A stretch of 63,954 nucleotides of DNA, the filler included, from Craspedostauros australis (taxonomy: Eukaryota), in assembly GCA_030167865.1 (NCBI GenBank). It is 17 parts of 17 records of this genome, joined end to end, with 100 filler letters (N's around TTAATTAATTAA, not from the genome) between each part and the next. Parts side by side here need not be neighbours in the genome. Positions count along the whole stretch, not along the records: positions 35,489 to 39,943 come from JALAGF010002952.1; 16 more parts are not named here. One strand, 5' to 3'. The position numbers and the translations under genes are program-made. Below, piece by piece: positions 1 to 63,954 of the stretch. The notes below the pieces were generated by a model. The model searched no databases. It was given only the letters and a program-made list of their open reading frames with translations, and was not told the DNA's origin. Within the stretch, counting starts at the first letter, position 1. Each line of letters begins with the position of its first letter.

Positions 1-2517
1 TGCCTTGGCCAGTGCATGTACGTGGTCTATCACTGATTGTGGCATGGGGATCTCTGTCCAGCTGCGGCGATGAATGCAGCGTCCGGTAGTCAGGCTGTAG
101 AAGACGTAGCCACCTTGGATGTTGCCGGATGGTCGCAGAGCGATTGCTCCAACGGTGCGTGGTTGCATGGAGTTATCGTGCTGTTCATGTGTTTGCGCGT
201 AGCTGCCGAATTCGATTCTGCAGTGCGCGTTGTAATCGAGCTTTCTCCCGACCACAATTTCTGCTGGGCTCATGCGCTTTGATACGCCATCAGGATGTGG
301 GAACATATTCATCCAGTAGACTGAATGATACACCATTTCAATGATGAGCGATGGTGGGTACGCCTTGAATGGTAGAGCATGGTATGTAGATCGAGTGCGC
401 TCCTTGATTGTTCGAATATAGCGCTCGACTTCCGGCACGTGTTCATCACGAGAGGTCACGTTGATGCTCACACCAACCTCAGACATGTCACCACGGAGCG
501 AGCTGAACTGGTTGTCAGTCAGCATGATACCAACCCTGAACCCTCGTTGCTTGTACAGCTGGATGATGTTCCTGAACTGCTTCACGAGCGTTGCATTCGA
601 CTCGGAGTTGAGCTTGACGACGGTTCCGAACTTGAGGTGTTTGGATACGGACACCAGAAATGGAATACCGTTCACCTTCATGATATCCGCAGAGAGCACG
701 ACGTCACGATATTGCTGCATGATACTGGCTGGCAAATGTGCGATCTTTGCTCGGACGGCCGGGGGTACCTGCCTTGTTGTCTTTCCTTTGAGTGATGGTA
801 CATCCGGACCGAAGATGAGCTCGGCAGTGCGAATGTCCTTGGTTGTGATGGGACAGTTCGGTATCATCCCATTCTTCACGTACTTGATGTAGTTGCGCGT
901 GGTTGGATGTCCAATGCGCTTCTGAATAGATCTAGCAAGTTGGGCCTGCGAGTAGTCGTAAGTGGAGAAGCTATTTTTGTTATCTTCCACTGTAGTCACG
1001 AGAGCTACTTCGCTGGGGCTTGCCATGTTCAGGTAGTACAGTCCGCGTTGGGACTCGACGAAGGTCCGGGTTGATCCATCCGGCTTGTGTACCACAAAGC
1101 TGTTGGTACCACTGCTGTCATATGTGACGCGGAACATGGATTTCACGCGGCTGAGTGAGAGGATGTTGGCCACGCCGGATGGGTGGTACCACACTGCGCC
1201 ATATCCAGGGAGTGTACCCTTCTTGTTGGTGGTGGTGGTGCCAGCGTTGCAATGGATGGTCAGGGCGGTGTCAACATCATGGATGTCGCGGATGAGTTGT
1301 GCGTTGGAGAAGACGTCGACCGTGGATTGATTGTCCAGCAGAATCCAAGTGTTGGGAATAGGGCTGTGCTTGTTGTGATTGTGGTGGTTGGTGAGGAAAA
1401 CGAACTCATCTTCATCATCCCCCACAGTCGTCGCATGGACGAGGACAGTTCCATTTGCATGGTATTTGGCATGACACTGGTCGGTTGTGTGGTTGCTGCG
1501 ACCGCATCGCTCACACTTGGTGTCGTTTTCGTGTGTGTTCACGAATGCCATGCCTGAATCCTTTGGAGTGTTGTGACTTGGAAGATTCCTTGGATCCTTC
1601 GACCAGTGGTTCAGCATTGTGAACGCCTCCGCCATGGTCTTGGGGTATCGATCATCACCTTTGAGGTAGTCGTTCTGTAGTTCTTCGATGAGGGATCCGT
1701 ACCGGTGGCGATCTGCGCCGAGGATGAAAGCAACGGCAAGGAAGCGCTGCTTGGCATCCTTCCTGATCTCCTTTCGCTCTTCCTCGCTTGGGTCTTTGAG
1801 GTTACGCTCCTTGAGGACATGAAGGGCTGCGCTGGTCACCTCTGTGACATTGGTCATGAGTGTGTCGTTCACATCGACAAGATTGATGAAGGATTCGTAG
1901 TATTCTTGTGTGGTTTGTTTTCTCTTTTGTTGGAAGGTGAGAAGGTCCTTCATGATCATGTGTGCGGCGACCAAGTGGTGTTGGTGTGTTTGGAAATTGA
2001 AAACAACACTCTTTATCATCTTGATGAGGGTGATTGTGTCCATGCTGCTGTTGGCTGCAGAGTATTCTGTCATCTCTTGTAGGCGGCTTCGCATGATCTC
2101 TGAGCACTGGCCCCAGATCAGGGCGTACACCTTTTGGAGGTCCACCTCGGCGTTGGCAAGCCGGGTGGTGTAGAGGGCATACTTGCGCTTCCACTTTTCC
2201 TTCTGAATCTCGGTGGCGTTGCTCGGGTAGTCGGCTGGCTCGGGGATGGACGGCGGCTGGAGGTTTTCAATGGCGAGTGCGACGGCTGGTCCGTATTCCG
2301 ATCCGACGTACACCTTGACTGCATCGAGTGTGCGAGTGAATTCATCGACCTGCTTGGATCGGTTCGCTACACAGTCGAAAACGAATCCCTTCAGGCCAGA
2401 GCATGCTCCTTCGAACTTGGCTGGACGCACGAACGGTGGTCGATGTGGCTTGTTTGTTTTGTTGTTGCTGTCCGGCGCTGACTTTCTCGGCACAGCCGGC
2501 TTACTCTCGGTGCTCAT
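1..2517 (-). CDS. Copia gag-pol polyprotein, 3' partial (839 codons in window)
   Basis: Manual translation from ATG 2517 (MSTESKPAV...) is in the same frame at base 1. It is absent from the ORF track, consistent with no stop being reached. Motifs: gag LIWGQCSEIMRSRL and ELQNDYLKGDDRYPKT; knuckle CERCGRSNHTTDQC; protease WILLDNQSTVDVF; integrase SADIMKVNG...TDNQF...EHVPEVERYIRTIKER; GNIQGGYVFYSLTTGR. Confidence 0.92.
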   Translation of the reverse strand, partial: MSTESKPAVPRKSAPDSNNKTNKPHRPPFVRPAKFEGACSGLKGFVFDCVANRSKQVDEFTRTLDAVKVYVGSEYGPAVALAIENLQPPSIPEPADYPSNATEIQKEKWKRKYALYTTRLANAEVDLQKVYALIWGQCSEIMRSRLQEMTEYSAANSSMDTITLIKMIKSVVFNFQTHQHHLVAAHMIMKDLLTFQQKRKQTTQEYYESFINLVDVNDTLMTNVTEVTSAALHVLKERNLKDPSEEERKEIRKDAKQRFLAVAFILGADRHRYGSLIEELQNDYLKGDDRYPKTMAEAFTMLNHWSKDPRNLPSHNTPKDSGMAFVNTHENDTKCERCGRSNHTTDQCHAKYHANGTVLVHATTVGDDEDEFVFLTNHHNHNKHSPIPNTWILLDNQSTVDVFSNAQLIRDIHDVDTALTIHCNAGTTTTNKKGTLPGYGAVWYHPSGVANILSLSRVKSMFRVTYDSSGTNSFVVHKPDGSTRTFVESQRGLYYLNMASPSEVALVTTVEDNKNSFSTYDYSQAQLARSIQKRIGHPTTRNYIKYVKNGMIPNCPITTKDIRTAELIFGPDVPSLKGKTTRQVPPAVRAKIAHLPASIMQQYRDVVLSADIMKVNGIPFLVSVSKHLKFGTVVKLNSESNATLVKQFRNIIQLYKQRGFRVGIMLTDNQFSSLRGDMSEVGVSINVTSRDEHVPEVERYIRTIKERTRSTYHALPFKAYPPSLIIEMVYHSVYWMNMFPHPDGVSKRMSPAEIVVGRKLDYNAHCRIEFGSYAQTHEQHDNSMQPRTVGAIALRPSGNIQGGYVFYSLTTGRCIHRRSWTEIPMPQSVIDHVHALAKA

Positions 2518-2550
2518 CTTTGCTGATAGAGCAAAAATCAATTGTAACTA

Positions 2551-2840
2551 TGTTGTAACAACAGCGCTCTCGCCGGTCTCTACCCGGCTTTGAGCCGAAG
2601 GACAGTTCCAGACGATGTTACTGTGTGATTGTATGGGTGGTAAATCAGATAGTTACAATTGATTTTTATGGTGTTTGTTTGCTCTCTCTCTCTTTGTTGT
2701 TGTTTGCTGTTGCTGTGATCTTATCGCTGACTTGGCGCAGCGATTGTGTGGTCTCGGTTGGTTTTCCTTGCCTGGTCTGGTCTTCGTCGGGATGCTCCGA
2801 AACCACAGGTAGACCGGGAATGTAGGTGTCTTCCCCAACA
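2551..2840 (-). repeat. 5' LTR (290 bp) of the Copia element
   Basis: Minus strand starts TGTTGGGGAAG (2840) and ends ...GTTACAACA (2551), giving 5-bp terminal inverted repeats TGTTG/CAACA. It ends 33 nt before the gag ATG. The second LTR is not in the window, so boundaries are inferred. Confidence 0.75.
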
Positions 2841-3007
2841 AACACTCTGTTCTTTGGATCATCAATACGATCCTCGCTCTCTCTCTCTCTCGGGCAATAC
2901 GAGCATTCGTATAGTATTGCGAGCGAAGACGACCAGAGCGCCATCACATTCCTGCATCAAGCTCCATCAGACTCCATCTCGATTTCCCTTCTCCAATCAC
3001 CATCACC

Positions 3008-4965
3008 ATGGAAGCATCGGCCACGCACATGATGGACGACGATGTCATTCAGTTCATCGATGACGATGACGATGACGATGACGACGAGGATGTTGTTGAT
3101 TCCGGCGATGGGATTGCGTTCATAGAGGAGGCATCCCCTGACGAAGAGGCGCAGACAGGAACGGACGCGGAGAGCGGTGATGGGGCGATGGATGTTGTCA
3201 TGCAGAATACAGCTTCGTTGGGATCACAGGATGCCATGATCACTAGCAACCACGATGGAGGACATGGAGAAGGCGACGCTGCAACAAGCTTCGGCTCCAA
3301 CACGAACGGAGATGCAACTGCTGGCCCAGATACGGCTTCTGCGGATCCCAACGGCGAAGACTCAGGTGAACGGAGCACGTCGCCGGAGCACGAGCAACCA
3401 CAGGAGCAAGAGAACCACCAAGAGGATCACCAAGAGGATCACCAAGAGAATGAGCAAGGCAACGTCCGAAATCGATTGGAAGAAACGTCACCAGATGTGC
3501 TCAACATCGTCTTCTCCTACCTGTACCTCTACGAGTTGGAGGCCGTGTCATCGTTGTCCAACAATTTGCGCGATATCGCAACCCACTCCACCCATCTGTA
3601 CATGAGCCCGACTGCCCACCCCATCCACGAGGCGGAGTTCAACCAGCTGCTCGCGCGGTTCACCAAATTGAACGTCCTGCACCTGCAAGGCCTGGGTTCC
3701 ATCGGCGACGCCAGTATCCAGATGATCAACGACAGCGAATGCTGCAACAACCTCAAGGAATTATCGCTGCGCGGTTGCGTCTTCACGTACTGGTGCTCGC
3801 ACACGTTGCAGCTGCCCAGCTTGAAGACCCTGCGGCTGTGGGGCGGCGCGATGCGTGCTTCCATCGCTCGTATCGTGCATGGCTCCGCGGCGAGCCTGCG
3901 CGTGCTTTGCATGGAGCACTGCTCCGTCGTGTGTGACAAGACCCTCAACGAGCTCGTGCCGCTCGTGTGCGATACGTTGGAGAGTCTGCAGATGACGCAC
4001 TGCATCAAGCTGCAGGGGCCGGAGCTGCGATTCACCAACCTGCGGTGCCTGCGGTTGGTGGGCGGATTCGTGCTGACGGATCTGCCCAAGCTCAAATGTC
4101 CGCAGTTGGAACATCTGGATCTGTCGGTGTGCATACGTCTGTCGTCCAAGGCCGTGCAGCGCATCTTGTCGAATCTACCGGAATTGAAGACGCTCAAATT
4201 GATGAAGTGTTCCGGATTGGAGACGCTCAACATCCCGTGCAAGAAACTGGTGTCGGTGGATGTGTCGTACTGCGCTGCCTTGACCGTCCTCATGGTCAAC
4301 TCCGTGGTGTTGAAAAAGGTGTTGGTACGTACTGTTGCAGCATGGTGTGGTGTGGGTAAAGTGCGGTCTAGCATCTTGACGCAAGAATACAGTGCGGATG
4401 CGGAACTCTGCAAGTGCGCACACATAACAGACAGGTTGCGAGCACTGCCGCGACATATACAGCACGCTTGCTTGACGACATTCGCTCGCTCACACTTTGC
4501 TGAATGCTGCTTACATGATGCTGGATTGCGTTGCAACTGAACCATCTCCCTCCACAGACAAGCGGCTGCAGCGCCTTGGATACCTTGATGGTTCGCAACA
4601 CGACCACCATGCAGCATCTGAAATTGCTGTCGTTGGCTAAATTGCAGCGTCTGCGATTGGATGCTCCAGGTTTGCAGACCTTGACGATTCGGGGATGCAC
4701 CGAGTTATCGCACGTCCATCTATTCTGTCCTCATTTGCGGCAGGCCAACATGTCGTCCAAGGATACACGCACGCAAGAGCTGTACCAGTACGAGCCTATT
4801 CGGAGGCTCGTGAAAGAAGACGAGAATGATGTCGGTGGCAATGGCAACGATGATGACATTGGTGATGCTTCCGTGAATGAAATTGGGATGGATGCAGAAG
4901 AAGCCTCCAACCAACAGGACGGAATTAAAATACAGGTTGACGGCGTCGCAATGTCACAAGAGTAG
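3008..4965 (+). CDS. F-box/LRR protein (FBXL-like) with acidic N-terminus; predicted intron 4325-4557
   Basis: F-box-like LEETSPDVLNIVFSYLYLYELEAVSSLS followed by Cys-containing LRRs (LEHLDLSVCIRLSS, LKTLKLMKCSGLETL). A phase-0 GTACGT...CCACAG intron joins ORF 3008 to ORF 4531 in frame and continues the LRR pattern (LKKVL|TSGCSALDTL). Confidence 0.8.
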
Positions 4966-5263
4966 CCTTCACATCAATGCCATACAAGCACACTCGTACC
5001 GATAAGACGCACACAAAATAAAACTGGAGAATTCGTGAAAAATACTGCAACATCTATCAGTGTGAATCGATCGTCCTTTGTGTTTCGCATGGTTGCGCGT
5101 GTGGTTGTGGCTGTGGCGTGTAATAGGGAAGGGCAAGGCAGGGTATGCGATTTCAACAACACGATGAACACCCGATGTACTCTTGTCGACGCTTTTTGGT
5201 TTGCTTTGCTTCGCTGCGACAGTTCATGTCACGCCACAACCACGGGGCATGACGACTGTGCTC

Positions 5264-6520
5264 TTAGTCGTCGAACTTGGCGCGCAATGCTGCGTACGTC
5301 TTGAGACGCACGGCGTTGATGCGGATGAATCCCTGGGAGTCGGCCGGGTTGTAATCGAAAGCATCTCCGCCGCCCTCAATGTCCATGGAGGCGAGATCGG
5401 CATTGTAGAGCGCCTTTGGCGATTGGCGACCGCGGACAATGACGTTGCCCTTGTAGAGCTCGATCTCGACCGTGCCTTCCACGTCGCGCTGGCTGAATTG
5501 GATGGAATTGCGGATGAGGTCCATCTCTGGGGCGAACCAGAAGCCGTTGTAGCAGAGGCGGGCGAATTCTGCTGCCAGGCCCTCGGTGATGCGCTTGACT
5601 TCGCGGTCCATGCAGATGCCCTCTAGGTCCATGTGGGCGGCACGCAGGAGGGTGCCACCTGGCGTCTCGTAGACGCCGCGGGACTTGATGCCCACAAATC
5701 GGTTCTCGACGATGTCGATGCGTCCGATGGCGTGCTTGCCGGCGACTTGGTTGCAGTAGAGGAAGATGTCGAGCGGGTCGGTCTTTTCGGTTCCGTCCGT
5801 CTTGTTGGTGATCTTGATGGGGACGCCCTTGGCGAATTCTAGGACGACGGTGTCGGACTGTTCCGGGGCCTCCTTGGGCGACTTGGTCATCTTGAACATG
5901 GAGTCGTCGGCGGGGCAGGAGGCGTCCTCGAGCTGTCCGCTCTCGTAGGAGGTGTGGAAGAGGTTCTCGTCGATGGAGTAGTTGGCCTTTGGCTTGGCGT
6001 CGACGGGGATTCCGTGCTTCTGGCAGTAGGCGAGGAGGTCGGAGCGGCCCTTGAAGGACTCGATGAACTCCGCGTCCCTCCAGGGGGCCACGCACTGGAT
6101 GGTGGGGCTGAGGGCCTGGCAGCACATCTCGAAGCGGACCTGGTCGTTTCCCTTTCCCGTGGCGCCGTGGCCGATGTAGGTGCAGCCCTCCTCGTTGGCG
6201 ATGCGGATCATCTCCTTGGCGATGCAGGGACGGGCGATGGAGGTTCCCAGCAGGTAGCGGCCCTCGTAGATGGCGTTGGACTTGATGGCCTCGAAGACGT
6301 AGCCCTCCACGAACTCCTTGCGCAGGTCGGTGACGATGCACTTGGTGGCCCCGACGGCCTCGGCCTTGGCGATGATGGCGCTGAAGTCCTCCTCGAACTG
6401 TCCCACGTTGGCGCAGAAGGCGACCACGTCAAATCCCTTCTCGCACAGCCATTTCAGGATCACGGAGGTGTCAAGTCCGCCGGAGTAGGCGAGGAGGAGC
6501 TTGGGTTTGCCGGTGCTCAT
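5264..6520 (-). CDS. ASS1: Argininosuccinate synthase (arginine biosynthesis/urea cycle), intronless, no targeting peptide
   Basis: LAYSGGLDTS, YLLGTSIARP, HGATGKGNDQVRFE, YSIDENLFHTSYESG, GRIDIVENRFVGIKSRGVYETPGGT; ATG at 6520 (MSTGKPK). Confidence 0.97.
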   Translation of the reverse strand: MSTGKPKLLLAYSGGLDTSVILKWLCEKGFDVVAFCANVGQFEEDFSAIIAKAEAVGATKCIVTDLRKEFVEGYVFEAIKSNAIYEGRYLLGTSIARPCIAKEMIRIANEEGCTYIGHGATGKGNDQVRFEMCCQALSPTIQCVAPWRDAEFIESFKGRSDLLAYCQKHGIPVDAKPKANYSIDENLFHTSYESGQLEDASCPADDSMFKMTKSPKEAPEQSDTVVLEFAKGVPIKITNKTDGTEKTDPLDIFLYCNQVAGKHAIGRIDIVENRFVGIKSRGVYETPGGTLLRAAHMDLEGICMDREVKRITEGLAAEFARLCYNGFWFAPEMDLIRNSIQFSQRDVEGTVEIELYKGNVIVRGRQSPKALYNADLASMDIEGGGDAFDYNPADSQGFIRINAVRLKTYAALRAKFDD

Positions 6521-6564
6521 CTTCTTATTCAAGATTTAGGGTGTTGCAATTGTTTGTTTGGGTA

Positions 6565-6670
6565 GAATGGTTGGGTGTTTGAGTGGTTGGGTGGTTGTCT
6601 GTTTGGGTGATTGGGTGTTTGGGTGGTTGGGTGGTTGTGCTTGTGGTTGTGTATAGTAGCGTGGTTGGGT
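6565..6670. repeat. Degenerate GGTTGGGT/ACCCAACC low-complexity repeat upstream of ASS1
   Basis: Repeated tggttgggt units visible at 6565-6670. Confidence 0.6.
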
Positions 6671-7313
6671 GGAGCTGAGATCGAGTTGCGTGTTCTCGAC
6701 AGGAGTTCGAGCTATGCGTCTGCGCAGAGGGGGACTGGCGTGGGTTTGGCTCCAGATGTTGATGTTGATGTCGATGTCGACCACTCCGCTCTCCATGGCT
6801 GGCCACCTGCCTCCGGAATTCAGATCCAGAATTCACCCGCACCGTCGTTCCATCGTCTCTTGATTGGTTTGCGCACATCAACCAAAGACACCATGTGACC
6901 AGATCTCGGCGACGGTTGTGGTGTTGGTTGAGTGTCGGAGAGGCTTCAGTCACGATCACTCACCTCGGCAAGATTCCATCCCATCACACAACATGCGCAC
7001 AAAAATAGAATCCGGAAATAGTATCTTCGAGTCCCGTTAGATCCGATTGCTTTCGTCTCCCATCAACCACAACTCTCGTTCGTCTTGTCACGTCTACCTT
7101 TGACATGCTACGGCGATCGCAACACGCTCTGTCTCTCCTCAGAGAGGGATGCAAACGACATTGCAGCGTTGGATCGTACTCCATGACGCAATCGCACAGA
7201 ATGTGTTGCAGAGGATGATAAAACGTGCCACATTAGATACAGAAACGGATATGGTCGACAAGGTGACAACGATTATGTGGTGAATGAACAAAAACTGTAT
7301 CTCGACATGCAGC

Positions 7314-8787
7314 CTACATGACGCAACATTCTTCATTCCCCAAGGTATCAAGCGGATTGATCTTTGGCATGCCGTCCTGATCAAGCTCCAACCCCGGCGC
7401 GATGTCATTGATTATCTCTTGCGGCGGCTGTCCGAATCTATGATTTGTTCGTGCGTGTATGGTGATGCAGAGTACGATAAATTAGAGTGTGTGTCGAGAG
7501 CAGTGCGTTTGTCAGGTAGCGTACGAGCACGACAAAGGTCAGAAATCGGGCATATTCCAGAGAGTTCGACGATACGCAGTCAATGAGAAAGCCAACCCAA
7601 GTTGTCATAGATCGACGCCTGCCTTGACAAGAGGCCACACGCATGGCAGGCAACGTCTCCACACGAGAATTTGCATCCAGAATCGTACTCATGCCATCTG
7701 CTCACAGCGTTCTTACTCTTGCACCTCCTGCATGAGCTCAATGAGATCCCTCGTATTATCGGGCTTCGTTTCGTACATCTCTACAAGCTTTTGGAAGCAT
7801 CCGCATTGCTTTTCGCGCCTGTCATGGATTGCATTGTTGGGAGTGAGCGCGTGAATGGCAAAGCGAAAGATAAACAGCAGTCACAGCAATAGTCATGTGA
7901 GAATTCAAATAGTAGAGTCATTGCAAGTCGTTCGTGCGTGCATCAACGAGCCAGCGTCACCACCAAGCGTGCACCCAAATTGTCCTTCTGTCTGTTGCAA
8001 ATCGCAAACACATCACAACCACAATATTCAATGAGACATGCACGTACATGGAATACTCCTCGGGCTCCAGGTTGTCCTTGTGGTCTTGTAGCCACTGCGG
8101 AAACTTCTGCGCGACTTGCTTCATGGGTTCGTACATCAACTCCTTCGATAAGAGCTGCTCCATCATGCCATCGATCATGGCATCGGTATCAAATCCAGCG
8201 CCGTCACCCGATTCCGCACCTTGGAACTGCTCAAACATGCTCTTCAACAGTGCGTCTTCATCGCCGTCATTTTCTATGGATGGCACATCATCTCCATTCT
8301 CCATCGTGGCGACTTTGGCCATGCCTTCCATGAGAGACGACATGGCATCATCCAAATTGTTCGGACTTTTGCGCGGCGGTTGGCGCTCATTGGTGGTACT
8401 GCCATTGCCGCTGCCATTGCCATTATACAGCAGCTTGGATTCCACCTGGCTCATAAAGTTCTTCAATCGTTTCTCTCCGTCCTCCTTGCCATCGACCGCA
8501 TCGCCGTCATCGGCTTCGATGAATGCGCGCAGCAGATTCTGGAATTCTGCCGTCGGTGACGTGTCGACGACCTTCTTTTTGATAGACGCTATCGGCGATT
8601 GCAGCGGACTGATCATGCCATCTTCCTGCCGACGCAGCTTCACGTCATCGCCCACGCTGGGCAATGCGTTGTCGCTGTGACCGCAATTGTGACAATCCGT
8701 ATCATGAGACGTCGCGTCCTCGCTGTCGTCATCTTCGTCCAGATCATCCAGCGCTGCATCGAGGATCGCATCCATTTCCGGATTCAT
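7314..8787 (-). CDS. PEX19: Peroxisomal biogenesis factor PEX19; exons 8787-8048, 7818-7717, 7437-7314
   Basis: N-terminal DAILDAALDDL; MMEQLLSKELMYEPMK...FPQWL. Two GT-AG introns give ...LIELMQEVQEFGQPPQEII... and a C-terminal CaaX box CCVM before TAG. Confidence 0.93.
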
Positions 8788-9347
8788 GGTGGCCGCGTCT
8801 CCTGTGCCTCTTCCAGATGCTTTGTCTTCGCTGCAATGCGATGCAGTGGATGTTGTGGTTGGGCTTTGTATCCTTGTTTGTTGCGCTGACTGATGTTTGT
8901 GCAGTTGTTGTGTTGTGTTGGTGTTGTTCGCTCTTGGGATGATTTTCTCCTGTTCTCGTCTCAGAATGGCGAATGGAATCAATCTGATCGAAAAAGATGA
9001 TAAAAATGGATTGGTGTTGGATGGAAGTCGTTGGAAAAGGAAAAAATAGTCACAAAACAAGATATTTTTTCAGATTGTTGGCAAAACATCAGCCATGTTC
9101 GCGGTTGTATCCGTGATTCAGGTATCTAACAAGACTCACGACCAACCACCAACCAAACTCGGAAAACGAACAACATCATTCCGACATCTCCGTCGTCGTG
9201 ACGATCGACATCGTTGTGGACCGCAATCATCATCAACATTGCCATCATCAACATTGCCATCATCATCGTCGCTATCGCCATTGGACATCAACGCAGATCA
9301 TTGCAACGCATCCATCAATTCACGCATCGGCAGTCAAAACAACAACG

Positions 9348-10232
9348 ATGAAACAAACAAGTCCAAGGAAAGCCGATGTTCGCGAGAAGAAGGCAGAGAC
9401 TGCCAACGATGATGGCAGCAAAGCTCCTTCGTCAGCAAAGAAGAGCACAAGCGGCACTCCGCAGAAGCAGAAGCAGCAACAGAAGAATGATGAGCCCATC
9501 GTGATCCGCAGATCACAGACATTACCCACCAGTCACCTCAATGCTACTGGGACGACGAAGCAGAGCAAGAAGAAGGGCCCTTCGAATGAACTGACGAAAC
9601 TCATTCCAGGATACACGGCAGAACGCACGTTGCACGCATCAGCGTTGGACAAACACCGGCTGGGAATGGATGCACTGACCCAGAAAGCGCAGGCGACGGA
9701 TCCCTCCACCAAACACTTCCTCGTGCACTCCGGAAAGCAACAGACTCACATGGCCGCCATGACCAAAACGAAGGGCGCCAGGAACAGCGGCAATGGTCTG
9801 CCCTCCACGTACCTCTCCGCCTACGCCTCCTTCAAGCAAGGCACCAAACGCATACCTGATGAGACAGCCGGTGCCGGCTGGTTCCACATGCAACCCGCCT
9901 CCCAAGCCGACGACGAGACTCTCAAAACTGATCTGGCCATCATCCGCAACCGAACCTACTTGGATCCCAAGCGCTTTTACAAATCGGCCGACATGTCGTC
10001 CAAGTACGTACAGCGTGGCACCGTTATTGAAGGTTCCGGCGAGTATTACTCGGCGCGCATGGCGAAGAAGCAACGTCGTGCCAATTTGGCCGAGGAGATG
10101 CTGGCCGATGACACGGCAACCGGCTACGCCAAGCGCAAATTCAAGAAGATGCAGCAAGAGCAGGATGCGGCCGCTCTGCGGCGCAAGCAGTCCAATCGGC
10201 GTCGCAAGGGTGGTAAGCGGGGGTTTGCATGA
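9348..10232 (+). CDS. FCF2: Fcf2 pre-rRNA processing protein (DNTTIP2-like)
   Basis: TAGAGWFHM...DLAIIRNRTYLDPKRFYK...QRGTVIEGSGEYYSARMAKKQR; basic C-terminus; first in-frame ATG at 9348. Confidence 0.88.
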   Translation: MKQTSPRKADVREKKAETANDDGSKAPSSAKKSTSGTPQKQKQQQKNDEPIVIRRSQTLPTSHLNATGTTKQSKKKGPSNELTKLIPGYTAERTLHASALDKHRLGMDALTQKAQATDPSTKHFLVHSGKQQTHMAAMTKTKGARNSGNGLPSTYLSAYASFKQGTKRIPDETAGAGWFHMQPASQADDETLKTDLAIIRNRTYLDPKRFYKSADMSSKYVQRGTVIEGSGEYYSARMAKKQRRANLAEEMLADDTATGYAKRKFKKMQQEQDAAALRRKQSNRRRKGGKRGFA

Positions 10233-10486
10233 GAGGCGAACTGTGGTCGCCACCCTCCGCGCCTGCATGCGTAATGGTGCGATCGTCCAAAAATGTTGCG
10301 CTTCGATGGAATAGTAGTACGAGTGGTGGTGGCTCAAAACCATAAAACAAAGTTTCAGTTGGCACTCTCTAATGTGCAGTATCATCATCTGCCTGTGCAG
10401 GCTTCTTGTGTTTTGCCGCTGCAATTGTCCACTTCACATTCCATGAAAACAAAGCTACCTTGAAAATGTGCAGTGCGAGCATTGCT

Positions 10487-11848
10487 TCAATCATCCTCGA
10501 CGTCCTCATCAAACAACCGCTTTGCATCCTTGTCGTACGCAAAGTTGACGTGATCGGTGAACCAAGGACGGGCGTACATGAGATACAGGATTCTTCTGGT
10601 GCGATTGGATAGATTCGCCGTGCCACGATGGCAGACCCGATAATCGTACAGAAGTGCGTCGCCTTGCTTCAAGATGGGGCCAGCAACTTTGCCGGTCTTG
10701 GTATCATCCATACTTTGCGTCGTGCTCTTTTGAGATCCTGGCAGGAACTCCGTGGGTCCCGATTGCGCCTTTCCGTCCTTCGTCTCCAACGGGATGAACA
10801 CATTCAGCGCGTAGCATGGTAGCTGCCCATGAAAATCCGCCGCGCCATCGCCATTGCGCGATTGTGCGAGTTCCGGAAACAACGGATGGCCATCTTGATG
10901 CCACGGTTGATCCTCGGAGCCAGGTTGATTCAGAATGATGCCTGCATACACCAGTTTCACAGCATCATCGCCATCCGTGTTTGGCTTGGCGCTGCCGCCA
11001 AACAGGGTGCTGACGATGGGATAGATCTTTGGATTGCGCATGATATCGACATGATGAAACTCATCGTCGTCCAACACGATCACATCCATGCGTCCCTTGC
11101 ACCGTGACGCGGCTTCCTTGAATCGGAATAATTCAGTATCCTTGCAGGATGCCGTCGAACCCGGCGTTGGCATGCATCGCCAAGGGATGCTGCGACGATC
11201 CAATGCGCCGTACAGTCGTCGTTCCAACGCATCGACTTTGGGTGTGACGATGTTGTTCAGGACAGCACGGTCTATGACCTGACGCAGCACACAAACGCCG
11301 TGCTGCTGAATTGCGAAGGCCATTTCACGGATTTGCTCATCTTTGGGCAGCACGATTTTGTCGAATGGATTGGAATGACGCTTTGTGTTGCTTGAAGGAT
11401 CGTCTTCGTCTTCGTCATCATCCTGGCCAAAGGCCAATGGGAAATCCAACGAGGATTCCATGTGAGTGGCCTGTTCTTCACGCAACTGCAGAATCTTCTT
11501 CCGATCCATCTGAGGTTTGATGTTTTCGTCAGCTGTTGGCGAGCAACTCGCGCTGCGTTCATTGCTATTGGAGGCTGATGCAACTCTCTTGGGAGCCGCC
11601 GCAAACGTTGAATCATCGAACAAGGAAGCTGCACGGTTGTGCGCTGCCTTCGTTGGATCATCTGTGCTCGTAGATGGTGGTTGTACGGATGCTGCGGATG
11701 ATCCAAAGATCGATGCCATCAACGAAGATGTTGAAGTCGGAGGTTTCGTCTCGGCTTGCCGTTTCACATCTATTGCATGCGATGTCTGCTTCGACGCATC
11801 GGCATCGCTGCTTCGCTTGCGCTTCTTCTTGCTCCTCTTCGATGGCAT
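10487..11848 (-). CDS. PhyH-like Fe(II)/2-oxoglutarate dioxygenase with N-terminal NLS-like basic stretch
   Basis: QPWHQDG (HxD), LNVFIPL, GPTEFLPGS, GDALLYDYRVCHRGTANLSNRTRRILYLMYARPWFTD; ATG 11848 (MPSKRSKKKRKR). Confidence 0.85.
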   Translation of the reverse strand: MPSKRSKKKRKRSSDADASKQTSHAIDVKRQAETKPPTSTSSLMASIFGSSAASVQPPSTSTDDPTKAAHNRAASLFDDSTFAAAPKRVASASNSNERSASCSPTADENIKPQMDRKKILQLREEQATHMESSLDFPLAFGQDDDEDEDDPSSNTKRHSNPFDKIVLPKDEQIREMAFAIQQHGVCVLRQVIDRAVLNNIVTPKVDALERRLYGALDRRSIPWRCMPTPGSTASCKDTELFRFKEAASRCKGRMDVIVLDDDEFHHVDIMRNPKIYPIVSTLFGGSAKPNTDGDDAVKLVYAGIILNQPGSEDQPWHQDGHPLFPELAQSRNGDGAADFHGQLPCYALNVFIPLETKDGKAQSGPTEFLPGSQKSTTQSMDDTKTGKVAGPILKQGDALLYDYRVCHRGTANLSNRTRRILYLMYARPWFTDHVNFAYDKDAKRLFDEDVEDD

Positions 11849-12895
11849 CGTGTCAATGTGACCGTCCTCTTCGCGGTATGGGTATGGTGCACGACCTGCT
11901 TGCTGTTTGTTTTGAAAGTCGCCACACTGTTGGAACATCGCTTGCGTCGAAGTTTGGATACGGTGAGGCTAAGGATGGCTGGCTGGTTGTGATGTCTCAA
12001 GGTCCATTCGTGGTCTTCGTGACTCGGAAGATACCGTGTCACACGAGCGTGATCCTTGGCAACAACAACAACAACAACAACGACCATGGATGACGAGGGG
12101 TGGCACGCATGCGCTCACACAACGCTTCGAAGCCAACCCAAACAAGTAAGAAATCAAGCTACCGCGCTTGTGCCTGAGGTTGCGAATCAATAGAGGAGGT
12201 GTTGGTGTGCGGCGAAACACGCATTGCGTCGTCCACAGTGGCTCCGCTCTGGTCGTTGCCAGTGCTACGAGAAATCTGCATCGGTCAACACATGCTGCAT
12301 TGGAATGGGGCGCAGTATGGAGGTTGCAGGAGTGTGATGTTCACCTTGCCACAATGATGTGGTGGATGATTGGGGGGCGTTGTGTTGGTGTGTGTGGGGG
12401 GAGGGCGGCATTCTGCGACAAGCGCAAAAACACCTAGTCAAAAATTATAGACAGACTTGGTACTAGTGCACCAAGTGGAACGGGATCACGTACAGTCTGG
12501 AGTGTTTCATCCGTGTATTGACCAGCTCCTCCGTTCTGCTATTCTCCTTGCTGATCAAGAACAAGCATGTCTAAGGTAAGTATGGGTGTTGTTGTCGCGT
12601 CGCTCGCACACCATGGCGGCGGCTGGATCGGTGGCTGCGATTTACCTCAACAGTAATTTCCACAATGCTCAACAGCATCCAGAAGACCCCCGGAACGCAC
12701 GTTCCTGTGACTGTCGAGGTCTGGACGCTCGAGAATGAACTATTGGCACCAAGCTCGTGTGATATACGATTGTATTATATAATACTACCAATCCCCTTTT
12801 CAAGTGCGGAGCGAAAAATGGAGGAGAGTAGATTTCAGACTACGGGTAATGGCTCATCTATTCGTTCTCAGCGCTGTTTGCCCATCCCCAAGGCA

Positions 12896-15800
12896 TCAAT
12901 TCATTTCGCTCGCCTGTTCTTTCTTCGTCCCCTCATGCATCAATCTCAGTTTCTCCACCTTCCTCATTGCACCCCATTCTCCATACAGCCGAATGGCTTC
13001 TTCCATTGCCTGATCGGCTGCATCGTCCATCCCCATCCTTGTCAAGCCCTCCGAAAGGCGCTCATTCGCCAGCGCTTGATCGTTCGTGAAGCCGCAGCTC
13101 GTGGCGAGATCGATCGCATCCTTGAACTTGATGACGGCGGAGCCGAACTTGGATCGCAGCATCTTGTGTTCTGCTTGCACCAACGCGTAGCTATGTTGGC
13201 AGTTTGGGTTGCCCATGTCGGCCCACTTGCGGAGCTGCTTGCGGCAGCGGTCTCCTTGCTTGCGGTATGTGGCTGCTTTCGATTTGCTGGAGGCTGCGTA
13301 GCTAGCGGCATAACAGCAGATGCTGCCGTACGTTGTGCCAAGTGGAAGACCGCTCATTCCTGGGAACTTCTTTATGAATTCGTCAAAGGATCCAACCGAA
13401 GTGACTGCTCCGAGCTCAAAGTCACCGAAGAACACAGCAAGGATTTGTCTGTATGCGGCGAGCACAATCGCTGCGGCGTGGTCAATCGGTTCAGTTGGTT
13501 GCGCAAAGAAGGCATCTTCATCAAAGATGTCTCCCTTCAGCTTCGTTTCGCTGTTAGAAAGACCTCGGAGATTGCGAATGGACTGCCAACTTATGTTGAA
13601 GAAGTCCTTTTGCTCGAGGTGCGGCACATCGTTCATGGAATGCAAACACCTTCGCATATCTTCGTCAAGTTGGGCCAGCGGTTCACCCGTGAAGAATCTG
13701 TTTTGCAGGTGATCGGAAACACTTCGAAAAGCCGTGTTGACATCACCGTATGCCATGCTAAGCTTGTGGGCTCTCCATAGGTGTGGCAACGTGGCCTTCG
13801 TCGGCTTTATCCAGTGTGTCATGCCGATACTTAGATAGTAGATGACTTTGGCTTTGCAGATCCGGTTGGATTCTTGTTCCGTCATCTGCATGGCAATCTC
13901 GCCAATTGTTTCCGCAGTTTTGAAATCTCCCATCACGTAACCGGAGACGAAGGCAAGGTAAGCGAGCGAAGTTGAGGAATGTGGGAGGATGCCGTACTTC
14001 AAAGTCCTCTCCACACACTCAAGGATGACCAAAAGGAAAAATTCCGGAAGAACGAAGTATGCAACGGCAACCAGTTGGTCCAGCAGCTCCATCACAGCCA
14101 CTTGTGTTGGATCCGCACACAATGGCTTGCTTCGGAAGGACTCCACAGTCCATTTCGATGCCACTCGTTTCATCTTGAGAAGACCACGTATCAACTTGAA
14201 GTTCCTGCCGAGTTTGCTTGTGGGGAACCTGCATCCAAGTTGGCCTAACACAGACAGGATTGTTGGGATCGTCTTCTTTGTTCTGGTTTCGTTGGATTCG
14301 ACGAACAAGCCGTCGATGAAGATACGGTACGCCCGGATCTTGTCAAGGATGGAGCAATCCAATGACAGCACGCTCGAACAGTACCGCTTCATCTCGTCAA
14401 TGTTTGCATTGATGTACGCGCATTCGGCGGCCGATGAAAAGATGTCGATGCTCTGATGGAGATGGGTCTTCCAATGATCAGCTGGCAACAGTGCCATTGC
14501 CGTCCGGAAATACTCCGCCGCAGCTTGGAATGCAGCGCATTCGACAGCGAGCTGACCGGCCTTGGAATTGAGCATGGCGATCCCCATGCGACGATCGGAG
14601 TGCTGAGCAGTGGCAGGCACGAGATCGAGCCTGGCATTGATGAGGCCAGCGATCATGTGGACCTTGTCCTCTCGCATCTCACCCTTTGAGTATGAGGTGA
14701 GTAGGACATCACCAACTCTGTGCCGCAGCTCGGAGAGCTTGTCTTGAGGAACGAGCGACAACGCAGCTTCCTGGACTTGATCGTGGATGAAGGTGTATCG
14801 ATACCCTTGCTTCCCATTGGCGTTGTTCGTGGGCTGTTGCTGAGTACCGATGCCCGTATCCTTCGTTCCAGACTTTCGGCGTTGAGAGGTGCGATGCAGA
14901 TGTTGCTCGATGAGGCCTTCTCTCTCACAGACATCCAGACTTCGTTGAATACCTTCGTACGAGATGAGGTGCGCCTGTTGCCNTTGCAGCTCTTGTGACC
15001 GCTCCGATTGACGGAGGGATGAAGCACCATGCGACCGTTGTGATCCATCCGATCTCTGAGATGCATCCGATGACTGCGAAGATGGCATCAGCGCAGCATT
15101 CTCATCTGACGCCAACAGATCCTTGAAGAACACTCTGTGGTCAGAGTGGATGAAAAGCGCTCGGATCGCAAGGATCAGCCTGCGGTTCGAGAATGTGGAT
15201 CCAAGGCATGCCGCGATCGGCAGCAGGTGACGAGCAGCGTCCAGACGACCCAGCTTCTGCTTCATCAGATCAACCATATTGGCCGTGGCGGATGACCCAG
15301 CCACGATCTTCTGCTCGTCCCAGATCCACTTCATCCCGCCGTCCTCGTCCACGGACAGCAGCTTCTCGTACACCAACGACTCGAGGAACTGCTTCATGAA
15401 GAAGATGTTGCCTCCAGTTTTGCGGTGCACAATGTCAGCAAGACCGTTCACGTCATCGTCGTTGTCGGGCAGGAGGATCTCGATGAGAAGGTGGCGGACG
15501 CTCTGCAACGGTAGATCTTGGATTGGGATGTCAAGGACACGGATGGATCTCTCTCGTTTGCATTCTTGAAGAGCCGTGATCATGTCTTGAAGGTCTTGGC
15601 TTTGCTCGAGCTCATTGGATCTGAAGCATCCGATGATCATCAGGGATGAGATGTCGCCATCCATCGCCCATGTCTGCATGATGTCGATCGATGCCTTGTC
15701 AGCCCATTGGATGTCGTCCATCATGATCACCAGCGGGCTGTGATTGCAGACGATCCGAAGGAATCGCTTGAGCGTGTGCTTGATTCGATCGGACTTCGCT

Positions 15801-16786
15801 CTGTATCCTTCTGTGATTGTGGCTGTTGATGGTTGAGCGGATAGATTGAGTCCATGAGCAGCCGATCCTGAAGTGGATGTGCTCATGAACGAAGACTGTT
15901 TGGTCAGAGATTGCTCACGAATGCCACGCAATGATGTGCTCGCATCTCCATCGGCACTTGCGCTGACATCATCATCGCTAATTTCTTGGGGGTCGTGGTC
16001 CTTGTTCTGTCGATCTGCAATTGTATTGCTGGCGCCTTTGCCGACCATCATCTCAAGTAGACCTGGAATGATCTTGTACAGAGTCTTGAGCTCCCTCGAC
16101 GACAGGCACCGAATCAACGATTGGTGCCATGTCGCGAATCTTCGCGGATCATCCACTGCCGCATCAGCCATACGAGTATCCTCCTGAGGCAATGCCATGA
16201 TCTGCTCCACCAGCTGGCCCATCGCGTTCTTGATGCCCGCGTAGGGTTCCTCCATCTGCTGGAGATCGAACTTGCCAGAAATGAAGAAGGCGAAGTTGTC
16301 GAGGCAGTGCTGCTTGTAGTGCATGGCGAGTGCGGACTTGCCGCTTCCTGATGGTCCCGAGATGAAGCATACTGTCTTGAGACTTGTGTGATGGCGCTGC
16401 CCGCGACGTTGTTGTTTGTGATGCATCTCATCTTCACTGTTGTGTTTGGAGGTGAAGCTATCACTGCTGCTACTGATGGTGATGCTGGTGTTATCCAGAC
16501 TTCGCGTGCCTTGGGTGGCTCGCTTTCTGTTGAGCATCTGATTGATGGCATTGGACAGCACCCGCTTCTCCTTGTCCCGCCCAACGATTCCAGCGCGGTC
16601 GAAGTTGAAGGCATAACCATGTTGATGGGCATCGGAGAGTCCGCTGTCGGTGAGGGAGTCTGTGTCTGACATGTTGGTCGATGGATCGTCGAGACTCTTC
16701 GTGCTGCTCGTCCTGTTCTTGTGCAGCATGTTGGACCGGGGTGTGTCCATCGGGGGCACTGTTGTCATCGTTGGGGTTGACATCAT
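12896..16786 (-). CDS. STAND-class AAA ATPase (COG3899/AAA_16-like) + winged helix + TPR-like superhelix, 1296 aa, intronless
   Basis: IVGRDKE; Walker A GPSGSGKS; SGKFD; Walker B LVIMMDDIQWAD; TGGNIFFM; FIHDQVQEAA; helical repeats ending LANER...YGEWGAMRKV. Confidence 0.88.
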   Translation of the reverse strand: MMSTPTMTTVPPMDTPRSNMLHKNRTSSTKSLDDPSTNMSDTDSLTDSGLSDAHQHGYAFNFDRAGIVGRDKEKRVLSNAINQMLNRKRATQGTRSLDNTSITISSSSDSFTSKHNSEDEMHHKQQRRGQRHHTSLKTVCFISGPSGSGKSALAMHYKQHCLDNFAFFISGKFDLQQMEEPYAGIKNAMGQLVEQIMALPQEDTRMADAAVDDPRRFATWHQSLIRCLSSRELKTLYKIIPGLLEMMVGKGASNTIADRQNKDHDPQEISDDDVSASADGDASTSLRGIREQSLTKQSSFMSTSTSGSAAHGLNLSAQPSTATITEGYRAKSDRIKHTLKRFLRIVCNHSPLVIMMDDIQWADKASIDIMQTWAMDGDISSLMIIGCFRSNELEQSQDLQDMITALQECKRERSIRVLDIPIQDLPLQSVRHLLIEILLPDNDDDVNGLADIVHRKTGGNIFFMKQFLESLVYEKLLSVDEDGGMKWIWDEQKIVAGSSATANMVDLMKQKLGRLDAARHLLPIAACLGSTFSNRRLILAIRALFIHSDHRVFFKDLLASDENAALMPSSQSSDASQRSDGSQRSHGASSLRQSERSQELQXQQAHLISYEGIQRSLDVCEREGLIEQHLHRTSQRRKSGTKDTGIGTQQQPTNNANGKQGYRYTFIHDQVQEAALSLVPQDKLSELRHRVGDVLLTSYSKGEMREDKVHMIAGLINARLDLVPATAQHSDRRMGIAMLNSKAGQLAVECAAFQAAAEYFRTAMALLPADHWKTHLHQSIDIFSSAAECAYINANIDEMKRYCSSVLSLDCSILDKIRAYRIFIDGLFVESNETRTKKTIPTILSVLGQLGCRFPTSKLGRNFKLIRGLLKMKRVASKWTVESFRSKPLCADPTQVAVMELLDQLVAVAYFVLPEFFLLVILECVERTLKYGILPHSSTSLAYLAFVSGYVMGDFKTAETIGEIAMQMTEQESNRICKAKVIYYLSIGMTHWIKPTKATLPHLWRAHKLSMAYGDVNTAFRSVSDHLQNRFFTGEPLAQLDEDMRRCLHSMNDVPHLEQKDFFNISWQSIRNLRGLSNSETKLKGDIFDEDAFFAQPTEPIDHAAAIVLAAYRQILAVFFGDFELGAVTSVGSFDEFIKKFPGMSGLPLGTTYGSICCYAASYAASSKSKAATYRKQGDRCRKQLRKWADMGNPNCQHSYALVQAEHKMLRSKFGSAVIKFKDAIDLATSCGFTNDQALANERLSEGLTRMGMDDAADQAMEEAIRLYGEWGAMRKVEKLRLMHEGTKKEQASEMN

Positions 16787-17510
16787 GAGTATTGAAATTG
16801 CAGATTAGGCTTGCTGAGGTCCACTTTGCGGTGCCAGTTCCGGTTTCAGTTGGTGGTCTTTGTGTCTGCCTCTTCGCGATGTTGTGGACGTACGACTATC
16901 CTCGATCTCGTCACGAGTCTGCGCAGCGTTGTCTGAAGTCGTTGCACAAGACAATGACGGGCAATTGGAGGTTTTGAATCTCGTTGGGACTTATTTCTTT
17001 CTCCACTCTCACGTGAAGCGCATTACGCTTCCGCAACCAGACACGCACAATCCTCCTAAAAAGTCCGTCACAACTGACAAGATCCATCACGAATCATCAA
17101 TCAAGGAGGCTTTTCCATCAGAGCGTTTGACCCGATCGACTCAACAGGTTAGATGCACGACCCACGTGTGGTACTTGCCAGGAATCGGGTGTTTTGAAAT
17201 ACTGGGTTGCCGCACCTCCCAATAGTGCTTGAGATCGAGAGTCATAAAACCAGAAATTACCGCACCTCTCAATCTGTCCCTTTGTGAGACTTTGAAATGT
17301 GAGCCGCACTGCACCGTCCGGTACTCTTGTTAGTCGTGGATAAATACGAAGGAAAGACAGCCCATAGAACCCAATGACGTTTCCAATCGAGTCCCGCGTA
17401 ACCCAACTTCGTGCTGAAGCAATAGTTTGAATCTGTATAGACGTTATATTAGCGTTACGCATGTCGGTCTGTTTCTCTGTCATTGAGCACGGCTGGCGTG
17501 TTTCAGGTTG

Positions 17511-17616
17511 ATTCAGAATCTGGCTCCGATTCAGAACGCATTCAGACTTTCAGAACGGATTCAGAACCGAGTCAGAACTTCAGAACTTCAGAATTTTTCC
17601 ATTCTGATTCTGAATC
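17511..17616. repeat. Cluster of TCAGAA motifs (7 direct, 2 inverted) bounded by GATTCAGAATC / GATTCTGAATC
   Basis: Read directly from the sequence. Confidence 0.7.
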
Positions 17617-17702
17617 GAGAGTGTCTCTCCGAGTGATCTCTGTGGGGGCTTCGTCGCAGACACGCGCACAAGTTTCTGTCTGTCTGTTGGCTTGTCCGGG
17701 CG

Positions 17703-17802
17703 NNNNNNNNNNNNNNNNNNNNNNNNNNNNNNNNNNNNNNNNNNNNTTAATTAATTAANNNNNNNNNNNNNNNNNNNNNNNNNNNNNNNNNNNNNNNNNN
17801 NN
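17703..17802. other. Artificial contig linker (N-run, TTAATTAATTAA, N-run). Also at 27233, 35389, 39944, 43082, 45410, 47084, 48460, 49757, 50975, 52592, 54296, 57655, 59262, 61364, 62816
   Basis: Identical 100-nt spacer with stops in all six frames; ORFs ending in XXX-LIN are truncated by it. Confidence 0.98.
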
Positions 17803-20560
17803 CCGATGGCTTGAGCACCTTCTCCTTCACACCCCCGTCCAGGATCTGCTGCAGCTGAGAGATGCTGAGCGACTCCATAGCGCTGGCGCTGCCGTTGGCA
17901 GTGGCACTACCATTGGTGGTCCCATTGCACGATGCTGGACCGTGCTCGATATGACCATCATCATGACCTTCCAGAACGTTGCCGTGCAGGATGGCGAGCA
18001 GCGTGTAGATATGAAACTCGGAACGTTGGAGGTAGGATGCCACCGTCAGCACACAGCGCAACATGGAGCATGACAGCTGCTGCAGCTTGAGGGTCATCAT
18101 CTGGACGACGGAGTCGGCGATCATTGGCAGCGGATCTCCATCTTCCGCTTTGACGTGGTTGAAGTTCCACTCCCACTGGAAGAAGATGCGTGAGTAGACC
18201 AGACAGTTGTGCCTCTCGAGCTGTTCCAATGCTTGCATCATGAAGAGCCAGTTGCCGTGCGTTTTGGAATAGAGCGGCTCCGACAGCTCATCGATGTCAT
18301 TGCGACCAAGGAGCTCCGACAGCCATATCTGGAAGTGTTCGTATGGCAGTGCGCAAAGCGATATCGACGTGCAACGTTTGCGCTGTCTCTTGGAGATGTG
18401 TCTGATCCGTTTGAGGAACCTGGACAGAGGGTGGTCAGCTGCGTAGCCATGGTAGGTGGCGTTGCTATCGATGTCGGTGTTGAGGCTGAGTTGTCCGCTG
18501 CTCTGTCTATCTGTGTCGCTGTTGACATTGCGTCGCCTTGGAGCACTACCTGTGTGCCTACGCACATGCGTACTAGTGAGTGACGATTGCTCCTGGTTGG
18601 ACTGGCTGTCCTGGCTGTATTGTGCATGCTCGTGTATCGTGTCTGGCGTGCCCCAATTCTTCTGCGATTGCCGTTGCTGTTGCTGCTCTTCATGATCGCG
18701 GATTGTGGCCACGATGAAGCAGTGCTTCAAGTCCGCATCCTTGATGATGAGTGAGATCAAGTCGAGACAAGCCTCCGAGCACCATTGCAAGTCTTCCAGC
18801 AGCAGGATGAGAGGTCGTTCCTCCGTGCATATGGTGCGAAGGAACTGCACGAAGTTGTATTGGTACTGATTGGAGATGGCGACCGATGAGGAGTTGGAGC
18901 TGACCTTGTTGGTGCCGTCACCATGTTCAGATTGATCGTGATAGCTTGAAATGGACACAAGTGATTTGGAATGCCGCTGGTCTCTCTTGTATCTAGGCGC
19001 CTTGGTGGACGATCTTGGCTCATCGACGTTCGTTGTTTCTGGTTCGTGTGAGAGTGATTCGGCGGCCGTGGAACCGTGCTCATCCGAGTCACCAGCGTGA
19101 GAATCAGGAATGTCGTCCCAAAGGAAGATGGATAGTGAGGGGATGGCATGACAAAGACCAACCATCGCGGATGCATTGACCTTGGTCTTTGGGGACAGCG
19201 GAGGTGCCGCTCCCAAATTACGCGGAACTGGACCACCCGTTTGCCGCTGCATCTGTCGCTGACGTTGTCTCTGTCTCTGTCGCTGTGTTGATGCTTGATC
19301 GCTGAATGTCGTCTGAATGGCAAACCTGGCCTGGTTCAGATCGTACGTGGATCCATCGAGACTGTTGATCTGATCGTCATCCAGATGATGCTGCTGTCGA
19401 TGAATCTGTGCCACGAGATGATCCATCGCTTGGATGATCCCGGAGAACATGGAGGTGGCGGTGGATGCGGCATCGTATTGCTCATCGAACTTTCCACGAA
19501 CGACGAAGGGTATGCTCGCGTCATCCGCACCTCTGCTGTCTTGTTGTATGAAGTCGACAAACTCTTGGGCGAGTCTCGATTTGCCTGTCCCACTCGTTCC
19601 GCCCACGAACACAATCGGCAGCTGGGATGCGTATTTCGATACGCGGTCCTCCGCGAAGTCCGATTGACATGATTTCCACCGCCGAAATGCGGCCTTCAGG
19701 TCTTCCATTTCTGTCTGGCGTTCAAAGAAGGGTGCCTGTTCGATCATGCTCGATATGTTCTGCGGCAGTTCGGACATGTTCTGTTCCGTCTCCGAGTATC
19801 CATCGTCGTAGAATTCACGGCCGGACGAGAAGGTGTCGGATATGGTGCGTTTCGGACCGTACTCGGATGTTCTGGTAGCAGAGTCCACTGTGGCGCCTTG
19901 GGTATTGTCAATGTGGAACGGCGGACTTTGGATCGCGGCCGGACCCATGGCAGTCGCCGTACCAGTCGCAGATACGGTAGTGGCGATGAGGTTGCGAGAG
20001 ATTGCGTTCATGGACGTGTTGTCGGGACGACGAGCCTTGGGTAACGGCGAGCGCGTTGGACTTTGGATGGGTGATCGACGCAGTGGTCTGGGATTCTGCA
20101 TAAGTGGAGACGAGAACGGTGCAGGCGGAGGTGGTTTCACCACCGGCAAATGGGTGTAGCGTGCATTCTGATAGCCTTGCGGAGAACCAGACTGGTGGTT
20201 GACGTGCATGCGACGGCCATCATCCACCCAACCACCACCACCTTGATTGTTCTGTTGCGCCATGTTTGGCGTTGGCGTTCCCACTTGCATTGGCGACAAG
20301 TGCGATTGAGGCAATTGCATCACCTGCTGCAGCGGCGGCACCTCGTCCTGATCGACGTAGCCTGGCCCCATGTCATTGGTTTCGTATGCGTTGCTGGAGA
20401 TGCTGTGGCTGTAGGAGGAGTAAGAGTGTTCGTGGTGGTGATCAATGATCCTTCCGTCTCCAAGTTCTTGCTGGTGGTGTTGGTGGTGCTGCTGGTGATG
20501 GTAAGCATACGCGGAGGTCGTCGATCTGTTGTTGCTTGAAGACATTATTGTGTCCATCAT
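17803..20560 (-). CDS. STAND-class AAA ATPase paralog with long Q/H/P-rich N-terminus, 3' partial
   Basis: FFERQTEM; Walker A GTSGTGKS; RGKFDE; Walker B LILLLEDLQWC; KTHGNWLFM; WEWN; runs into the contig end. Confidence 0.85.
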
Positions 20561-22412
20561 GTGTTGTTTGTCGACATCTGTCTTGCGGAGGAGGCCTATC
20601 GAGTGATGGGTCGCGCGATTGCTCGACGGCTCAATGCAGAGGTGTCTTGGCTTTCTTTGCGTTGGTTTGGTTGTGTATTCGTACTCGTGCGAGCTACGTA
20701 CGAGGATGGCACATCCATGCAGTCTTCTGCTACGTGAGGTGATGGCCGCCCACGATCAGGTCGATCGACGATGATCACTTGGCCTCGGCGCCCGAGCGTG
20801 ATGTTTCTGGGCAGAATTCAGTTGCTGTTGTTTGCTTTGCCGCTTTTTGTGTTGAATCTCTCTGTGTGTCGAATTGGCGCGAACTGGTGCGAATTGATGC
20901 GGCGGAGGCAGTCGCGTTTGGCCTGTTCACGAGCAAGACAGAAGCACCATGGTCTAACCGAAGGCTGCGTTAAATACACGAAGTCAACAACGTGTCGCAC
21001 TGTTCCGGTCAACATTTATCATTGTGACACGAACTGATGATCCATTCGCAAATGCGCAGGTGTCTCACGAGAGTTGATTGCGGAAGAACGGCTTCGCAAT
21101 TCAGAAAGACGCCTCTCCCTCCATCAAATCGCGAAACGCTCTGTGCAGAACTTCTCGAAAGGACGAGAAACCACAACCATGAAAGCCCACGCTCATGTAG
21201 ACCAGTCTACAACAACCTGCAGAGAGAGAGAGAGAGAGAGAGGCTTTTCATCTCAATAGCACACTCCCCCTCTGTGCCGATTGACATCAACAAGATCTTG
21301 TCGTTGTTGCAGCATACTCCGCTCTCCTACAATGCTCATTGCATTGTGTGCTGCTCGCTCTTTGTCCAAGGATTGGCTGATGAACGAATGCAGAACTTCA
21401 ACCTTGCAGAGAAGTGGTAAATGCATGTATCCACGTCTGGCTCCATGTCTTCATCAATCGCACATCGTGTGTGCGTATTTGTGCACTCACCATCATGGGA
21501 CTAGGGAGTCATTCACAGATCGATGCGTCCTTTTGTTCGGCCTTGCGCCTCCATTTCCATTTCCACCTCCAATTTCTCTCCTCGGGTGTCGACCACCACC
21601 GCAAAGACTGGAAGATTAGCAACCGCGTCAACACAAACGACATCAACACTTTTCGGCGTTTCGTTGGTTCAAAGTCATTTTCACCCAAGTCGCTGCAATC
21701 CATGCTGAAGTTGTGCAGGTGGGAACGGACAAAAGGTTCTTTTTCGCTGCGCTCTTGCACAACGCCAGTCATGGATTGGATTGATTGCTCTTCATTCAAC
21801 TTGGCACTTTACTCGTGATGTCTCCCCCCTTGCATGGATCGGTTTGCGGTCGATGACCGGCGACTGCCTGGTTGGGTCTGAGCACTTTGAAATCGCGGCG
21901 ACTGGTCTTATGTTCTCCTCTCTGCGGAGACACTGTACGAGCACATCGCTCAGCGCTCTCTCCGTTGCATTGGACTTTTGTCGTCTATGACATCATTCGT
22001 CTGGAATGGTGGGCAATCTCCACTTTCACGGTCGTTGCGCCAACACAAACTGTTTACTCACAGCGCTTTTGGCGCCACGTCGTTATTCAGCGGTTATTTG
22101 CTTTCTCCACTTTCCCAGTCATGTTCACGCGTGATTCACATGTCACAAACAACAACAAACCCGACTGGAAAGTCACAACAACACAACGCAACGCAACACA
22201 ACGCGACACAACAATCACACCTGCCATGACCAAGATGCTCATTCTCGCCACCATCTCCGTGTTCACCACACAACTCGTACGAGCAGCCAAGGCATCGAAC
22301 TGAGTGGGTGAACTGCCATTCCAACTGATCCATCCCAACGCCACCATTTCATCCCTTCGCTCGTAGCGCACTCGTGGAACATCAGCACAAGCACAGCACA
22401 AGAGAATGCAAG

Positions 22413-24980
22413 ATGAAGCACGCGCTGAAGCTGAGCACGTGGATACGGATCCTGTGTTGCTGCATCCTCAGCATCTACCTGCTGCTGTTCTTCCAGCTCT
22501 CCAGTCTCTCCTTGTCGGATGTGTACGGTCCGCAGAAGGTCCTTCAGAGGCCGCCGATGATAGTCTCCGTGCCGCAGCCCAACATCCAGTTGCGTCCGTC
22601 CGTTGCAGAGCAGCACGATCCAACGCCGATGCCGCCGGTATTCGATGGGCACCATGGCATCATCGAAGGCAATTCGTCGATTGTGTTCGAGGATGAGCTG
22701 CTTTGGGATCGCTCTCCCGTCCTGCCGGACTGGATGAAGCGGTACTTCGTTTGGCACAAGGAACAGCGGCAGCTGCTGAATCGCAATCAGCTGAAAGTCA
22801 CGTCTGCTCGGATATACCTCGTCGAATGCACGGAGGACTACACGCACTGCGGGGGCACCGCCGATCGACTCGCACCGCTCCCGTTTCATGTCGCCGTCGC
22901 CAACGCCACGCAACGGTTACTTTTGATCCGATGGACAAAGCCGAAACCGCTGGAGTCGTTCCTGCTGCCGCCAAGGGGCGGGATCGATTGGAGGATACCG
23001 GATTGGATGTGGCACGAACTAAATTACGACAAAGCCAAGGTGGCAACATACGAGGACAAGATCTGGAAGCTGAGTCGCAGCCGCAAGCCCGGCGTCGTGC
23101 GCGTCAAATTCCAGTCGCCGAATCATGGCGCCACGACGTACAACACGCAAGTGCGAACGCATGCGACCGAACCGTCCTTCGAGCAAGTCTCGCATGATCT
23201 GTGGCGCGTCTTCTTCACGCCGACGTCGTTGATTGCGCATATGATTCGCAAATATCTGAATCGGTTAGAGTTGCAACCGGGCAGATATGTGACGGCCCAC
23301 GTTCGTGCGCTGTACGGCGTCGATTCGCGCGATAAAGAGATCATGGAGCGATGGGCCAGCAATGCTGTGCGGTGCACGACCAAGTTCGGCGCAGTGCACG
23401 ACAGTGGCTACCCCATCCTGTTCGTGTCGGATTCGAATCAGACGGCGTCGTACGCGCAGACGTATGCGGATCAGAAAAACATTCCCGTGCGCGTGCGGCC
23501 GTACACCGCTGATCCGTTGCATTTGGAGAAAGACGAGAACTGGACGTCGCGGCAAGAGTCCGAGTATTACGATACGTTCGTGGATATCTACCTCATCGGT
23601 ATGAGCCAGTGCGTGGCGTACAACATGGGCGGGTTCGGCAGATGGGGCAGCATGCTCGGGTACAACAGTTCCTGTGTCTCTCACATGCAGGCGGACATGG
23701 CCTATTGCAAGTATGAGGAACCGCTGGTCAATATCCCCGAACTCGATAGAACGCAGCCGGAAGATCCCTTCGCGGAGCAGGATCGATTGTTCCCGCCTCC
23801 CATGACCACGGTGTTGCACGAACTCCCTGATTCAGCTCATGACAACAGCGTGAACATTGATTCGAGCGTGGAGCTGTACCAAAACACTTCCAACAACACG
23901 CATCTGTGGACGCAGTCGAAGAAGATGCCGAAGTGGATGAAGCGGTACTTTTGGTGGCACAGTCAGCAGCTCAAGATACTGTCGCCGGAGAATTGGAAAT
24001 CGAAGAGCTACATCGTGATGCAGTGCCTCAACACGGACGAGAAGTGCGGTGGCACCTCCGACAGATTGAAGCCGCTTCCGACCATTGTGAAATTGGCAGC
24101 CATGTCGCACCGATTGCTGTTCATCCAATGGACGCGCCCATGCCGGTTGGAAGAGTTCCTGGTTCCACCCAAGGGTGGCATCGATTGGAGGGTTCCGGAA
24201 TGGTTGGCACCGTACCTGGAAGTCAATGGCATCTGGGCGGTGCCCGGCGAAGACGTTCGCTTTCTGGCTTTCGAAAAGAATGAGACGTTGCTGCGCAGCC
24301 GGTATCAATCCAACAACGGTGGATCAGGCTGGTACGATGAACAACTGACGGACGGCGAGCACACCTTCGATGAAATCTACCACGACGTGTGGGAGGTATT
24401 CTTCACGCCTTCCCCTCCTCTGGCGAAAGCGATCCGCGATGAGATGGATCATTTGGGATTGGTACCAAATGAATACTCCTCCGCGCACATCCGTGCCTTG
24501 TACTCCGTGTCCGTGCGCCCTTTACGCATGGTGGAGAATTGGGTGAAGAACGGCGTGAATTGCGCATCCAACCTGCGACCGGGAAAGCCTGTATTCGTGG
24601 CATCGGACCACAAGCACGCATCTCGCGTTGTCGCCAACTATTCCAAGTCCCTGCATTGGCCAATCGTCACGCATGCATCGAATCCGGACCCTCCCGTCCA
24701 TCTGGACAAGGCCGATAATCAGCTATCGCGTTCGCCCAGGGACTTTTACGACACCTTCATCGATCTGTACCTCCTGTCGTTGGGCGGTTGCGTGACGTAC
24801 AACAAGGGCGGGTACGGATCCTGGGGATTGATCATCGGTGGTAACTCCGAGTGCAAGCATGCGTGGAAGAGGACCAGCAAAGGGATACAGAACCCATGCA
24901 ACTTTACGACGGCGAGCTACCAACCGCCTTCCGGTTCCAGCACTGAGCGTCAGCCTCTGTTCTTGGAACCGATGGAATGA
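22413..24980 (+). CDS. Type II membrane protein with two tandem fucosyltransferase-like (GT-B) domains
   Basis: N-terminal TM (ILCCCILSIYLLLFF). Two homologous halves, each with PxWMKRYFxWH, CGGTxDRL, FLxPPxGGIDWR, AHxRALY, FVxSD, YDTFxDxYL...C.xYNxGG(F/Y)GxWG. Confidence 0.75.
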   Translation: MKHALKLSTWIRILCCCILSIYLLLFFQLSSLSLSDVYGPQKVLQRPPMIVSVPQPNIQLRPSVAEQHDPTPMPPVFDGHHGIIEGNSSIVFEDELLWDRSPVLPDWMKRYFVWHKEQRQLLNRNQLKVTSARIYLVECTEDYTHCGGTADRLAPLPFHVAVANATQRLLLIRWTKPKPLESFLLPPRGGIDWRIPDWMWHELNYDKAKVATYEDKIWKLSRSRKPGVVRVKFQSPNHGATTYNTQVRTHATEPSFEQVSHDLWRVFFTPTSLIAHMIRKYLNRLELQPGRYVTAHVRALYGVDSRDKEIMERWASNAVRCTTKFGAVHDSGYPILFVSDSNQTASYAQTYADQKNIPVRVRPYTADPLHLEKDENWTSRQESEYYDTFVDIYLIGMSQCVAYNMGGFGRWGSMLGYNSSCVSHMQADMAYCKYEEPLVNIPELDRTQPEDPFAEQDRLFPPPMTTVLHELPDSAHDNSVNIDSSVELYQNTSNNTHLWTQSKKMPKWMKRYFWWHSQQLKILSPENWKSKSYIVMQCLNTDEKCGGTSDRLKPLPTIVKLAAMSHRLLFIQWTRPCRLEEFLVPPKGGIDWRVPEWLAPYLEVNGIWAVPGEDVRFLAFEKNETLLRSRYQSNNGGSGWYDEQLTDGEHTFDEIYHDVWEVFFTPSPPLAKAIRDEMDHLGLVPNEYSSAHIRALYSVSVRPLRMVENWVKNGVNCASNLRPGKPVFVASDHKHASRVVANYSKSLHWPIVTHASNPDPPVHLDKADNQLSRSPRDFYDTFIDLYLLSLGGCVTYNKGGYGSWGLIIGGNSECKHAWKRTSKGIQNPCNFTTASYQPPSGSSTERQPLFLEPME

Positions 24981-25977
24981 ATCGACAAGGCATGAATCTG
25001 CAAGACATGAGGCAAGAGGTATGCGACACGAGACAAGCGTTTCTGTTTGTGAATGATGGAAACGAATGCAAACCGAAAATGTCAACTGACAGCCATGTGA
25101 CTGTTTGTGTAACCACATAGATCGATCTATCCAAACTGACAGTCACAATCAATACAATACGTCTGTGTGGGTTGAACGCTGTGGATGGCCAACCATCATG
25201 GCTGACGCCAACAAGAACGCCTGCTGCACGAATGGAACCGACAGCGATAACAACAGCGCAAACATCACCATTGGTCAGAAGGAAAGGAGAGACACAGGCT
25301 GATCCGCAACAAGAGGCTTGCCAAGATGTTGCCTTTGGTTGCGAGTGTCAAAAGCTCAGCCCCAGCGCATGCCGCTGTCGACTGCTGCATAGACTTACGC
25401 CATGTATCAAAAGAAACAAACTTATTGGTAGCTTCTTTCCTCTGTGTGTGTGCTATGATTTGAGGTGACGCTCTCTACTTTCTCAAGAGACTACTCTTTG
25501 CAATTGTAGGACGTATAGGAACAATACTCTACAGATAGTATCGGTGAACTATCACGATTGACAATAAACAACGGACAATATGGGTCGTGGAGTTTTCGAT
25601 GCTCATAAGAATAGTGAGGCGATCGGACATTCTTCATGATTCGATGGCTTATGGAAAGGTGAATATACAAGTACTGAGCGTCAACGTCGTCAGCCCGCGC
25701 GTTCAAAGGAGAAATTGGCTCTTCAACCCTGACCCATTCCCAGAAATTCTCGGACTGTGCACCACACGCCACAACGTAGAGCCCTCAACCCGGAAAAAGG
25801 ACGACGCAAGACACCAGCACACTCCGCGCAGTGTTCGCAACCACGACAGAACAGTCATCCTCTTGCCATTCCTCCAAATCAAGGGCCCCAACGCAGATCC
25901 ACGGAATCTCCCTTCCGACATGACACAACAAGGCCATCTCCAGCAATACATAGGCGCCCCATTCAGAAGCAACCAAC

Positions 25978-27232
25978 ATGGGACCAGGCTACCTGGATCA
26001 CGACGACGTGCCAACGCTGCGACGCGTGGTGCAGCTCCCTCCATCGCAGCTGTCTCCCATGCCCACGGAAATGCCGATCCCAGGCATACCGCAACGGGAC
26101 ATCCAAGGCGCCGGTTGGGTTGATGGTGACCACCGAATGCAAGTCGATCACCAGTCTGGTCCTCAGCAAGGCTACTATCAACAGCAGCATCGGCAGCAGC
26201 AGCATCAGCACCGGAAGCATCATCACCAGCAGCAGCATCAAAATAGACACAATGCCCATTCACCGGTGGTGAAACCACCTCCGCCTGCACCGTTCTCGTC
26301 CCCAGCCATGCAGAATCCCGGACGACTGCATCGACCACCCGTCCGAAGCCCAAAACGGGCATCAACACCTGCAGATCGTCGGCCCGATGATGGTTTCAGT
26401 CCCATGCAACCGGCCATGAACACAAAGCCTCGCAGCTACAGGCAGCGTAGCCCCATCGCCGCTACTGTTGCTCCAACGGGTACAGTCAAGGCCATGAGTA
26501 TAGTGTCGGGTACGGTTACAGCTGCTATCCAAGGTCCGCCTCTCCACGGTAACATCACCAGAACATCCGAGTACGGTCCGAAACGCACCGTATCCGACAC
26601 CTTCTCGTCCGGCCGTGAATTCTACGACGATGGATACTCGGAGACGGAACAAAACATGTCCGAACTGCCGCAGAACATATCGAGCATGATCGAACAGGCA
26701 CCCTTCTTTCAACGCCGGACAGAAATGGAAGACCTGAAGGCCGCATTTCGGCGGTGGAAATCATGTCAATCGGACTTCGCGGAAGAGCGCGTATCGAAAT
26801 ACACATCCCAGCTGCCGATTGTGTTCGTGGGCGGGACGAGTGGGACAGGCAAATCGAGACTCGCCCAAGAGTTTGTCGACTTCATACAACAAGACAGCAG
26901 AGGTGCGGATGACGCCAGCATGCCCTTCGTCGCTCGTGGAAAGTTCGATGAGCAATACGATGCCGCATCCACCGCGACCTCCATGTTCTCCGGGATCATC
27001 CAAGCGATGGATCATCTCGTGGCACAGATTCANCGACAGCAGCATCATCTGGATGACGATCAGATCAACAGTCTCGATGGATCCACGTACGATCTGAACC
27101 AGGCCAGGTTTGCCATTCAGACGACATTCAGCGATCAAGCATCAACCCAGCGACAGAGACAGAGACAACGTCAGCGACAGACGCAGCGGCAAACGGGTGG
27201 TCCAGTTCCGCGTGATTTGGGAGCGGCACCAC
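25978..27232 (+). CDS. Inverted paralog of the 17803-20560 STAND ATPase, 3' partial, N-terminally shortened
   Basis: Near-identical to 19203-19876(-) from 26557 onward, including GTSGTGKS. In-frame TAG at 25951-25953 where the paralog has the Tyr of ISSNAY. Confidence 0.75.
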
Positions 27233-28215
27233 NNNNNNNNNNNNNNNNNNNNNNNNNNNNNNNNNNNNNNNNNNNNTTAATTAATTAANNNNNNNNNNNN
27301 NNNNNNNNNNNNNNNNNNNNNNNNNNNNNNNNGATCATGTCATGCCTCTATCATGCTCACAGTTCCAAGAAGACAATCTTGTGAGCTCGACAGCATTCCA
27401 ACTACCATACGAATAATACAGTAAACAAACACTCTCCTCACCAACAACAACGACTTGATCACTCTACGTTCTCGGTGCGGTATCCTTCACACCCATCTAC
27501 GATTACGTTCTAACACCGATCGAAGGTAAGAGAAGCATGCGCAGAGGAATACGACGGCCAGTGTCACACAGGAGGAGGCACGATGCTGTACGCAAAGTCA
27601 CACGACAGCAAACGATACCACCTTGTGGCGTTGTAGCAGGAAGCAAAGCGTCTCCAGACGGTAGCGAGCTGAAGCGATGTGCACATGCTCGTGCTCCTCG
27701 CACAACACCAAAAGGCTCATTGTGGCATGCTGCGGCCACATTCCTAGCCACCCAACGACATGCGCGCGTCCCAGCCGCGTCTACGAGCACCTGTCCTGCC
27801 GTTGCCAAGACCGCGCGGAGTTTGCATCCGCTGCGCGCACATCGATGATGATCGCGATGCCTATTGCGGCGCCTTGAAGCGATCGATTGCATTCCGTCGC
27901 AGGCATCCAAGCGCAAATCGATCGTTTAACACCCGTTTCGCACACATCATGAATGGCCAACTCAACAACTGCTCCGGGACCTCTCACACTCGCGTCTCTG
28001 TCTCTGCCCGTACTTCATCCACCAAAACGGCTCATGGTCGCTGAAATCAATGCTCTGCCGGCTTCCGTGGTGTACCAATTCGATTGCGACGCTCTTTTCC
28101 GCCACGGACTGTGATTCCCAATCGCCGGCTCTCCGTCTGCATCACAAATTGCGGTGCAAAGAACAGAAATCGCCCCGAACTGCAAATCAGACCACCATCC
28201 CGTAGAAACCGCACG

Positions 28216-31200
28216 ATGTTCAAGTTCAAGGCTGCCCTCCTCGGCGCGCTCCTCCTTGCAAGTGCAGGATCCACAGAGGCCGTGTTGCGCGGAAGCAGAG
28301 CTGTGGGGCAGACCGAAGAGCTTCACGTCATGATGCAGGCCACCCGTACCCTCAAGGCTGGTAACGGCGACGGCGACAAGAATAACAAGGAGGAAGCCAA
28401 AAAGAACAAGGACACGGAAGCACCAACCAGCAACCCAACCGCCACCCCTGGCATGCCGACAGCGGCCCCAACGTCGGCTCCAACGTCGGCTCCGACCGCT
28501 ACTCCCGGTATGCCGACAGCGGCTCCAACGTCGGCTCCGACCGCTACCCCCGGTATGCCGACAGCGGCACCAACGTCGGCTCCGACCGCTACCCCCGGTA
28601 TGCCGACAGCGGCTCCAACTTCGGCTCCGACCAGCGGCCCAACTTCGGCTCCGACCAGCGCTCCAACTTCGGCGCCAACATCGGCACCAACCAGTGCACC
28701 CACTTCGGCGCCAACATCGGCACCAACGTCGGCACCGACCAGCGCTCCAACTTCGGCTCCAACTTCTGCCCCAACCAGCGCACCCACTTCGGCTCCCACC
28801 AGCCGCCCGACTGTCTCTCCCGGTATGCCAACGCCTGCCCCAACCTCGGCCCCGACCAGCGCGCCCACTTCGGCTCCAACCTCGGCCCCAACCGCGCCGA
28901 CTGCAGCTCCAACATCTGCTCCAACTCACGGACCAACTAGCGCCCCGACATCCGCACCAACCTCGGCTCCAACATCTGCTCCAACATTCGCACCGACCAG
29001 CGCACCCACTTCGGCACCAACATCGGCTCCAACATCCGCTCCCACGGCATTCGATGCCACCGTCATCGTCGCGTGCAACCCTGACGTGTCCCCCTCTTCA
29101 CCGCTGACGCCAGAAGAGCTTGCGGTCAAGACCATCATCTGCAACAAGGAGAAGGCATCGTGCCGTCAAGCCGTGCGCGCCGTCCGCAGCAGTTCAGATC
29201 TCCAGACTTTCTTTGGATGCATCGGCGACTTGGGTGAGAACCAGGCTCGCGCTGGATTCAACCGGTACGCGTCCAATCCGAACCTTTCGGACCAGCTCGA
29301 AAGGGTTGTGTCATCAGGAACTCAGTTTGTCACGGCGCTGCCCGGCGACATGCGCACTGCTTGCATGAATGCGAACAACAGCCCATGCTGTGACGGCGGC
29401 GGAAGCAACGCATGCGGCTCTTCCAGCCCGACCGCTTTCATGACCGTGGCACTCAACGCATGCCAAGGTGCCGACGCCTGTACCGACATGGGTCTCAACC
29501 CTCTCATCTTGGATTCATCGTGCAACGGCGCCGAAGCCTGCCGCAACGTGAACGAGAACGATAACCCCATCCCGACTGTCTCGGGAGTCACTTTCGTCGG
29601 CGAAATCGCATGCACCTCGGCAGGCTCTTGCCAGAACGTAGGTGCCTTCTCATACGGTGATGTCATCATCCTGAACGGAGCCTGCGTTGGAAGCCAGTCC
29701 TGCGAGTTCGTCGGTCTTCGTCTCAGGCAGACCACCGCAGGCCGCGTTGTCAGCAACATCTTCATCGGGGAGAACGCCTGCAACAACGCAAATTCCTGCC
29801 TCAACGTGCATTCATCCGACGGTGACGCAAGGCTCAGAAGGTCCCGCAGAACAGCCACCACAACAGCCCGCGAACTGACCACCGCTCGGGGCCTCGCAGC
29901 CCAACGCATGGGCGGATCGAAGATCGGAGGCGACCTCATCATCGAGGAGGGTGCCTGCGTCGGCAATTCGGCGTGCGAAGACCTGGCCTTCGACGATCTC
30001 ATGACCACCGACGTCGTCCTCTCGCAGGATGTCTGCTCGGGAACCGAGACTTGCATCGGTTGCGCCAAGATGAACTGCCCCAACAAATTCACCCAGGTCT
30101 ATGTCATCAGCAACGCAACCCTCGCGTGCCCCAAGGACAACATGGGCAACCCAACCGGTGCTACCGTCACACAATTCTGCGTCGACAAAGACGAACAGCC
30201 AACCGAGAGCCCAACCTTCGCCCCCACTCCGCTTACCAGCGACGTCCCGTCCGTGCTTCCGTCAGAGCTCCCGTCCCTGGGTCCAACCGGTACGCCGAGC
30301 GCAACTCCATCCGACCAGCCATCCATGCTCCCATCAGAGGGTCCGTCGAACTTCCCGAGTATCCTTCCATCCGAAGGACCCACCATCTTGCCAACCGGCG
30401 CTCCAACCATCAACAAGACTCCGCTGCAGACACTCTGCTTGACAACGCCGGGCGATGTCGACTCCGGGTTCGACTTGGGACCGATGGTGCTCTGCGACGA
30501 CAACATGGGCGTGTGCACCAACTTCGCCAACGCCATCGAGTCACTTCCCGCCAACAAGGACAGACTCGTCAAGAGCATCTTCGGATGTGGGGACGGTCAA
30601 GATCTCTACAACGGCGTTGCCCAAAAGCGCTTCGACGCCATCAAGAACGACCCAAGCGCCATCACCGCAATCCTTGGTGCCCTTGAGGGAAGCGGTATCC
30701 TCATGACTGGAACTGCAGCCGATCTCGCCACACCGTGTGGGTCTTCGTGCTGCGCCGGCGGGTGCTCCACAACAGTCGCAAGTGATGTCATCACCATCAC
30801 TCCAGACTCGTGCTCCGGAACCACTGGAGCCGCGTCCTGCACCGATCTTGGCCCCGACGTCATCATCCTCGGCAGCTGCCTCAACGACGCGTCCTGCGCT
30901 GGCCTTGGCGGCTTCGACAACGAACCCAACGAAGAGGCAGTCACCGGTTCCACAATCATCGGACCAGCCGCCTGCACCAACACCAGAAGCTGCCAAAACC
31001 TGGGAAAGAACATCTACGGAAACATCCGCATCGAGGGTGCTGCGTGCAACGGTGTGGAAAGCTGCGACGGTATGGGTGTCCGCGTTGCACAGTCAGATGC
31101 AGTCGTCACACCAGTCCTTGCCGATATCATCGTGCAGGAGAAGGCATGCCGGGGACAGAGCTCCTGCCAGAACGTCCATGCTGGAACAGGAAAGACCACT

Positions 31201-31437
31201 GGAAGTCTCAACATCGGCCAGAATGCCTGCACGTCCGCCGACAGTTGCAGCGGCGCAGCCGACAGCAACAGTGCTGTCGACGATCTTGTCATCGAAGACG
31301 ACACCTGCGTGACCGGCACCACTTGCAAGGACTGCGTCGCCACGGACATGTGTGCTGGTTCCGCCGGCCAGACCTACACCATCAGCAGTCCATTTGTGGA
31401 CTGCAAAACCCCCAACCCAAGCGCATGCTCCAACTAA
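28216..31437 (+). CDS. Secreted mucin-like protein: signal peptide, PTSA repeats, two Cys-rich Cx5C-repeat modules
   Basis: MFKFKAALLGALLLASAGSTEA-VLRG signal peptide; RTL/REL/RGL (RxL-type) motifs; long PTSA tract; repeated IxxxACxGxxSC units; PSxxPS linker. Confidence 0.88.
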   Translation: MFKFKAALLGALLLASAGSTEAVLRGSRAVGQTEELHVMMQATRTLKAGNGDGDKNNKEEAKKNKDTEAPTSNPTATPGMPTAAPTSAPTSAPTATPGMPTAAPTSAPTATPGMPTAAPTSAPTATPGMPTAAPTSAPTSGPTSAPTSAPTSAPTSAPTSAPTSAPTSAPTSAPTSAPTSAPTSAPTSAPTSAPTSRPTVSPGMPTPAPTSAPTSAPTSAPTSAPTAPTAAPTSAPTHGPTSAPTSAPTSAPTSAPTFAPTSAPTSAPTSAPTSAPTAFDATVIVACNPDVSPSSPLTPEELAVKTIICNKEKASCRQAVRAVRSSSDLQTFFGCIGDLGENQARAGFNRYASNPNLSDQLERVVSSGTQFVTALPGDMRTACMNANNSPCCDGGGSNACGSSSPTAFMTVALNACQGADACTDMGLNPLILDSSCNGAEACRNVNENDNPIPTVSGVTFVGEIACTSAGSCQNVGAFSYGDVIILNGACVGSQSCEFVGLRLRQTTAGRVVSNIFIGENACNNANSCLNVHSSDGDARLRRSRRTATTTARELTTARGLAAQRMGGSKIGGDLIIEEGACVGNSACEDLAFDDLMTTDVVLSQDVCSGTETCIGCAKMNCPNKFTQVYVISNATLACPKDNMGNPTGATVTQFCVDKDEQPTESPTFAPTPLTSDVPSVLPSELPSLGPTGTPSATPSDQPSMLPSEGPSNFPSILPSEGPTILPTGAPTINKTPLQTLCLTTPGDVDSGFDLGPMVLCDDNMGVCTNFANAIESLPANKDRLVKSIFGCGDGQDLYNGVAQKRFDAIKNDPSAITAILGALEGSGILMTGTAADLATPCGSSCCAGGCSTTVASDVITITPDSCSGTTGAASCTDLGPDVIILGSCLNDASCAGLGGFDNEPNEEAVTGSTIIGPAACTNTRSCQNLGKNIYGNIRIEGAACNGVESCDGMGVRVAQSDAVVTPVLADIIVQEKACRGQSSCQNVHAGTGKTTGSLNIGQNACTSADSCSGAADSNSAVDDLVIEDDTCVTGTTCKDCVATDMCAGSAGQTYTISSPFVDCKTPNPSACSN
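28420..29046 (+). repeat. Coding tandem repeat (12-bp PTSA units; PTATPGMPTAA super-units)
   Basis: Synonymously diverged ccaacttcggct-type units encoding (PTSA)n. Confidence 0.95.
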
Positions 31438-32528
31438 GCACGAAGCATGGTCTGGCCATGACGCGTGCGCGCATGTACAAGCCACGGCGCCGGTATCTGC
31501 CCCCAAGCCCTACGCGCTGCTGCCGATCCTCAGTTGTTGAGAGGACGGCAAGGCACGCGAATCAACTGCCCGACCACTTGGGTTGGCCTGTGCCCGAAGA
31601 TTGTGCCTCGCTCGCGCTCACTTCCACACTCATACTCATACTCACATTCACAAACATCCCATCAATTGAAACGCCACACCATCGAACCAAAAGAAAACAA
31701 CCAGAAAACACCCCAGAAAAATGAACAGTGACCCGATTCGCAAACCCGCCCCACCCCGGACGATGACGTTATCGGGGTGGGCCTGTTCCTGACGTCCATA
31801 GAGGCGACGTATCTTGTGCACGGAGACGACCGGCGACGAAGTGTCTGCCTACCGGTATCAACCGCATGAAAGTCCGAAAGGAAAAAGGATTACAGCCGTC
31901 TGCACAAGAGGCTGTGTCGTCTTGCCCATGTCCACATTGGAGTCTAAACCGCGGAAAGGGCATGTGCTGTCCCACGACCTCTTCTTTCGAGTAGATCACA
32001 CCAATCCTTGGCCACAGCTTTGCCATGGAATGATTTGATAGCATCTATAAATTAGCAAAGAGAGCAGCACATGTGAAAACAACACTCTTCTTCCGCACTG
32101 TTGCATGTCATAGGTCGTGCTCTTATGGGTGTTGTACATACGTGTAACATGCGTAATTCTCCTCATCTCCTTTCCATTTGGCCGGAGCACCATTTCGTGA
32201 GCGATTCGGAGACGCAGAATTTAATTCTCGTCTGGCCGGCCATCCGGAGGCTCCACGATCACCAACCACATCACAGCCATCAGCAACAGCACCAACATCA
32301 AAAACATCACAGCTTTCTTCTTGTTCACCTGCGGAACCTGCCGCCGCTGTGTTCTCTGATGCGAGCGCATCTTGTCTGATCGTTCCAAGCATAGATCATA
32401 GTGCCATACGATCCATTCTATAATCTTACACTATATTATATAATACTCATACGACCTACAGCACCTGCAGTAGTGAGACGGTCCACCATTTCTGTTCTGT
32501 TCAGCCAGCCGTTGAAGTCTGAATAATC

Positions 32529-33728
32529 ATGACGAGCCTCCTTGGATCGATCTTCGGCGGAGAAGCGCAGAAGGATGAAACCAGGGAATCGCTGTTCGAT
32601 GAGTCGAAGGCGCTTCCAGAACGCCCGCAGCACAAGCCCGTGGAACGGCCGCCCAGCCGCGATAGAAGTGGCGACGGCGATGCCACTTTCTCGGAGGAAG
32701 CCGCAGATGGCAACAAGCGGAGAACGAAGGGCAGGAAGCCACAGAAGCCAGCTGGCGCAACGCAGAACCCGGAGGACGGCAATGACGCTGGCGGCAGAAT
32801 TGACGACGAGCGCACCATCTTCGTCGGCAACCTCCCCCTCATTTCGCGCAAGGCGCTGGCCAGGCTGTTCGCTGACTGCGGGACGGTCCACAGCGCGCGT
32901 CTGCGCAACATCCCCGTCACGGGCATCAAGCTTCCGCCCTCCGAGGCCGGCAACCAGGATCTCATGCGCAAGGTTTGCGTCAACACGGGGAAGATAGAAT
33001 CCACCGCGGCCACGGTGCAAGGATACGTCGTCTTCAAATCTGCGGAATCGGTTGAGAAGGCGCTGCAGCTCAATAACGTATTGAAAGTGGAAGGACACAC
33101 GTTGCGCATCGATCGTGCGAAACCCACGATTGATGCATCGCGCAGCGTCTTCGTCGGCAATCTGTCGCACGGCCACACCGACGAAGCGTCATTGCAAAAG
33201 CACTTCGAAACCGGCTGTTCGTTGGACAAGGGCGACATCGAAGGTGTTCGAATTGTGAGAGACAAGGAAACGCGCCAATGCAAGGGATTCGGTTACATTC
33301 TGTTCCGCGACAAATCATTGGCAGCCTCGGCGCTGAAGCTGCACGGCACAACGTACAACAAACGAGAGCTGCGCGTTCAGGTGTGTGGCAAGCGATTGAA
33401 AGGTGGCAAAGGCAATCGCAGCACAGCCAAGAAGAGTGCTGCGACCGGCGCTAGCGTCCCCAAATCACCGTCGAACGGCAAGCAACGCCAGACGAAATCC
33501 GCCGGCGCCGTCCACGAACAGGCAACCGCAGGAGCATTTCGTCGCATCCTCGCCAAGCAGGCAACGCAGTCGTCCAAATCCTATTCAGAGAAAGACCGCA
33601 AACGCGGCGCCAAGCGCAAATCGTCCACCAATTCCAAACGCGCCGCCATCGAAAAGAAGACTGAAAAACGAGTCAAGAAGCTGCATAAACGAATGGTCAA
33701 GGGTATGGGAAAGAATAAGAATCGATGA
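32529..33728 (+). CDS. NOP12: Nucleolar two-RRM protein Nop12/RBM34
   Basis: ERTIFVGNLP...GTVHSARLR...GYVVF; RSVFVGNL...GVRIVRDKETRQCKGFGYILF; basic tail. Confidence 0.85.
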   Translation: MTSLLGSIFGGEAQKDETRESLFDESKALPERPQHKPVERPPSRDRSGDGDATFSEEAADGNKRRTKGRKPQKPAGATQNPEDGNDAGGRIDDERTIFVGNLPLISRKALARLFADCGTVHSARLRNIPVTGIKLPPSEAGNQDLMRKVCVNTGKIESTAATVQGYVVFKSAESVEKALQLNNVLKVEGHTLRIDRAKPTIDASRSVFVGNLSHGHTDEASLQKHFETGCSLDKGDIEGVRIVRDKETRQCKGFGYILFRDKSLAASALKLHGTTYNKRELRVQVCGKRLKGGKGNRSTAKKSAATGASVPKSPSNGKQRQTKSAGAVHEQATAGAFRRILAKQATQSSKSYSEKDRKRGAKRKSSTNSKRAAIEKKTEKRVKKLHKRMVKGMGKNKNR

Positions 33729-33733
33729 AATTA

Positions 33734-35388
33734 TTACAGCTTGCTCAACTGCGGCCGTCCTCCGTACTTGCGAATCAATTCTTGTTTCAGCACCTTGCCC
33801 GATGCCGTTTTGGGGATGGTTGGGACGAGAAACAAATATCGCGGCCGTTTGTACTTGGCCAGATGATGCTGCGTGCACAGTTGCTGAATGATGTTGAGAT
33901 TCATGTCGGCGCCGGTGGCAATGACGACAACACACGCCACGGCTTCTCCGAATCGTTCATCAATTCTGGGAAACACGGCACATTCCACAATTTCGGCATG
34001 CCGCAGCAGGATGCGTTCGACTTCGGAAGCAAAGACGGTCTCCCCACCTGTCCGGATCGTGTCCGTGCTGCGGCCACAAAAGTAGAAGGTGCCGTCATCG
34101 ACAAATCCCAAATCGGACGTGGTGAGGTATTCATTGGGATTGCGATCGAGCTGCGTCGGTGCATCGCGATCCCAATACCCATTCATCATCTGCGGTCCTG
34201 CGAAGGCGATCAAGCCGATGCGGTTGTCTGTTTTCTGAATTTTTAGTTGAACATGCGGTGGCGGTGTCCCAATGCAGTCGGCAAACGAGACAGCAGCAGA
34301 GGTACGCTGCAGATCCAAAAACGTCAACGACGACGCGGCTTCCGTGCAGGCGTAGGTTTGGAGGAACCGCGCGTTGGGGAGGATCTTCTGCTTGTACTGT
34401 TGGTGGAGCTTGTGCGGGATGGATTGGCCACCGATCAACACCAATCGGACGTGGGAGTATCGTGCTGTGGGACGTTGTTGATGTGCGTATGCCTGTGCCA
34501 TGGCCACCAGCATGGCCGGAACGACGACCAAGGTGTTGACGCAGTGCAATGCATCATCGGCATTTGTATCCTTCGACAAGCATTTCCAGACAAGCGGCGG
34601 ATTGAAAGATGCCGGCGATTGCTGCGCGTTCGTTGAGATTGTCGCTGTTGTTGTTGCTGCTGGATGCGCCGGCAATGCCAAACAACCACCAGCTAGCAGG
34701 ACCGCCAATGCGCTGCTGAGACCACCAATGTGAAAGAACGGCACAGTCGACGCGAGCAGAACCGTGTCCAGGGAGTACTCACAAGGAGAATGGCACTTGG
34801 CGTACGCCTGGACGAGCAGCGCCCGGTGGCTCAATCGCACTCCCTTTGGTTGGCCGGATGTTGTCCCTGATGTGAACACAATGATGGCATCCTTGCTCGC
34901 GAATGCGTCGCCGCTTCGCAGTTCTGTCAACGATGAACGTGACATTTTGTTAGCTTGCTTGGTGTCACTTTCATGATCGGATTGCGTTGTCAGCACAGGT
35001 CTGGACGATGCGGACAAGGATGGAAGATGCAGGCATTTGCACAGATGTTCGTTGCTGCTCGTGCCGCTTCTCTTGCTACCGTTGAGAATCTGAGACACCC
35101 TCTGCGCCGTTGCATGGAATTCACTGCTGTACAGAAGCAAGGTTCTGCACGTGACCGAGCCCTTTCCTGCTGCTCCTGCTGCCGCTGATGGTGCGAGCGC
35201 TCTGGCCATTTCCTGTGCCGTCCATCGCGTGTTCAGCATGACCGGCAACGCTGGAATTGCCCCGTCGTCTGCCGTGCAAGCCAGCACGGACATCAGCATG
35301 CTGAGCGAGTTGGAGGAGAGGTACGCCACGACGACGCTGTGACAACCGCCATCGGTGGCATCCGCAGCAAGTGATTCTTGCAGAAAGG
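33734..35388 (-). CDS. Peroxisomal acyl-activating enzyme, o-succinylbenzoate-CoA ligase (MenE/AAE14)-like, 5' partial
   Basis: AMP-binding FTSGTTSGQPKGVRLSH, PFFHIGGLSS, YACTEAASSLTF, TSDLG, GRSTDTIRTGGE, YKRPR...PKTASGKV; ends in PTS1 -SKL. Confidence 0.82.
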
Positions 35389-35488
35389 NNNNNNNNNNNN
35401 NNNNNNNNNNNNNNNNNNNNNNNNNNNNNNNNTTAATTAATTAANNNNNNNNNNNNNNNNNNNNNNNNNNNNNNNNNNNNNNNNNNNN

Positions 35489-36148
35489 CTGCAGAGGCTG
35501 TTCCCCAACGACAAGGTCATCGCCAGTCCACGAGCCAGCAAACTGACCGATCTTCTCATCAACGGTTCTGTGACGGGCATCCAGGCCTACACCACCACCG
35601 AGGTGCCGACCATCGAGCGCATGCTGCGCGATGATCCTGCTTTGGCAGGCAAGAAGCTGGAGGTGACAGTGTTGGAAGGTATGGCAAGTGGCAGTGCAGG
35701 TGGCGGCGTTGCTGGTGGAGCCACAAAGCTTGGATACGGTCAGATGGTGTTCACTGGCGACGAGTGCCTGAGCGGTGATGATGATCGACGCGATGTGGTG
35801 AAGGCGTTCTTGCAGGCCACGTTCGAAGGCTGGGAGCATGCCATCCGTCATCCTGAGCTTGCCGCCGAGCAGGTCCTCGAGGCTCAGAAGCGTTTGCTGG
35901 ATGTGAACAGCACGGCCGACGGCGAGCTCGGTGATGTGGATCACTGGTATCGTGGATCGTCGAACGAGACACAGCGCGAGTACGATGTGGAGATGACGCG
36001 TCTGTGCAACGATCAGGTGAAGGGCACGTTTCAGGCAGATCGATACGGAGTGATTGATGTTGATCGTTGGGACGAGGCGAATCGTTGGTTGCTCGGAGAT
36101 GGGTACAAGGGCGATAACTATGCCATCGATCCGGCCGTCTGGAAGTAG
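35489..36148 (+). CDS. Stand-alone/truncated NMT1/THI5-like domain (5' partial), inverted copy of the fusion gene's first domain
   Basis: 35489-36143 is the reverse complement of 39289-39943. It ends ...DPAVWK* where the other copy continues DPAVWTPPAQMLGG into FolD. Confidence 0.65.
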   Translation: MQRLFPNDKVIASPRASKLTDLLINGSVTGIQAYTTTEVPTIERMLRDDPALAGKKLEVTVLEGMASGSAGGGVAGGATKLGYGQMVFTGDECLSGDDDRRDVVKAFLQATFEGWEHAIRHPELAAEQVLEAQKRLLDVNSTADGELGDVDHWYRGSSNETQREYDVEMTRLCNDQVKGTFQADRYGVIDVDRWDEANRWLLGDGYKGDNYAIDPAVWK

Positions 36149-36643
36149 ATTTGCTGCATACCAAGGACATGAGGGAAGGCCAGCAGGCTGGCCAGTGTGC
36201 CTTCGCTCGAAGACTCCACTGTGCCGCAGCTGCCCTGGAGATGTTCTGCACTACACTTGGTATCATACGCACTCGTGCCATACATTTGTACCCCCAGAAA
36301 ACGTCTCCCCATAGCCGAAGACTGAGTGTGTGCATCCATCCTCGAACGATGTCGGAACAAAGTAACCAACCATCCAACGCTGAGCCATGCCGATAGACAG
36401 CGCAGAAGCGAGATAGCCATGCCCTCGAGAGAGAACCATTTCAATGAGCTTGACTCAATCGAGGAATACTCCATACTGATAGTGCTCTGAGGAAGGGTTC
36501 GCACCAAATCCACAGCCAGCCATAAATCTTATATAATGTTATATTAATATTTTAGTAGTATTCCTATCGATATCTGGTGCGTTGCTTGGGGTCGCTTGTC
36601 ACCCTACTAGTATTTATACGATGCCGCGGTCCAGCCGCCAACT

Positions 36644-39600
36644 CTACTTCGATTCTGGTTTGGAGAAGAGGCAAACGTCTCCGTACGAAAGGAATCGGTA
36701 TCCGTTCTCCTGGGCATCCTCGTAGATCTGGCGGATCTTGTTGCCCTTGGAGTCCTTCAGAAAGCCGGAGACCAACAGCATGAGCGTCGAGTCCGGAGCA
36801 TGGAAGTTCGTGACGAGGTTGTCCACAACTTGGAAGTCGTACATGGGTGGGAAGATCATCAGCGAGGTCTTTCCGCTAAGGACCTCCGCATCGTCCCGGC
36901 CCTCGATGAGCGCCTTCAGAGCAGTGACGCGGGAGATGGTACGCCCTTCGCCCACCAGCAGTGGGATCCATTCCATCTGGCCCACCTCGAGGCGGTGGTT
37001 GGCATCGATGCCACCGTCTGATCCCACGGCTTCGAGTCCGCGAATGCGCTTGACTCCACACCAGAAGAGGGACTCGAGGGTGCGGGTGGAGGTGGTGCCC
37101 ACGACAGTGAGAGACTTGCCAGCTTCGAGCGCCCCGATGATGTTTCGGATTTCTCTCACGGACACGCTGAAGACTTCGGCGTGCATCTCGTGGTCGCGTG
37201 CATCCTCGACAAGCACCGGCTTGAAGGTTCCTGCACCAACGTGCAACGACAGGTAGCTGCAGTTGTCAGAACCGATCTCGTCAAGAACTGGCTTGGTGAA
37301 ATGGAGTCCTGCTGTTGGTGCGGCGACTGAACCAGCCTCTACTGCGTAGAGGTTGTTGTATGCCTCTTTGTCGCTGTCTTCAGCGGCACGGTGGAGATAC
37401 GGTGGGATGGGCACAGATCCGGCAGACTTCAAGAAGTCCTCGATGGATGCATCGCTCTGAATGCGCACCCAGCACTCCAAACCGTTCCCATCGCTCTTCT
37501 CGTCCTCCAACCACTCTCTATACCAGGGTGATGTCGGAAGCACGAGGATGATGATGCGATCACAGTTGAGAGGATGACGACGGCGGAAGCAATTGGTCAG
37601 GCATAGAATGAATGACTGAATGGGATGGTTGCGGTGTTTTCGTTCGCAAGTAACATTACAACAACAACAGTAGCAGCAGCAGCAGCAACACCAGCAGAAT
37701 TAACAATCAGCGTGAACTCACCCAATCACTTCATCAATCACGACCTGTTGGTTGTCGCCGAGCTCGGTGAATGTTTGCCCAGCCTTGGCGGCGTCAGTGC
37801 GGATCATGGCACGGAGACGCGTCTCGGAGCACTTCGCGTCCACATCGACGTTTCCCAAATCGAGAATCATGAGCTCGGTCTTTTCAAGTCCGTTCCCGGA
37901 AACGAAGAGGCGAGCATCAAGCACCTTGCTGTCGTTGAAGACAAGATGAGAGCCTTCGATGAGAGATGCGAAAATGTCGGAGAAGTTGTTGTGGTAGGTG
38001 ACCTTGCCAGATCCATCCACGTGAAGCACCTTCGAGCTGCCCCTTGGAGAGGCTGGGTGCTTTGCGATGATATCCTCCTTCAAATCGTACGTGTAGTTCT
38101 TCATCTGAATTTGGTCAGCAGCCAGAAGCATGTCAACTGCCATCGTCGCATCGTAGTCCTTCTCGGTGAGACGACTCGCCTCCCAGGTGAAGAACTCCAG
38201 CTCCAGGTCCACCCCGTGCACACAGGCATGGTTGAACTTCATGTTGGCATGGTGGTCCATGATAGTGCTCATCTCATCCACCTTGCGAGCGGCCTCGAGG
38301 GCCTCCGAGTAGGTGTCGAAATGGTAAGTCTTGCGCAGCTTCTCTTGCTCGCACACCCACCCGTTGGACAACGCCGCGGTCTTCCCGCGACTCATCTGCG
38401 CCCACGCTGCCTTTGCGACATTGCGGAACAGCATGGGGGAGCTCAGCGGACCAATGCCACCTGGAACGGGGCTGAACTTGCATCCGCGTTTGGCAAGGTC
38501 GCCATCGACGTCGGAAACGAGCCGATCCAACTCTTCCACGAAGGTAGTTCCCACATTGATGACGGCGGCGTCCTTGGAGATCCATTCGGCTGGGATGAGC
38601 CCAGGTTCTCCGGCACAGCAGAGCACGACGTCGGCGTTCTCGACGTACGCCTTGGCGGTCGCTTCAGGAACCTTGGAGTGCAGGACGGTCACCGCTGCTC
38701 CCTTCTGACGGCACATGTGGGCCAGGGGAGAGCCGACGATGGGACTGCGTCCGATGACGACGACTCGTTTGCCTCCGAGCTCCACACCGTACTCCTCCAT
38801 GAGCGCGATGGCTCCAGCCGGGGTGACCGGCGGATGCGCGTCGTCATTCCCAATCTCGAGCTGCCCGACGTAGTGAATGCCATCGACGTCCTTCGCAACG
38901 TCGATCGCCGAGAACACCTTTGCCGAGTCGATATGTTCCGGCATCGGCCACATGAGCTGGATGCCATCGACCGAGTCGTCCTTTTGGAGCATGTACAGCT
39001 CACTGAGGAGGGACTCTGTGGTGGTGGTAGCCCCGTCCATGTTGATTTCGGTGACATCGAAGTTGTTGGCACGCCCGACCTCGGACTTGGCAAACCAGCT
39101 GCGCGATGCGTCGCTGTAAATCTCGAGTCGGCGCGTTCCGTGGGCGTAGCGTTTGAGTTCACCGACAGTCACGACGGCGAGTGAAGGGCGACGGCCGTAC
39201 GTCTGTTCGAAGTGCACAGCGGAAGACTTGGCCTCGCCCAGCAGGCGATGGGCCAGCTGGTTGCCACCGAGCATCTGCGCTGGTGGTGTCCAGACGGCCG
39301 GATCGATGGCATAGTTATCGCCCTTGTACCCATCTCCGAGCAACCAACGATTCGCCTCGTCCCAACGATCAACATCAATCACTCCGTATCGATCTGCCTG
39401 AAACGTGCCCTTCACCTGATCGTTGCACAGACGCGTCATCTCCACATCGTACTCGCGCTGTGTCTCGTTCGACGATCCACGATACCAGTGATCCACATCA
39501 CCGAGCTCGCCGTCGGCCGTGCTGTTCACATCCAGCAAACGCTTCTGAGCCTCGAGGACCTGCTCGGCGGCAAGCTCAGGATGACGGATGGCATGCTCCC

Positions 39601-39943
39601 AGCCTTCGAACGTGGCCTGCAAGAACGCCTTCACCACATCGCGTCGATCATCATCACCGCTCAGGCACTCGTCGCCAGTGAACACCATCTGACCGTATCC
39701 AAGCTTTGTGGCTCCACCAGCAACGCCGCCACCTGCACTGCCACTTGCCATACCTTCCAACACTGTCACCTCCAGCTTCTTGCCTGCCAAAGCAGGATCA
39801 TCGCGCAGCATGCGCTCGATGGTCGGCACCTCGGTGGTGGTGTAGGCCTGGATGCCCGTCACAGAACCGTTGATGAGAAGATCGGTCAGTTTGCTGGCTC
39901 GTGGACTGGCGATGACCTTGTCGTTGGGGAACAGCCTCTGCAG
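36644..39943 (-). CDS. queA: Fusion protein NMT1/THI5-like + FolD-like + pterin-4a-carbinolamine dehydratase + QueA; 5' partial (at least 1031 aa); intron 37518-37721
   Basis: THI5-like GIQAYTTTEVP and VKAFLQATFEGWEHAIRHPE. FolD KDVDG, VVVIGRSPIVGSP, PVPGGIGP (about 39274-38400). PCD LRKTYHF...MDHHA...LTEKD (about 38375-38120). QueA from 38104: LVFNDSKVLDARL, PIPPYL, GSVAAPTAGLHFT, LHVGAGTFKPV, VGTTSTRTLES, TNFHAPDSTL, YRFLSYGD. A GG|GTGAGT...TAG|A intron restores the frame inside QueA. Confidence 0.9.
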
Positions 39944-42900
39944 NNNNNNNNNNNNNNNNNNNNNNNNNNNNNNNNNNNNNNNNNNNNTTAATTAATTAAN
40001 NNNNNNNNNNNNNNNNNNNNNNNNNNNNNNNNNNNNNNNNNNNGGAACGGAAAAGGTAAGAAAAGTGAAGATTTCTGATTGGTCGACGGGTGTCGCTATT
40101 GTTAGAGATTTAGCGTGCGCTAATATGAAAGATGAATTCTGATTACACCGGACTTACTTGCCAGCAGTACAGTGCCAGATGAGATTTGTGATGATGTGAG
40201 GGATGTGATTAGAATTTTGGATTAGTATTAGGATTGCATGCATGGGATGATTGGGATAATTGTGAGCAATCAAATCATTTTGGGAATGATTGATTTTGAT
40301 TGTGTGAAAAAATAACACGTGTGACTGTGTAATATCGTGTAACAATGAAAGTGTGAAATAAAGATGGAAATGAGAGCAAAGCAACACATTTCCGTGTTGT
40401 TTGGAAGTTGGGAGAATCGATGTTGGCGATAATCCCATCCTAGCCCAGACCAGAAGCCCAGAGATGAGAATCACGACCAAACGCGCTTCTTGATGATGGT
40501 GCCAAATTGGATGCCTTTCTGCTTGCATCAGATGATTTGTTCTTGATTCATCATGGATGTTTGCGAAGAGGTATGAATGTATGCAGAATCTGCTGTGATG
40601 AGTGTAGACGTACGATTCATTCCGATGGTGAGATCTTGATACGATTGGATTTGTTGATGTGTTTGTTCGTTTTCGTCTGTCGTGGGAGAAGCGGTAAATT
40701 ATCAGTTGTGGAGGAAATGCTTTCAGGAGCACACCTGCTGCACATTGATCGATGATGTCGCATGTATGTCGTGGAGTGGATTGGATGCAGATTGGACAAA
40801 CGGTTCGAATCATGGTTATACTAGGTGAAATATAGCTGTGTGCTGATAATCGATGTGGATTTTCTCCATGGCTTCGGAATATAGCTGCAGGTAGGTGGTC
40901 TGCATGGCCACAAATGCTGCCATCGCCTGTTGCCTGTAGTTGGCCCATGGCCCATCAATGGCGGACAAGTTGAATGGAAGGATGCTCAGTGGACTTGTGC
41001 TAGATTGTGTGCTGAGCTGTCTGCCTTTGTCTTGCTGTCGTTCAGATGTGATGGTAGGACCAGGATTGGGCTGGGTGGGAGGGTTGGCATCTTGAAAGGC
41101 ACCAGCGCTCATCCAGGGGATGCTGTTGATCAGGGCATCGACACTCGAGGTGGCATCAGCATTGGCATTACCATTTACGCCACCAGCAGCACCAGAAACT
41201 GCAGCATCCGTGCCCGCGCCCTCCATTCTGTAGGAATCAAAGACGGCCTCCCACTGTTCATACATCTGCGTCATGTTGGGTGACAGCATCAACTCCATCT
41301 TTTGACCGATGAAGTCGAACTCATCGTGAAATTGCGCCTCCATCATCGGTATCACCGTCGTTGGAAGTTTTGTGAAGGATGATGGCAACAGCATCGCTGT
41401 GTCATCCGACGCCTCCTTGTTATCACTGTCGGCCTGATTGTTGTCTTGGGTCTGGCCTCCTTTGGTTGACCACATGTCAGCGTTTCTCTGTGTGCCAAGA
41501 TCACTGCTGTGCTTGAACAGTATCCAACGTTGCATTCCAATAGAGCGATGCTGGAGTACTCGTACACCAGTGTACTCTTTGTTGTTGTTTTGGAAGATCT
41601 TTGGTGCCCCCTCTGGTGTGTGAGTTGACCAGAATGGAATGATGAGGGCGCCTCCAATCAAACCCAATGGAACCCAATGGAACCCAATTGCACTTCTTGA
41701 CGTGTACGTACTGATAGCTCGTCTGGTATGGCACTTTGGCGCAAAACAATGGAACATGACATGCTTTTAATGCGGCATGAGGCAGGACATGTATGTATGA
41801 GCCAGAAGGTTCTCTCTCCAGACAGTACTTGTGATGGCACCACATGCTGTTCTCGTGCTCGTATTTGTGATTGTGATTGTGATTGCCAGGTGGCGAAACA
41901 CACCAACTGCAGAGACGATGGGGCGCAACGACCACCAACCTCGATCCCATTCGTGGAGAACTCCACTGTGAGGAAGCCAAGAGAACAAAACGCGACAGAG
42001 AGGCCAAAAGCAGAATCTGATCGCAGAGCAAATCTGTGTGCCTTGTTGGAGGCAAAAGTGGAGGCACAGTAGTATTGAATCCTGTTTGACATTTTCAGTC
42101 GCGCATCGGCTTCCTGGAAGGAGGTCAGACGTTCGCATGCACATAGAGTTGATAGTCTCGCACGGACGATAGTGGGACTCCCTAATGAATTTCATCAAAA
42201 GGGTCCAATTTGTCACTGCTGATACCCTCTGTGCAGTTTCTTGTTTTGCATGGGCGAAAACTGACCATCGTCAACACAATTCTGTTAGCGTGGGAATCGA
42301 ATCAAGACTACCCATCATGATCGCCAACTGCAGGAAGGCCAAGATGCACTTTTTGGATATACAGCATGCTCTTGTCAAGCCATAATAACTGATGTATGTC
42401 ACAGGACTCAAGCATCTGCCTGTGTCAATGTTGTATTCCTCATCCAAGACCAATTGTATGTCTGCAATGTCAAACAGAGATCTTCCAAGACCCCTGGTCT
42501 TGGCATGAGTGGACAGGTGTGGAAAAGCGCATGTGTGGGTGATGTAATGCATGAACCAACGTGTCAAAACAGGCACAATCGACCATCTGAACATCTCAAA
42601 GTTATGTGGGTTTGCACGGGGAGAAACTCGTACAAAATCGCCATTCACACTGCTCATCCTGCTCCCATTCACTCAGATGGTCCATCAGTAATCATAAATT
42701 CACAAAACTTTCACATTACAACCAAATACTTTCACAAAACAAACAAATCTCCTTTCAGCCTATGTTCCCTTTTGTACGCCCCGACGTCACACGACTTTGT
42801 TCAAGTCGGTCCGGGTTGCAACTTTGATTCCTTGCACAAGACAAGAAGAAAACAATATCACAACGACTCCCTTTGACCACACTCAATCAAGAACAACTTC

Positions 42901-43181
42901 GCTCCCTTTTCTTTCAATCGCCTAAATCAACGGGGACACCCGGCAAGTCCATTGAAACGTGCGTTTTTTTGACTCATTTGACCAGAGAGATGAATCGAGA
43001 CTGTTTAATCGAATTAGTCTTGCCTACACAATCTGTGTCGTTGCATTCGCTGAAAATGACCAGTACATGTCGTGTCGTTAANNNNNNNNNNNNNNNNNNN
43101 NNNNNNNNNNNNNNNNNNNNNNNNNTTAATTAATTAANNNNNNNNNNNNNNNNNNNNNNNNNNNNNNNNNNNNNNNNNNNN

Positions 43182-45409
43182 CAACAATCAATAGCAACAA
43201 CAGTAACAGTAACAGAAACACTTTCGACAAAGAGTGTGACTACTACCGATTCTCCGTGCGCGGAGTCTTCCAACATCTGGACGTGGTCACCATCAACGCG
43301 ATCAGAGGAGTACTCTGCACAGCACATGCCACTCATCAAGGAGGAAAGGGATACATGGACGACTTCCAAGACAGCAACACGAAGAACAACGACACCGGTT
43401 TCACGAGCACTGGCAACTTCAAGGGGACCTGCCACAACTGTGGTGTGCACGGTCATAGATCTGCGGATTGTCCGGAGCGTAAGAAATCGAACAACAACAA
43501 AATGAACGGAAAGCGCAACAACAAGAACAAGGAAAGCGGCTTCAACAGGAAGTGCAACTACTGCGGCATCTTTGGGCATCGCGAGGCGGAGTGCCAAAAG
43601 AAGAAGTTCAACAAGAAGAAGAAGGCCAACGAGCAGGCCAACACAGCAATGGAAGGACACAACAAGAGCGGCCACGAGATGGTGCTCTCAGCAAGAGACA
43701 TGCCGCTCTGCATGTTGGTCTCCGACGACTACATCGAAGACTCCTTCTTTGATAACTTTGAATACATTGGGAGTGACGACGAAGTGGAGGACCATGAGAT
43801 CGGCCCGGAGTAGCTCAGTGATGAGCCCATCATCCATGAAGTGGATCCGCGACGCGAAGTGAGCTACGAATGCTGCTTCAACGCGAACAACCTGATTGGT
43901 CCATACAGCGACGGAGCTGAGATGGGCAACGAGGCCATCGACAGCGATATCGAAGAGGCCATGAGTGAAGAGGATGACGACGAGGTCAATGAGAACGACA
44001 GAGGTCGAGACGAGACGAACGGCGGCGTGGCGCCGCCCCCTCCAGCGGCGGGGAACAACAGATCGAGAATCTTCGACGAAGATGACAGCGACGAAACAGA
44101 AACGCATCCAGATGACAGTTTCAATCCAAACGAGCGTGTCGTTTATCCAACGGGCATCCAATTCTCACCGGTCGGGAATTCCAACAGATCGGATCACATC
44201 CACTGACATGACACGATCCCCTACGGAACGGCAACAGCATTGACGATTCAGAAGCAACTCATCTTTGACACCGTGATGGCAGCAGGAATGCAAATGTACC
44301 CAGGAACTCCCGAAGGGGCACTCATGCCAATATGGGTGAACATGGTGAGCACCATCCTGTCTGAGAACTTCAGATCAATCGAAGAGATTCTCGCCAACTC
44401 GGTCATCATCAACTGATTGTTGGAAGCAGCGAATACAGAAACGATCCCAGAGACGGATCTGCACTACATCCTCGGAGGGTGTATGCATGTGCTCTTGCGG
44501 GAGCGACCACGTGTCACACCATACGACACAGTCACCGGAACTCATCGGAACAGCACAGTTCCATCGGGCTTCGCACAACTACCCGACGACATGGATGACA
44601 AGGAACATCACAATCCGTACAACAAAGACAGAGTCCACGAAGACGAAGGCGATGGCAGCTTTGACGACGAGATAGCTGCAGCCGCCATGGAGCAGCTCCA
44701 CGAGCTGAGTACCAAATACAAGGACAAGGTCAACAAGGACAGCTGGCTCGCTGACAGCGGAGCTTCATGTCACATCGTGAATTCGGACGCCGCTCTCTTC
44801 AACATGCGGCACATCAAGTCCTTCGTCCAAGTGGGAGACAGCACGAAGCTGGACTCTCCCAAGATGGGATCCATTCGCTTGAAGGTCAAGCAACGAGACA
44901 ACACCAGCCACATCATCCGGCTCGATGATGTGAAGTACACACCAAAAATGGCGGTGAACCTTTTCTCAACGAACAAGGCTCTGTACAACGGTTACCAGCT
45001 TGGTAACAACGGCATTCTGATGGACATCATCAATGGATCCGGAACGAAGATCGTGTTCGATCGAGTCTTCCCCACATCCAACGGATTCATCACAGGAGTG
45101 CAGATGCATCCCATCATGCCAACGGATGACGACAAGGCTTGCACAGCCATCATCAAGAATTCATCCAAGGAGATCAGCGCAGTGAACTTGCATCGAATGC
45201 TTGGCCACGCGCCACTCGAAACCATGAAGCGGACAGCCGCCCAATACGGATGGAAGATTATCGGTGAGTTGCCGGTATGTCGCGACTGCGCGGTCGCGAA
45301 CGCAAGAGTGAAGAACATTCCGAAAGCAACCATTCCGAGAGCAACTCGCCGTGGCGAACGACTCTTCATTGACATTAGTTACACTAAACACATAAGCTTC
45401 GGAGATAAA
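43182..45409 (+). mobile_element. Disabled Copia (CoDi-II-like) fragment: gag knuckles, protease, start of integrase
   Basis: CHNCGVHGHRSADC and CNYCGIFGHREAEC; WLADSGASCH; LHRMLGH...CRDC; RGERLFIDIS. One reading frame broken by stops at 43811, 44204 and 44414. Confidence 0.88.
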
Positions 45410-45509
45410 NNNNNNNNNNNNNNNNNNNNNNNNNNNNNNNNNNNNNNNNNNNNTTAATTAATTAANNNNNNNNNNNNNNNNNNNNNNNNNNNNNNNNNNN
45501 NNNNNNNNN

Positions 45510-47083
45510 TCATCCGGTCTGTTGGGATCCGACTCCGAGATCAGCATACCGACTTTCGATGATGTGCCATGGGATGTTGGAGTGCCCAGTATCGCAGCAT
45601 TTGATGACACTTCATTGGTGAAGGATCGAGGAGTGCTGGCTGCATCTGCATCTGCATCGACGCCGGTGTCTTCGCCTGCAGCTGCATCTGCATCAACCCC
45701 TGCACCAGAGTCGGTATCATCGAAGGGATCTCGAGGATCGAATGTGAGTCGCAGTAGCGCTCAGACTGGCAGTAGCAGCGGCAGTGGCGAGAGCGGGAAG
45801 TCTGCAGAAAGATCAAGCGTGAAGTCTGACGGAGACAGGAGTAAACCAAGCAGCCAAGCATCCAGCAGAGCTTCATCAAAGGGATCATCGAAAGGATCAT
45901 CGAGCAGGATCTCGTCGAAGGCTGCGGCGAAGTCTTCATCCAAGCGATCTCTCCCCCCACCATCTCCAAAGCCATCGCCAGTGCCAGTGCCATCAGAACC
46001 TCAAACTTCTTTTGCGCCCTCTTCTGTGCCGACCCGTCCTCCAAAGGTCTCAGCTTCATCTCGCTCATCCTCTTCATCAAGATCATCTGGATCAAGGGTC
46101 AGTGGTGATGCCAGCCATTCACAACCAGACATCATCACGGCAGCAAGTAGCGAAGCCTTCCATGGTGGTAGCCTCGCAGGAAGTGCGAGCAGAAGTCAAA
46201 GCAGAAGCAAGAGCAACAGCGACAGCTCGAGATCAAGATCTGGGTCAAGATCGGGATCACGAGCAACCAGTGCAAACTCCGCTCATCAACTTCCCATCTC
46301 AGACATCATGGTTCCGTCACCACAGACAGAGCAGCAAGCTCCTGTTGATAGTGATCATGACAGTGACTACGGCAGCAGATCTAGATCTAGTCGATCTGTG
46401 TCTACACGTCAATCTCATGGAAGCTCGATGANNGGTGGCAGTCAGTCACAGAGATCGCAACCATCACAGTCATCGCGACAGTCTGAGACATCTCAGCACT
46501 CGAACCAATCTCAAGCATCTCGTACGGCACCAAGTCACAACAGCAATGCGAGTGCAATCAGTCGGGCAAGTCGGACCAGCCCCTCCCATTCTCGTTCCGT
46601 ACACTCGCAGTCTTCAATCAAGTCACCGATACAACAGCAACTGCAACTCGAGGCACTCTCATTCAATGGATCTGATTCTTCAGCACATTCAGAACAATCA
46701 CATCGCTCAAAGCAATCAGACGGATCTCGGTCCCACCCTCAGTCGCAGTCTGAGGGTCACTCTCAATCTCAACTCCAGTCCCAACCAAACACACAAGGCT
46801 CCGTCACATCGCATTCCAGCAGCACAAGCCGAGCCTCGTCCAGGACTGGAGATCTATCCAGCACTGGGGACCAAAGTGCAAACATGAGTCAAACAGGAGG
46901 CGTAGATAGCAGTGGCCGATCTCACAGCTCACGATCTCACAGCTCACAACCTCATTCAGAGTCGTCTGGAGACTCTCACAGCAAGACATCGAACACGAGC
47001 AACAGAAGCGCACAAGCTCGTGACGTTGTCGCACCTTCGTTTGCATCTTTGCCGACATCTCCATCAGCAAGCCATGCTTCCAG
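45510..47083 (+). CDS. Internal fragment of a very Ser-rich low-complexity protein
   Basis: Open across essentially the whole contig (over 520 codons); S/Q/R/H-rich; no recognisable domain. Confidence 0.6.
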
Positions 47084-47183
47084 NNNNNNNNNNNNNNNNN
47101 NNNNNNNNNNNNNNNNNNNNNNNNNNNTTAATTAATTAANNNNNNNNNNNNNNNNNNNNNNNNNNNNNNNNNNNNNNNNNNNN

Positions 47184-48459
47184 GATGTCTTCCGCTCCGA
47201 TCACCATCGCCACTTCGTTGGTAGACTCTTCTTCGGTGCTGACGAGGTCTTCATCGTAGATGACCTCATCGAAGAATCCGTCGTCTTCGGTGGACTCGTC
47301 GTCGGACGGGAAGAGTTCGCGGTTGATGCGCTCGGCGGCGACTGCTGGTGGTCTGTAGTGACCATACACCCCTGGGTGGTGGGCCGCCCGCTCTTCCGCT
47401 GTCCACTCGGAGCCTTGGTTTGGTTCTTCGTTGCCTTGGTCGGCCATCTCTTCGTCGGTGGACGTGAGGGCGAGGTCTTCGGTGGTCTCCTCTTCGGGAG
47501 GCATCATGGCGTNNNNNNNNNNNNNNNNNNNNNNNNNNNNNNNNNNNNNNNNNNNNNNNNNNNNNCTTGGGTTGGTCACATTTTTGACCTCTGTCGAATC
47601 AAGTTCGAACTCGTTGGTGAGGAAGCACATCATTTCCGTGCTATCCATGGACTTGTCGTCCTCGGGCAACCAGGAGGGCTCCTCAATCATGGCTAGGGCA
47701 ACGTCGTCGGCCTTCTCGTTGGAGGGTAACCACATCTCTTCGTCAACTTCAACGAAGGAGTCGTAGCCAGCCACATCGTCTTCGGTAGTCCGCCACATGT
47801 GTTCTTCGACCATCACGAGGGCGACGTCTGTCTCTTCCTCCATGCCGTCGGTCGCCACGTTTGCGGCCTCGGCTTCTTGCATCGCTGCTTTCAACTTGAA
47901 GCAGTCGAGGATCTTGTGCCCCTTCTTGCCGCAGTACTTGCAGTTTCCGTTGAACTTGTTCTTGGTGGGGGTGTCACCTCTCTTGTTGTTCTTCTTCAAG
48001 GCCTTGTTGTTCTTGTTCTTCGGGGGAGAGCGACAGTCCGCCTTCTTGTGCCCGTAGGCACCGCAGTTGCGGCAGTACCCTTTGAAGCCGCCCGTGGCAG
48101 CGAGAGCCATTTCCTNNNNNNNNNNNNNNNNNNNNNNNNNNNNNNNNNNNNNNNNNNNNNNNNNNNNNNNNNNNNNNNNNNNNNNNNNNNNNNNNNNNNN
48201 NNNNNNNNNNNNNNNNNNNNNNNNNGTGAACTTGAGCTCGATGAGCTTCACATCCATCTCGTAGTCCCTTGCGAGGGCGTTGAGCACGAGCATGTGGTAC
48301 TGGGTCATGTCCAAGTCGACGCCGGCGTGGGAGAGGCGCCCGCGGAGCACTTCCATCTCGGTGAGGAACGTGTCTGGGTGTTCTCCCTTCTTCATGCGCA
48401 TCCCGTTGAGCTGCGCCAACAACTTTGCCTTCATAGGCGCAGTGCGCTGCTCGTAGATA
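47184..48459 (-). mobile_element. Copia gag fragment (gag capsid-like region + two CCHC knuckles + acidic spacer)
   Basis: MKKGEHPDTFLTEMEVLRGRL...LNALARDYE; CRNCGAYGHKKADC; CKYCGKKGHKILDC. Confidence 0.85.
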
Positions 48460-48559
48460 NNNNNNNNNNNNNNNNNNNNNNNNNNNNNNNNNNNNNNNNN
48501 NNNTTAATTAATTAANNNNNNNNNNNNNNNNNNNNNNNNNNNNNNNNNNNNNNNNNNNN

Positions 48560-49405
48560 AAGCAGAGGCATAGGCAGAAGCGATTTCGTCATTCTCGAAC
48601 TGTTGGCCTGGATGTTTAAGACGTAGTTGTTTCGCAAAGGCTGCACGCTGTGTGAAATGCTGTCGTTGTTTGATGGGGCAGGTGAAGATGCTGCTGCCTG
48701 CGTCACTTCGCTTCTTGCATTCGAGCGTCTCCGTTTGGAATGTCACAATGTTGCGTCTCACTGTGGTGCGATTGATACCCCATGCATGGGCGATCAACTC
48801 TGCATGTGCTGGAATCCCACCCAAATTGAAATAGAGAACAGTGTAGTTCCGATTGTCTTCTTTGTCAAGGCGTTTGCGAGGAATACCAGGCTTAGCAATA
48901 CTACACCCTCCATCCTTTCGCAACCATCCTTTTGTTTTCGCGCCTCTCTTCATCTGCTTCGTGAGCTGGGCGATTGCTGTTGCTTTCTGACGCCGCGAGA
49001 CCTCGAGAAAAGCTGCGATTTTGGCTTCTTGCGATTCTGTGGTAGTTGGGGATGGTGTGGGGGGCTTAGCCTTGTTGTTGACACGCACGGCAGCGGCGGA
49101 GTGATGCTGGGGAGAAAGGAGGGAAGGCTTAGGAAGGACACCAGCACTGCGAGTCCGTGCGAAGGTAGCGAGGCTGTGTGGCGCGCACAGATCCTCACGA
49201 ACGATGTACATGTGCCCTCTGGACATCACTGGGGTCACCATGACCATCTTCACCTCTCCTGGTGCAAGAGGCCCATCCCGTTTGACTGTAGCGCCGTCCG
49301 TGGTCTGCTTCATCAGCAACTGGATATGGCACACACCGAGGTCATGAACCCTGCCATGTGAGTCCGTGTGGGATGACACCTTCACACAGTCACCAGCGAG
49401 CATCA
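48560..49405 (-). CDS. Hypothetical protein with HTH-like segment, possibly a DNA-transposase N-terminus, 3' partial
   Basis: IAHAWGINRTTVRR followed by KKRSDAG resembles transposase HTH plus linker; no catalytic domain is visible. Confidence 0.35.
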
Positions 49406-50630
49406 TGCTTGCAAGGTGAAGAGTACAGTGATTGCAGGATGATACAACTATGTCCAATGTGGGTGAAGGTTGATAGAACTGTGTTATTGTGTGTGCTTGT
49501 TTGAAGTGATGGTTTNNNNNNNNNNNNNNNNNNNNNNNNNNNNNNNNNNNNNNNNAGCTCATCATCTTCCTGTTTTCTACTTCTTGGCTCCACTAATGGT
49601 GCTATTCACCATTGTCCATCGTGTTGTAACCATGCCAAACTGCTGGTTACTCCTGCTAATTAGTGTATCTGCATCCAAACATGTGCTATGACACATGTTT
49701 GGAGGTCTAATAGAGTCTCTTTGATCCTCTTGGATCATCTTCCTAATTTTGTCTTGNNNNNNNNNNNNNNNNNNNNNNNNNNNNNNNNNNNNNNNNNNNN
49801 TTAATTAATTAANNNNNNNNNNNNNNNNNNNNNNNNNNNNNNNNNNNNNNNNNNNNAGGAAGAATGGAACACCCTGGCGACATGGTGGCAACACAGTAAG
49901 TGGCATGCGATGAACAAGCTGAAGAACGATGGTGACGCACCAGCGTCATTTTGACTCCAAGAGAATGTGGTTCGTTAAAGCATCGGAATTCGCGCGTAAA
50001 AACACATGAAATGAGGTGGAGAACACCGTTTTTGTATGAAAAAGTATTTTTCTGATGCACTAATGATGGAGATTACCGCGCCTCCCTGCGATCTGCACAT
50101 TTCGTGCACAACGTCGCATTCGTCAACATTCGTACGCTCATCCGGACATCTGTCAGCATCTTCCCAACGATCTGCACATTTTCCCCGCATCCGCACATTT
50201 GTCGACATCTTCCCTGCAAACTGCACATTCCCCGCGCATCCATGCATTTGCTGACAACTTCCCTGCAAGCTGCACATTCTCTGCACATCCGGGTCATCTC
50301 ATGTTCTCATACGTATTTATGTCTTATTTATGTCTGTGTTATGTCCGATAGGACATGAACACGATCCTGCCTCTTGGCCATCACAGCATCACTTCCACTT
50401 TAATTTTAGTACTAATTAGCAACAAACAACAGAGAATTAAGGTTCATACTAGTGTATTGGGGAAATAGCTAACGCCTCAATTGCATTCAATCATCCTTTT
50501 CTTCTTTGGTATGATTCTTTCGTGTGATCAATGATGTTAGTCTATGCAGTATTGACTAGACATAGAATATGATTTATGTCTCAGTGAGGACCGAATCATG
50601 TCGTAGTTATGTCTTGGGAATTGTGGTTGT

Positions 50631-50830
50631 GCAGGGAAAATGCATGCGCAGGGGAAAATGCATGCGCAGGGGAAAACGCATGCGCAGGGGAAAACGCATG
50701 CGCAGGGAAAATGCATGTGCAGGAAAAGTGCAGTGCATGTGCAGGTGCAGTGCATGCGCAGGGAAAATGCAGGCGCAAGGAAAAGCGCAGTCGAAGTGCA
50801 GTGCATGCGCACGAGCAGGGAGCAGGGGAA
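50631..50830 (+). repeat. 18-bp minisatellite GCATGCGCAGGGGAAAA(T/C), degenerating rightward
   Basis: At least 4 near-perfect units followed by degenerate copies. Confidence 0.9.
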
Positions 50831-51074
50831 ATAGACGACATTTTCCCGGATGTAGGGAAAATGTCAGCATTTCCTGTTATTGTTTTCCTGTATTTCCCAG
50901 CACTACAAAACGAGTCCCATTGCATCTGTTAGGCATCATGTGTAGTGCTTTGTAAGAACTTCACATGTACCATGNNNNNNNNNNNNNNNNNNNNNNNNNN
51001 NNNNNNNNNNNNNNNNNNTTAATTAATTAANNNNNNNNNNNNNNNNNNNNNNNNNNNNNNNNNNNNNNNNNNNN

Positions 51075-51343
51075 AGGGAGAATGTGTTGAGGCCGATGGG
51101 GGGTATGGTGGGCCCCATGTGCTGAAGCCAACCAGCTATGTGTCGAAGTCGAACAAACAAGCTAAGTCCAATGCTCGTGCGCGCCACGAAACAATCAATC
51201 GGCAATTCAAGAGATGGGCGATCTTGGGGACTCTCTACAGGTCAGATAGAGAACGCCATAAGGAGGTGTTCAAAACAATTGCCTTTCTCACACAACTGTC
51301 TATTCAATCTGGAGGCTTCAGTCCATACCAAGTTAATTACTAG
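51075..51343 (+). mobile_element. C-terminal fragment of a PIF/Harbinger-like (DDE_Tnp_4) transposase
   Basis: Degenerate ADGGY-like codons near 51092, then ARARHETINRQFKRWAILGTLYR...HKEVFKTIAFLTQL (third catalytic E motif). Confidence 0.7.
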
Positions 51344-52535
51344 AGTCAAGAGTGATCCACATCCTATTGAATGCCACAATCACTTCATCGTNNNNNNNNN
51401 NNNNNNNNNNNNNNNNNNNNNNNNNNNNNNNNNNNNNNNNNNNNNNNNNNNNNNNNNNNNNCAAACCCGAACGGGGTTTGTTGGTAGAACAGTGATACAA
51501 CGTATTTTCCATAGAAATGACATATATGCATATTTCCCTCAACTCCCAGACAAAGAGACGCCGCCGTGAGCGCGTCGATGTCTAAGATGTGGTGGCGTGC
51601 TGGTCACGAGAAGCTCACTATCTCGAACGCAGTGTGTCGGAGGCGAGTTGTTTGCGAGAGTACACGTAGGTAGATTGTACACGAGCAGACTGATTCTCGT
51701 TACATTGCACGGTGAGCTGCTCCGTCCACTTTCTCCATCGCATGCAAGCGAGGTTGCCTTGGAGACACCGCCTGAATGCCTGGCGACGTCGATCTTGTGC
51801 CGGTACCTTATGGGGAAGCAATTGTTATTAGCCTGTTGCTGCAGACGCTTGCTCGCACGAAGTATATACGTCGAACCAATTGTCGCACAATGAAGACGGG
51901 CAGGATGGAGAATACCACTCCAGAGTACTCTACTACGCTACTCGCAGAGTGCCCCGAGATGTTTCGCCTCTTCTGATGAGGATATGGTCATCCGTTTGGC
52001 GTCGCCACCCAAGTCACCAACGCCACTTCTTCGCAGGGCGAGATATCCCACTTGCGAGTAGCTCGTACCCAAGTCAGCAACAAGCTACGACCTGGTGGGC
52101 TGATCTGAGTTCGCAGTGCCAACTGTACGAGCTATTCCACCAGAACACTGGGGAGCATGCAATAGTTCGATGGTAGGAATGGTCCTCTGGAAGCACCTAC
52201 GCTCTACTATACTTGCTACTCTACTCCGCGACCCTGTGGCTGCTCTCAGGATCCTTGAAGCCGAACGCTGCAACAAGCACGGCGGCGAAGAAGTCGCAAA
52301 TCAAAACTGGACGGTTCTTCGACTCTTCCTCTCGTTCACTGCTGCGGTGCTCTGCTCTCAAATATTGTATGATGCGATCTGTGAATAGAGTACCGTGCTC
52401 TCCAGTACTCTCCATACGAGAACTTTCTGAAGATTTCTAGATGCTGTAGCAACTGTACTCCGACTGCGCGGCACCTTGATCAAAACTCTGACTTTCTATC
52501 TGGGCTCCTATTATCCCTTTACGACCGGAGCTTAA

Positions 52536-52568
52536 CGCCCATATTATGGGCGATATAATGACACTAGT
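52536..52568 (+). mobile_element. Helitron-type 3' terminus
   Basis: Hairpin CGCCCATA-T-TATGGGCG (52536-52552), 11-nt spacer, CTAG (52564-52567), then T and a T-rich flank. Confidence 0.6.
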
Positions 52569-52691
52569 TGTTTTTTGAACGAATTTTCCCTNNNNNNNNN
52601 NNNNNNNNNNNNNNNNNNNNNNNNNNNNNNNNNNNTTAATTAATTAANNNNNNNNNNNNNNNNNNNNNNNNNNNNNNNNNNNNNNNNNNNN

Positions 52692-54295
52692 GATCCACCT
52701 TGCTCTGTCTGAATCCCATTTCGATCAGGATGTCGACCAGCTTCTTGTTCCATTGCCTGGCGCTCTGCACGAGCCCATAGATCGTCTTCTTGAGCAGCAA
52801 GCATTCGTCGGCCTCGTGCCTCATGCCTTTCGGGCATTGCATGTAGATCTCCTCTTCGAGATCCCCATGCAAGAACGCTGTCTCGAAGTCGATGATGATG
52901 CAGTCCATTCGAAGAAGCATCTTNNNNNNNNNNNNNNNNNNNNNNNNNNNNNNNNNNNNNNNNNNNNNNNNNNNNNNNNNNNNNNNNNNNNNNNNNNNNN
53001 NNNNNTACCCACATGCAACCAGTCGGGCGCGGAACACGCCGTTCCTCTTCTCCTTGAACACCCATTTGGTCTTCACGCATCGTCGATCGTCCGGCATCTC
53101 GCTCTTCTTGATCTTCTACCATACTCCTCTTCTGGCCATGTCGGTGAACTCCTTGTTGATAGCCCCACGCCACTTCTCTATCTTCTCGGGATCAGCATGA
53201 TCCCAGCACTCCTCGAACGTCGTTGGATCCAACATCACAGCCGTGTTGGCTTGTTCGGACCATTCGTCATTTCGTTCGTTCTCAACATCCTGACTCGCAG
53301 CGATGAAGTCGATAAGTCTCATCCTCCCTTGGGTAGTATCGATCATCATGCCGGCGACGTCCCTGTTGAACATCGACCCATCTGTATGGAAGCTGGGTCC
53401 TCCAGTAGCCGCGGGGACTATCATCGTCTCCTGCGCAGTGTCGTAGCCATCCTCATCCCCTGATGCTGATGCTTCGCCTGCCTCCGATTCCGAATCCGAT
53501 TCTGATTCTCGTTCCCTTTCCTCTTGGGGAATCGGTGAGTTGTTGTAGCCAGCCAGGCCGCTCAACATCCTTGGTACGCGCGCCAATGGTCTCACGGGAG
53601 TGCGTGCAGTCGATCGCTCAGTAGCCGAATCGATCCGCCCCGCACGGTCGTTGTCCCTTCCGGATTCATCGTCCTTATCATTGTCCGACAGTTCTTCCCC
53701 TTGGGCGGGTAGCAAGTCATCTTGCTCTTGAGCGGTGTCGTCTGTGTCTCTCGTTGTGTGTCCGGCTCTTCCGCTCCTCTCTGCGACGCCGATCTTCGCC
53801 TTCCTCGCGATATTCGAACTTCGCCCCCAAGTCACTCTCTTTCTCTGGAAAGCGTCTCCAGTGTCAGAGTTGTCGTCTTCCAGATCATGTATTATCGATC
53901 TGTTGGCATTCTCAACACCCTTGAACTGCCCATACGACTGGTTCATCCATGTCACGTCTCGTGTGATTAGGATCCTTGCCGTTGCGAGGTTCATCATTCG
54001 GTATACACCGCTCGCATGTGATTGCCCGTATCCGACGAACATAGCAGGCTTGGACCGATCGTCCAGTTTCGCCTTGATCACTCGGCCTCCGATGAACACC
54101 ATGCCAATCTCGCCGAACAAACGCAGCCCGTCCACGTATGTGGGAGTCTGCCCATTGAATAGCACGCAAGCCGGTTCTCTCGACTTCGTTCCAATGATGT
54201 TCTCGAGTTGTGTTGCTGTTCTTGCTGCTTCAGCCCATAGCTTTCCTCGTAGGTGCTTTGGTAGGTGGGTCTGATTGAGCATCGCCCTGACCTTT
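52692..54295 (-). mobile_element. Copia pol fragment (integrase C-terminus + reverse transcriptase) with in-frame stop at 53116-53118
   Basis: LWAEAARTATQLEN, AKLDDRSKPAMFVGY, ITRDVTW; KWVFKEKRNGVFRARLVACG; DFETAFLHGDLEEEIYM; KTIYGLVQSARQW. Confidence 0.92.
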
Positions 54296-54395
54296 NNNNN
54301 NNNNNNNNNNNNNNNNNNNNNNNNNNNNNNNNNNNNNNNTTAATTAATTAANNNNNNNNNNNNNNNNNNNNNNNNNNNNNNNNNNNNNNNNNNNN

Positions 54396-54678
54396 TGGAA
54401 CGCCGGAGGGTGTCCAAGACGTGTCTGAGACTATCTGCAGAAGCCGTGCATGAGACGACATCAAAATCATCGCCGAAGTCGCCGTCGTTTCTGCCGCTGT
54501 ATCCTCTGTTCGATCTCTTTATTGCCATCCTTTCGTTGTACTGCGCGATGCGGCGCTTGAAATTCTCAAAAATGAGAGGCCAAGTTCCGTTTTTGCATTT
54601 GCCTGGTTCCTTCTTGATTTCCAGGTAGGCGAGGCAAAGCATCNNNNNNNNNNNNNNNNNNNNNNNNNNNNNNNTCAT
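54396..54678 (-). CDS. Paralog of the 55255-56496 Myb/SANT-like protein, 3' partial
   Basis: MLCLAYLEIKKEPGKCKNGTWPLIFENFKRRIAQYNER aligns with ILCLEFLKVVKGPGKCAKGTWALISRNIKKSIQAHNKR; ATG at 54678 lies just before a small N gap. Confidence 0.6.
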
Positions 54679-55254
54679 TTTGGAGAAGAAGTGGGGATGT
54701 GCTGTGTGAGTATCGGCGGTGATGGTATTCCATGGGCTGTCCTTGGACTCTTCGCTCAAGCTTTTATGGAGGTGTCTGTTGTTGTGTTGGATTTGGTGAC
54801 GCCGGATTGTGTTGTTGTGTGCCTCCTGGTTGGGGTTTTTGGGCGACTTTGTGGAAACAGGATCCGTGGATGCTTCCAGTGATGCCAAAAGATACGGTTG
54901 CACTCGGTCGAGTCAATCGCAGTGATTTGGATTGAGGTGGCTTTCTCGATGAGAACCTCTCTCTGATCAGAGAGGGCTGGTGTGGCGGAACCACAAACGA
55001 GACCGACTGTGTGCCATTCATCTGTACAACAGATGCTCTCTCATTCCATCAACGAACCCAAACGTTGCATGAATCTCATCGCTTGCCTCGATACAGTGAG
55101 TGATAACTTCATTCATCTAATATTTACAAGAGAGACCAGGGGGTTTATCTGAACGCTGTGCGAGCTGAGGATAGGGCGTGGTGCTGGTCTGTACACTCCG
55201 TGACTTCATTCCTTCATTTGTTGATGAATATGGAACGATCGACATCTCTATCCT

Positions 55255-56496
55255 TCAAATGGTTCGATCACCACGAGCCTCCTCCACTTGTTTCTTGGCC
55301 TTCTCCACCTGGAGCTTGAGGATGATTTCTTGAATGCGCAGTTCGTGGTAGTTGCGCTCAAGTTTAGCTACCCGGAGCTGTTCGCGGAGCAACTTGGTAT
55401 GCTTGCTGCCTTGCAACACTTGAGGCGACGTGATCGTTGCGGTTTCCATTGGCGCTGTCCTTCTTGTTGTCTTTAGGCGCCCGAGTGGATAGACGTTGTC
55501 ATTCATGTCGTTGTGGTGGTGTTGATGCCGACGACGTGTGCGTTTTGGTCTGGGATCGTCGCTGATTTCGTCGGCGCTCTCCACGTGAATATCATCGTCC
55601 GTGTTGCTGTCCATTTCATCGCTATCTGCAACGGTGAGCGCGTTCGAATGACATGTGCCGGGATCTGCAGATACACGACGACGCTTGCGCTTCCGTGATG
55701 GGTTGCGAGCAGTCGCACGTCGTCGGTCTATGAGTTGCCGAGGTGGATTTCCACTGCTGTATACAGTGGGCCTAGCGTCGTCGACGTCGTCGCGACTCGT
55801 GACAATGTTGGGTCTGTTGGGAGCTATTGACGCATCCTCTTCCTCCTCTTCATGTTCGTCATCGCCATCGGTATTGCGTGTGTCGTCATCTTCGTTGTTA
55901 TCATCGCTATCAGGTTCATGATCTGAGTGTTGGCTGTCGCGACGGCCGATGGCACAGGCAGATGTTTTGGTAGATTTGCGCGCGATGAGGCGAACTGCCC
56001 GAAGCGTTGGCCGTGGATTGCATGTGGAGGCAGCTGAAGAATGATCTGCAATTTGAGGAGCGTCTTTCAAGATCCTCCAGCACTCCAACAGGCAGTCTCT
56101 GGTCAACCCCACCCTCATGCCACTGGCTGTGTATGATTGGTGCCAGCGGTCGACCCACTGAGCTTCGCGTTTTTTGGATCTGTGAGGGTTCGGTGGGCGC
56201 TCTTTTCGGAGACCGAGGATGCGACACCGGATTATGCTGAACATCTTTCGATAACGCGCGGTGTCGTAAACGCATGAGATCTTCTCGATATCCCCTGCTG
56301 ATGCCGCAGGGTTCTTGCGAGCTCCCTTTGCATACTTCTTTGCGACTCTCTTGTTGTGTGCCTGGATGGATTTCTTTATGTTCCGTGAAATGAGGGCCCA
56401 GGTTCCTTTTGCGCACTTACCTGGTCCTTTGACCACCTTCAAGAATTCAAGGCACAGTATCCGCACTTCCCCAGCAGTCCAGGAAGCACGCGGCAT
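55255..56496 (-). CDS. Myb/SANT-like (trihelix-type) DNA-binding protein with acidic linker, NLS and C-terminal coiled coil
   Basis: SWTAGEVRILC...TWALIS pattern; RKRKRRR; LLREQLRVAKLERNYHELRIQEIILKLQVEK heptads. Confidence 0.6.
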   Translation of the reverse strand: MPRASWTAGEVRILCLEFLKVVKGPGKCAKGTWALISRNIKKSIQAHNKRVAKKYAKGARKNPAASAGDIEKISCVYDTARYRKMFSIIRCRILGLRKERPPNPHRSKKREAQWVDRWHQSYTASGMRVGLTRDCLLECWRILKDAPQIADHSSAASTCNPRPTLRAVRLIARKSTKTSACAIGRRDSQHSDHEPDSDDNNEDDDTRNTDGDDEHEEEEEDASIAPNRPNIVTSRDDVDDARPTVYSSGNPPRQLIDRRRATARNPSRKRKRRRVSADPGTCHSNALTVADSDEMDSNTDDDIHVESADEISDDPRPKRTRRRHQHHHNDMNDNVYPLGRLKTTRRTAPMETATITSPQVLQGSKHTKLLREQLRVAKLERNYHELRIQEIILKLQVEKAKKQVEEARGDRTI

Positions 56497-58216
56497 TGTG
56501 TACGTACTCGTGTGTGTTCGACTGTGGTGCACTTGCTTTCGTTGAGTTCGTGTGGCTGCGTTTGCGCCTGCTATCTCTTGGAAGACGGTCGTTTGGGGAC
56601 GTGGGGATTTGTCCTCTCCTCTCTCTCTCTCTCTCTACGACTACGGCACCATGCAATGGAGATGACGTGCGATCTATGATACGTATCTGCGATGTTGGAT
56701 GGAGGTGACTGTTTCGGATGGATTGTGTTGTGTTGTGTTGTGATCGAGCCCCTCGGTCTTTGTTGTTGTTCTGTGTCGCGGGGAGTGGTGCTGATTGATT
56801 TCGATTCGCGTTGCGCGACTTCGCTGATGGTCACAGATACCTCTGCAAAAGATACTTTCTGGGATGCTCTGGGGTTTTGGCGAGATGGATTGCGCTTCGT
56901 CGATCGCGAGGGGGACAAGTGAGGCCTGCATTCCCTTGCCAAAGATGAGGTCTACCTTTGCGATCTATTATATTATAATGTTAGATTGTATTCTGCTATA
57001 ATATAGAATACTACGACTATGCCAGTTGTATCCACCCACAGGAGGGAGGTTTCCACATTCCAACAACAGCGAGCGTTTGAAAACGAGACCAGTCCCAAGG
57101 GGACTGCAGATAGACTGCAGATAGATTGCAAATCGGTCAGAAGCTCCATGTATGCTCTCCGAGTATGACAAGTAATGCATATTTCATGAGGGAGCATTGC
57201 TGTTGATTTGCACACGGTAGAGTAGAACAACAGTATGCTAGTGTCTCCTGGCTTGGGTGGAGGCCAATTTTTTTGGTAACCATTGGTAACAATTGGTAAC
57301 TAGTCGTATGAGTCAATTTCGCCGTAGACGCTGGTACATTTTGTACGTCAGTCCCACACGAAGTGGCCCCAATACTACCATTTTTGACACAAACCTCCTC
57401 GGCAAGTCCATGCCGCTCCGTTTGTTTGAGCTCTCCTTTGGTGAGCACTATCATGTGTGGCTTTTAATCATCCTCTCCAACTTTGATGGCGGTTGGTTGG
57501 GTAGTGGTTGAGATCTGTTTGTTTCTTTGGAGCAGGCACTCGTTGATCCCATTCACGAATGCCAATCACCGCGATGTATCGTGGCGAATTTCTGTGTGCC
57601 CCAGCGCGTGTTAACACGCGGTGGAAATGATCACAAAACATTGTGGTGCCAACCNNNNNNNNNNNNNNNNNNNNNNNNNNNNNNNNNNNNNNNNNNNNTT
57701 AATTAATTAANNNNNNNNNNNNNNNNNNNNNNNNNNNNNNNNNNNNNNNNNNNNTCCATGTCACATCGACAGGGTCAGGGGATGGCTTAACGTTACAAGC
57801 GATAACTCTCTAATGTCGAACGATTTGGCACATGTCAACGTGTAATTAACGCGCATCAAACAAACGACACCTTCAGAACGTCTTCCGTGACTGGGTATCT
57901 CAGGACAGATTCCCAAGAACATTGAACCTTCGGCAAAAAGCAACGAATTTTGTGCTGTTGGACCACCTGTCTGATATGTTTGCATAGATAGATCCATAAA
58001 ACTTCAACTAGGACATGACTAAAAATGTGTTGGTTGATTCCTTATGAGGAGATTACAAGGAGTACGAATATGTGCTTGGTTTGGATATCGCAGACCAAGA
58101 ATTAGAATGCCTATTTCTAAGTGCAGGTCNACCCGCTCGAGGGGCTCGTAACGAAAATGCCGTCTTGTTTTTACGCAGTGCATGTCAGGAATGACAGATG
58201 TAATACTCTGAAACCG

Positions 58217-58323
58217 CATGAAGATCAGCAGCATGTCAGTAGCACACCACATGCAGATCAGCATCATGTCAGTAGCACACCACATGAAGAACAGCATCAT
58301 GTCCGTGGCACACCAGATGAAGA
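58217..58323 (+). repeat. 33-bp tandem repeat, about 3.2 copies (CATGAAGATCAGCAGCATGTCAGTAGCACACCA)
   Basis: Units start at 58217, 58250, 58283 and a partial one at 58316. Confidence 0.85.
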
Positions 58324-58925
58324 GAATTGTGCGAGTGGGACAATGAATGCAAAGTGTGAATACAAAAATGAAGAAAGGAAATTGTGTGACAAGATGGAAA
58401 TCTTGGTCTCATGATTCGCCACCGAGAACAAGAAAACGAGAACAACAACAACAAAACAAAATGAAACAATGGCACAATTTGTGTGAAGCAAGGACTCTGA
58501 ATTGACGGCAAGTGGATTTCTCAACAAGTGTGGTCTCCAGTTTGCGTTTGGAGGTGTTTCGGGTTGGCTGTCTCCTGAGAGGGCGGAAACCTTCCTTTGG
58601 AGGGCAGTTTTCCTTCGGAAGAAGAATTGGCCATCACTGAACCCCCAATCTTCCTCCAGAGGAATGTTCACAAACAACACCGCGAAGCAAACTAACAGGA
58701 ATCACCTCGTTGCCTCCGAAATCGACACAAAGTCTCATAAAACAGATCAATCATCAGATCGGAAACGCCAACAACCAGCCATCAACTAACAACCAGCAAG
58801 CGTTGCCAGGAGACGACAGGCCCCTCTGAGGCCGCAACGAAGAGAAACAGCCCACAAGGTACGCGCACATCACGAAGAAAGGGGATGGAAGCCGAGCTGA
58901 TGCATGAGGAAGAATCGACAACAGA

Positions 58926-58980
58926 CACGCACACGCGCAGATGCACACGCGCAGATGCACACGCGCAGATGCGCACGCAC
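58926..58980 (+). repeat. 14-bp tandem repeat GCACACGCGCAGAT, 3 copies
   Basis: Read directly from the sequence. Confidence 0.85.
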
Positions 58981-61900
58981 ACCTACACAACGGAGAGTGC
59001 ATTCATTTGCAAAACCGACGTCAACACGCACATGAGCCGCGGATAGTGTCGCAGATGATACAGCAGCACTGGTGAAACGGCAGCATGCACCAACGCTCGA
59101 GATGCAAGCTACCTGCGAGTATGAGCACCATACCTACTACGTTCCAGTCAATCTTCGCGGATCGTTGTTCAGCGGTTCTGCGGCCCCTGTCGATGATGAC
59201 CATCTCGTTCAGGATGCCTCGTGTCATGCCGATGCTAGACGCGCGCTGCTTCACATTCCGGNNNNNNNNNNNNNNNNNNNNNNNNNNNNNNNNNNNNNNN
59301 NNNNNTTAATTAATTAANNNNNNNNNNNNNNNNNNNNNNNNNNNNNNNNNNNNNNNNNNNNTGAACACGCATGCCAAGTGATGCATGCGAAAACGGCGAT
59401 CGAGTTGAGAGATGTGAGAGATGTGAGCACCGAAAAAATCATTGAAGTGTCGCGAAAATCAGCGATGATGGCCTCGCTGATGAGTTTTCCCATCAGTCCC
59501 GTCGCCGAAAAAACGATTCACGAGTACTTCGGAGGACGATGGCAACCCGACCGCAGTAAGAAGACCCCTGATTCAGGAAGATCAGAAGAAGCGCCAACTC
59601 CCAAGGATTCCGTTGGTACAAGAAAAGTGGAGGGGTACATGTAAAAGTTGCGGTCAAAAACGGAATGGGGTGAGAATGAAATTTATATTGGATCGAAGTA
59701 ATCCCCTAGGTCATGAAGGGATAATGGATGCTGCACATCACATGCTCACAATCCTTTTGAAAGTCTCATTTGGATTCGTTACAGCTTTAAAGACTAAGAC
59801 ACATTCACACACACAAACTCACCAACCTACTGCACTACCACAGATTGATCACCCTTCGGCGTTCAGTAATTTCACCTTGTTTTCATTATTGTTGTATCAT
59901 AGGGTCTCCTGGGTTCCTCTTGGGAGGTGCCCTGTTGGAGAGCTGGAGGTGGTTGGTGACAGTCATCTTGTAGAGGTCTAAGAGCTTGACAATCTTTTGT
60001 GACTGTTAATCTAATAGAGCCCAAACATAATGGATGTGGTCTTTGTTAGCTTTGTTGTTAGCTTTGGGCAGAGGCTTGATTGGCAAGCAGTCCAAACAAG
60101 AGTCTTCTTATCACAAGTAGGCAATTGAGAATACTGATGATGGGTGAAGAAATGTGCATGTCCTGTGGGGTGCCATCCTCATGGCCTTTAGTCTTGTTCA
60201 TGCATTGGCGTTTTGGCAAGGCGGAAGGATTGGCGGCTGGGTTATTGGAACCCTTCAATTTGCTTGACATGGGTTGCCAAAGATCTGCTTCAATGATCTT
60301 GATCAGTAGCCAAACGTAGGTGGAGAACACTTGGGGGTTTGGGCTGACTGACGGACCATAGGTTGGGGAACTCATAAATGTGATCACTGGAGTGACTACT
60401 AGTTTTGCTGTATTAGAGCCAGCCACAGGATAGTGCTGAACTTGCGCAGCCTTGCGCCATCCATCCCACAAGAACCATTGGGTGGGTATCTACTCGAAGA
60501 CCACCAGGCACAGCTGCAGGGCGTCGCAGAGTGGAATGCCCTTCTCCCACCATCTTGTGTCCAAAGAAGTCCCTGTTGAAATGGTTGTTGTGTGTCGTTT
60601 GTGTGTGCCACTCTCTCTGGTGTCACCTCCCCCTTGTTACTCATTTGCAAGTGCGAGCTCATGAATGATCGAATGCCGTTGTGGCCGATCCTCGCAGTTG
60701 GCATTGCCGTCACAACTCATCCACAAGTGTTGTACCTATGCAAGACAACAGAGACATTGCATTAGCACCGGTTGTCTCCGCGATGTTGATTTGACGCGAT
60801 TTGTTTCGCGGTCTTTGTTCTTGCGATCTTTTCCGATAGGATTCGATCATTGGTGAATACACGCACTCGCGTACGGACGTTGTGTTAGATGATCAAAATT
60901 GTCAACTCTCTGTCTGTCCATCTCTCTGCGGGCCACGTATTTGCAAACTGCCCCGATGTCACAACACAAGATGCAGGTGTAGTTGGGACAGACTTGGTCC
61001 GGGATCCACTCGGGACTCAATCGTCCGCGTTGCGTACACGGTACCTGGTATCCGAACCCGATACTGCCATGAAAGGCTACCGCGCGCATGGTGTATAGTT
61101 GAACCACAATCCATGCTCTGCTCGTCCTCCAGCTCATGCAACTGCGCCACCTGTTCAGCTAACCATCTTGCAAATCCTGCAGGCATCTTGAAGCATATCC
61201 ATACCCGTGGATCAAGTACTGCTCTACGGATGGGGCTACTGAACAGCTGAGTATGCGCAGAACCACCACGACATGTTGCTGTACAACACAAACGGCTCAA
61301 GCACGACAGCATGAACCCTGCCCTTTTACTCGATCGTCCTGTCAACAGTAAGCTTAACACATANNNNNNNNNNNNNNNNNNNNNNNNNNNNNNNNNNNNN
61401 NNNNNNNTTAATTAATTAANNNNNNNNNNNNNNNNNNNNNNNNNNNNNNNNNNNNNNNNNNNNAGAAGAATGACATTGTGTGGGTAGTGGGAGAGTAGAA
61501 GGAAGCACAAGTTGGCCATGACAATGAGGAATGTCCGGACAACACACGATCAGGCAACAGGGTGTAAAAGTCAAAAATGGAGCCACGAATCTGGGTTTTG
61601 CATAAATCAGGATGATTGTGCAAACAACTGACAGGAAGAANNNNNNNNNNNNNNNNNNNNNNNNNNNNNTTTTTGACTTTTGAACTGCTGATTATGGAAG
61701 AAACTGTTGTTGCCTTATCATGGGAAATGCAAAATTACCGTCTTTCCCCCCCCCCCCTGGATGGCCGACGTCCCCTTGTGCCACATCCACTGCCTCCCAA
61801 AGCGGCATGGGCGAAGATGCTCTTGTGAAGACAAGATCTGTGTTGCGGCTTTCTGAATCCTGATCGTTGATGACAAAAAGGAAAACAACATCTGGATGGG

Positions 61901-62278
61901 GTGAGGAGTGGAACGCTCGCCTTCGCGACGGTCGTTTCCCAACGAACGTGCGAACACTGACACGCGTTTTCGTATCTTTGTTTGGCTACTTTGAGTCCTA
62001 TGTGTCGAGGTCACGAGCGAATCAGAACACCTGATGAACATCACATCGCAGAGTATCATCGTAATCGTACTTTTGGAGGGTCCAGTCGATTCAGTCGGCA
62101 CACTTTCGATAAATGTGGCATATCAGTATCTACCGCTTCAGCCAAGACCAACAACATGCTTGGGTTGCAGCGATCGCTGTTGTTGATGTTGTTATTGCTT
62201 GCAAATTGGACCTAGGTGTATACCTTTGCATGATGTAATGCTGTGTTTGTAATGCATAATGTAATAATATCCCAATCC

Positions 62279-62815
62279 TTAATCGATGTCAGTCAGCACA
62301 GAGAGATCATCATCATCGAGGCCCACGGAACCATCCAGACCATCCCCAAGCTCCGATCCGAGCACGAGCGCGTTGCCGTGACCATCTCCACCCTTGCTAC
62401 GATCGGTGAATACGTTAAGCTCGGTGCATCTCGAGGTGATCGCTCCAGTGAAGGTGTCCCGGGTGATCCCGAAGAGGTAGTTGCCATTGCCGTCGGCTGT
62501 GAGGCCCTCTGGACGCTGACGGTTCGGATCATTGAGAGTCTTCAAGTACTTCTTGCGCCGCTGCTTGATATCGGTCACCTTGCTCTTGCCGCCCCACGCC
62601 GCATAGTAGTCAACGGCGTGCACGAAGTAGTCGCCAACCATTTCCTTGGAGCCGTGCTCGATAAAGTGCTCTCCTGCCATCTCATTGGTGAGGGCAGCAT
62701 CATGGATGCAGCCGGCCTTGGTTGCTGCGATGATCGCAAGGTTGTAGGCATGCTGGATCCTGGGGCTCTGCTTGTTCTTGAGGGTGATCGCGAGCTCTTC
62801 TGCCTCCATCATGAG
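62279..62815 (-). CDS. C-terminal TPR-like end of another STAND ATPase-TPR family member, 5' partial
   Basis: AYNLAIIAATKAGCIHDAALTNEMAG...AVDYYAAWGGKSKV aligns with FKDAIDLATSCGFTNDQALANERLS...AIRLYGEWGAMRKV of 12896-16786. Confidence 0.8.
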   Translation of the reverse strand, partial: LMMEAEELAITLKNKQSPRIQHAYNLAIIAATKAGCIHDAALTNEMAGEHFIEHGSKEMVGDYFVHAVDYYAAWGGKSKVTDIKQRRKKYLKTLNDPNRQRPEGLTADGNGNYLFGITRDTFTGAITSRCTELNVFTDRSKGGDGHGNALVLGSELGDGLDGSVGLDDDDLSVLTDID

Positions 62816-63537
62816 NNNNNNNNNNNNNNNNNNNNNNNNNNNNNNNNNNNNNNNNNNNNTTAATTAATTAANNNNNNNNNNNNNNNNNNNNNNNNNNNNN
62901 NNNNNNNNNNNNNNNTCCTGTATGACAATGCGTGTGGGTTGTGTAGCCCAAGTACCGTGGGTCGAGATCCGTCGTCTGGGTTCTGTGAGAGACAATGGGT
63001 GGTGATGCTCGTTGTCGTGGCTTTGGTTCCGTGCGTCGGCGTTTTGGCGATGGTGGGTGTCAGAAACTTGGTTATCGGAACCCCATTGGTTCCCTGACAC
63101 GAATTCCGAAGATCCGCTTCAAGGTTCTGGATCTGTCTCCAAACGTGGGGTNNNNNNNNGTGTCCGTTCGATCTACTGGAATGCTGACGAGTCGGATGAT
63201 TCGTAGTCTCTCTCGCTAAGGTGGTTACTAGTTTAGCTCTATTAGCGATATCTCTCCCTATCAATATGACGGCTATATCTCATAATGTAACGCCATTCGA
63301 CGAGTGCGAGTACGAGAATGACAACCATCCGAGTGATATGCTGCATGAGGAGACTGCGTAGTGCATCGCTTCGTCCAACGTTTCGTCACTCTCTGACTAT
63401 CAGATGCACACTCTATTGTTTATTACTACGTTCTACTTCACTGTAGAGAGTAATGGTGCTCATGCGTACGAGTACATGGTATGGTATGTACTTGTATGGC
63501 GCCACACATAAGTACGTAGCACCGCCCCCATCACCAA

Positions 63538-63954
63538 CTAGTAGAATTTGCTGGCCTTGTTGGTCAAGACTGTGAGTGCCAGCAGACGGAACACCACGAA
63601 CAGCGCGATAAGCACCAGCCAGTACCAGTACGATTCATCGTCGTCGGCCTCAAGCTGGTCGATGGTGTTCTTGCAGTTCTCGAACTCATCCTCACAACCC
63701 TCGAACTCTTCGATCACCAACAGCCGAAGCGCGTATGTCAAGGAACAAAGGTACTGTGCCCACCGCAACCAGGATGGGATGAGCTCTGTGGCAACGAAGA
63801 AGCCTGCGAACAGCATCTGCGGGACGAAGAGGATTGGGAGCATCTCGGTGGCCATCTTGGGATCCTCGACTGCGCTGCCGAGCGTGACTGCCAATGCCGT
63901 GGATGCCATGGACAGAGCGTAGGTGATGATCAAGTACTGACCATAATCCATCTG
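63538..63954 (-). CDS. ABCG (White-family) transporter, C-terminal membrane domain, 5' partial
   Basis: LPILFVPQMLFAGFFVATELIPSWLRWAQYLCSLTYA...LFVVFRLLALTVL (ABC2 membrane). Confidence 0.9.
   Translation of the reverse strand, partial: QMDYGQYLIITYALSMASTALAVTLGSAVEDPKMATEMLPILFVPQMLFAGFFVATELIPSWLRWAQYLCSLTYALRLLVIEEFEGCEDEFENCKNTIDQLEADDDESYWYWLVLIALFVVFRLLALTVLTNKASKFY

Follow-up and report, generated by a model that had tools for sequence, protein, structure and literature searches.

A conserved algal fusion gene joins the queuosine enzyme QueA to a candidate pterin/folate module

We analysed a 63,954-nt stretch of DNA from Craspedostauros australis (the window) and found that its minus strand from 39943 to 36644 encodes one protein composed of a ThiY/Thi5-like domain cut off at its 5′ end, a FolD-like domain, a pterin-4a-carbinolamine dehydratase (PCD) domain and QueA (Table 1). 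QueA was already known from eukaryotes; the gene described here is a conserved but unstudied fusion, in which queuosine biochemistry is tied physically to that of pterins. We put the probability at about 70% that this is a genuine nuclear, diatom-like gene for a four-domain polypeptide with an active QueA, which is imported into an organelle and whose N-terminal pterin/folate module is coupled to queuosine.

Table 1 Features of the four-domain gene and of the assembly piece that carries it
Feature	Coordinates	Strand	Basis
ThiY/Thi5 (NMT1)-like domain, native copy, C-terminal ~2/3	39289..39943	-	tblastn, homologue junctions
FolD-like domain, catalytic-type lobe and NAD(P)-binding lobe	38402..39268	-	Pfam PF00763 1.7e-14, PF02882 5.9e-40; motifs SWFxK, QLMWPxP
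PCD/DCoH-like domain, His-His pair kept (DHHAN)	38132..38374	-	Pfam PF01329 7e-9, 36.1 bits (cut-off 26)
QueA N-terminal part, end of exon 1	37722..38101	-	Pfam PF02547 4.5e-16, 59.3 bits, profile positions 2-86; PDB QueA 1VKY 9.6e-5
Intron GT..AG, 204 nt, phase 2 in Gly codon	37518..37721	-	Sequence; site shared with relatives
QueA C-terminal part, exon 2; stop TAG 36646-36644	36644..37517	-	Pfam PF02547 3.2e-61, 207.7 bits (cut-off 25)
Exact inverted duplicate of NMT1-like segment	35489..36148	+	Repeat search; not in functional gene model
Artificial joiner N44-TTAATTAATTAA-N44 ending the assembly piece	39944..40043	.	Twin at 35389-35488

The minus-strand frame contained no stop from 39943 to a TGA at 37720-37718 and was open again from 37699 to 36644. 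This in-frame TGA lies inside the intron that splits QueA (GT at 37721-37720, AG at 37519-37518), and the spliced join reads ..VIG/EWLEDEK... An uninterrupted relative, P0144 (1159 aa), which carries all four domains in a single ORF, matched the spliced join in one BLASTP HSP over window residues 1-1026 with 53.6% identity. The site and phase of the intron were common to four related genomic loci (L002, L003, L004 and L009). An earlier note on this DNA had proposed a four-domain gene in one frame with an in-frame GT-AG intron, and the open frame, the Pfam matches and the collinearity with P0144 bore it out. A single spliced mRNA spanning the domains is shown for the relatives only. Among the Pfam domain profiles, THF_DHG_CYH, THF_DHG_CYH_C, Pterin_4a and Queuosine_synth scored above threshold, but NMT1 (PF09084) remained below it in the window fragment (17.4 bits, cut-off 20.5) and was passed by the relatives, with 22-80 bits.

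The window is made of 17 unplaced assembly pieces with 16 identical linkers between them, and the four-domain gene sits on a lone 4455-nt piece (35489-39943). About 162 N-terminal codons, including the N-terminal extension, were lost at the end of this piece: tblastn matches of P0144 and P0005 started at their residues 163 and 149, respectively, and neither query detected the missing 5′ part elsewhere in the window. The NMT1-like part at 39289-39943 recurs in inverted orientation at 35489-36143 with 100% identity, and a repeat search that included the linkers gave arms of 755 nt with 100% complementarity. In the plus-strand copy the frame ends ..AVWK-stop right past the repeat boundary at 36143. 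The native NMT1/FolD junction is that of the minus-strand copy, which reads ..AVW/TPPAQ.. compared with ..DVW/QPPKN.. in the relatives. No downstream minus-strand NMT1 fragment like the repeat of the window was present in 47 related loci, and the inverted copy is either an assembly fold-back or other artefact, or a recent inverted duplication. A true start at the Met just past the repeat boundary (39274), with the NMT1 part as a false join, was rejected because the NMT1/FolD junction is kept in relatives.

The 4.45-kb unplaced piece, its exact terminal inverted repeat and the coincidence of the inner repeat edge with the NMT1/FolD junction could also point to a false fusion created by chimeric assembly or by a bacterial contaminant. 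However, dozens of independent sequences show both this junction and the entire architecture, the intron is common to relatives, and no prokaryotic QueA compared exceeds 45% identity, so that the probability of such an origin is negligible; for the gene itself it is already refuted, and the plus-strand repeat copy alone is a possible artefact. The conserved intron position, the eukaryotic genes neighbouring the fusion in relatives (RING-finger, TPR/MLP1, GDA1/CD39 and GH38) and the QueA identities (45% for the best of 28 prokaryotic loci versus 72% for the best eukaryote-like match) upheld the view that this is a nuclear eukaryotic gene and not bacterial contamination. Near the fusion loci of relatives we detected no queuosine, folate or pterin genes, and the related loci contained no QueH; the window itself contained neither QueH nor TGT.

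Searching diatom and MMETSP sequences for the same architecture, a check proposed before this analysis, returned many diatom-like relatives with four domains, in which the domain order, the NMT1/FolD junction and the intron site recur. The FolD, PCD and QueA domains occurred together in 27 among the 120 matches listed, 13 of them also with PF09084. One uninterrupted ORF of 1142-1246 aa spanned the four domains in 17 of 47 related environmental loci, two of which sit inside 24.8- and 29.9-kb contigs, and complete ORFs with MMETSP labels (1179 and 1237 aa) had the same architecture. The four-domain form was also found in a protein of the chlorarachniophyte Lotharella globosa and, as NMT1-FolD-PCD-QueA-QueH, in the dinoflagellate Polarella glacialis (P0547, 1549 aa). 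The latter protein, named '4a-hydroxytetrahydrobiopterin dehydratase' in UniRef and, like other Polarella proteins, an annotation-pipeline gene model, has the same module order and likewise carries the motifs SWFxK and QLMWPxP, but differs in the added C-terminal QueH and shares only 38-39% identity in the FolD-like/PCD part. QueA-QueH joins recurred in three separate short contigs (P0426, P0429 and P0482). This distribution indicates that the fused state is old and common to diatom-like algae, a chlorarachniophyte and a dinoflagellate.

Several diatoms carry a stand-alone QueA, in some cases with N-terminal extensions like those of the fused relatives, indicating that the covalent link is dispensable. 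Six stand-alone diatom QueAs fell in four places inside the clade of fused diatom QueAs (18 rows, 100/100) in a tree of a hand-picked subset (10 of the 17 full-ORF loci, seven bacterial rows out of eight tried from the 28 loci, and 16 proteins), which has an arbitrary root and several weak inner forks and supports only this nesting. True two-domain and three-domain genes without QueA exist as well, and many proteins carry the module without QueA. In a Thalassiosira-like relative, the NMT1-FolD protein P0066 (677 aa, MMETSP 'complete') equals the first 677 residues of the four-domain P0602 (1168 aa), so that separate production of the two halves is possible as well. Contigs of equal size, 7013 nt in one case and 10107 nt in another, were recorded for a stand-alone QueA and a three-domain protein, which suggests that their genes adjoin. 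A 327-aa ORF in locus L035, similar in length to the relative P0155, proved unrelated.

The QueA domain resembled the bacterial enzyme, tRNA preQ1(34) S-adenosylmethionine ribosyltransferase-isomerase (TIGR00113, PF02547; 1YY3, 1VKY, 1WDI), over the full length of both lobes. Exon 2 matched PDB QueAs 1YY3 (2.5e-41) and 1VKY (2.1e-39), the PF02547 profile was matched over the whole model (positions 2-321 of 322 in P0144), and the blocks AAPTAGLHFT, LHVGxGTFxPV, GTTSxRTLE, TNFHxPxSTL and YRFxSYGD were common with solved bacterial QueAs. In contrast to these, the QueA found here is split by an intron, forms the C-terminal domain of a ~1190-residue protein and carries a further stretch of ~60 residues after the GTTSxRTLE block, ahead of the C-terminal one. 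The queA equivalog cut-offs of NCBIfam, which denote functional equivalence as curated for prokaryotes, were narrowly missed, owing to insertions, by P0144 (282.3 vs 324 for NF001140; 259.4 vs 267.45 for TIGR00113) and by P0295 (300.5 and 265.3 bits, respectively); the intron-split QueA of the window, scored as exon 2 alone, reached 221.5 bits. The kept blocks argue for an active QueA domain, which probably converts SAM and preQ1-tRNA(GUN) to epoxyqueuosine-tRNA. A separate QueH would then turn epoxyqueuosine into queuosine, and the alga would therefore run a bacterial-type late queuosine pathway. QueH is a B12-independent epoxyqueuosine reductase, and we found it in Skeletonema menzelii (P0510), Chaetoceros debilis (P0530) and a Bacillariaceae sp. 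MAG (P0536).

Queuosine is usually taught as salvage-only in eukaryotes. The statement that eukaryotes lack QueA, from which the earlier note had started, could not be sustained: QueA is widespread in diatom-like sequences, and a 2025 paper reports a mitochondrion-targeted BL-TGT/QueA/QueG set in Chloropicon and red algae (PMC12301720). That set likewise makes up a late queuosine pathway of bacterial type that is encoded in a eukaryotic nucleus and predicted to be targeted to an organelle, but, as described there, its QueA stands alone and works with QueG, a cobalamin enzyme, unlike the fused QueA and the lineage reductase QueH found here. In the main text of PMC12301720, 'diatom' occurs only in an unrelated passage, and the passages on QueA mention no fusion. 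Our literature search returned no paper on the NMT1-FolD-PCD-QueA fusion, in agreement with the earlier note, although the proteins are already in public databases under automatic names and the supplements of PMC12301720 and PMC9544697 may list diatom homologues.

The FolD-like domain belongs to the two-lobe fold family of bifunctional FolD (methylene-THF dehydrogenase/methenyl-THF cyclohydrolase) and shares its NADP-binding motifs. It scored 54.5 bits with PF00763 (cut-off 32.8) and 136.6 bits with PF02882 (cut-off 27), matched PDB FolDs down to 1.7e-40, and keeps GRSxIVG, HS, PVPGGIGP, the KDVDG Asp and, in most cases, the Lys. In contrast, it stayed under the NCBIfam FolD cut-offs, with 130-172 bits vs 333-559 and a best score of 172.1 vs 423, in the 25 models listed of 34 matched. 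The active-site passages of PMC3338484 describe the roles of the Tyr and Lys of YxxxK, the Gln of VQLPLP and the Asp, and report their strict conservation among FolD orthologues. In the FolD-like domain, the Tyr is changed to Ser (SWFxK for YxxxK, with a 16-residue insertion upstream) and the Gln to Met (QLMWPxP for VQLPLP), the Asp being kept; the Lys of SWFxK is present in the window and is Met in P0292. Both the Tyr and the Gln were replaced in every family member examined. Among the best 150 representatives, 29 had the xxMWPxP site (25 with SWFxK, none with VQLPLP), 75 had VQ(L/M)P(L/M)P (68 with YxxxK, none with SWFxK), and 46, which were fragments or variants, fitted neither pattern. A stand-alone protein of ~285 aa of this type was not seen among the family members examined. 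These substitutions suggest that the domain may be a neofunctionalised paralogue rather than a housekeeping dehydrogenase/cyclohydrolase, a proposal that belongs to the weakest step of our scheme.

The PCD domain scored above the profile cut-off for PCD/DCoH (PF01329), and its His-His pair, invariant in our alignments A1 and A3, was aligned with that of solved PCDs (2EBB, 7.6e-4); unlike these, it has a 5-residue insertion. The catalytic signature of PCDs, reportedly given by Naponelli et al. in 2008, is His-His-Pro ... third His/Trp. The residue after the His-His pair is Ala in diatoms versus Pro in solved PCDs. The position that we take to be the third catalytic His of known PCDs holds Trp in the window and Tyr or Thr in relatives.

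For the N-terminal domain, a ThiY/Thi5-type fold, as claimed before, was confirmed with an AlphaFold model of the relative P0155 (pLDDT 91.4 for this domain), for which Foldseek returned ThiY 3IX1 (E 1.1e-16, TM 0.71), the thiamin-binding SBP 4NMY (TM 0.73) and Thi5 (TM 0.67). The class II periplasmic-binding-protein fold is thus shared with ThiY, 4NMY and the Thi5/NMT1 HMP-P synthase (4ESX/4H6D) at TM 0.67-0.73, but with only 11-17% identity, and the domain described here is intracellular and fused. Atlas features also place it in the NMT1 family. ThiY binds FAMP, and 4NMY thiamin. The secreted NMT1-domain proteins of diatoms, as characterised in the relevant passages of PMC9544697, differ from the domain of the fusion in having signal peptides and no FolD part.

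The full-length relatives begin with a basic, Ser/Thr-rich extension of 35-63 residues and no signal peptide. In the first 40 residues of 17 full-length relatives we counted 5-10 R+K and 0-4 D+E, with a longest hydrophobic run of at most 6. These crude composition counts, on which the localisation is based, suggest that the fusion may well enter an organelle, the mitochondrion being the likeliest one. The N-termini of the three diatom QueHs named above are acidic and not presequence-like, a poor match for a pathway confined to mitochondria.

The weakest step of the scheme concerns what the three N-terminal domains do. They may form one conserved module for a 2-amino-4-oxo-pyrimidine heterocycle of the pterin, folate or 7-deazaguanine type, acting with NADP(H); the FolD-like domain, which has lost the Tyr and the Gln, would provide the NADP site together with the Asp that anchors the pterin and, in most cases, the Lys. 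Our best guess is that the module recycles pterin/folate by redox chemistry and is functionally coupled to queuosine synthesis; PCD would be its dehydratase, and the FolD-like domain would serve as an NADPH-dependent reductase. A fusion by itself is no proof of a common pathway. The FolD-like and PCD domains could instead be ordinary organellar one-carbon/pterin enzymes with no chemical link to queuosine, joined to QueA because their genes lay side by side and shared their targeting, or under a loose theme of organellar translation. Folates are needed for formyl-Met-tRNA and for wobble-U modifications. Such a housekeeping role agrees with the Pfam FolD scores above threshold, with the kept NADP-binding motifs, KDVDG Asp and, mostly, Lys, with a detachable QueA whose stand-alone forms nest among fused ones and share contig sizes with three-domain proteins, and with the two- and three-domain proteins lacking QueA. 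Yet the domain falls short of the NCBIfam FolD cut-offs by more than half in the models listed, the family lacks the Tyr and Gln that the passages in PMC3338484 ascribe to FolD, and diatoms, Lotharella and Polarella, at 31-40% identity, all retain the domain order with QueA, to which Polarella adds QueH, so that chance adjacency is hard to invoke. We therefore regard a purely housekeeping role as rather unlikely.

Two further readings assign the module a direct part in queuosine chemistry. The earlier note had the ThiY-like domain capture preQ1 and the FolD-like/PCD pair serve as a B12-independent epoxyqueuosine reductase in place of QueG/QueH. The modelled N-terminal fold is indeed nearest to the aminopyrimidine binders ThiY, 4NMY and Thi5, the FolD-like pocket is remodelled and the module is fused to QueA. 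This substitution nevertheless fails, because diatoms own the B12-independent QueH and the Polarella polypeptide holds QueH and the same module together; many module proteins also lack QueA, and the reading is highly improbable. The alternative of precursor supply, in which the FolD-like domain would be an NADPH-dependent QueF analogue (preQ0 to preQ1) and the ThiY-like domain would hold the base and feed its own QueA via TGT, draws on the kept NADP site and the Asp anchoring a 2-amino-4-oxo-pyrimidine, on the loss of folate-specific residues and on the linkage of the module to both QueA and QueH. Structural reasoning, not computation, also places the one-carbon unit at folate N5 like the C7 substituent of 7-deazaguanine. 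It is very unlikely all the same, since it leaves PCD without a role, no QueF-type catalytic Cys was identified in the FolD-like domain, and modules without QueA exist.

The pterin/folate recycling that we prefer has a more specific, quite doubtful form, in which the trio would be a tetrahydropterin/tetrahydrofolate recycling unit dedicated to queuosine, whose reduced pterin gives QueH two electrons or gates the pathway. PCD would dehydrate a 4a-hydroxy-pterin, the remodelled FolD would act as an NADPH-dependent quinonoid-dihydropterin reductase, and the binding domain would hold the pterin; the two electrons would let QueH deoxygenate epoxyqueuosine. If so, one algal polypeptide would be the missing molecular link between queuine status and tetrahydrobiopterin oxidation, whose coupling in animals has long been observed. 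To our knowledge, no mechanism has been offered for this queuine-tetrahydrobiopterin link in all these years. Rakovich et al. (2011) appear in the reference list of a 2015 review. The passages of that review on the subject state that the relationship needs more evaluation and that pteridines inhibit tRNA-guanine transglycosylase (PMC4425180).

With QueA, and with QueH elsewhere in the genome, diatoms join the few eukaryotes shown to encode bacterial-type late steps of queuosine synthesis, a capacity that could let them draw on preQ1-type precursors made by bacteria in seawater. Diatoms are major primary producers of the ocean. The joining of PCD and a remodelled FolD paralogue to QueA, with QueH in the dinoflagellate, across three distant algal groups constitutes a 'Rosetta stone' and offers a concrete, tractable protein for testing the queuine-pterin link. 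The analysis also flags a FolD subfamily whose members annotation pipelines now name ordinary FolD or PCD.

In an earlier note, the gene had been proposed from the sequence to fuse ThiY/Thi5 (NMT1)-like, FolD-like, pterin-4a-carbinolamine dehydratase (PCD) and QueA domains, with an intron splitting QueA, and this structure was borne out by open frames, Pfam matches and alignment to a relative. On the minus strand, frame 1 was open from the end of the assembly piece at 39943 to a TGA at 37720-37718, and frame 2 from 37699 to a stop at 36646-36644. The predicted spliced product of 1030 residues aligned in a single HSP (53.6% identity), its residues 1-1026 pairing with 164-1149 of P0144, a relative of 1159 residues in which all four domains lie in an unbroken frame. 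The FolD-like, PCD and QueA assignments all scored above the Pfam thresholds, but NMT1 fell short of its cut-off. The missing ~162 N-terminal residues were absent from the rest of the window.

Features of the four-domain gene, its assembly piece and the surrounding window
Feature	Position	Strand	Details
NMT1	first in order	minus	Pfam 17.4 bits, sub-threshold (cut-off 20.5)
THF_DHG_CYH	second in order	minus	Pfam 1.7e-14
THF_DHG_CYH_C	third in order	minus	Pfam 5.9e-40
Pterin_4a	fourth in order	minus	Pfam 7e-9
Queuosine_synth, first 86 profile positions	frame 1	minus	Pfam 4.5e-16
Queuosine_synth, remainder	frame 2	minus	Pfam 3.2e-61
Intron	GT 37721-37720, AG 37519-37518	minus	204 nt, phase 2 of Gly codon
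AMP-binding gene (acyl/aryl-CoA ligase-type)	33734-35388	minus	Pfam AMP-binding 1.6e-36, AMP-binding_C 1.9e-14
Inverted terminal repeat	35489-36143 and 39289-39943	plus and minus	655 nt each, exact reverse complement
Joiners (n=16)	within 17703-62915, e.g. 35389-35488 and 39944-40043		44 N + TTAATTAATTAA + 44 N

The 63,954-base window is a pseudo-molecule of 17 assembly pieces, their sizes mostly decreasing along it, rather than a single chromosome stretch; the linkers between the N44 runs place stops in all six frames, and gene adjacency across a joiner is meaningless. A single piece, 35489-39943 (4455 nt), carries the four-domain gene. The AMP-binding gene further left lies on a different piece and is no true neighbour; its 5′ end is lost at the edge of its own piece. 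The inverted terminal repeat leaves the NMT1-like segment in two copies on the 4455-nt piece, and its inner edge coincides with the NMT1-FolD domain boundary. The plus-strand copy reads ..AVWK-stop directly beyond the repeat boundary, whereas the minus-strand copy reads ..AVW then TPPAQMLGGNQLA.. on into the FolD-like domain. A false NMT1-FolD join, with the true start at a Met at 39274, was ruled out by the relatives, which cross the same junction as ..DVW then QPPKNLLPGNNLA.. This conservation makes the plus-strand copy the odd one, and it may have arisen by fold-back during assembly or by inverted duplication in recent times; none of 47 related loci contained a downstream minus-strand NMT1 copy. 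The gene model is independent of this question. The 327-aa relative P0155 ends on the same Trp as the repeat edge, the sole such case among the related proteins examined.

The earlier note had suggested seeking the same architecture in diatoms and in MMETSP data, and it was found in both. A search with exon 1 scored 8000 candidates and returned 159 proteins at E ≤ 0.001; among the 120 listed matches, 27 contained FolD, PCD and QueA (13 of these PF09084 too), 19 FolD and PCD without QueA, 3 PCD-QueA or QueA pieces, and 71 FolD and in some cases NMT1, the nine at the end of this group being ordinary proteins of 284-326 aa. Many relatives of ~850 aa terminate in ..V(K/I)G, at the same point as the window's exon 1, and the exon-2 pieces matching them were found on contigs equally long, a pattern that reflects prokaryote-style gene calling at a conserved intron. 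A scan of metagenome contigs detected 47 loci encoding relatives, 17 of which carried all four domains in one uninterrupted ORF of 1142-1246 residues, two of them within contigs of 24.8 and 29.9 kb; an intron at the window's exact site and phase was present in L002, L003, L004 and L009. Genes near the relatives were typical nuclear ones (RING finger, TPR/MLP1, GDA1/CD39, GH38 mannosidase, FG-GAP), and the named relatives were the diatoms Odontella aurita, Skeletonema dohrnii, Eucampia antarctica, Cyclotella meneghiniana, Thalassiosira gravida and Fragilariopsis cylindrus. For QueA, the best of 28 prokaryotic loci reached 45% identity and eukaryote-like matches up to 72%. At locus L001, a second partial match at 1-162 (P0144 residues 629-691, the end of FolD-like and the start of PCD) lies upstream of the full gene copy at 1908-4145 and may be a tandem duplicate. 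Locus L017 has at 2640-2712 an in-frame TAA between its PCD and QueA parts (..QIRMI-stop-FTYDLNVESIARYPAEPR..), which may reflect an error in sequencing, a polymorphism or read-through.

The architecture extended beyond diatoms. An exhaustive HMMER search with the FolD-like and PCD domains as query returned 12,370 representatives at E ≤ 0.001, 333 of them at E ≤ 1e-30. By Pfam, 19 long representatives comprised six with QueA (P0282, P0287, P0292, P0294, P0295 and P0302), eight with FolD and PCD without QueA, and five with NMT1 and FolD only. P0287 and P0292 are transcripts from the transcriptome project MMETSP, P0294 comes from Lotharella globosa, and P0295 from Polarella glacialis, a dinoflagellate that also supplies the longer form of this protein, P0547 (1549 aa). 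The order in P0547 is NMT1, FolD, PCD, QueA and then QueH (PF02677, 8.7e-57), the epoxyqueuosine reductase. QueA-QueH joins also occurred on separate short contigs (P0426, P0429 and P0482), and a search with the QueH part found eukaryotic QueH to be common, including in Skeletonema menzelii, Chaetoceros debilis and a Bacillariaceae MAG. The fusions in diatoms, Lotharella and Polarella, together with the QueH join, thus link the N-terminal module (ThiY-like, FolD-like and PCD) to the two final reactions of queuosine synthesis in three algal groups that are distant from one another.

The shorter products, of two domains (NMT1-FolD) or three (PCD added), are real and have stops and 3′ ends of their own. 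In a Thalassiosira-like species, P0066 (677 aa) agrees at every residue with positions 1-677 of the four-domain P0602 (1168 aa), so both forms appear, on sequence identity, to be products of one gene; P0066 stops directly after ..ATLR, which suggests a retained intron or an alternative 3′ end at the FolD-PCD boundary. In some diatoms QueA also occurs alone, as a protein of ~460 aa that has a basic N-terminal extension too. A tree of QueA, drawn from 33 hand-picked rows, had an arbitrary root and some weak forks; its diatom clade, of 18 rows with support 100/100, held 12 fused and 6 stand-alone forms, mixed in four places. Fission seems more likely than fusion as the direction, because fused forms also exist outside diatoms. 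Stand-alone QueA and NMT1-FolD-PCD proteins are recorded in pairs on equally long contigs (P0273/P0137, 10107 nt; P0583/P0136, 7013 nt), and these may be split halves that remained neighbours after fission of a fused gene. P0273 and P0137 both start with MIRF...

The QueA domain aligned with the solved bacterial 1YY3, 1VKY and 1WDI (2.5e-41 to 4.2e-36), retaining the common sequence blocks but carrying ~60 additional residues between two of them; P0144 scored slightly below the NCBIfam queA cut-offs (282.3 vs 324; 259.4 vs 267.45). The FolD-like domain matched solved FolDs (1.7e-40) and remained below the NCBIfam FolD cut-offs (130-172 bits vs 333-559). Aligned with ordinary FolDs, it shares KDVDG, GRSxIVG, HS and PVPGGIGP but has a 16-residue insertion, SWFxK in place of Y(V/I)xxK, and QLMWPxP in place of (I/L)VQLPLP. 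Among the 150 best representatives, the MWP-type site occurred in 29 (SWFxK in 25 of these, VQLPLP in none) and the VQLPLP-type site in 75 (YxxxK in 68, SWFxK in none), and 46 matched neither strict pattern. For Pseudomonas FolD, PMC3338484 describes a Tyr that packs against the substrate, a Lys serving as cyclohydrolase acid/base, a Gln that positions the Lys and an Asp that holds the pterin head, all strictly conserved in FolD orthologues. Because Tyr and Gln are lost in the FolD-like family while Asp is retained and Lys mostly so (Met in P0292), we read the domain as a neofunctionalised paralogue, predicted still to bind NADP(H) and a pterin-like ring.

In the PCD domain, a His-His pair is kept that lines up with the pair in solved PCDs and is followed by Ala instead of Pro; the position of the third His of the PCD motif was variable. 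The N-terminal domain model of P0155 (pLDDT 91.4, pTM 0.88) had its nearest structural matches in FAMP-bound ThiY, a thiamin-binding protein and Thi5 (TM 0.67-0.73, 11-17% identity), and a sequence-feature search agreed with a ThiY/Thi5-type assignment. The secreted diatom NMT1-domain proteins studied in PMC9544697 are set apart by their description, with signal peptides and without a FolD part; the same paper reports that knockout of a P. tricornutum NMT1-domain gene gave no thiamine phenotype.

A single conserved gene encodes the module and QueA as one chain, and QueA and QueH are evolutionary partners. In the most likely reading, QueA would convert preQ1-tRNA to epoxyqueuosine, from which QueH would complete queuosine, and the trio is a conserved unit that may bind NADP(H) and a 2-amino-4-oxo-pyrimidine heterocycle; our best guess is that it performs pterin/folate redox recycling coupled to the queuosine pathway. 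An artefact, for which the inverted repeat might be invoked, is scarcely credible, as the junction and the architecture recur in relatives. The proposal in the earlier note that FolD-like and PCD substitute for QueG/QueH fails, since QueH coexists with the pair, even within one chain in P0547, and we regard it as very improbable. A QueF-like preQ0 reductase is improbable. Housekeeping one-carbon enzymes fused through co-targeting are possible but doubtful.

A 2025 paper (PMC12301720) reported QueA in eukaryotes together with BL-TGT and QueG, and its authors present this as the first evidence that a mitochondrial pathway of the kind exists. Our literature searches found no description of the fusion, and its names in public databases are automatic ones such as 'methylenetetrahydrofolate dehydrogenase...' or '4a-hydroxytetrahydrobiopterin dehydratase'. 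QueA is a known enzyme, but its fusion with this FolD subfamily, itself uncharacterised, is widely conserved and as far as we found undescribed. The fusion appeals chiefly as a Rosetta stone for the link between queuine and tetrahydrobiopterin, which is still unexplained; a review notes this link as needing further work, adding that pteridines inhibit the transglycosylase (PMC4425180).

Seventeen full-length relatives have 35-63 residues upstream of the conserved QLDYY start, Arg/Lys- and Ser/Thr-rich, Asp/Glu-poor and with hydrophobic runs of ≤6. By composition, these extensions resemble a mitochondrial presequence, not the signal peptide required for import into diatom plastids. A mitochondrial prediction for Chloropicon QueA in PMC12301720 matches them. 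The diatom QueH proteins P0510, P0530 and P0536 have acidic, non-presequence-like N-termini, whereas the extensions of the four-domain protein and of stand-alone QueA are basic; this counts against the mitochondrial reading, and the late steps of the queuosine pathway may be spread over more than one compartment.
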